Below, one piece after another: positions 1-64,000 of a stretch of DNA of 64,000 bases (its first letter is position 1; each line of letters starts with the position of its first letter). Below the pieces are notes generated by a model. That model did not search any database, was not told where the DNA came from, and saw nothing but the letters and a program-made list of their open reading frames with translations. Made by a program: the position numbers and the translations under genes. This DNA comes from Magallana gigas (taxonomy: Eukaryota): assembly GCF_963853765.1 (NCBI RefSeq), contig NC_088854.1, forward strand, positions 18,414,001 through 18,478,000. The letters run 5' to 3'.

Positions 1-295
1 TATATTAAAACACCAGGACACATTTGTTTTAAAATTTAAAATCAAAATTCAGATTTTCATATTTCCACTAACCTGTAATTGCAAAGGATGCAATAAGTGA
101 ATTCTCCTTTTTCCGTTATTTGTTGGTCTGTAACCACAAACAGCTCAGACGTAAATGAAAATGAAACCAATTATCTCAGTCGTCTGAGCGTTTCTTTCTA
201 TGGGAGAATAAGGCTTTAAAAAAGCTCCAGATTCACGTGGATTATTTTGTCAAACAACACACGATTAGCAGACTTCCACACAGACATGCAAGGAT

Positions 296-3200
296 ATGGC
301 AAAACTAAGAGATCTTCGCGAAGAAATAAGGGTATGTCTACATCAATTATGGATCATTTCAATCATATACTTTCCCTAGACATAATTATTATCTTGTCTT
401 ACATTGTCAGATCAAACTAAAATATTTCGACTGTCTGAATCAGGATCTTTTATCATCATTATTTGATATTTCTATGTAACGATCAGAATTTTATATATAC
501 ATGTAGCACGAATGCAAAAATATGTTTATGCATAATGTAGTCTTTTAATAATTTCTCCAATCCTAATGAACAATTAGCATAACTTTGTTATGTTTTTTAT
601 TCATTTGCCTTGTTTATTGTTGTTGAAAATTTTCCAGTATTAAGATGTTTTCTATGAACATGTTGTGATGGTCAGGCCAGTTCAAATACTGGCACTAGAT
701 AGCTCAGTTGGTAGAGCACCTGACTAAGAAATTCATAGGGTCGATTTTCGAATCTTGGTCTGGTCCATCATTATTTCTCCCATCCCATTACATTTGGTGT
801 TGCGCCAATCCCTGGAACCAACAGGTTAACTCTTGCCATGGAAAAGAGTCCAGGGTGATCTTCGAAGTCTAAGATCATTAGGGTGGATGTGACGGTCAGA
901 CCGGTGCCAGATAGCTCAGTTGGTGGAGCTTTCAGGGGTCCTGAGTTAAAACACCAGTCTGGTCTGTCATTATATCTCTCATCCCGTTACATTTGGTGCT
1001 TTGCCTACCAGGCCTGTTGCCTACCCCTAGAACTGGTTTACCCCTGCCAGAGAAAAGAGCATGGAGAGATAATCTAGGGCAAAGATCATTTGAGGGGGAG
1101 GGAAGAGGAACCAGTCAAATGCAGGCGCCAGAAAGTCTGGGTTCGAATCCTGGTTTGGTCCGTCATTCTTTCTCCCATCCCATAACAAAGTGCATTATGA
1201 ATATATAAAGCAATATTGTAAAGCATATTTTTTTGTGTACATAAAAACCATTCATTTTCTTAAACGCTTGAATTCACCTGTGTAAATAATTGTATGTGTA
1301 TGTTAATTAAAGCCTGAATTCTGTTTTTTTTTTAACTTGATGTCTATGCAATTAATTTTTTTACAGTGAAAAATAAGTACTAAGTACTGTAATCAATTAT
1401 CACATATCAAACTCCCTGTATATTTTATAATTGAAAGTCAACAGCTTAAAATTACACAGTTTGAAATGATTATTGCAGGAAGTTCAGAGAGACCGAGATT
1501 TTAGTCTCAAGTGTAAGATTTCCACCTCACAATATCAGATACTAGAATCTGTTAGAGCAAAAAATGTGGAAAAATTTAAATCCATCGTCAATCGGGGAGA
1601 GAGTCCCAATTTCAGGACAGACACGGGGGACACTCTGTTACATATTGTGGTCGGAATGGGATGCAGCAAAGGTATGATATACACCTGTACTTGTTGAATA
1701 TTTTGCTCATTGTGTACTTGCATACTCTGTTTGTAAACTTTACAAAAAAGGTCAATGTTATCACATTGCTTTCAAAGTATGTATTTTGTTAATCAATTGA
1801 GGAATTTTTTGGAAATTTAAACATTCTTCATAAAGTGACATGGTCAACACAAATTAATAATTTGAGAGAAAAAGGATTTTAAAAGGATCTCACAAATAAC
1901 TTAATTCTGTTAAAAAAAATGAACTTTATTTTTTTCACAACAATTAATAAACAAGATATACAACTTATAATGAATATCTTTTGTTGGCACAGATGTTCGC
2001 GAGAGGGGGTCATTGGCTTAATTCAATTGTCATAATCAAAGTTTTTTTTTATTTTTGAGTCACCAGGACTGCATGGGTTTTACAAAAGAACTTAATACAA
2101 CTTATGACCAAATTCATGAATGCTTATTGATCACAAACTAATCAATACATTAGTCAAACGACTGTAAAATGTATTTATCAAAATCAAAGTAGTCGTAGAT
2201 TACTGGTTTTGTTTAAATTATGCTCAGCAAAGATCATTCAATGAGACTAAAAATATTTACAACTTTGCCCAAAGTTCTATTGCAAAATGCAACCCTGGTC
2301 CCTTAACAAACTTTGTGTACTGCTTTGCATCTTAAGTTTTATGTCGATCATTTCCAATATATTTGAAAATATATTTAGAATTTAAATGAATGACATTCAC
2401 TATATCATTTAGCCTCTATGGAGATGCTGAGGACTCTAGTGTACATGGACATGCCATTGGATGCCACCGACAGATTTGGACAGACTCCTCTCCATATTGC
2501 AGCAGAGAAAAGCATGGAAATGGTGACTGTATTGTTAGAAGCAGGAGCATCAGTAAACATTGAAGATAATGCTGGTATATAAAGTCATATTTTTCTGTAA
2601 TAGTCCTGGTAATGATTGTATAGATTCTGAGATAATGTGAATATTGATGATAAGATAGTACATATATATACCTACTTAATGATGACAATGGCAGGTTTAT
2701 TGTTCCCCACGACTGCAACTATTTTCTGAGGAAAAGCCAAGGGAAATAGTTGCTGTTGAAAGGACATTGATTAGTCCTGAATTAATTAACCCAAAATTTT
2801 TAAAGCTTTGAAATAAAGTCTCTGAAGAAGACACTTTGATGGGTAATCTTCATATACATTTTTACACAAAATTGTTTAAAATTAAAAACTACATGTATCA
2901 CTGCACTAAAATTTGACTGAAAAAATTGCACATTAAAGCTACATGTAATGGAAGCTATATAGCTAAATCAAGAAATTGTACTGGACCTGTACAAGTTATT
3001 GGTAACTCCTAAAAGTATATCTATACCTAATCAAGTAAATAAATTATATAGCATAGATCTTCTGAAAAAAGATTGTGAGACTGCCTGATGATTAAGTTGA
3101 GCATCTGACTTTCCCTAGGAAGAACTGCCCTGCTGCATGCATGTTCTAGTTCCTGTGAGGAGGCTGTAGCCATTGTCCATTGTTTGTTGGACAGAAATGC

Positions 3201-4259
3201 CAACATCTTCGCTCAGGACCAAGATGGGCACACAGGTCAGTAGTTTAGGTCATTACTTGTAAGGTACGTAGATTTTGCATAAATATTTTTAATTTTTCAG
3301 TTTTTAAAGGAAATAAAATTGATTTTTTTTCTGTTTCTGAAGGAAATGAAATTAAAGTCTGTTTCAAATAAAACAGAAATCATTTCATTTTAATTGACTA
3401 CTCTGTGTTTGTTTGTTACAGCCTTACACTGCCTGTGTTTGTCCCGACTGAACATGACCACTAGGATTGAACTAGCCTATAAACTTCTGTATGCTGGCCT
3501 ATCAGCCACTGTCCCAGATAAGATTGGTAAAAAATTTTTTATCAAATTGCTATAAAAGTTTCTTGTATCTCAGTAATGATAGACAACAACAAACAAATTC
3601 AACGAAGAAAGTTTATTAATACCAAGAGATTGTAAGGATTCTGTACAAAAATGCCTTTTAATTAAATACTCCTATTGCTGATATTTTGTGTTGCATCTTT
3701 TTTTTTGTGCATAAACATTGTAAATATAGATCAATTAGACTTAATTGTTGGAATACTCATGAGTTTAATGTATTCAGAGGGGCAATTTTGGATTAACAAA
3801 CTATTGTTGGTTATAGGAAAGATGGCTCTTTGTCATGAGATATCAAGAGCATTGCAGCCAAGACACAAAAATCCAAAGAGCCAGCAATCTGCACTACTCA
3901 TCAGAACTCTAGTCAAAGCAGGCTCCAACTTCAATCCCAGAAGCACCCAGCACAGAGGCTTTTTAAAACATGTCTTAAACCTGTACAGTGATTCCTACCA
4001 CGTTCATCTGGTGAATGAATTTGAGCCGGTGCTCTCCCTTACCTCTATTAAAAAACTTTTGGAAATTATACCAGATGATGACGAAAATTATCAACAATTA
4101 GTTCTGTCTTTAAGGAGAATCTCCCATAAGATTCAGACTCTGAAATTCATGAGTAGGAATGCTGTGAGAACAGAGCTAAAAGGAAAGGTATTGATCAAAG
4201 TGGATTATCTTCCCTTGCCCAGGACGTTAAAGAATTATGTTCTGTTGGAAGATGAATAA
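296..4259 (+). CDS. Ankyrin repeat and SOCS box-containing protein (ASB-like), 6 coding exons
   Basis: Exons 296-331, 1479-1671, 2413-2574, 3119-3235, 3422-3526, 3817-4259 have GT-AG ends and compatible phases (0,1,1,1,1). Ankyrin motifs GDTLLHIVV, GQTPLHIAAEK, GRTALLHAC, GHTALHCLC; C-terminal SOCS box (QTLKFMSRNAVR...LPLPRTLKNYVL). The short first exon (MAKLRDLREEIR) is the least certain. Confidence 0.88.
664..1187 (+). mobile_element. Tandem TRIM (miniature non-autonomous LTR element) with tRNA-like sequence in its LTRs, Helenus-like; in intron 1 of the ASB gene
   Basis: LTR-like units TGTGA...TTACA at 664-792 and 888-991, plus a partial third ending at 1187. The first two are followed by a PBS-like TTTGGTG (793, 992); purine tracts precede the next units (880-887, 1092-1109). 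A-box TAGCTCAGTTGG in units 1 and 2; B-box GGTTCGAATCC in unit 3. Flanks ATGT/AAGT give a 4-bp TSD with one mismatch. Confidence 0.65.
2952..2989. repeat. Short dispersed repeat fragment; inverted copy at 30038-30075
   Basis: AAGCTATATAGCTAAATCAAGAAATTGTACTGGACCTG matches the reverse complement of 30038-30075 with 2 mismatches. Confidence 0.7.
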
Positions 4260-5740
4260 TGTTTTAAGTTAAAGTTTATTATTATTTTAGAGATGATTTA
4301 AAATGTTAATATACTTGAAAATAAATCAGTTTTAGAATTGTTATGTGCCTTCTCCATGTTTTTTTAAAAACAGTTTTATATATCTACTATTTATTACTGT
4401 TTATTACAAAATTCTATGCATTCTGACCAGCACTTACTTATTGAGGAGATGCATATAAAAATTTTTACAGAAGTGAATAAATAAAACATTGCTGTCATAT
4501 TAAATTGTTAATTTATGTGTTAATATCTGTAACAGGCTACAGATCAAGATACATGCACATATCTTAATAACTTGTGACTCTAATGCCAGACCCAGACAGT
4601 ATCCCAGATGTTTGTTAAACACAGCTTTAAGAATATGGTTCAAATGAAATAGTATTGACAAGTGTATAAAACCAGGTACCAGCTAAATTCTTTATAAGTT
4701 TTCAACCATCAGTCGCTATAACAAAGGGTAAATAGAAATATAATATAATCGCTATTGTTCATGGCCATTTATTTTGCATGCATACGGTATAACCCTTACA
4801 GTAACTATGTAAAGGGAACGAAGAATTTTATAAAAATGTACAATACCGGTACTTGTGAAAGGAGTTAACACAAACGGATTTTATTTAAATGTTTCAAAGG
4901 GGATTTTAATGAAATCAACTGGCTTAAATTATAAAATAAAGTAAAATTGTTGCTTGAAAAAAAATGCAAAGACTGCTGATAAATTTAGCTAGGCTTGGCG
5001 AATGTGTAAGTGGTACAACATATATTCAAATACGATGATGAGAACACATTACAAAAAGCTGTTTAACATCCAGGATTCCACATTTGGACCTTCATCTTTG
5101 GTCAGAACTAGGCTCTGGAACAGTCCAGTCGTTCTCAAAAGGAATTAGGTTTAAACGACCAATAACACTTAAAGCTAGCCTGGTCAAATTAGCGAATTTC
5201 GTACAATCATGTATAATACAGTTTTAATGGAAGAACTTTTCAAATTTACTATTTCATTTGATGATTGCTTATTAGAATACTTACGGTAATTCAAATAGTA
5301 AACCGCCTCAGATTTGACTGGCGAAAAGCGAGTTAGTCTAACTTCTGATTGCCACAATGTTACTTGTTTACAATGTACAATCTATGGACTTATATGTAGT
5401 TTATTTTCAATGGGTATGCGTGTGATTTTTACATAAATAAAACTTTTTGAAAAATTTTAGGGTACGGTTTCATCAGAAGAATCATAGGGTTTTTTTCTTG
5501 CTCATCACAAAAACTTCAAGACGATGCGTGCGCAAAGGACTGCAAATATTGCAGCGTGGCATCAGAATATATCATTTTTTTTTTTACTGAACCTATATTC
5601 TTTGTATTTCTTGTAAAAACGTTGACTGTTTCCATAGTTTCACTTTAAACTACATGTTTCTGTAAAGTAATTCAAGTAACATAAAAGTATACGCTCATGC
5701 ATTTAGAAAAAAAAGATCGATGAAAAGTGTCTAATATTAT

Positions 5741-5845
5741 GCATTGAATGATTTATTTTTGACGTCGTCGTGTCAATAACTGCCGTCAGGTGAGCAGATA
5801 AATTGAATAACGCGCGTTAGCGCGTCATGATAATTTTTCTCTGAT
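5741..5845. mobile_element. Partial fold-back element related to 44271-44434
   Basis: Shares the left end GCATTGAAT...ATTTTTTGA and the central hairpin AAATTGA-TAACGCGC-GTTA-GCGCGT-ATGA with the complete palindrome at 44271-44434; the right arm is degenerate or truncated. Confidence 0.55.
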
Positions 5846-7256
5846 CCGCAACACAATTCGAGTAATTTTAGAATTTATTTGTTGCAATTAAAAATGATTT
5901 GATTATGCAGAAAATTCAAAACTGAATTGTCCAAATACACTTGCTTTAAAAATTGACTAGTCTTTATGTACAGTGTACTTGTAAATATATTCATCATCGA
6001 ATTACTAGCGTCAGCTCATTTCCAGCTCTAGAACATCTTGCTTCAAACGTGTACATAATCAAGCCTTTATAAGGTCCAAGACCATGTCAAGGGTATATAT
6101 TATTCATTCACGTTTAGGACCAATATAGATCGACAATTATTTCCAGGTAATGCTTATTTCCTTTATGGAATTTTATCTTTCATCCATCCTTTGTTCAAAT
6201 ATGTTTTCTTCTTTTAGGAAATCCATGCCTGATGCAGCATATAATTAGATGTCTAAATAGCTTGATTTGCACTTTTTTGTGTTTACCTTATAACGTAGAA
6301 TCGATGGTTCTGAACATGAAATTTGCACACCACAGAAAAAAACCCATTAACTTAAGGATGTTTAATCACTAAATAAAAAATAACTGCTTTGCCATTTGTA
6401 CAAAATGTACTTTTGTTGTATATTTTACTACTTAATAATATGTGTAGTTATCTAGAAAAAAGGACGCATATTTTGAAGTGAACGAAACCCAGTTGATTAC
6501 TACAGTGCGCTGTTGTGCAAAGCATGTTGAACCTGTATCTATCTGTAAATCTTTTACCCTGTGTAGCATTCAAAATTACAAAATTGCTCTTAATCGCATG
6601 TGAAATAATGATTTTTCCCCGATGAATGATAAAAGTTCCTTTTTTAACATCTTTAAATTTAATTTGCATAAAATTGTTATAAATCGAAAAGTAAAACGAT
6701 AAATTCTTTGCAACAATAGTATATAGCAACCATGGCTTCACTTAACCTCAGGTATAAAATCATTTTCGTAAAATTTTAAATTCCTCGCATAAAAGCTGCA
6801 CATTATATTCCAAACATTTGACAAAAGCTTTAAATCTTTTTATCAATGTCTGCACAAGTAAATCCATCAAAACGATATGTTTACATTTTGCAAATCAAAC
6901 GAAACACGAACTCTTTTGTCTTTAAAGTTTACAAAAATGATGTTTGTCTTTACCTACTTGTAATTTATACTCAATGATAAACACATTCCATCTTAGTAAC
7001 TTGTTTACTTGGCAAAACGTAATGCAATACAAAGTACAAAAATATTTTGTACGTAAAATGGAAGTACTCCAATGCAAAACACACGTAACCTCCAATCAAA
7101 CGATCGGTTAGACCGATAACATTGTTTTTGGAAGTCAAGTCATTAAATCAAAATGGGTTAAAGTCGTATCATTATGAAAATTTAAATATAACAAAGAAAT
7201 AAAAAATAGATCACATATGACTAGCCTGAATATCTAGAAGGCTTAAATTCCAAAGT

Positions 7257-8711
7257 TTATGAGGTTTTGTCGAATATTTCGTTGGTCGTTAACTGTCTGT
7301 CCCTTTCTAACGGCTCGCGGGTCCTGATGTAGCGAGCCTTTTTCGCCTCCTCCCACGTCTGTTCAAAAGGGGGCGCTGTGTACATAGTCTTCAGTGACCC
7401 GTCCGGATTGAACGACTCCGGACCGATGGCGACTTTGCTAGGTTTCTGCTGCTCCTCCTCTGTTGGCACCTTTCGCGTCTCCACACTCTCGATCTCAAGT
7501 TCTTTTACAGCATTCTCAATCTCTATCACAGTTTTTGGGTCCTCAACTGGCGAATAAGGAATCTTTTCTTCGTTAACTAGCACGGGAGGATGGTGTGATC
7601 CTTTCTCCATAGACGACCTTCTAGCTGAAGTTGGGTGACCACGAGCGTCATCATGATGGATTCTCCCTTTGTCTAAAGAAAATCTCCTGGCCGAAGTTGG
7701 ATGCGTTAAATGACCATGAACTGCATCATGATTGAACTTCCCCTTCTCTATAGACGCTCTTCTTGCTGAAGTTGGATGCGTTAGATGACCATGAAAGTCA
7801 TCATGATGGAATTTCCCTTTCTCTGTAGGCGACTTCCTTGCTGAAGTTGGATGACCACGAATATCCTCGTTGGAACCCTTCCCTTTGTCTAGCGACAGCC
7901 GCCTGACAGCGCTGTGTTTCGGGGGACTGGTTCCTGGCACTATATGCCTGCCCTTGTCTAAAGACATCCGTCTGACGGGACTGTGCCGAGGGGAACTCAT
8001 CTCCGTAGTAATCTCTCCACTTTCGTTTCTGGATATTTGAAGAGAGGGCTCCTTCGTACCAGTTGGCTCGTTAGATGGCACGTCCTGCGACTGACTGTCA
8101 CTTAATGTTTGTATATATTGCTTCTGTTCCTCAAAGTCATTTGAGTTTTCCGCTTCACTAGGCTTCGGCTGATCTGATATTATCAATGGATTTATTTGCA
8201 CATGTGGATGATCATTATATTTATTTTGATTGATGCGACCTGAACCTTTGATCCCATCTAAAAGATCATTATGTTCTTGCGCATGCGCTTCATTGAAACT
8301 CTGAAGATACTGAATAAGCATCTCCGCGTTCATTGGACTGGAGTCCCTCCCGCGTGAGTTGTTCTCTTGGGGAGCTTTTCTTTGCAGTCTTGGACTCCTA
8401 CCGCTGACGTCTTTCATTCCCAATTCTTTGAATTTTGGATGATGAAATTTCTTGTCGCTTGACAGGGTAGCATGATGGCCAAGTTGTTTATGAACACCGC
8501 CTCGAATTTTGTTCAGTTCCTTTTCTATTTCCTTGCGTTCTTGGTTGACCTTGTCCAGATTAAATCTGTACTCGGCCTCGATACCTCCCCTCCCCCCGAC
8601 CTCTTGGTCTAGCCGACGCTGTTCGCGCTTGTTGAGCTCACGAGCAAATTCCTGCGATCTAAACTGTCTCTTGTAAATATCCATGTCCCTGTTGGTCTTC
8701 ATTGATATCAT
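7257..8711 (-). CDS. 484-aa coiled-coil protein, CCDC190 (DUF4697)-like, single coding exon
   Basis: Uninterrupted 484-codon ORF. Acceptor (ctcttttacag) just upstream at 8730; a candidate 5'UTR-exon donor GTAAGT at 9138-9143. N-terminal coiled coil (ELNKREQRRLDQ...QERKEIEKELNKI) and C-terminal EEAKKARYIRTREPLERDRQLTTNEIF resemble the recalled CCDC190 termini. The ORF is solid; the family call is moderate. Confidence 0.7.
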   Translation of the reverse strand: MISMKTNRDMDIYKRQFRSQEFARELNKREQRRLDQEVGGRGGIEAEYRFNLDKVNQERKEIEKELNKIRGGVHKQLGHHATLSSDKKFHHPKFKELGMKDVSGRSPRLQRKAPQENNSRGRDSSPMNAEMLIQYLQSFNEAHAQEHNDLLDGIKGSGRINQNKYNDHPHVQINPLIISDQPKPSEAENSNDFEEQKQYIQTLSDSQSQDVPSNEPTGTKEPSLQISRNESGEITTEMSSPRHSPVRRMSLDKGRHIVPGTSPPKHSAVRRLSLDKGKGSNEDIRGHPTSARKSPTEKGKFHHDDFHGHLTHPTSARRASIEKGKFNHDAVHGHLTHPTSARRFSLDKGRIHHDDARGHPTSARRSSMEKGSHHPPVLVNEEKIPYSPVEDPKTVIEIENAVKELEIESVETRKVPTEEEQQKPSKVAIGPESFNPDGSLKTMYTAPPFEQTWEEAKKARYIRTREPLERDRQLTTNEIFDKTS

Positions 8712-11700
8712 TTCCCCCTCTTCAAAATTCTGTAAAAGAGATTATTACAAAAAAGTTCACATATTGGAACAATTCTTTTGCGATTTATTTGCAACGTATA
8801 ACCTTAAACATATTTGCTAAGTTTATTCAGAAAAAAGAAAACCCGTGTCTGGTTTGACTGCACTTGACATTAAGCCACCCAAAGTAAACTCCCAGACCAA
8901 AAGTTATGATTAAATACTCGAGGTTTGCGTGTTCTAAAACGGACTCAAATTCTAAATTGACTTTATTTGAAAATTCTCCAAAAGAGCTATTAACCTAAGC
9001 CTTTCGTACACATGCACAGTAAAATAGAAATCAAATATTTGCACATGTTCCTAATCAGCTGTTGTCGACATTATTCAACAAGAGAAAGATGAATAGGGTT
9101 TTAGCAGACATATAAGAACTAAAATCACAATAAGGACACTTACAGCGGCGAACTGAGTTGAAAAAACCTGTAACGGTATTCAAACGCACCTCAGTGTCTT
9201 ACTTGTGTCGCATGAATGTGTTTCAATGTAAAATTGTTCTAACATCAACTGGTCTATAATGCAATGGGAAAGATTAGATTGTCAATTGAGCACTATATAC
9301 AAGAACTGAGAATAGAAATGAAATGAATAGCTTACAAGTAACTGGCTCTACCTGGTAATGGTGAACAGGTCGTTCATCAGAAAATAACGTCCAAAACATG
9401 AAAATAGGATTTTCTATCATTTTATAGCACCTGTTAATAATAAAATGGTCGCACCTTGTCTCCACACCCAAAGTTAAAGCCAAAATTGATATAAAATTTC
9501 AAAAGCAAGTATCAATAACCAAAGGTATTATAATTGAGCACATGTCGATTTATTTGGTCATAACGTTGATGGGTCTGAGTGGGACAGCTTCCTCGAGATC
9601 TCTATCACTTTAAACAACAATACATCGATATTTGGTGATAAAAACCAGTGTCTGAACGTAAAATATGAAGACAGCTCTACTTCGTAAAGAAAAGCATCCT
9701 GTTTACTGGTAAATAATTGATAGCTTTGTAATTGCATGTACCGGTACCCATATATGGAAAGGGTCAATTTTGTTTATCTGACAGCTTTGTTGTGCTGTAA
9801 TGGCAATTTTGAAGCGAGAGTAAAAGATGTGTGATCCATTCTTGCGTAATAAGAAACATTCAATAACAGCTAATCATTCGGAAGATATCGGACTTAATAG
9901 GAAATGACGCTTTTACATTTTTGTGCGTAGGACCAAATCAATTGAAGTAAAATCTCGTAAAAAATAACTGATATCCACAGGTAGGCAAGGTGTTGCAGTG
10001 AATTTATTACCTGTTTCAGTTTTAAACGTAAACGACCAATTTTAGTGTCATCGACCCTCTCCCAAATCTGTGCACAAACAAACAACCCCCCAATAACAGG
10101 CGACGGACCTTTGTATTTGTTTAGATATGTATGTGTTAAATAAGGATTTACTCATCTTGCGTCAATGCATCGACTAAATACACGCAAGTTTTACGTAAAG
10201 GGGAGCATCCTTGCTATTGAAGATAATTTCTCTGCACTTTTCAAGGATGAATTTGAACATAAATCAATAATTTTTATCACGACTGAAATAAATTTGTCTT
10301 TCGCATTTTACATAACAGAGATAATTCTGACCATTTCTCTATATATTAAGATCAAATCTGATTTCTGAAAAAAGAGACCGAAGAATTTTGGTTTTTTTGG
10401 GACTAGATTTCCTCGAAAGTGTAATTGATGAAATTCCTGTCATAATTATTGACTAAAAACCTTCAAGAAGATGAATCTAAACGCTATTAATACCCACAAC
10501 ATATTTTAATACGACTTTTAGAAGTATAAGGCAACTGTAAGCTCTCCGACTTGTTTGGTTTTCTCTCCTATAATTGATGAATCACCTGTATCGTCTCTCC
10601 AATCTCCTTGACATGCCATGTTTGCATCTTCTTTGCGATATTTTCTAAATCTTTTAAAATACCTTTAACGAATTCTGTATACGTTGTACATACACAAAAC
10701 TGTACAGCAGGTGTGCAATGTAAATGGTTAAGGTGGATGTTGATTTATTTTTTTAAAAAGCATTTCTAACGATAATTTTTCTTTGTTGTAAAATGAAAAA
10801 AAAAATTCTTGTAACATGCCTCGGATTTGACTCCCCCCCCCCCTCCCCCTCCCCCCACCCGAAAAAAGCCCTTACGTGGCCAGAATCTGTTAAAAGAAAA
10901 ACCATAACGACTGCATTGTTATCAATACAGATTCCATCCTTAGTACGTAAGATGTCTAAAAAAATCGAAACTGAGCGGAAATTAAAAGTATGCTGGGATA
11001 ATGGACGATTCAATGCTCACCGCGAGGTCTTGGTCATTTTATTACAGTATTATATGCGTAATGTGTTCGAATAAAACTATTGTAAACATTGGTTTGTTCA
11101 TCTTCGCTAGCCAAAGGTTTTCGGTCCACTTCGCTTTATGGGGAGCACAGTGGACCAAAAACCCTTGGCTAACGAAGATGTGGTATGTTGTACACATCCC
11201 CATTCTGCAGGTTTGACCGAGAGAGAACGTTTTTGGGCACAACAATAGGTTTTATACAAGTAGTTCTTTGTCTACAACCATTACTTTAAAAATTTACAGT
11301 CATTTTACAACATGGCTTGAATTAATCTTATAATATCATTAGCATAGAGTTTAATGAAAAACTAAAATTTAGCATAATAAATTTAAATTCAAAATATTTC
11401 CTAAACTCATCCAGTTGTGTTCAAGTGTTGGGAAATGAAACATTTGAGTTGCAGTTTAGAAGATATTTACATACACACGTACGTCATAATGCTAAAGTAT
11501 TGAAATACTCGTATCATATAACCATCATTGATGTCAGTTTGATTAAGGTCAATGCACGCGTGTATTAGGGTCTTTAAATCATTCCCCATGATTTTGATCG
11601 TAGATAATCTATTTACATGATGTATACATACAAATGGAAACAAATTCCATGTATTGAGATATGTATCGTAAACATGCGTTCCAATACAAAATAAAAGACT

Positions 11701-14700
11701 ATATTGTTCTAGTTACAAAAACACCGTCTGAACGAGAAAACAAGCTTCTACCATTCCAATCCTTATTGTTTTTGTACAAAATATAAATTTCAAGTCAGGA
11801 ATGTAATTTTCAAAAAGAATTAATTACATGTATTTAGAGATATCGGTTAAAAAATTTATAAGCAAGTGTTCAGAGTGCAATATTAACTATATGATTTGAT
11901 GAGTTAGTAAACAAGGTTTCATTCATTGGTTTAAAGTGCAAAAAAACCTAAAATCGACGTGTTGCCGTGTGTGATGACAGGGTAATAATCGCTCACTATC
12001 CGTTGATGATTGAAAATATCGTAAAAAAATTATAGAAGACCAGCAAGGGCATCGATGACATCATTACGGTCGAGAGAGTCTCGATGTGACGTTAAATAAC
12101 ACACGTTTAGTCAATATTTATACAAAAAAGTACCGTGAATTACTTTTTGATATCGTAAACTATCAATGTTTAGCAAAAGGCAAATGCACCATTTAGTTCT
12201 AAGGAGACGTAAAACAAAACTACCGACAATAGGTTAGACTTGTTAACAGATAGGGTCAAAGGAATATTAATGATCCTGACTTATAGACGAATCACCATTT
12301 CAATGACTCGTTTGATCCTTACCATAATACTCACATTTGAAATTTGCAGTGCACTGATAAAGAATCACCAATATATATCATAAATGTTCCCTGTTTGTCC
12401 CTTGACAGTTTTACAAATTCATAATTCTGGTCACGGCTTTGGTTTTATCAGACTCTATAAATGGCATGGATATACCCAACATTGTAGATTTATTTAATTC
12501 TTTAGCATTTAAAGTATCGGAAACCTATAAACATCTCTTGTAGGTTGCATCAACCGCTGTATTGATAATTGAATGCTCATTTACTTTCTTTTAAAATGTT
12601 TTATTTTGTTTGATGATATGTTTTCCGTGCAGACATTTAAACCCATTTATAAGCGACTTTCCTATGGGGAAATTTTTGTCCGATTCAAAAAACGTAAAAC
12701 AGACTCAGACAGTACCAGTCAGTGGGTTTTAATATACATGTTTTGACTAAGAATGCAATGGCAAGATTCAGCAAATTTTATATCACAGCTAGTGAACATG
12801 GCTTATTTCTAAAATTTGTATGACGATGTTAAACTTGATAGACAAAGATTGAATCTTCTTTTAATTACTGAGGAATAGCTATTTTTTAAGACATATACAC
12901 CAATGCGTAACATTAGGGGAAGTTCTTTCTCTGTGGAAATTATCACAAACTAGTGAAAATTACATGTAAATATGTAATTACATAACGTTTTACTTAACCA
13001 TTACGTTATTTTGTTATAAGACGAACAAAAATATTGGAAACAAGTACAGCTCCTCAAAGTTTAGTTTATAGCCTGATAAACTGAATTTTATAAATATACT
13101 AGTACAGATTAGTATTTCATTCAAATTTATTTAATTCAAAATTCATTTTGTCGATAAAAAGCGTTTACGTTTGATTATTCAGTCTTCCGACAGACAATGA
13201 ATTTTAAACGTCCTTCATTTAAAATTCATCAATTATAAGGCCGTTTTATGTAGTTGAATAACACCAAATTAACACATCAGGGCTAAGTACTGTTTGGCAC
13301 AATAGTCTTTTCTTCCAAGTAAAAAGTTGGTGGGTTTTTTCATGACCGACCACTACTGCATCCCGGTTTCCATGGTGCATGCGCATCGTACAAAACTATT
13401 TTGCTCTGCACGAAATTTGAGACCACTGATAAAACAATTAGGTTATTATAAAGGAATAAACTAGACTCCTTACAGGTTTTTAAGGACTGTATCGATTTCT
13501 CGGAGTTTATTAAGTTAATATTGTCAAAAGACAGTAGCACAAACAACGGTTATATGTTGAGCTGGGTTCGTAAGCATGGAAGGGGGGGGGGGCACATAGC
13601 ATTGTATCTACGGCAGGTTAAACAAATCACCGCATTCAAATATGCTCAGTCAAATAGAAATTATATTTTTTCTCACGTATCGAAAATTGTTTGCAACAAA
13701 AGGCCTGTTGCGGAATTCTAGTGTACCTTGATCGCTGTTGCCAGAGTGAATGTGTTGCCTCGTTGATACAACAAGGCTGTCCAGAATTTACACTAATAAA
13801 ATGTATTAAGTTTTGTTCAGATTATCATCCTGATGTTCAGAAAATGTTGGTTTATTATTAAATCAAGATAAGTAAGGATACTTTGCATACTTTCTATATT
13901 CTGATATATCCGTCCAATTTCAAACGTCGGTCATTGAATATGGATGTACTCAATAAAGGTTAACATTGTATCAAAAATTAACACGCAATGCGTGTCTACA
14001 TAGTAGTACATGTACAACAAATAATTGGCATTATCGTGGCATGCTTGAAAACAAGTGCTGAAAACTCGGCATCGCGTTAACATTAAAAACTATTAAAAAC
14101 TACTATTACATTGAGTAAACTACAGAAAAATAATTTTAAAAAAATATGTTTTGATATATTTTCAACAGATTTAAAAGTGAAATGAAATTGATAGAATACC
14201 TATCAAATAGATTAACGAGTGTATATTTATGAAATGAAAAATCTTACATTTACCTACCTTTCAAATAGATCAAACCGAAATGGAATCCCAATAATACAGT
14301 AATCATTTAAATGAAATTAAATTTTGACTCACCTTATTTCAGGAATCCCAGAGTCAACAGAATCGCGACTGTGTCCGGGAGTCTTTATAAATCTCCCTGA
14401 TAAGTGGAGGTACGAACGCTATCCCAATCACACACCAACGAAAGGGCCGCCGTCGCAGTTTAGAACTGGTCTTGATTTAAAGGCGAACAGCAGGAACAAT
14501 GGCCCCAGAATCAGCTCGCCGCTTCATTATGAAGCCAAGTTGATTAGTTCCTGAGTGGCTGATAAAAGGTTATTTAAACATCGATTATGCGCTGACAAAA
14601 ATGCAGACTTCTGATAAAAAGCGGGGAGTCGACATGCCATTTATAGAGTAAGGGTGATGAATGGGGGTAGGTTTTTGGCATTATGCTCGCGATGATAAGA

Positions 14701-15405
14701 ACTACTAACGGCCCAACAAGGTCCGAAGTTTGGATTTTTTTGTGTTTATTCGTCATTAGTCCGATCAATATATCCTATCTTGTAATCACTGAATGACTCG
14801 GCTTTTTCGTAAATATTTCCTAATTGATTCGACCTTTATTACATTGAATATTAATACATTGATCAGCATTAAATTTCTTCTATACGTAATATATACACAT
14901 CAAGTAAGTAATTTATGGTGTCCTTTACTCGAGAAGGATAAAGAAAAAAGAGTAACGACCCCCTCCCTGGATTTATCGCTTGGTTTGGATTGATTTAATG
15001 CAAAATTTGAAGGGTTAAATTTGTGACTTAACTGAAAAGTTCGTGAATCTAAATACTTGTTGATATTTTCAAACCACTTATTGTCAAAATATGAAATGCT
15101 AAATGTAAATCTCGATGCCCCGGTTTGAAACCTTTGATAAAACAGTCAAACGACCCGACATCTAGAAAACTGTGGAACTCTGTGATATCAGTACCCCGTC
15201 AAAATGTCCCTTCTGTGCCAACTTTGTCCTCGTTAAAGTACGCTAACTTGGCAAATATCATGAACACTACATGGAGGATACAATGCGTATTTAAATCCTA
15301 TTTACAATATAAACAAATCTGTCCCACAAACGAAGTCAAACCTCACAAAAACGTCAAACAGACAGGTATATATGCCCGGGCTACGTTCTTGTAATGGCTC
15401 CGTAG

Positions 15406-16012
15406 CCCTTACCTAGCCGCTACGATCTTGAACGATACCCTTTTCTGGCTGCTACGATCTTGAACGATGTCCTTATCTAGCCGCTACGATCTTGAACGAT
15501 ACCCTTACCTATAGCTGCTACGATCTTGAACGATACCCTTACCTAGCCGCTACGATCTTGAACGATACCCTTACCTATAGCCGCTACGATCTTGAACGAT
15601 ACCCTTACCTAGCCGCTACGATATTGAAGGATACCCTTACCTAGCCGCTACGATCTTGAACGATACCCTTGCCTAGCCGCTACGATCTTGAACGATACCC
15701 TTACCTAGCCGCTACGATCTTGAACTATGTCCTTTCCTGGCTGCTACGATCTTGGACGATGCCCTTATCTAGCCGCTACGACCTTGAACGATACCCTTTC
15801 CCATAGCCGCTACGGTTTTGAACGATGCCCTACCTATCTGCTACGATCTTGAACGATGCATGCCCTTACTTATCCGCTACAATCTTGAACGATATCCGTT
15901 CCTAGCCGCTTCGATCTTGAACGATGCCCTTTCCTACCCATTACGATCTTGAACGATGCTCAAACATATAACTGTATGATCTTGAACGATGCCACAATCT
16001 ATAGCCGCTACG
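15406..16012. repeat. 32-34 bp minisatellite, ~18 copies
   Basis: Unit CCTTACCTAGCCGCTACGATCTTGAACGATAC repeated in tandem, some copies carrying an AT insertion, and diverging toward the 3' end. Confidence 0.95.
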
Positions 16013-19000
16013 TAGAAATTTGTAGCCTAAATTTTTAGCATCGTGTATTTAAGTTTACTACCATGGTTAACGATTTATGATACATATATCTAGTATCCCT
16101 CAAAGAAATGCCTAGTTGGTTTAGTCGTAAAATACAATTTCAAATTAATTTTTTTTTCCAATTAAATTATATATTTATATATTTTGGTAATGTTATAATA
16201 CAAGTTTACAAAAGCACAATTTCTAGATATGTCAAGTTTTGAATACTTTTATAAAAAACAAGAAAAAATATTTCCTTAGGTTTCGCACCACAACCTAAAA
16301 AGCTTTGTTATGTAAGGCTACCTAATTTCTGGTGCTCTTACCTCTGAGCTATTTCAGTCACAACAAAGCGTGGTGTTCAAAAATGCTATGCTCGACTTTG
16401 GCCACGAATTTACGGACTTGTATTATTTTTCTAAAATGTTCCATTGTTAGACAAACTATTTGTTAATATATAGTGGGTCATCTCTTCACGTATTTGTTGA
16501 TTGAAATCGGGCTGTTTACCAATATATCTTATCTAGTCCAACTCTATAAAAGAATATGCAATAAAGTTGAAGATGTAGAATAAAAAAATTACACTATTTG
16601 GAGGTTTTGATACACATACTCTTGTTTAAATCATCATATTCAAAGTATTGAACATATTTAAGGGTAACAAATCGATGTTATGTTAGATATACATAGTTTG
16701 AAATATTTAAAAAAAATTAACAGATTTGTTGATATTTTGATTTTTCAGAATTATATCCGTGCTTTAATAGACATTACCGCCCATCTCCTTTACTCTGTAT
16801 GGAAATAATTTCTTCATCTGAAAGAATGTAGGTACATGTACATGCAATTGATCATGATTTATAGATCCATATTTCCATTTGTAATAAGCAAATTATGCCC
16901 TATTTCAAGTTTAATGGCATACTGGTATATTCTAAAACCTAGGGGCAAAACAAGCCGGCGGTTGGCAGTCCCTGTTAATGAAACTACACTTACAATCATA
17001 CTTAACATTGACGGGATCCGCTATGCTATCATAACGAGACTTGTAAATTTCAATATTCAGGGTCCTAGTATCTTTCGGTGACAAGAGAGGACTAACAACC
17101 CTTAACCATCAAAAAGCGACTTTTTCTAATTGGAACTTTAGGTGTCTGGATGATTTCAGTGCTAAATAATCATTATCAAATTTAGTTTATTAACTAATAA
17201 AAATTGATTTTTAACTACTAGCAACGACTAGTAAAAATCAATTGCAGTTTTATCTTATTCCACATCATAAATAGTTTAAAAAAATCATCAAACTCTTCTT
17301 TGCTTGGAGGTAGAATAAACTATAAAATAGCCTCGACTGTATAGCATCCTTAAATTTTAACACCGGTCTAAGGAGGTCGATTCATGCAGAAATCTTATGG
17401 TTGGATTAAAACGCCAATAATAATACAGGGTTCATGTGGTGTTACTTATAATTCTCTTTTGAATTTTTTGGAGTTATTTATTGGACAAATAAAAGAGGAA
17501 TAAATAAAATTCAATGCTAGCATATCACAAAATTTAGAAAATTGAATAGGGGTCGAACGTTCAAGATATATGCTTGTAAAGTTTTCATATGCAAAGTAGA
17601 TTATTCCGGAATAAATTATTATTTCTAATGCGTTTTAAGAGTTTTATACATGAATTGTATATATCTAAAAAGAGGCGTTTCACCAAACAGAATTTCTACA
17701 CATTATCTCAGAATCGTATACAAACCAAAGGCTTAGTTCCAGGGTGATTACAACAGAAATATGTAACTTTTGAAAATACGACCTAAAACAAAATTCATAT
17801 CTTATGCGTTATCTAAACCTTTTTAATGCGAATTTATTTTGTTATCATAAATTGAGATTTAAGCAAATGGCATTGCAATGGGAAAACAGTTTTAGCGACT
17901 AAAGATAAATTAGAATGAGATTATTAACTACTTGTCTGTCCAAGTGTGTACCGTGTAAACACAACTATATAGTGGTAAATCTCTCTACACTATACATACA
18001 CATTTCTGATATCGATATTTTAAAAATAAAACACTGTGAATTGAATCGACAGTCTCTGATATAGATCGATGATATTGTACTATACTAAAATTATACTAAG
18101 AATTGTCACTGGTTTACCTATTTTCTACTTTATTTATGGATTTCCTTCATTTCAAAACAAAGTCACACAAATCGTATTTCTTACAAATGTTTTTGATATG
18201 CTAGATAAATTTTGATTGAGATTGTGAACTTAATCCTGCTTTGAATATGTGATTCAATATTTAATTTTTGTTCTGGGAAGTTTGTAACCGTGCATGCTCC
18301 TTATACTATCGACATATTTTATCCGCGCCCCCAAGTTAATCATTTTGATTTAAATAGTCAACATCCTCATGGTTCGTGATACTATTATTTTGTTCATACA
18401 TCTGTAACTGCCATGTGTATTTTATCGACGTCTATTTGTTGTCTACTTCAGTGTTCCTATTATATGTAATTGTATTAAAATTATTCAACAGGTGGACGGA
18501 TTACACCTAATCCCAGTTGCATAATTGTACAAAAATGTTCAAATCCAATCAATCATTGAGATTTAAGGCAGAAATTCTTAATGTCAAGGGAGATAATCGG
18601 AATCCACATCTTCCTGGTATAAATTATTATAAATTATTCCTGTCAATAAAGAATGAATTAAGACGTCTTGACACAGTGATCAAGTGTATTCAAACTGCAG
18701 ACAGCATCCATAATATTGCATTACAAGATATATTGACATTGCACATTGAAAACTCCACTACTGAAGTGGGGTTATTATTCGGCAATTGCTTAATAAAAGT
18801 GCCAGGTATAATAACACCCATGAACTAAGGTCTAGCAAGATGAAGATATGAAATTGCGCATTTAAGAACGTTCTCGAGAAGTAATTTGTATATTTTTCGT
18901 AGTACATGTAATAAATAATTTCACAATATTATGTGATGATCTGGGGGTCGTTCGCCAAAAAACTTCCAGTTGAGTTATGGCAATATCAATGGAAAGATTC

Positions 19001-19327
19001 AAAATTCAACTGTAGCAATCTGTTCTTATTTTACACTGTTAACAAAAATGTACTTAACGCAAATCTTTCACTGAAGATATAAAACACTGATGAATGAGGT
19101 TATTATAACAGTTCATTCATTACACGTACAATATAGCTGGAATTTTCCTAGAAAAGTCCATTATCCTTCGTATTTTTTAAAATCAGAAACACAAGAGTCA
19201 TATGCATTTATTTAAAAACATTGTGTTTTATTTGGACCTAGTTTTGACAATTCTATGTACATGAGCTGAAATGATACTGCATGCTGATTGATCACACCCG
19301 ATTGGCCTTTTTTTATTTGCGGAACAA

Positions 19328-21281
19328 CTACCGTTTTCCGATTGTGGCTCGCCGCTTAATCCCTCCGCCGTCGTTATAAAGCATCTTTTGGTGGTCTTTA
19401 TAGACCGCCATGTTAGACCACGAATAATAATTGTTATCAACAAAGGCCGTCCGCTTATTGAACTCAATGGTCTTCATTTTAGCTGCTAGCGTTGGGGCAG
19501 TTAGTCGATTCACTATTCCCTGATCTTCTCTGTCTCTCCGAGATTCTATTGTTGTGTTTGACCTTATTAGATTTGGTTTCCTTCGCGGAAGTCCGTTGAC
19601 GTCACCTTGCGCAGTCGCAGGACGGGATGCTGCCTTTAAAGGTTTTGGTTCCCGCCAAGATGGATGTCGCATTCCGGAATGTTTTGCAGAGGCAACATTC
19701 TGAAATATAATGGACAAATTATACAGAAAATTTCAAAGGTACATGTTTACACGTTTGCGAACGACATATAGATCTGTGTTATTCGAGAGCTTTTGTCCAA
19801 TGCGAAAATTTAAGGAAAATAGTTTTTAATTCGATATTGTAGTGATAAAAAAAAACCCGAGCATTTCAGATCTATTACATTTTTCTTTGGAGTGATAATT
19901 GTAACTTTTAATTATACCCAGAAGGAGAGGAGGATGTACTGTTTCACCCTTGCGTTTCTGTGTGTCTGTCCGTAATAAATCAATGTCGCATTTCTCTCAG
20001 AAACAATAAAACCCACATGCTTGAAATTTTAAAATCTTTGTTTAGGTATGCCATATGGTGGGATTCATTTTTGAAAAAATTCAAAATCAACTTTTGTATA
20101 TTTGGCTATTTTGTATATTCACATTAGAGAGGGGGTATCACTAGTGAGCATTGACTCACAGATGTCTTGTTAATTTTGCAAACAACGATAGTTCTGAAGG
20201 CTACACTTGATATATCTGACATGTAGAGCCGTGAAATACAGCATCCGGGTGAGTTAATGGACCAAAACAAACAAGGTTCCAAGTATATTTCACACCGGTA
20301 TCAAACTTTAAGGTGGGAACTCTAGTTATTGAAACATTCATTGATGTATGTTAGTATCTTTTCGTACTTTGTCTAGACTTTTCTTTAAAATGGCGTTTGG
20401 CGCCTCTCGTTATACTTTTTAGAGTGAGTTGATTAAAAACGAGGCCTATATACTTTTGTAGCTTCCGTTTTCGTAGCATTATTAAATTTTCATTTAATCA
20501 GCATTTGACACAGACTTGCAACACTAAACAATGGCATTAGCATGTTTCTGGCCAAACAAGAAACCTTAACATCTGTTGAAGTGTATTACATAGGAAACAG
20601 AAAGCCACTTAAACCCAGTCGATTGACTAAGTACTCCACAGACCGGTCATTATAAGGGCGCATAACTAGGCCCACTAATCAGGGTCCAGATAATCTCATT
20701 AACACTATGGTTAATTCTAAACCTGCTAGTCGTGATAAGGCTTGTCTCAAACCCTGACTTCATTCTTGGTCAAAAAGGTTAATTTTATGTTACCAGAGTA
20801 TCACTGATAACGATTTGTATGAAATAAAACACTAAAGAATATAAAAGACAAAACTGATTATTGTAAACCAGGATCGACAGTACATCAAAATCAACAAAAA
20901 TGTATTAAAATAATAACATACTGTAAATATGAAATATTATATAAAAAGTAACTATTTTGATCAATACAAAAGTAAAAGGGTGTTTTTCTTCAAAATGGAG
21001 ACTTGTTTGAACTTTCATGTCTTTTATATATCATATAATAATTATTTACAAATATACTTGTTTTGGTACTTTCTTGATTTATAGGTACACACGAATATAC
21101 TGATCCTAAAAATTAGTTAAATCTCAGACACTTTACGGTCGCCATTGGTATTTATTACCATTGATTTCTGGGAAGTCGAACCCTGTCCATTTCTGGAAGA
21201 GCGTCTGGAGTACCTGGATGTTTCCGAAGCCGAATCTGTCCTCCAGCTCACAGGAAGAGAAGCTTCTGACATGGCCGACAT
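19328..21281 (-). CDS. Hypothetical two-exon protein, ~164 aa, basic and Ser/Arg-rich
   Basis: Exon 1 21281-21159 (MSAMSEASLP...SQKSM, donor GTAATA, phase 0) joins exon 2 19699-19328 (acceptor tatatttcag, phase 0, NVASAKH...ATIGKR*). Both exons are GC-richer than their flanks. No recognisable domain. Confidence 0.55.
19906..20171 (+). mobile_element. Non-autonomous Helentron/DINE-1-like element (HINE) in the intron of the 164-aa gene
   Basis: 5' T-rich start with subterminal TTATACCC, a GTCTGTCCGT microsatellite-like tract, inverted subterminal GGGGTATCA (20132-20140), 3' hairpin GTGAG-CATTGA-CTCAC (20144-20159), and a TCTTGTT end. Confidence 0.6.
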
Positions 21282-21711
21282 TTTAAGCAGAATTTCCTCG
21301 ATTCATTTTCCACTCGGCACAACTAATTAATTAATTGCCAAGAACTCAAAAACTTGCTCATCGTCCCAAGAGAAATTATCCGTGCCTGTCAATGTTCATG
21401 TTACAATCCAAAGAAAATAATAACATAACACGAAACAACCATTCTCTTCTATCATTCAACGAAAAAGAGTGTGTTCGAATTTAAGCTTACAAGATTTAAG
21501 CCGATTGAGAAGTGTTAAGATTTTGAAAATCCGCTTACTTATTTCCTAATTGTGCGTGTTTAGTTTAAAGGTAAAGGTAATGAAGAGGTTTCTATAATGA
21601 CTCATTTGTAAAAATGTATAGGGATTATTCAGGTTGCTATATCTTGTTTTGTTTACGTTTATATATTGCATATTGATTTCTGAACGAAACGCCATCTTAT
21701 CTAAATAGTAT

Positions 21712-21850
21712 ATGCGCGGATCTAGCAATTCTTCTAAGCGCCAGTCCGAAAGATAATTTTGTTTGCAAGGAGGAGGTTGGCCCATGGCCTTTTTTGGTAA
21801 TTTGACATTGTGAATTTAATGATTTTTTTATCAGAGGGGAGGTCCAGAAC
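21712..21850. mobile_element. Degenerate MITE-like element
   Basis: Imperfect terminal inverted repeats TGCGCGGATCTA ... TGATCTACGCA around a GC-richer core; no clear TSD. Confidence 0.35.
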
Positions 21851-23259
21851 CTCACCCCATGGCACCCCCTTGTTGATCTACGCAAGTAGTAGTTTGCATA
21901 AAAGCAGCATTTTGAAGTTCATGATGTTTATCAAACAACAAAAAGGCTTGAAATTAATTATCAGCAGTAGTGACACCTGTTCACATTTTACAAGACAATT
22001 GAAACTCAAATTTAGCATAACTTTTGTATTGATAATATGTTCGACCATAGGCGGTCGCAAGATTTTCTGAAAAGAGGACGGGGGTGTCACGTTCTCCCAT
22101 ACGACCACTCATGTACCATGTACACACTTTTTTTGGTCTTAATCAAGTCGTTAATTTTTTCATTGAAATATGTACTACTTGTATACATACCTAAAATAAG
22201 TCTTGAATTGATCATTTTTTTTTGGTTATTACTGTGCCCAAGGTAATGGAAATTTAAAAAAAATATCATACCAAAAGTTATAATGGAGTATCCAAATAAG
22301 AATATGCACCAATATAATACTGATCAGGGCACACCACTGGGGAAAGTGTTACAACTCTTGGCAAACTTTGAAAAAAACCCTTTATTGGAGGTCACCTATT
22401 ACATGTACTCAAATCCAAAACAACGTTTAAGAGACTTTATTCCTGAACATTTTATACAGTAACAAAGTCTTAAACAAAACGATGTCCCTAGATATTGGAG
22501 TTTAACAAGTAAATATAAAAAAGTCAACAGTTAAACATTTGTGATATATATAGTATATACTGAGCATATACACAATGTACACAAATCTATTAACAATTCA
22601 TAGATCTCAACAATCTGGGAGGCCATAAATCGTTTCATAAAATCTTATTTCAGCCATTGTCCAATATATCATAAAATAAGAGGATACATGTTATTTCTGT
22701 TTTCATTAAATCATTGAAAAAAAATATATATTCTCAATACTTAAAAACCCTAACACGACTAGATTTGTCCATAAGCATTGCCTATGCATGAACAAAGCAC
22801 ATAATCAATATTCTCTTTACTTGTATACCCACAAAAAAACATTGTCTTAGAGTATGATTTGGAAATGAAATATGCTGACCAAAAACAAACCACAATCTAA
22901 CTCACTAGTACCAAGATTACTAAATATAAATCTGGAGTTTTGCACTACAACATACATTAAAACAAACATACAACATGTAAAACCTTCATTGTACCCGTGT
23001 AAGGACAAAGTCATATCAATTAAGGAAGAATTCATTTGGCAAAGACTTTTGGCCAATAATAATTGTTCTTCACAGTAGAAAACAAAATGCAGTAATGCCA
23101 AAAACCAAAAAACCCAGTTTCATGATAATATCTGTAAAAAACAAAATATTGAAAACTTTAAGCTTCAGAAACAAAGCCTATAGATATGAGTTTTTCACCT
23201 TTTCATCTATATGCTACAAGTTGTGATGCACCAACTTGTCCAATGCTGTATTGTCCAGG

Positions 23260-26200
23260 TTAGGGTTGAGAGAGAGGGGGAGAATGCTCCTCATGGTCAT
23301 CGACTTTGATCTTACTGTATGCTAGGGGCAATACTGCATTAGGATTAACATAATCTGAGACCCCTGCTATGTTGTAGTTGTTGGCCAATGCGCCATTGCC
23401 ATAGAAATGGAAAAGCATCTGGTTGTCCATGTAAACTCCCTCACGGTCAGGTTGCTGTTTGTTGGGGGTGGTGGAGGTGTAAAAGGGTGGGGCCAGGTAT
23501 CCTTCATAAGCACTGTACATGCGACAAGCCTGGTCATACTCATTGTACAGCATCTGAGGGGAGAGCTGATGGTAAGGGTACCCTGCATAGGCAGTATGTT
23601 CTGTTGTAAAGAAAGATGCAGGAAATTAAAAGGTACTCAAATACACTAATACAAGATCATTAATCCACATTGCAATTTGAGCACTGAATTTCTTCTTGCA
23701 TCTTTAACAATTTCATCCCCGAACATTTTCAAAAGCTTTTTCCTTTTACATTTAACATTCGATTACACACATATCATACTGGTTCAATTATAATGTTAGA
23801 CAATCAAACCCCCTCAATACCTACCTATACCAGGGAAAGCATTTTCTGTCTTTGGAACTTTGAGCGATTCAAATGGAGGCATGACAGCCAGGGGTTTCTG
23901 CATGTGGCCGTAGTCCTCGGCCCCGGACTGGATTCGGATACGCTTCACTTGGTAAGGGTTACCATTCCCTTCTTCCAAATCTGTCCGGGAAAAATATGTT
24001 CTTCATCAAAACCGTGGCTTGCATGCCTCATCTTACATTAAAACTGCTCTGTTTGACAAATATGGGTGTACCCATTTAGTGGCCATCACATATATTTATG
24101 CATATGAATAATATTCACCTCAGTTTAACAGGCCACCCCAAAATCCCCAATATCAATGAGGATGTTAAAATATCAATTGCTCCAGAGATGTCAGTATGCC
24201 ATGAATACTTCACTAGTGGGTAATTTAAGAGTATTTGGTGTCTGACAGTAGCTCATAAAAAAGAAAACTTAATTGCACAAAAACAACTCATTAAAAAAAA
24301 AAAGTAATTAAAGAAAAAGCTGTAATATAAGCCAAGGCTTGAATTATTAAAAGCCTTAATGATCAAGTACTGGGTATTATTGTTCATGAATAAAAATTCA
24401 TCCAGCTAGAAGACAATTTTTAAGAAAATCACAGAAAACCCCATTTCCCCTTACCAAAAGGGTCCTCTGTTGAATTGAAATATTTCAGCATTATTAGAGA
24501 GGTTGAGATTTAAAACGTGTACTGGTACGCATACGTGTGTTATAACTACACGTACAAGTACACATTTTTGTAATTCATCAGTTGAGATTTCATAACTTGT
24601 AGGATATAAACGTGTACGTAAATTTCGACATGAATTTACTTAATTAACTCTAAATTAATGGTGGATTTCTTATCAATTTGCATGCAAATGAAGTTTAAAA
24701 ATCAATGTAATGTACTACAAGAATATATTTACCCATCAATTAGATTATATTTGTTGTAAAAGCTACAAGTTTGTACTTACGTGTAGACGACAGTCTACAA
24801 GTTTAGAAAACGTGAAGAAACTTTGTCGTCACAAAAACTGATGATGTAATACGCGAAGAATTTAGGTGATTCCCCTAGTACACGTACACGTTTGAAATCT
24901 CAACCTCTCTATTATTACCTCTTTTGAAACCAGTCTTCATTTTGTCAATCAGCTTAGAATCCTTCGAGGTTTCTTCATGTATTTGGCTGTAAGACAATGG
25001 AAACAACATACACGTATAAGCAATATAATGGTATACCTTGGGAAGAGCAAATAATACTGTGGAATCATTAATTTTCGTGGGGTCCAATTTTCGTGGATTG
25101 CTGAAATTTTACAGGTTCGTGGGGACGTAATTTCGTGTATTCTCTTAATCCCACAGAGGAAATATTACTTTATTACCCCAATTTATTAATTCGTGGAGGA
25201 TGTTAATTCGTGGATGAGAGGTACCCACGAATTCAATGAAAATTGAGCCACCACGAAATCTAATGATTCCACAGTACACCAGTCTTCAGTAGGTCACATT
25301 AACGTACTCAGACTCCATGGATGATGTCACTAGGTTGGATTCTCCAGGGGACAGGGGTAACTTGACAGGCTTTCCTCCTTTCTCATTCCTCTTCCCATTC
25401 TTACTATTCCCTTCGGCGACTGGTCCTTTCGCCATCAACTCGGCAATCTATACATGTGTGATTATTGCTTCATGAATACATTCAATCAAGCCCAAGTACA
25501 AACACATAACTGCATGAATGGGTTTCAAGAGAACATATACAGTTCATCTATAAACATGTCTATAAAGTATAAAAGTGGTATGGTTTTGGACAACGTATAT
25601 GAAATACATTTGTTCACAATTACTATGACTCTCTCTTTTCTTTATTTCAATTCATATTAATTGCAAATAATGCAAACAACCCCCCCCCCCCCCCCCCCCC
25701 CCCCATTGCTTCAATCATACTTACATGATATTTTCAAATAAATTCCAAGCATAATTTAATTTCAATACCTGATTTTGAAATTCTTGAGGCAGTGCTTCAT
25801 TGACCAGTTTCAGATACTCTACACACATTTCCAAGATGGATGCCATATCTGTTTTGCGACCCCTAACATAAGGCAATAGCACCCTCAGTTGGTCACAACT
25901 ATCTTTTATTCTTTCTCTGGCAATGACAATGTAAACATTTTAATGAAACTTCTCAAAACTCATTTCAAAATTATTTACTGTCATTTTCCTATACATGTAC
26001 CTCCTAACTTTTTCCTTCGTCGTATGATCAATTGCACTGCTACTCTTGTGCACCTTCCCATCTCTGAGCTTTGGCACCATGGCTTTCAGTTGAGAAAATG
26101 AAGGAAGACGCACGAGGCACTTATCCAAACACTGGGACAATGCAGGAGATTCAATTCCACTATCCATAGAAATCCTGCAAAACAATGAAAATGTTAATAT

Positions 26201-29187
26201 AATTTCCTTGGCAAAAAAAATGACGTCTGCTGTCGGGATACATGAAACAAACATCGTCGGTTTCTCTCCTTGAAATTTACAACTGTGTTAAAATATCGAC
26301 GTCATAGTTACTTTGAACTTATCAAAGGTGAACAGAAACGACATACGTCACGCTTGAGCCGTCCCCACTCTCAGAAGCTGGCGTTGATGGTGTCTCAGGG
26401 GTCACTGGGGTAGAAGGGGTACCCGGGTTTGAAAATTCTTGGACTTCTAATTCGGGAGTATTTTTCTCTTCTTTTAAAATAAATTAATATATGTGCATAA
26501 ACCCATCAGTAAGTGTGATGTGTTTTTCTATTTTTGAAGAATATGTAGGGTGTCATAAGATACCTGCAATCAACACAGCTGATGTCCATTTCGTGTATTT
26601 ATCTCTAATATCTCTGATATTCAATGGCTGAAAGATCATTTCGTCAACGCCATGTAAACGTAAATCAACTGCAAAGAATAAACGGTACCGAGCAGTCATA
26701 ACGCATATATTTAACACCCCCCCCCCCCCCCCCCGCAATCCGCCTTGGAATTACCATTTTATCTTCTATAAACTGATACACAAAACTTACCATCAGCAGA
26801 TCCCTCAGAAACACCAATGATGACTGTGCTTCTATTACAACTGCTAGCATATCTGACAATGAAACGAAATAAATTAGCTAGACAGTTACATCCTAATAGA
26901 ATATACAGTTTCGACCAAAATATAAAATAACGTATATGACATTTTCTTACCTGATGGATGTGGTGAGACTCAGCATCTCCTGGGACACGGGCATGTCAAT
27001 CATCGCCCAGATCAGGAGGTAGCACTGCGCATTGCATGCCTCGAACGCCTCCTCTATCCGACACACCCGAATCTCGTGGGCTAGCGTCTGTTTGCTGATC
27101 ATGTCTCGTAGATCGATCGCTCGGGGCCCCTCCCCTACCACCAGGGACATTGAATTCATGCCCGAGGTCTGAAAAACATACATATTATTCTGATATATAC
27201 GTACCCCGTTTTTGATCATCGTACCACGTCAAGATGCAACTTGGTCAATGGCCGATGTTTTTTGGTCAGTTGGTCAGATTTGTGTCGTACTGTTTTTGTC
27301 ATACAGAATAAATAGAAAAAAACCCTTTTTTGGTAAATGGCACTAGATAGTTCCTGATACCACTATTCTTTANNNNNNNNNNNNNNNNNNNNNNNNNNNN
27401 NNNNNNNNNNNNNNNNNNNNNNNNNNNNNNNNNNNNNNNNNNNNNNNNNNNNNNNNNNNNNNNNNNNNNNNNNNNNNNNNNNNNNNNNNNNNNNNNNNNN
27501 NNNNNCATTTGTACAAAAGTATTGCAATTCCAAAGTAATGCAAGTAAATTTCACTTCGCATCATATCGTCCAACAACACATGTAAAAGAACTGCAATTTC
27601 CCCAGAGCCCTACCAAATCTGGAAGTTCTCCGATAGAGAAATTGGCGTCTTCAGCTGCATTATCATTGTACACCGAGATATCCTCGAATCCTAGAAAGGA
27701 CTCGGTTCCAATGTTGAGTTCCACCTGCTCGTTGTTATCGTCGCCACTTACATTGTCAAGAGACGATGACACTTCCCCTTCCGTTCCATCGAACTCCTCT
27801 TTCTCGCCTTCAGAACAAGACAAACCTTGCTGCTTCTTTTCTGTCTTTGCAGCCTTGGTTTTAAGTTGTCTGTTTATTTTACGCCTGTTTCTGGCTGCAG
27901 GTTTCATTTTTTATTCTTCCAGCTTTCTTTTTTTCATCTCATACCTCACTACACTTCCATGACTGTTCTAAACTGGACGGGTCAATTCTTTTGTGTTTTA
28001 TACAATGATTACCCTGTGTGTGCCTCACCGATATTTGATTGGACAGAATTCGACACAAACAAGTGCCAAGGCTGTATTCGAAAGGTTTTTGTGTAACAGA
28101 AAGGTCAGGTCAAGCACTGTGTCGTTCACACTGGTGTCACACGCGTGTTCGATATGGATTTCAATCATTATTTATACTGTTATTCAAAAGGTCTGGCTTC
28201 AGTGCTAACTAGAATTGTGGGATGGGGGATATCGTTGGACGCAGGGGAGGGTTAAAGGAGTTAGATTTGTCTTTGTACAACGTATCTTTTAACATGTAAT
28301 AAAATTTCGAACCACGTGGCATGAACTAAAATGTGTATTTTTATTTTCGCCACATTACTGATTGTGACAAATTAAAATAAAAGGCGTTTGTATGTAAAAT
28401 TGAAAAAAAAATTATCATACGATAATTATATCTGATCCATACCATATAAATATGTGAGTTGCCACGTGACCATGAATTGTGCAGTAATGTACGTTAGTTT
28501 AACTCCATCATCCTCCTTTTTTAAAATAACTAAATAAATTAATGTAATAGTACTCTGAATCTGCAAGCTTTTTATTTACAATAATTTAAATGAATTCTCT
28601 AAATACTGGACTGGCAAAGCTACTATCGTTTTCATCCGGTTGATGGGGAGCAAGGCACACCAACAATGTAGTGCAACAACTGATAATACACAGGTGATGT
28701 ATTCGCCCGTACATTTACCTTATGGTAACTCGGTCTCTTTGGTAATATCCGTCGCTTCATGTCTACAAGGGAGGGGTATTTGGTCAGCAAGCTCTGGACA
28801 ACCAACAGAACCTCTCCCCCGGGCTTAAAGTCCGAGCTACAAAACACTCAGAATTAGTCAATTGGAAAATAGTAAAATTCACATTCAATGAACTCGTCAT
28901 ATTGGTTTAGTAACAATAACTGGTGTTCTTTGAATGATCATAAAAAAGTGTTCAGTTGCTCTCTATGAACAAACGTTGTTAAAACTAAAATAGAGTCAAA
29001 TTTAAATTAAGTAATTTCAAATAATTTTAATAAAATAAATGAAATCCATTTCAAAATAAAGCCTTGAAATTGTTAATGCAAACATCATAAATATATAATG
29101 TTTAGTCTTTACCTGTTTACTACTTTATCCGCTATTTCCTCCTTACCTGGGTTTCTTTTTCCTTTGCACGGGTAGTTCGAATTCCAT
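23260..29187 (-). CDS. SOHLH2: Spermatogenesis- and oogenesis-specific bHLH transcription factor, SOHLH2-like; 12 coding exons, ~564 aa
   Basis: Exons (minus strand) 29187-29147, 28836-28719, 27168-26951, 26852-26791, 26668-26564, 26470-26347, 26174-26001, 25916-25769, 25447-25308, 24986-24919, 23980-23825, 23600-23260 are all GT-AG and phase-compatible; total 1695 nt = 565 codons. The bHLH HTTKEKVRRERIKDSCDQLRVLLPYVRGRKTDMASILEMCVEYLKLV closely resembles vertebrate SOHLH2/SOHLH1 as recalled. SOHLH1 versus SOHLH2 orthology needs a tree. Intron 2 contains an N-gap, so extra exons are possible. Confidence 0.85.
24496..24910. mobile_element. MITE (~415 bp) with ~25-30 bp TIRs in SOHLH intron 10
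   Basis: AGAGAGGTTGAGATTTAAAACGTGTAC ... GTACACGTTTGAAATCTCAACCTCTCT, flanked by direct repeat ATTATT (24490-24495 and 24911-24916). An alternative reading is a TTAT TSD with TIRs one base longer. Confidence 0.85.
25057..25274. mobile_element. MITE (218 bp) with TA target duplication, Tc1/mariner-like signature, in SOHLH intron 9
   Basis: TA|CTGTGGAATCATTA ... TAATGATTCCACAG|TA; internal repeated AATTTCGTG/TTCGTGGA motifs. Confidence 0.85.
27373..27505. other. Assembly gap (133 N)
   Basis: Run of N characters. Confidence 1.
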
Positions 29188-29330
29188 CGTGCGTCAGGCA
29201 GAAAATCCAGCAACGTACGACCGAGCGGCCAAACTGCATCTAAATTACTTCCCCCAAAAGGTGAATCACTTTTAGAAGAATGTATGATCAATGACAAATA
29301 TTTTGTCGTAAGTTTCTTTTGATTTTGATT

Positions 29331-29336
29331 CACGTG
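29331..29336. promoter_or_regulatory. Canonical E-box CACGTG ~145 bp upstream of the SOHLH-like ATG
   Basis: The motif is present in the short intergenic region; function is inferred only. Confidence 0.3.
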
Positions 29337-29663
29337 AAAACAGGTCCAGACATGCCGATTGCGATTCAGAGTGCAGGAAATTCTGGGAACACCCTTGTTA
29401 TATTTATAGACCGAGAAACCGTGTGAATGGTGCTCGTGTTAGACCTTGCAGGTAGGTAATTGTCGTTTATTTGTACTCACCAGATAAGTCATTCGGTTAA
29501 ACTCCAGAACTTTTCACGTCGATATCACGAGAAAAAATTTAATTAAGTTAAAGTTTTGAATAATTTATTAATAAATTACAGATCTCTTTAAAATTACATG
29601 ACTGTTCATGAACACGACAAATTGGTTGCTTTACATGTAAGAATGTTGTTTCCTTTTCTCTTG

Positions 29664-32600
29664 CTACCCCGGGAGCTTGATAGGTGAGGCGAACACGGGG
29701 GTGACACTGGCTAGCGGCGACACGGGTGGCGAGCTCCAGGATTTACTGAGGTTCCGTCGGACGGAGGGAGAGCCCGGGGCACTTCTGGTCAGGCGCAGCG
29801 GCGACTTGATGGGGGTAGAGGTCCTATTTATACTGCTTCTGAAATCATACGATTTTGTTAAAGTATTGTCAAGAGCAAAACACTTAATAACATTTCCTTT
29901 AATTATACCAGTTGTATAAGCAACGAGTACTGGCTTTGTAAGTGAGCATTAAATAATATCATAATGATGGATGTACATCTTCTGAGCTAAAAATCAACAA
30001 GAAAACCCGAAAATGAAACTGTATATATTGTAGTGAGCAGGTCCAGTACAATCTCTTGATTTAGCTATATGGCTTGAATAAGCTATATATCTTTTTATAT
30101 AATATTAAGCTATTCAGAATATTTTTTATAAAACCGCAGTTTTTCGAGAAAATGTGACGTGATCAAATTCAATAAAGCCAGAAGGCTCTATTGGTGAGTA
30201 TCGCTGGTCCGTCTGTTTGAAAGTGTGTGTCCTGAATGTGAATTATAATGAGTTTGATCGTTTATCTATCTGTTGATATTTGGTTTTTTATTCTTTTCTC
30301 TTGGGAAGAACATGTGATTTCAGTGGGACTGTGACATATGCAAAAGTTTTCAAATGGATATGGGCTCTGGGTCCCCTCTGCTGAGAGTACGTTTCGTTTA
30401 TTTGATTTGATAAACCTTAAACAGTGTTCATACGGTTGACAGGACTATATTGAAATGTTACACAAGTTAATATTTTGGTTTGTCCATATTTGACTAACAT
30501 GTAGCTGCATTAGTCAAATTGTCAATGTGTATATATTAGACTAACCTTTGACTACACTAGTCAGTCTATGGTTTATTTATATTTGACTGTCCCGTGACTA
30601 CACTAGTCGGTCTGTCAGTTTGTTTATATATGACTGACTAATGACTTTACTAGTCAGTCTCTTTATATTTGACTGACTCATGACTACACGAGTCAGTCTG
30701 TCAGTTTGTTTATATTTGACTGTCTCATGACTACACTAGTCAGTCTGTCAGTTTGTTTATATTTGATTGACTCATGAATACACTAGTCAGTCTGTCAGTT
30801 TGTTTATATTTGACTGTCTCATGTCTTCACTAGTCAGTCTGTCAGTTTATTTATATTTGACTGACCCATACTACACTAGTCAGCCTGTTTATATTTGACT
30901 GTTTTATGTATACACTAGTCAGCCTGTCAGTTTGTTAATATTTGACTGTCTCATGACTACACTAGTCAGTCTGTCATTTTGTTTATATTTGACTGACTCA
31001 TGAATACACTAGTCAGTCTGTTAGTTTGTTTATATTTGACTGTCTCATGTCTACACTAGTCAGTCTGTCAGTTTGTTTAGATTTGACTGTTTTATGACTA
31101 CACTAGTCAGCCTGTCAGTTTGTTTATATTTGACTGTCTCGTGACTACACTAGTCAGTCTGTCAGTTTTTTCATATTTGACTGTCTCATGACTACACTAG
31201 TCAGTCTGTCATTTGTTTAAATTTGACTGACTCATGACTAGACTAGAAAGTTTGTCAGTTTGTTCATATTTGACTGTCTCATGACTACACTAGTCAGTCT
31301 ATGGTTTGTTTATATTTGACTGTCCTGTGACTAAACTAGTCAGTCTGTCATTTTGTGTATATTTGACTGACTAATGAATACACTAGTCAGTCTGTTTTTA
31401 TTTGACTGACACGTGACTACACTTGTCAGTCTGTCAATATTTAACTGATTCGTGACTACACTAATCAGTCTATAAATAAGTTTGTATTTGACTGACTTGC
31501 GACTACACTAGTCAGCCTATCAGTTTGTTTATATTTGACTGACTCGTGACTACACTAGTCAGTCTGTCAGTTTGTTTATATTTGACTGACTTGTGACTAC
31601 ACTAGTTAGTCTGTCATTTGTTTATATTTAACTGATTCGTGACTACACTAGTCAGTCTGTAAATCAGTTCATATTTGACTGACTCGTGACTACACTAGTT
31701 AGTCTGTCAGTTTGTTTATATTTGACTGTCTCATGACTACACTAGTCAGTCTGTCTGTTCATACTTGACTGACTCGTGACTACACTAGTCAGTCTATGGT
31801 TTGTTTACAGTCAGTCTGTCTGGTTTTATACTAGTATATTTGACTAACCTGTGGCTGCAGTCAAGCACTGGTTTACTGGGGACAGAACTTTGGCGTGAGG
31901 CGTTGTAGATTTCTTCCTCTGAGCTGGAATCGGAGCTAGTAATGGAGTAGTTTGTAGAATCGTCCATTCTGTGCATTTTAAAGAAAAGCTTCGATTATAC
32001 AGTATTCTTTCCTACTCATTTTCCTTTGAGCGAATTAAAAAGATGTAGTTTCCAGGAAGAGACTTACAATACAATATACCTTCTACCAGTTTTTGGATCG
32101 TGCATGTGCGTGAACGCAGGATGGTGGTGTTTCTTGTAACTCTCTGGTGGACAATTAAAGTTTAAATCTAAAGGTTTTTGATCGCCATCTCGTTTCCTAT
32201 TAAACACAAAATTGAATGCATAAAATTCTCTGCCATTGAATTTGTAGTATTATCCAACACAAAGTTTGACAAATGATTTGAACCTACCGTCTAAAGGTTT
32301 TGATCAATACTGCAACAAAGAAGCACAGGGCAAAGGCGAAGAAGGCCAAACACCCGCCTACCGCCAGCCCAATCCACGCCGCCTGGTCTGAAAGCAATGA
32401 TCTCATTCAAATACGGCGTCAGTATTTCCGTATTACAACTGCATCATGAAAACTAGTAATTTTATCATATCTAAACATCAATATCAACAGCCTTAGTGAT
32501 TTGACAAACCTTTTAAAAGATCACGTGGTTTGTCCCTAGTTTGTCCCCCCTGTTCCGTTGGAAATACCGGGGTCTTATTTTTGGATGCCCCTAACTCTGC

Positions 32601-33805
32601 TATTTTTCTCAGCTTGCTAACCAGCTCCGATAAGCTGGTTATTTTTCCCTCTTTCTGTGAAGACTGCTCATTGTTTAGGATCTCTTTTTCTATTTTCTCT
32701 TTGTCTTTATTGAGGTCGTCTTCAGCAACAGACGGTGTTTCTTCTTTCTTTTTAGTAGTTTTGCTCAGAAAATTTATGAGTTTTCTCCTCCTTGCATTCT
32801 TATCTTTATCTGAAAGCTTGGTCCAGGGTTGACCGATTCTATCCTTTTCTACCCAATGCCTGGTTTTGTCTTTGTTTGATANNNNNNNNNNNNNNNNNNN
32901 NNNNNNNNNNNNNNNNNNNNNNNNNNNNNNNNNNNNNNNNNNNNNNNNNNNNNNNNNNNNNNNNNNNNNNNNNNNNNNNNNNNNNNNNNNNNNNNNNNNN
33001 NNNNNNNNNNNNNNNNNTATTACTAGTAACCAAGTAAAGATTTTAAAATAATGACTTTTGTGTTGTTTTGACAGTATATTTCTTTAAATTTCAATAATTT
33101 TTGGGAAACAATTAACATAAGGTAAAATTTTTAAGGCCAACAAATTGCGTCAGAAGGGGAATAACTCTTTTTTGTTCGAATCTTTTATTAGAAAATTAAG
33201 TTATATTCCTTTCCAGTACATACGTCATACATGCATAATGCTGTGTGTAGTGCCCAAGACTTATCATTATTTTTAGGGGTCAATCTTAAGTCCATATAAT
33301 TGAAAAAACGCATACAAACTATTTCCCTTATTTTAATTCTAGCCTCCCAATAAAGCTGAGAAAAATTGTGCAAAGAAAAAAGTACCTTTACTTTGGTAAG
33401 ATTCTTTTTCCATCATGTGTTTATTTTTCACATCAGTCAAAAGTTTTTTGACTTTTTCCAATACTTGACGGTGATGATCAATCAGGTTTTTATGATTGAC
33501 CTTGGTCATGACGTCATTGGTTTCCTTTGGTATTGACGCCGACGGAATGGCGACCGGTGATTTCCTAAGAGAATGTTGGGCTTCATCTTCTCTCCTCTTT
33601 GCTGTCTCTATTTGATTATTTTTCACCATTGACTTGATTTGTCGAATGAAGTGAATGATTTTGGCGTATTCTCGCGGTTTGTTAAAGAAAGAATCATCAC
33701 TAAGGATGGTTTGGACCTGGCTACTGCCATTGGCTGATTTTGGGACATCGGGCGTGAACCATGACTTGTCTGGTTCCCAAGGATCAGCTAATATCCCATC
33801 ATAAT
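29664..33805 (-). CDS. Uncharacterised single-pass membrane protein, 5'-incomplete
   Basis: Phase-compatible exons 33805-33386, (gap)32881-32510, 32387-32288 (TM helix AAWIGLAVGGCLAFFAFALCFFVAVLI followed by KTFRRKR), 32196-32080, 31968-31849, 29838-29664 (Ser/Pro-rich tail, TAG stop). One acceptor lies inside the N-gap; the start exon was not identified with certainty. Confidence 0.75.
30548..31848. repeat. ~47-bp hairpin-containing minisatellite, ~28 copies, intronic
   Basis: Unit TTTGACTGTCTCATGACTACACTAGTCAGTCTGTCAGTTTGTTTATA with internal palindrome TGACTA-CAC-TAGTCA. Confidence 0.95.
32882..33017. other. Assembly gap (136 N) cutting a coding exon of the membrane-protein gene
   Basis: Run of N; the minus-strand reading frame is open up to the gap edge at 32881. 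Confidence 1.
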
Positions 33806-35196
33806 CTGAATAAAAAGAAAAGAAAATGTGAGTATGGCGTTCTCTAAATATATTCACAATATACCCGATATTATACAGCTTTATTAAACAGTTTTCTGCG
33901 ATGATGGAAAGTAGACTTAAATTTCGTCAGACATAAAAAATAAATTATATTTTAAAAATTCCAACAAGTGGGACGAATTATTAGTTATATAATAAAATTT
34001 ACTAAGATATTCAATTTAAAAAACTACAATTATTTGATGCATATTCATAAACGATTGACGTTTTTGGTTTATCTTCTCAAATATTTAATTAGCCCCCCCC
34101 CCCCCCCCCCAACTTTATTGTTAACCAACATATTTCTATATAACGTTCAGATATAGAAAAAAAATAGAATTCTAACGAACTGGTCGGTCCACTTATTTTT
34201 GGACAGACGCCGGCTTTGATGAAAATTTTTAAATGAGGCGTATACCATTCGACACGGGAAATAAAAGGAAAATAAATGAACGAATGTTGTTGAGATTGTT
34301 AAGTTGTACACAACATACATCTCTCGCATATAGCCCCTAACTCTGTCACTGTCCTATTAACTCCGTCATTTTCGGGAAACTCCTTGCTGTTTGAAATCAA
34401 GTGCGATTATGATGTCATTTTCTGCATGTCAAAAATTCTCAATCTAATGTCAACAATGACAATGGTTAAACATAACACTGTTACACCTTGATCATTGTAT
34501 ACACCGTTAATTTCATGAAATCAGATAGCCACTTTTTCACGGTTGTACTAAAGTATCGATATCTTTGATAATTTACAGTGGTCAATCATTTTTAGAGAGG
34601 TCAAGGTGAAACATTTCCCACGTAATCTATACATTGTTTTAGCCTGCATCAGCGTTTATGCACTAGTCCTACAATTGATGATAACATCAATTCACTGAGA
34701 CTCTTACCGCATCTATCTGCCTTAGGTCTATACACCGTATATATAAACGCTATTTATATAGAATATGCTACATTTATGTAAAAAAGAAAGAATGTAAACA
34801 ATAATGTATTCAATTGTATATTCATTAATAAATATAAAATATTTGAAATATGTAAGGACAGACATCAAACGGCATCCATACATTCTGAAAAGGTCATTGT
34901 GATTGTTGTTACAAGGACCCTTTTATTTTTGGGAGTTGATTTTTAATCAACTCTCCTATGCAGTCACTCGGACAAATCGAGAGTGAAACAGTGTTTGGAC
35001 CTCAGCACAAATCATTGCTCCTGACAAGACTTAGTTCTTGAAAATAATTGATTAATTCGATGTAATGTATGCTAAAGCATTGTTTTTCAAGGAAACTTAT
35101 TTACAAATACCTTAAAAATAGTCAGATTTTAAATGTTACGAACAATTTAAATATTTTTTGTAGTCGTATATATATTCCTACGCCAGAGTTCAATAT

Positions 35197-35283
35197 AGTG
35201 TCGTCCAACTCGACGCTCGGCTGTCTCCGTAAACCCTTGTCGGAGATTTACGGTGTCAGCCGAGCGTTTGGTTGAACGAGACT
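35197..35283. mobile_element. 87-bp fold-back MITE with a long target-site duplication
   Basis: Imperfect whole-element palindrome AGTGTCGTCCAAC..ACGCTCGGCTG..CCGTAAA / TTTACGG..CAGCCGAGCGT..GTTGAACGAGACT, flanked by AGAGTTCAATAT at 35185-35196 and 35284-35295. Confidence 0.85.
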
Positions 35284-36257
35284 AGAGTTCAATATTGCTT
35301 GGATCCATACAATTTTCGAGAAATATTTCTACCACTGATACATAGTTTGATTGAATTAATTTTATCTTTAAATATTATTTAACAATGATTCACATGGAGG
35401 TTTCCCGACATTCTAATCGAAAAAGTTCAAAAATTCATTTTATAAAAAATATGCGTAATTCAAATTAGAAACTACGTATACATGTACTTGTCATGCAAAA
35501 TAACATATCATTGATTTTAAAATAAATAAACATCGACAAAATCAACTCCCGCCAGTTCTTCAGTACTTTGATTAATATGGCAATCATTTCATTTTGATAG
35601 AATGAAATACCATTTATAAATGATGTGCACCATTTCTACTCTTTATAACTTGGCCAAGATACAAACTGAATTTAAACTAAATAAATGTGTTTTCATTCTT
35701 TTGCAAATTATATGTATTTTTTATAGAGCATATGCCTATGGATGACAGAGTTCAGTAGATATGATAAGCACGTGTGATAAACGTCGTATTCAGTGGGCTT
35801 ATTTGAAAATTTAAAACTATTCAGCTGAATTAGGCGATAAGACTTCCCAAAAACTTGTTCCAAAATTATTCGGTAAGGCCTTACATGTACATGTCGATGA
35901 ATAAAGATAGATAACTCGTGTGTCCAAAATCGAAAATGTCAACAGACTGCACTAAGACTCGGAGAAAAGGCCTTGTATGAAAAAGACAGTTACTAAAGTA
36001 CTCTTCTCTCATATTCTTACCGGTTAATGTTTACGTATGTATTGTAGTTTAACATATTAAACTCATCCATTACTTACATGCATCAAGAATCAGACAGAAG
36101 AGTAAAAGGCGTATAATCTTCAGCATTTCTCAACATAGCCGTATAAGCACTTGTTTATGACGTCATGTAAGACGTCATTCTGTTTTATTGGCATACCTAT
36201 CCCGAACTTATTATAGAAGAATAACAAAACACAACACTGTTTTTCAACAGCACTAGA

Positions 36258-38730
36258 TGGTTTGAACATATTTTATTGTATATATAATATACAAAGGGTT
36301 CGAACACAAGTCCTTGCAACTTACTAGGTTCTTACCCAATTACAAGTAATTTGCAATTGTCATAAAACATGGTACAGGTATATACATATATATTGAAAAA
36401 AAATGGTAAAGAACAAAATAGTATACTTATGTAAATCTGCGAGAATTGATTATAAAGTTCTGCACAGCTGTGAAAATTCTAACATTAGTTTTATAATCTA
36501 GGTTGTCATTACCCCATAGTAAAGTATGCGAATCTATAATACCTAAATTTTGTATTTGGAATAGTTCATTGAATAAGGTATTCCTTGCATTAGAAAATAG
36601 TTTGCAAACAAATAAAAAATGATATACATCTTCTTTCTTTCCACATGCAATTTGGAGAATCAACAATATTTCTTCTGTGTAAATCATAATTTAGTAAACA
36701 ATTGTGTCTTAATTTTGTATGAATGATGTTAGCTACTCTTTTGCCATGAAGAAAATATTTTGGAACTTTTGAATCACTGCCATTATTAGAGATGCTTCTT
36801 TGAAACTGGCGGATGGATGTTGATTTTTTAATATCCGAATTTAGAGAGTTCCATTTGCCTATAGCATCTGGAATAAATGATTTTTTATATGTATCATACT
36901 TAACTCTAGGAGGTATATAATTGTCTTCATAACGAGTATTGTAGCGAGAATTATCTTTCCTAAAAATGTTAGCAATATCACTAAGATATTGAGGTACAAG
37001 ATTGTAATGAATATTGTACATAATCGTCATTTTAGCTATTTCTCTCCTTTTAGATAGAGAGTCCCAACCCGTTTCGAAATACAATGATTCCCTTGAGGCC
37101 AAAATTGGAAGTCCCGTGACAATTCTTGCAGCGTGTAGTTGTACTTTCTCTAACTTTTCCAATTTCTGCGGAAGAACAACCATCCCATACAACAGAAGCA
37201 TATTCTAATATTGGCCTTACAAAAGTTATATATAATTTTGATAGTTTGTCTCTGCCTAAAGTAAATTTAAGTTTCTTAAGTAGTCCTAATTTTTTTACAA
37301 GCGATGTTCACTATATCATTGATGTACACAGACCACTTCAAATCATCAGAGAGCGTTAGGCATAGATGTTTATGACAAGAAACAATATCTAACTGACAAT
37401 TTTGAAAAAACAGTTCTGGGGTTACATTACGTTTTGATTTGCTAAAAAATACAACTTTGGTTTTATTAGGATTAAATTTAAGTAACCAATCATTGGACCA
37501 TTTTTCTAATATTCTAAGGTCATGATTTAACACATTTTCGACATTTCTTAAGTTTTTATCCGCATACTGGATTGAATTATCATCTGCGTATAATCTCCAA
37601 AAGGACAACATATTTTGTGCAACATCATTGACATAAATTAAAAACAAAAGGGGCCCAAGTACAGATCCTTGTGGCACTCCAGCATTAATACTTAAGCTGG
37701 ATGATAATAAATCTTTATACATCACTTTCTGAGATCTGTTACACAAATAGCTGCTAAACCATTGACAAAGATTGCCACAAATACCGTAAGTTTGTAATTT
37801 AAAAAGAAGCCCTTCATGCCAAACTCTGTCAAAGGCTTTTGATAGATCACAAAAAACATGCAACATGATTTACCCTCATCAATATTCTTAACAATGCTAT
37901 GATATGTCTCAATTAACTGGTACACTGTTGAATGACCGGGTTAAAAACCGGCTTGGTATTTATAAAATAAATTGTTACTATGGAAATAATTATAAACATG
38001 TTTGAAAACAATTCTCTCCATTATTTTACTTACACAGCTTAGTAAAGAAACAGGTCTATAATTACATGCGAGTGATGGGTCCTCTTTTTTAAAAAGAGGT
38101 AGAACATGGGCCATTTTCCAACTATTAGGAAATGATCGTTCTAAAAGAGACTTATTAAAAAGTAAACATAAAGGCTTGCATATTGTAAACATAGTTGATT
38201 TTAACATTTTGTGACTAATACTATCAGGTCCAATAGCTTTGTTGACTGGCAAAACAGATATAATGTCAGTCACTTCAAACTCTTCAATAAAAATGTTGTC
38301 TAAGGTTTCATCACATTGTAAGTACAATTCTGGTAAAACCTTACCGGTAGTCAGAATATTCGAAATAGATGAAAAATATTTTTTAAGCACTTCTGTCTTA
38401 TCAACATCAGAAAACGCTGTTTTAACATTATTTTTATCATCTGTGTATTGTAAAGGTAGAATTTCACTGGTTGTTTTTGTTTGGAAAACGACTTTAAGAA
38501 GTTTCCAGTATAATTTGTTATTGCTTTTACTAGAGTCATCAATAAAAGTTTCAATGTTGTCGTAGTAGTTAGAAAATGCTTGCTTTTTCATGTTGTTTAC
38601 TTGATTTCGAACTTTTTTATACTTTGACCAATCACGTATTTTGTTAGTTTTCATTGCAATGTTACGTACTAGAACTAGAATTGAATTGAATCTGACAGTC
38701 ATTTTGTTTTGTTGGAATACCGATCCTGAG
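36258..38730 (-). mobile_element. 5'-truncated, disabled non-LTR retrotransposon (CR1/L2-group LINE ORF2)
   Basis: RT motifs KAIGPDSI, YRPVSLLSCVSKIMERIV, FCDLSKAFDRVWH, GVPQGSVLGPLLFLIYVND, LYADD spread over ORFs 38702-37941, 37925-37722, 37866-37276, 37201-36590, 36687-36427, with an in-frame TAA (37941-37943) and frameshifts. Cys/His-containing C-terminus (EDVYHFLFVC); 3' end AATAAAATATGTTCAAAC; no endonuclease domain. Confidence 0.95.
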
Positions 38731-39686
38731 CTTATTATAGAAAAATTATAAAATACCGTGTTTCCACAGCATTAGAATTTGACAGTGAAATGTAAATTTC
38801 GACACATTACAAACATTAAGAGAAATTTGAATCGAAACTTCCAAATAACATATTTCCTGTAGTTACCATAAAAAGTTGAGATTTAAGATTAATTTCCCGT
38901 TTATTTTTCTATTAAAACTTATTCTAAAATAAGTTTCCTTAATATTACATCGATGAAATCGTATGAAACAACCGTTTTCCTTGTACGTACTGTCTTCTTC
39001 TGTAAGCGCGCTTGAATTATCGCACCTGCCGCCTGTGGCATTCGCCGCATGGAAAACCGACATGTGCAGTCTGAATGTCGAGAAGGGTCCATGAGACCGA
39101 AGATTTACTCAGAAGAATACTTTCAGGAAAGGACCCCGAGGTATTTCTTCACGCAAATATAGTATCGGAAACGTCAGATTTTGTTCGGCAGGCGATGGAG
39201 GTGTAATCAGGGGAATAGCAAGCCGACCGCTGTCATTAACTTGTATTGTGGAGCTTTGGCGGAGCGTGGCTTCCTTTTCTGCTAGATGCTTCTGAACATT
39301 CCATTAACTTTTTGCAGTGGTGCTTAAAAATTAAAACAGTTTGTTTTATTCCTATACTTGTAATTTTTGCTGAAAGAATCGGATCGCATATCAAGTAGTT
39401 TTGGACGTCCTTCCAAGCGAAAAACTGTCGTTAAGAACAGGAAATTTTGAAGTCTGCACACTGAAGAAAGACTTTAGTAAATAGCAATGTAATAAAACGG
39501 CACTGTCTTACTGTACAGTGCTCAGGATCATAAAAAATGATAGAGTTAAATAAGAATTTCAGTCATTTAACAAAATCTTATCAACCATAGACAGCTTCGT
39601 GACACTAGGGTCAGTTTCCTATACCTACCATGCACATATTCCGCTAATCCGGCTTTGCATGCTTATGCAATTGTAAATCGACGGTT

Positions 39687-39941
39687 TTAGTACCATTTTA
39701 ACAAGACCTTGGACTTTCGGTTGAACGTAACTTTCTATTTCTTTCGTCAAAACAAGTTAAAAATGACGCGAAATCAAGCGAAATATGCACCTATTGCGTA
39801 GTTTAAGCTCAAAAGCCAGACAAATCTTGTTGATTTCAAAGAACCATGGCTGAGCGGCCAGCAATGAGATAGACAGGCCTACGTCACATTGCTGTTTGAC
39901 ACAACTACCCAAAGTCTGAGGTCTTGTTAAAATGGTTCTAA
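39687..39941. mobile_element. MITE (~255 bp) with ~35-bp TIRs
   Basis: TTAGTACCATTTTAACAAGACCTTGGACTTTCGG ... CCCAAAGTCTGAGGTCTTGTTAAAATGGTTCTAA; TSD not evident. Confidence 0.75.
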
Positions 39942-40290
39942 TTTATATGTATTTGTTGTTATGATATTCAAACACTTATAAATTATCGTTATTCCTTGAA
40001 AGAACACATATGTACAGAAAACGTATATAGCTCAATTAATTCGTTACTTGAAAAGCGCCATTTGACGTCATTTAAAGAGATTTCAAGAACCTTTTTGTAA
40101 CCGAATTTTATAGGGGAGTGTATTTGTTTTTTAAATTCTTGGGGGTTCAATCAATTAAAATAAATTGAATGGAAGAAAGTGTTAATGTAACCTTTTTACT
40201 CTATCGGATTAGCTTTCTCTTGTTTATCTCTTACTTGAAACTTTTTTGACTCTTTGGGGTTAGAATCTCTCTTGCTTATCTACATGTATG

Positions 40291-40292
<2 letters not shown>

Positions 40293-40372
<80 letters not shown>
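40293..40372. repeat. (TC)40 microsatellite
   Basis: Perfect dinucleotide run. Confidence 0.98.
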
Positions 40373-40377
<5 letters not shown>

Positions 40378-40639
40378 GTTTACATTACACATTACAGTAA
40401 AACGGTCAAACCTTAAATTGGTTCAAATTTCTGTAAAAGAATTTTACAAAATTGATTTTTGCCTTTGAAATAATATTACTGTTGTGAAAAATCTGTAAGC
40501 GTTATCCTATTACTATCAGAAACAAGAGGCTAATTCGATTCTCGCCCTGAACCATTTTAGCTTGTGACCAATTTGTATGAACGGCACCATGAAACATTTC
40601 TACTGTCAGATTCTCTTTATAATTCCTTGATGGCGATCA

Positions 40640-40850
40640 TATTGCTACTAGCTGATTGACAGCAGACGATAACTTGTCCTTTAAATAATTAGCGCGTTTG
40701 AAGCCACAGCTGAGACTGCGCCACTTCCGTGCGCTGTGGACGAGTACGGGCGGATGTACGGGAGCTCCTAGGCCCCTCGACATCAATAAAATGAGCAGGC
40801 AGTGACAGTTAAATGATCGGCTAGAGGGCCATGGTTTCATGCGTAAACCT
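40640..40850. promoter_or_regulatory. Candidate enhancer with a TALE (Pbx/Meis-Prep) decamer TGATTGACAG at 40653-40662
   Basis: GC-richer non-coding island with an exact TGATTGACAG, a second TGACAG and a TAATTA site; ~8.5 kb upstream of Lhx2/9. Function inferred. Confidence 0.35.
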
Positions 40851-43800
40851 TTTTATTTCAAAATTTTCTAATAAATAAACAGATATTTGTCAGTTGCTAG
40901 TTTGGCGCAAGCTTTGGGTACCTGAATCAAGCGATTTATTGTTTTCTGCGAAATACAGAATTTATCAACTAAAATCCCAATATCACAGTGTTTAATTTGG
41001 ATTTTGTTCATCAGTCTTAGGTTGCAACATTCTTTTTTTCTTTCTGCAAGGGTCATGCAACACCAATAAAATCTCTCAACAATGCACGTGGTGACGGGTA
41101 AATAACCTATATCTTTATTGTCCTTTGAAAGTCATACAGACAAGTATATAACCTTATCAACACGACAATAAATAAGGATTAGTAGAAAGAAACAAAATTT
41201 AGTGACGTTGATATGTACGAAAAATTAAGGTTTAGACAGTTTACTAATAAAATGAACGAAAAGACAGTTATTGAAAAACCGGCAATATAACGGGACATTG
41301 CCGACAAGCAAATGTTTATATCAATGAAACACTAACGAAACCTGCGCTTGAATTGACATTCAATGATTATTATTTATTAGCGATCATGATGTCTCCCCCT
41401 ACTTGCCACCCCCTTATCACGTCAAATGGACGAGCTCCAGAAATAACAGACCCTCATGTACTGATTAGAAACAAATTAATGTCAATTTCACAAGACCCAA
41501 ATGAAGAAATAATACTGTCGGAACCAATATTGGTATCTCTGGCAGGAATTTGTCCGGAATCAGAGACATTTATCATGCAATCAATTACCCCTGACGACGT
41601 CTTCAACTAGCGCCTGTCATAAGGAGAGGCTCCCCCCGTATCGGAGGGAGGGAATTCTGATTTGTCAAATCGGACATGACCGACGAGTAACGGGAGGCAG
41701 GGAGCATTAATTAATTGGGATAGAGTGGTGACGAAAGGGATACAGATGCGAAGGAAGGAAATATCAGAGACACTTAGGGAAAGTCAATTAGAAGTTATTA
41801 ATTATAAGACTGATATTTAAAATAAAATAAAGAATCATTAGTATATTTATAAACGGCTGAGGCATGGCTTATGTCTTAAAAAACGACTACTGCAGTATAT
41901 AGATATAAATAATAATTATAAATTTTCATGATTGTCGTTTCGTTATCATTGAAAATTCTACATAAATGTCGTTTTGGACAGACGAAATTTATATTTACAA
42001 TAACTTTAAACTTTATGCACGTATTGCTTATCATGCACTAGCAATTTTGTCGTGCATCATACAGGCCATGCACTGAAATAAATATGATGTATTAATATAA
42101 TACATTATTATATTTATATAAACTGGTCACTTTTTTTTATTTTGACTGACTATTACAATTTTGACAAATTTAAAAGAGTATGTAGCCAAAAATTCTTTAA
42201 GCATTGAAGAAAATTTGCATGTGCTATAAATTTGTGCACCCAATACTGCTTGGTATTATTTGTTATCTCAGACTTACGATTTAAAATATAGGAGAAATGA
42301 TTGTCCCTACATGTAAAAGTGTGAGATTTCACCATCGGAAAAAGAACGTACTTGTACGTACATGTACATTAGTTATAAATTTATCTGATTATTATCTGTA
42401 TTAGGTGTTGTATACAAGCATAAACGCATTTAGTTATGTTTCTTTAGTTATCATGACTATGCGTTGAATTTTTTTCACTTATGTCACCTTTTTCAATTTT
42501 CTTCATGAGAAAAAGTAAGTTAGCAGCTACAGGCACATGCTAATTATGTAGTGGTGAATTACCAGCACACGAATAAAACGTTGGTGTTGCGTGCATGTTC
42601 TTTTTAAAGATTTGGATTGAAGAAAAAGGTTAATGGTTCTTGTAACCTTCATCGAAAGGGCATGATTTTTGGACCTCTGAACTTTGAAACTCCCTTGCGC
42701 GTTTTCATGCTGAATTATTTCAATAATTTTAAATTTTTTCGTTATTATATTTATTAAATATTCTGTTGACGAAAACAGTGCGAAAAAATTTAATTACAAG
42801 CGATATGAAAATATGAATTTTTTTTTTTTTTATAAATAAAAAAAATATCATTTCAAAATATAAAATGCTTCTCGCAGTTCTGCTAAAAATACGTAAGTAT
42901 GCTAAAAACCACGCTGTTAAAATTTTTAACTGTATTTTCAAATTTTTAACAGAGCTGCCAATAATACTGCTTTCTGACGTTCATACTTTCTTTACAAACA
43001 AGTACTTTATATTTGCGATTAATGTTTTGATTGATGCAGATTTATTCGTTTGCAGTGACAATAATGGGTCTCTGTCTTCAGATTTTTTTCTTTCTATTCG
43101 AATGGAGTTATTCACAACATGAAAGGTTGTAGAGTAATAAACATTTGTTCTATATTAGTTTCGTTAGCCATTGTTTCTTGATACTCAGAAATGTCCCCAT
43201 TAAGTAAAGACATCACAGAGCTATTAAATCATCGTTTGTCGCCGAAACATTCTAATTTCTAGACCCAAACAGGCGCCCGGCGCCTCCCTTTCCGCGACGG
43301 TAGAACAGCCCAGCGTACATCAAAATCCATCCTCTTCATTGATTCTGGTCGTGAGCGGAAAAAATGTTGGATTATTCCAAGTCATTTTGGAGTAGACACG
43401 TGCGGTTTCCAGAACTCTATGAAGAGTTCCGTTTCCCAATTATCCCAAACTCCATCATTATTTGTAGGTGAAGCGTTTTTGCGTGAAAACCTGATATTTT
43501 TCCTAAGTTTTTCTATTTTGTATTCCTTTAGATAATGTCGGATGCCCACTGCGATTAAGTTGTACCATTATTCCGTACATCTCCCTGAAGTGTTTTTGGG
43601 TTACACAGATGATGTATAAATTAATGTGCAAGGCCGTACATGTACAAATGCATTTCAAATGATCATGGACACCTGTGCGCAATCTTGTTTTTATTTATTT
43701 ATTTCACTTTATTCCGCCGCACCTCAGCTTTCCTGGTAATTAAAATATGAGTACAATTTGATAGTTTTTAAGCTACAAAACTCGAAAAAAGAGACAATAT

Positions 43801-44169
43801 TCGTTTGTATGTGTCGAGTTTATACATCTGTGCGGCGATTGGAAAAAAATAAAAACAGAATAATAATATATACATATATCATTAAATTTTTTTTTGCCAA
43901 AATTAATAATAATCATAATACACACATATTAACAACAAAAGCAATAACAACATCAAACAAATCGGCAACATAATAATGCAAAATAACAACATTTGTATTA
44001 ATATATTAAGGTCATATTGGAAACCCGTCGATATAATTAATTTGGATAAAAGTACACAATAATTAAAATACTTCAATACGTTTTAGAATTTTTAAATTTC
44101 ATAATACATGTATTTAACCAAAACATTGTTTTAGAAATTTTTGGAAAGGTAAAAATCATGAAAGCCTAA

Positions 44170-44250
44170 TCGTGTAATGAGATTCGAACTCATGACTTGC
44201 AGATTCGTGGTTTATAATCTAACCCATTGCGCTGCGCTGTTAGATAACAA
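44170..44250 (-). mobile_element. tRNA-derived (SINE-type) head fragment
   Basis: On the minus strand an A-box-like CAGCGCAATGGG (44223-44234) and B-box GAGTTCGAATC (44181-44191) are at tRNA-like spacing; no intact cloverleaf, so not a tRNA gene. Confidence 0.55.
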
Positions 44251-44270
44251 TTTCAGGTAAGAAAAGATTT

Positions 44271-44434
44271 TATAGCATTGAATCATGATTTTTTGAAGTA
44301 TACACTCTCATAACTGCAGCGGTGTGTGCATTCAAATTGAGTAACGCGCGTTAGCGCGTTATGAAAATTTGTATGCACACATCGCTGCAGTTATGAGAGT
44401 GTATACTTCAAAAAATCATGATTTAATGCTTATA
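44271..44434. mobile_element. ~160-bp palindromic (fold-back) non-autonomous element
   Basis: ~58-bp arms GCATTGAATCATGATTTTTTGAAGTATACACTCTCATAACTGCAGCGGTGTGTGCAT and a near-perfect reverse complement, around a central hairpin TAACGCGC-GTTA-GCGCGTTA. Confidence 0.85.
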
Positions 44435-45237
44435 TTTACATTTTTTTACTTCTTGCCTTGTCTGCAAATGTGATTCATACGTCAAAATTTCTTTCTTATC
44501 CTAAGGGTAAGTTAATATTAATGGAAGAGCCACAGTAACAGCCACAAGCGTGAACTTTGATTTTCGCTTGTGACGTTGCAGTTTACAGCGTTCAACGTTT
44601 GTGACGTCATAATAAAACTCGTCAATTTGACCTTTGACTACTTGTTGCATTTAGAGGCATTTGAAGATCACAGAATTCAGTGGAAAAACACAGTAGAATG
44701 TAAATATATGAATTTATACTTCATTTTATTGTTAATTTCGATCGGAAATACGTCACAATATGGAGGTGTCCCGTACCACCTTAACTATAACACGGTGGGT
44801 TTTAAAATAACAACATAACAGATAACTGTAGATACACAAACGAAATTCAGTCTGAATCATATTCATTGTAAATATGTCATTATCTATATCTATCGATAAC
44901 AAAGATATATTTACATGCATGCAGTTAAAATATTTATAACTCTACTTAAAAACTGAAGCACTAATTGATATAAATCGCTTGGATTAATCAAAATATACAC
45001 CAAGAAATGCCATGGTATTAATACAGTATCATATATCTACATTAATTCATTTAAAATAGTATTTACAAACTATTGTATTTGCATATTTTATACATCTACA
45101 TATCCATTAGAACATCAGTTCAAAACAAAATATGCCACATTCCACTTGGCTCTTTGCAAGATTTACACAAACGGATTTAATATTTTAATTATGAAAAAAT
45201 TCACACGCATGATTTAAAAATACAAGATGAAAAATAT

Positions 45238-45537
45238 CCAAAACAACGAAGTAAAGTGATGATAAGCCTAAAATGCTGATTAAAAATAAAAGTTTGTCAG
45301 ACATTAAACTTAAAATCGGAAAAGCTTAATTGCCCAGATGACGAAAAAAAAAAAAAACAAACATCGATCTCCCACGGTGTAATATCCAAAACATCGAAGT
45401 AAAGTGATGAGCCTAAAATGCTGACTAAAAATAAAAGTTGGTCAGACATCACACGAAAAATCGGAAAAGCTTAATTGCCCAGGATGAGATGACGGGAAAA
45501 AACCTCCAAACATATATTTCAAGCCCACGTTGTAATG
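45238..45537. repeat. Two-copy tandem duplication of a ~145-bp unit
   Basis: CCAAAACA.CGAAGTAAAGTGATGA...GCCTAAAATGCTGA.TAAAAATAAAAGTT...AATCGGAAAAGCTTAATTGCCCAG occurs at ~45238 and ~45385. Confidence 0.85.
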
Positions 45538-45928
45538 AATGTATTTACACATTATTTAATTATAAGGAATTTATAATGTAACAACCTATCAAAAAATGTT
45601 CCAAATAAAAATAAATTTTACTTGATCGCGAGGACATAAGGGGGTATATATATTTATGCGCTTTTGATTCCATAGAAGCCATCTCTAATTATCAAAACTT
45701 AGCTAAAAGGAAAATTTTTGGGGGGGGGGGGGGGGGGGGGGGTAGGCACAGTTATTATAAATCACTAGTTTTGATGCCTTGATACCGGTAGTCTATCACC
45801 GCCGTTTTCCTTTTGGGGAGGATTCGCAAGAGCAACTGTTTCTTGAATACAGTTTACAACGGATTTATGTAATCTATATGTACACAATTTACAAAAGTAA
45901 GTCGCAAACTGAATAAAGTTTCAGTTTA

Positions 45929-46579
45929 TTACAAAATGACACACCCGTCATCTTTCTTGGGTGCTGGTGACGCAGTAGCCGGGCGAGTAGGCGACGGTAA
46001 AGCACGCTGTTGCGTCTGCGGTCGGCGTGATGCCTGGGAGGACGCAGGGCGACTTTGACCAGCTCTCGTTTGGGTTGGTTGTCTAGCAACACTGCGACCT
46101 TGCAACGTAGCAGCGATGCCCTCGATCTTTGACTGGTACTGCTTTATCGGCTCCAAATAGAAACATTCCAACCAGATGTCCCTGAAAAAGAGGATCTTCT
46201 GGACGCGACGGGTTTGGCCTCCGATCACAATTTCTTCCGTCACGAGAAATCGGTGCGATACAGCGCTTAGCTCGTAGAACTTATTCATATCCATGCCGCA
46301 CATTTCCTCGTCCGGGAAAATACATTTGCCGAGGAGTACGTCCGGCGAAAACAGAACGCATAGTACGATGAGGTTGTTGATCTCCTCGTCACTGAGTCTC
46401 CTGTAGTTCTGGTAGTCCCGAAGTTTACGGATATTCCGCTCGGTTTTCTCGATGTTCAGGACATAGCAGATACTGTCCAGGTAGTACATTAGCTTGGCTG
46501 TCGGGTTCTCGGCTACCTCTACATCTCTGCCAAACTCTTTCACTCCTACGTCAGTCTTTCCAATCAGAGCTGTTGCCAT
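45929..46579 (-). CDS. Intronless uncharacterised protein (~216 aa) with C-terminal CaaX prenylation motif (CVIL)
   Basis: Open frame with coding-like GC content. The ORF track starts at 46672, but the AT-rich upstream part contains a CCGGAAGT (ETS-like) motif, so ATG 46579 (MATALIGK) is preferred. Ends KKDDGCVIL*. Confidence 0.75.
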   Translation of the reverse strand: MATALIGKTDVGVKEFGRDVEVAENPTAKLMYYLDSICYVLNIEKTERNIRKLRDYQNYRRLSDEEINNLIVLCVLFSPDVLLGKCIFPDEEMCGMDMNKFYELSAVSHRFLVTEEIVIGGQTRRVQKILFFRDIWLECFYLEPIKQYQSKIEGIAATLQGRSVARQPTQTRAGQSRPASSQASRRPQTQQRALPSPTRPATASPAPKKDDGCVIL

Positions 46580-47937
46580 TATTACTTTTTTCTTTCGTTT
46601 TCTTGTGAATTTTCCGTCAATTATCTGTACTTTCGTTATTGTAGTATTGTACGATTTAACTTCCGGTAGCATGGACTATGTTTGTAACTTGAAATCTATC
46701 TTTAGAGCGAGATAATTTTCAGTGTATGCTAACGAAAGAACTTTGCTTAATTACTCCTAATGTGACTAAAAAATAATATCCGTTGTATTGAGAAATAAAT
46801 AAACGTTCAAAAAGTAAACAAAATTTTAAATTAATTACATCGTATTTTTTTTTAAACTAGAGATTGAAATACAAATTTGTTAATTTATTTACAGTTATTG
46901 ATCAATAAACTATCGTAAAATTTACTCGTTTTAGATTTCAACCTCAGAAAATCCTTGCCCTGTATTAAACAAAGCTATATTGTCAGCATAAATTATTGTG
47001 TGCTTATGGAATACAGCTTTAGACAATTGATTTGTTATAAATAACGGGCTTTATCCGGGGAGTTGGTTCTTTTATTACAAGTATATATAACCGAATTCTA
47101 TAGATCACCTAATGGACATAGAAAGGCCCAACTAATAAAAAACGGATAGCATTACGTCACCAACGCCAGGTTTACCTCCGTGGAGCAGGTGCTTTTTGTA
47201 CCTACATTGAAATATATGTACATAGTTGCATGTGCGCGATCGCACATTCTTTTGATAAGGAAATTCGGCTATTGTATTTAACGTACATTTACATTTCCTT
47301 TTAATAACATTACATGATCTTGATGTAATGAGGGTTATATCTGATCCAAACATGAAAATACATCGTATATTACAGTTGTAGATTTCACCTTCAGATCTTC
47401 AGATCATGTTTAATTCTCTATCATTATTAGAAAATCAATGTTTAATATGGTTTAGTATAAATATATATTGTCTAATATTTTCATGTCTAATCCATATGCT
47501 TTTACATTGAGTTAAAATAAATTGTTTGTTAAAATTGTGTATACTATGTAGAAGCACTTTCCATTATCTTTTGTTTAAAATTTCATTGTTTTAAAATCAC
47601 TTTATTGTTTTAAATCTAATTTCGATACAGTGCCAATCGTTTTATATCCTGTAATCTATATAGTGCTAGTTGGAATGAATCGAGTGCAATACAAATAGAC
47701 AATACAACACTTGACTGGTAATTCAGGATTCATTATGTTAAAAATTTCCTCTTTTGCGCTGCTCATCAATATAGTTATTCGTGTATTGTAACGGAAAGTG
47801 ATTTTCAAGGAAAAGGCTCAAACCGACAAACGCCTCGTACTCAGCATTTCTTTCCGTGTTTAAACTTATATATCTGCAATTATGCATACAAAAAAACTTT
47901 AATTGCAAGCAATTGAGAAACATCTGAAAATAACTAG

Positions 47938-47941
<4 letters not shown>

Positions 47942-47996
<55 letters not shown>
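47942..47996. repeat. (TC)27 microsatellite
   Basis: Perfect dinucleotide run. Confidence 0.98.
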
Positions 47997-47997
<1 letters not shown>

Positions 47998-48839
47998 AAA
48001 TCATACATCATACAGATATCAATGAAATATTTTTGAACATAAATATTTTGCTGCATTGAAATTCATCTCATAGATAAGTGAAAGTATGAAATATGCAGGT
48101 CTTATCTATATTATTGCATATGAATCTTGCTTATGTACGCATTTTCTGTAGCCACTGCCCATATACCACACACGTCCATGCAATGGACTTCAGATAAGTA
48201 TGGTAAACATTGTTATTTACATCAATAAGTTACACCAATGTTTACCCAAGGGATCAGAAAAGCAGCCCCTTGTGATCCTAAGTGGGTATTATGTGTTCCG
48301 CACTTGCCATAGTGTGAAACATCACATTTTTCTTCTATCTTCAATTGGGTTTATATAAGCCGACATCCTATGCAAGGGGGTATGGGCCTAGTGGTTGCAA
48401 AGTTTTCGACTTTCCAAGTACACACCATTCCTTTTACAAAATGTGCAAATATGCTGGTCTATGAGTTTAATTTAAATGTCTACAGAGATATTACCAAGTG
48501 CCTCTTCGTTAAGGATAAGAATAAATGTTTCTTTTGTTAAAATACATTTAAGAAAACCCTGCACAGTATAAGAAGATAATGGAGAATCAACATGGTGTCC
48601 AGACCTAGCTGTTTCTCTTTATTTTCTAATCCGGATAAAAACAAATCTTGCTGGAAAAAGGGGATTTTGATTGACGTGATAGAAATCTTCGTAAATAAAA
48701 GTAAACATTACGATACTATTTTCTGACTTCTAATTTCTGAGGAAAATCAAGAAAGGGTATTAAAAATCAGAAACAGCATTTCATCTGTGCAAAATTGAGC
48801 TACGAAAAAAATAAGACATAATTTTTTTTCCAGGAGATA

Positions 48840-48990
48840 ATCCCGCCTTTTTTCACGTGAGGAGTTCAGCATGCGCCTAACTGTTAACCAATCAAAAGTG
48901 ATCAAGCGGTGTTTGGGCTAACGATGCATCCAGCCGGGCTTCGCGAGAGAATTTTCACGTCTCCGCCCCTTCTGTTAGGCCGCTGAAACA
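48840..48990 (+). promoter_or_regulatory. Putative proximal promoter of Lhx2/9
   Basis: GC-richer island ~350-500 bp upstream of the ATG with a CCAAT box (AACCAATCA), GC boxes (CCCGCC, CCGCCC) and E-box-like CACGTG. Confidence 0.4.
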
Positions 48991-63700: not shown

Positions 63701-64000
63701 TGTACACAGAGATTTTAATCCATGGACCTCGGGAATATTTACATTTAAACTTGTGACGGTTTTCCTAAATCTCTCGAAATGAAAATGAAATAACGAAAAA
63801 AAAATCGTTGACGTATCAATACAGAGTTTAGTAAAAGACATTCGTGTCTGATTGTAATCAATAAAATAATTAGAATCTTACACTTCATTTTGAAATTTCA
63901 TTAGAAATTGTTTTTAGTGTGTATTGTTTAGGACGTGAACTGCCATATTTGTTCATCTTAAGCAAATACTTATATTTCTACCTTTATTCACGTTTTGATT

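What the first reader, a model, noticed from the sequence alone, without database searches (positions are those of the whole stretch)
26564..27168. A CheY/response-regulator-like pseudo-receiver domain fused to a germline bHLH (SOHLH) factor in an animal
Seen: exons 3-5 splice to MSLVVGEGPRAIDLRDMISKQTLAHEIRVCRIEEAFEACNAQCYLLIWAMIDMPVSQEMLSLTTSIRYASSCNRSTVIIGVSEGSADVDLRLHGVDEMIFQPLNIRDIRDKYTKW (~115 aa). Established: REC domains follow (beta/alpha)5 with the pattern hhVDD ... eeAle ... hhhD-x-x-MP ... IR ... hhhh(T/S) ... aGad-y-h-KP ... L. Inference: this stretch tracks that pattern (LVVGE, EEAFEAC, YLLIWAMIDMP, TSIR, TVIIGVS, HGVDEMIFQP), but the acidic pocket, the phospho-acceptor Asp position and the Lys are substituted, so it would be a pseudo-receiver. 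Animals lack canonical His-Asp two-component signalling, so a REC-fold sensor or dimerisation module on a gametogenesis regulator would be unusual. As I recall it, the human SOHLH2 N-terminus ends in a similar HGMD...EPL...KYW motif, which would make the module ancient and usually unannotated.
Basis: partly seen in the sequence, partly recalled or inferred. Interest (0 to 1): 0.78.

Follow-up and report, generated by a model that had tools for sequence, protein, structure and literature searches.

The report
Degenerate receiver domain on oyster SOHLH
An oyster germ-cell transcription factor, like human SOHLH2, starts with a decayed copy of the "receiver" domain of bacterial, fungal and plant two-component signalling, a system that animals are said to lack, and the literature I searched does not describe it.

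Summary

**Exons and transcripts.** Three minus-strand GT-AG exons (27168-26951, 26852-26791, 26668-26564) splice in frame. RNA contigs from four studies show exactly these junctions. The gene was published as Cg-Sohlh1, a gonad-specific bHLH factor of Crassostrea gigas, and only its bHLH domain had been noted.

**Sequence homology.** A profile of the N-terminal module from 16 molluscs, a coral and a mammal hits solved receiver (REC) domains. The best is E 2e-8, and the first 17 hits are all REC. The closest are receivers of fungal, plant and bacterial hybrid histidine kinases. The mollusc-only profile still gives E 2e-5.

**Catalytic residues.**
- The phospho-acceptor Asp position is never Asp (Met in oyster).
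- The Lys is replaced by Gln, Glu, His or Gly.
- The acidic pair is lost.
- The Ser/Thr and the Pro are kept.
- The genome gives no HisKA, Hpt or Pfam REC hit.

It is therefore a pseudo-receiver. Its function is inferred: a phosphorylation-independent interaction or regulatory module. Pfam does not annotate the domain, and no paper I found mentions it.

The parts
26951..27168 (-). Exon holding b1-a1-b2-a2-b3 and most of a3 of the REC-like domain. In-frame Met codons at 27159 and 27150. The acceptor-Asp position is Met in the motif IWA-M-IDMP.
   Evidence: joint 26951/26852; profile hit E 3e-24
26791..26852 (-). Exon holding the end of a3, the a3-b4 loop and b4 (..RYASSCNRSTVIIGVS..). The Ser at the Thr87-equivalent position is kept.
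26564..26668 (-). Exon holding the short a4, b5 and a5 (..LRLHGVDEMIFQPL..KYTKW..). Gln replaces the conserved Lys; the following Pro is invariant.
26346..26470 (-). Ser/Thr/Pro-rich linker exon after the REC-like domain.
   Evidence: joints 26564/26470 and 26346/26173
26001..26173 (-). Exon ending in the basic region of the bHLH (..DHTTKEKVR).
25769..25916 (-). Exon with helix 1, loop and helix 2 of the SOHLH-type bHLH (RERIKDSCDQLRVLLPY..).
   Evidence: (weak PF00010 on the half domain); PF00010 is precomputed for P0001
27614..27907 (-). Alternative first coding exon (98 codons). It has a basic N-terminus and a LGFED..VY motif found before the domain in other molluscs, and it splices to 27168.
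   Evidence: (loose end at 27169); similar motifs in P0003, P0014, P0011
28719..28838 (-). Exon 2 of the isoform X2 model, which also splices to 27168 (boundaries approximate).
   Evidence: second loose end; published Cg-Sohlh1 primer at 28798-28817
29149..29187 (-). Exon 1 coding start of isoform X2 (MEFELPVQRKKKP); boundaries approximate.
23260..25447 (-). Four C-terminal exons (about 25447-25307, 24985-24920, 23999-23826, 23601-23260), ending with the conserved DYVNPNAVLP motif and the stop codon.

Best explanation
The stretch encodes the N-terminal domain, about 120 residues, of an oyster germline bHLH transcription factor published as Cg-Sohlh1. The domain is shared with mammalian SOHLH2. 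It is a true but degenerate homologue of the receiver (REC, CheY-like) domain of His-Asp phosphorelays. In sequence it is closest to receivers attached to hybrid histidine kinases of fungi, plants and bacteria. It keeps the (beta/alpha)5 fold, the Ser/Thr after b4 and the Pro after b5. It has lost the phospho-acceptor Asp (Met here), the acidic pair and the Lys, and the genome shows no histidine kinase or HPt partner. It therefore cannot act as a phospho-switch. The most likely function (inferred, about 50%) is a constitutive protein-protein interaction or regulatory module that tunes partner choice or activity of the adjacent bHLH. It would use the strongly conserved a3/b4/a4/b5 side, as atypical bacterial response regulators and plant pseudo-response regulators do. 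Shown here: exon structure, transcription, fold, homology, loss of catalytic residues, and conservation from coral and molluscs to mammals. Inferred: the function, and vertical descent from an ancestral eukaryotic phosphorelay.
Against: No single sequence scores against Pfam PF00072 even at E 10, and the mammal-only profile finds no REC in the PDB. The link to REC therefore rests on the mollusc, coral and mammal profile and on predicted structures. No experiment addresses the function. The homodimer prediction gave no verdict. Several heterodont and unionid bivalve orthologues lack the domain, so it may be dispensable in some lineages. The origin (vertical or by transfer) was not tested with a tree.
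Confidence: 0.8

Rival explanations
1. The domain is a flavodoxin-like or Rossmann-like fold that arose independently, or from another alpha/beta family, and only resembles REC by convergence.
For: Pfam PF00072 does not score any single member. Identity to REC structures is only 10-21%.
Against: Profile E-values of 2e-8 and 2e-5 extend over the whole domain. The REC-specific motifs align in register: h-h-h-h-[D]-x-x-x-P after b3, IR in a3, h-h-h-h-S/T in b4, and G-x-D...x-P at b5. Every top structural hit is REC, not flavodoxin or another family of the fold.
Confidence: 0.06
2. The domain derives from REC but came into an early animal by horizontal transfer from a bacterium, not by vertical descent from the ancestral eukaryotic phosphorelay.
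For: The bacterial GacS D1 receiver is the second-best sequence hit and the best structural hit. Animals otherwise lack the pathway (reviews found use the phrase 'absent in animals').
Against: Nine of the eleven best PDB sequence hits are eukaryotic phosphorelay receivers: fungal hybrid kinases, SLN1, SSK1, AHK5 and ETR1. The PDB itself is dominated by bacterial regulators. The fungal REC transcription factors Prr1 and SKN7 are among the best AlphaFold DB matches. No tree was built, so this remains open.
Confidence: 0.3
3. The domain is still a switch. It would be modified or bind a ligand at the vestigial active-site face through non-canonical residues, so it would not be an inert scaffold.
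For: The Ser/Thr after b4 and the Pro after b5 are retained. Oysters have an Asp two residues after the acceptor position, and the coral has Glu at the acceptor column. Human SOHLH2 E79 and E105, altered in ovarian-insufficiency patients (PMC10002966), map to the loops on that face: A2 columns 70 and 96, one nearly invariant and one invariant in mammals.
Against: None of these acidic residues is conserved across the family. The active-site loops are the least conserved parts in molluscs. No kinase or HPt partner was found in the genome.
Confidence: 0.12
4. The exons are a gene-model artefact or an untranslated leader.
For: None found.
Against: The spliced contigs come from four studies. The open frame is conserved from coral to mammals with domain-wide constraint. 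A recombinant protein of about 70 kDa and an antibody signal in spermatogonia are reported for this gene (PMC6529535).
Confidence: 0.01

Closest known systems
Receiver domains of hybrid histidine kinases and eukaryotic phosphorelays (PDB 3c97; GacS D1 7qz2; SLN1 1oxk, 2r25, 8phx; AHK5 4euk; ETR1 1dcf; SSK1 5kbx)
   Different: No phospho-acceptor Asp, no acidic pair and no Lys. No kinase or HPt in the genome. Fused to a bHLH domain, not to a kinase. Found in animals.
Mammalian SOHLH2 N-terminal region (human Q9NX45 residues 18-147)
   Same: The same position ahead of a SOHLH-type bHLH and the same fold (TM 0.72-0.80). Profile-profile P 1.3e-5. Shared G-x-D...E/Q-P-L...K-Y-W tail.
   Different: Only about 11-16% identity. 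The mammalian profile alone no longer detects REC. The oyster gene was named Sohlh1, not Sohlh2, from a bHLH-only tree (PMC6529535).
Fungal REC-containing transcription factors SKN7 and Prr1
   Same: A eukaryotic transcription factor that combines a DNA-binding domain with a receiver domain. Both are among the best AlphaFold DB matches.
   Different: SKN7 and Prr1 have an HSF-type DNA-binding domain ahead of a C-terminal, phosphorylatable REC (established knowledge). Here the REC is N-terminal, is degenerate, and is paired with a bHLH.
Plant pseudo-response regulators (PRR/TOC1) and atypical bacterial regulators (for example GlnR, HP1043, FrzS)
   Same: Receiver fold retained while the acceptor Asp and/or pocket residues are lost, so they act without phosphorylation, often through dimerisation or partner binding (established knowledge). 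The GlnR_1st family appears among the language-model hits.
   Different: Independent losses in other lineages, and different output domains (CCT, wHTH). No evidence of common descent as pseudo-receivers.

Membership tests
REC / CheY-like receiver domain (Pfam PF00072, CheY-like clan) | Five-stranded parallel (beta/alpha)5 fold with strand order 2-1-3-4-5 | tested here: met
REC / CheY-like receiver domain (Pfam PF00072, CheY-like clan) | Significant sequence similarity to known receivers | tested here: met
   Family profile against PDB sequences: E 2.2e-8 (A1) and 1.8e-5 (molluscs only).
REC / CheY-like receiver domain (Pfam PF00072, CheY-like clan) | Score above Pfam's gathering threshold for PF00072 | tested here: not met
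   No PF00072 hit for any of 18 members even at E 10, for single exons, or in the six-frame genome search.
REC / CheY-like receiver domain (Pfam PF00072, CheY-like clan) | Phospho-acceptor Asp at the end of b3 | tested here: not met
   The column is M/L/K/Y/Q/V/E and never D; it is Met in the window.
REC / CheY-like receiver domain (Pfam PF00072, CheY-like clan) | Acidic pair after b1 that binds Mg2+ | tested here: not met
   The first position is mostly Gly. The second is variable (E/S/N/G/D/M/T).
REC / CheY-like receiver domain (Pfam PF00072, CheY-like clan) | Ser/Thr at the end of b4 | tested here: met
   S, T or A in 16 of 18 sequences (Ser in the window, GVS). Met in the coral and Ile in the mammal.
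REC / CheY-like receiver domain (Pfam PF00072, CheY-like clan) | Lys at the end of b5, followed by Pro | tested here: not met
   The Lys column is Q/E/H/G and never K. The following Pro is invariant in all 18.
REC / CheY-like receiver domain (Pfam PF00072, CheY-like clan) | Cognate histidine kinase or HPt donor encoded in the genome | tested here: not met
   No HisKA (PF00512) or Hpt (PF01627) match in the 564-Mb assembly; the controls ring in 12 and 9 of 14 genomes. Caveat: the search is six-frame and exon by exon.
SOHLH germline bHLH factors | SOHLH-type bHLH domain | tested here: met
   The split bHLH at 26001-26173 and 25769-25916 is near-identical to mollusc proteins that NCBI names SOHLH2, and 55% identical to the mammalian SOHLH2 bHLH. 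PF00010 is recorded for the orthologue P0001.
SOHLH germline bHLH factors | Germ-cell or gonad-restricted expression | not tested
   Taken from PMC6529535. Its Cg-Sohlh1 primers match the window with no mismatch. The tissues of the runs laid here are coded and unknown.
Orthology with vertebrate SOHLH2 specifically | REC-like N-domain followed by a bHLH, shared to the exclusion of the paralogue | tested here: inconclusive
   The domain is present in mammalian SOHLH2 (111 of 111 sequences hit by the A1 HMM) and absent from the oyster paralogue Cg-Sohlh2. The published bHLH-only tree places the window gene in a separate 'invertebrate SOHLH1' clade. No new tree was made.

The most novel reading that the evidence does not exclude
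The SOHLH N-terminal module is the surviving, vertically inherited remnant of the ancestral eukaryotic His-Asp phosphorelay in animals. A receiver domain would have been fused to a bHLH before cnidarians and bilaterians split, lost its phospho-chemistry when kinases and HPt proteins disappeared, and been kept from corals to humans as a regulatory surface needed for germ-cell differentiation. The human infertility variants E79K and E105G would act through this surface.
Probability: 0.4. Interest if true: 0.85.

Novelty: new variant of a known kind. Interest (0 to 1): 0.72.

Why it matters
Textbooks and current reviews state that two-component signalling is absent from animals. Here a receiver-domain homologue with statistical support is conserved in a germline master regulator from coral and molluscs to humans. 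Pfam and SMART see only the bHLH domain in these proteins.

- **For two-component and evolution specialists.** It gives a concrete relic with which to date and trace the loss of the pathway in animals.
- **For reproductive biology.** It defines a folded, testable domain covering about 30% of SOHLH2. Three of the five missense variants reported in women with ovarian insufficiency fall inside it, including the two that the review calls deleterious.
- **For orthology.** It offers an architecture-based marker that conflicts with the current Sohlh1/Sohlh2 naming in molluscs.
- **For detection.** The mammalian sequences alone no longer detect REC. The oyster sequence is the bridge that makes the homology visible.

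Tried and rejected
- **Pfam.** Searches on single exons and on 18 single domain sequences gave no REC hit.
- **Mammal-only profile.** The profile of the mammalian SOHLH2 N-domain alone found nothing meaningful in the PDB.
- **Homodimer prediction.** Two copies of the oyster domain scored 0.00 and the job returned no verdict. This is not evidence for or against binding.
- **Homologue searches.** The word-index searches returned only molluscs, one coral, two elasmobranchs and mammals.
- **Literature.** SOHLH was searched together with CheY, receiver domain, REC domain, response regulator and AlphaFold. No paper describes the domain. The first broad search was uninformative.
- **Oyster paralogue.** Cg-Sohlh2 was fetched from contig C5. 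It has a bHLH but no detectable REC-like exon.
- **Rejected readings.** A gene-model artefact was rejected on the RNA contigs. A functional phospho-acceptor was rejected on the residue columns.
- **Not possible here.** No eukaryotic receiver sequences could be fetched, so a REC-domain tree to decide between vertical origin and transfer could not be built.

Full report
**1. The observation**

The window is AT-rich animal DNA, about 35% G+C. On the minus strand, three exons carry canonical AG acceptors and GT donors: 27168-26951, 26852-26791 and 26668-26564.

Local tblastn with the closest database protein laid out a 12-exon gene from 29187 to 23260. That protein is P0001, Crassostrea gigas XP_011419198.1, annotated as uncharacterized LOC105322259 isoform X2. 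It was found with exon 3 alone at E 1e-33 and 93% identity.

Contigs of four public runs from four studies lie only on the exons. They show the joints 26951/26852, 26791/26668, 26564/26470, 26346/26173 and 26001/25916, all CT..AC on the plus strand.

The same contigs show two alternative upstream exons joined to 27168.
- One is the exon at about 28838-28719.
- The other is a 98-codon first exon at 27907-27614. Its LGFED..VY motif recurs before the domain in other molluscs.

**2. Which gene it is**

Downstream of a Ser/Thr/Pro-rich linker lies a split bHLH (..HTTKEKVR / RERIKDSCDQLRVLLPY..). It is nearly identical in bivalves, gastropods and cephalopods, some of which NCBI names SOHLH2. It is 55% identical to the mammalian SOHLH2 bHLH.

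The primers published for Cg-Sohlh1 match the window at 28798-28817 and 23467-23486 without mismatch. The gene is therefore the Cg-Sohlh1 of PMC6529535. That paper reports three things:
- expression is gonad-specific;
- the protein is found in spermatogonia and spermatocytes;
- SMART finds only a bHLH domain.

**3. What the N-terminal module is**

*Sequence.* I aligned the module from 16 molluscs, the coral Acropora and one mammalian SOHLH2 (alignment A1). A profile of A1 searched against all PDB sequences finds a fungal histidine-kinase receiver, 3c97_A, at E 2.2e-8, aligned over positions 5-120 of 132. The fungal origin of 3c97 is from my memory. Further hits are:
- GacS D1 at 2.8e-7;
- Candida SLN1 at 1.9e-6;
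- AHK5, two further chains labelled only 'histidine kinase' (Foldseek names one, 8phn, as a Chaetomium hybrid kinase), SSK1, yeast SLN1 and ETR1.

The first 17 hits are all receiver domains. The mollusc-only profile A3 still reaches 1.8e-5.

*Structure.* AlphaFold2 on A1 gives pLDDT 92.3 and pTM 0.87, with the element order b1-a1-b2-a2-b3-a3-b4-a4(short)-b5-a5.
- All 50 listed Foldseek PDB hits are REC domains, TM 0.58-0.77.
- Protein-language-model features independently point to CheY-clan families: OKR_DC_1_N, GlnR_1st and Response_reg. I treat these as leads only.

*What fails.* No single sequence scores against Pfam PF00072, and that model finds nothing in the oyster genome. This is a divergent relative of the family, not a member by Pfam's threshold.

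**4. It is a pseudo-receiver**

I used the HMM alignments to 3c97 and GacS D1 and the column counts.

| Canonical REC feature | What the SOHLH family has |
|---|---|
| Acceptor Asp after b3 | Met in the window (IWA-M-IDMP); M/L/K/Y/Q/V/E across the family, never Asp |
| Lys after b5 | Q/E/H/G, never Lys |
| First residue of the acidic pair after b1 | mostly Gly |
| Second residue of the acidic pair | not conserved |
| Ser/Thr after b4 | S, T or A in 16 of 18 |
| Pro after b5 | invariant |

The 564-Mb assembly gives no HisKA, Hpt or Response_reg match, while the control genomes do. The domain itself is single-copy. Canonical phosphotransfer is therefore excluded on sequence grounds.

**5. Conservation and distribution**

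The A1 HMM finds the domain in nearly all mollusc orthologues, in Acropora, and in 111 of 111 mammalian SOHLH2 sequences collected.

The link to mammals rests on several results:
- Profile-profile comparison of molluscs against mammals gives P 1.3e-5 over 105 columns.
- Human SOHLH2 residues 18-147 are the top Swiss-Prot AlphaFold match, and rat and mouse SOHLH2 are also among the top hits.
- SOHLH2-like entries are among the top AlphaFold DB cluster hits.
- A chordate SOHLH2 cluster is the best ESM Atlas match, TM 0.80 and rmsd 2.1 A.

The mammalian profile alone detects no REC, so the invertebrate sequences are what make the homology visible.

The domain is missing in three places:
- gene models of heterodont and unionid bivalves;
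- two elasmobranch models;
- the oyster paralogue Cg-Sohlh2 on contig C5.

**6. How it most likely works**

The following are shown: a folded REC-derived domain, without phospho-chemistry, sits in front of a germline bHLH. What follows is inferred.

Within molluscs, conservation peaks in a3, the a3-b4 loop, b4, a4 and the a4-b5 loop (0.70-0.88). It is lowest in a1 and the b3-a3 loop (0.40-0.44). In phosphorelays, a1 and that loop dock the kinase or HPt. I take this pattern to mean that the donor-docking surface has been released from constraint, while another surface is under selection as a binding site.

The best-supported model is a phosphorylation-independent interaction or regulatory module, as in plant pseudo-response regulators and atypical bacterial regulators. 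I put this at about 50%. A homodimer test gave no verdict.

A review lists five SOHLH2 missense variants from women with ovarian insufficiency and calls E79K and E105G deleterious (PMC10002966). E79, E105 and L120 fall inside residues 18-147. They correspond to columns 70, 96 and 111 of the mammalian alignment, offset +9, and all three residues match the consensus. E79 and E105 lie in loops on the vestigial active-site face. This keeps alive a minority reading in which that face still binds something.

**7. Origin**

Nine of the eleven best PDB sequence hits are eukaryotic phosphorelay receivers, although bacterial regulators dominate the PDB. The fungal REC transcription factors Prr1 and SKN7 are among the best AlphaFold DB matches. 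This favours vertical descent from an ancestral eukaryotic phosphorelay over bacterial transfer, at roughly 55:30. No tree could be built here.

**8. Comparison with what is known, and novelty**

The fold and the pseudo-receiver concept are known. The new points are the REC-bHLH architecture, its presence in animals, and its conservation to humans.

Pfam's precomputed annotation lists no domain over the N-terminal module in any homologue: PF00010 in nearly all, plus PF15372 or PF23177 in a few fused models. The oyster paper saw only the bHLH. Searches combining SOHLH with CheY, receiver domain, REC domain, response regulator or AlphaFold found no description of the domain. Automatic structure-classification resources may already label the human domain; I could not check them.

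The scan's own notes hold only this same finding.

**9. Verdict**

This is a new variant of a known kind, with interest 0.72.

Noticed in passing
window 27614-27907 (-) and 28719-28838 (-): Two mutually exclusive upstream coding exons both splice to 27168. The 98-codon exon at 27907-27614 carries a basic N-terminus and a LGFED..VY motif that recurs before the domain in mussel, pearl oyster and abalone proteins. The motif is also kept in clam orthologues that lack the REC-like domain.
   Followed up: partly
window 26174-26345: One run (X1) has a contig that runs straight through this 172-base intron, while three other runs splice it out. This is intron retention or unspliced RNA or DNA in that library. 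Retention would shift the frame.
   Followed up: no
window 26354 and 26391: All four runs read C and G where the window has T and T. On the coding strand these changes give Gly for Ser and Ala for Glu, as in the RefSeq protein. The window therefore carries a different haplotype in the linker exon.
   Followed up: partly
G000:C5:21474000-21483000 (L006), first exon at about L006 7987-7403 (-): The paralogue published as Cg-Sohlh2 has a bHLH exon (HMM E 1e-5) but no REC-like exon. The published bHLH tree nevertheless places it nearer to vertebrate SOHLH1/2 than the window gene, so architecture and naming disagree.
   Followed up: partly
proteins P0031, P0033, P0034, P0035, P0039, P0040: Orthologues from heterodont and unionid bivalves (Mercenaria, Mactra, Potamilus and others) have a near-identical bHLH and start with the E-D-V-Y motif, but they lack the REC-like domain. 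This is either lineage-specific loss or incomplete gene models.
   Followed up: no
window 26717-26734 (-) and about 25650-25733 (-): There is an 18-base G run in the intron between the second and third domain exons. A second G-rich run lies just after the bHLH exon.
   Followed up: no
window 27373-27505 and 32882-33017: Two masked N runs of 133 and 136 bases. The first lies in the intron upstream of the first domain exon.
   Followed up: no
PDB hits 8i4x_D, 7yqh_D and 7lto_B: The SOHLH N-domain profile gives weak hits (E 0.25-1.5) to Nse6/KRE29 of the Smc5/6 complex, over the b4-a5 part only. They are probably noise but they recur in both searches.
   Followed up: no
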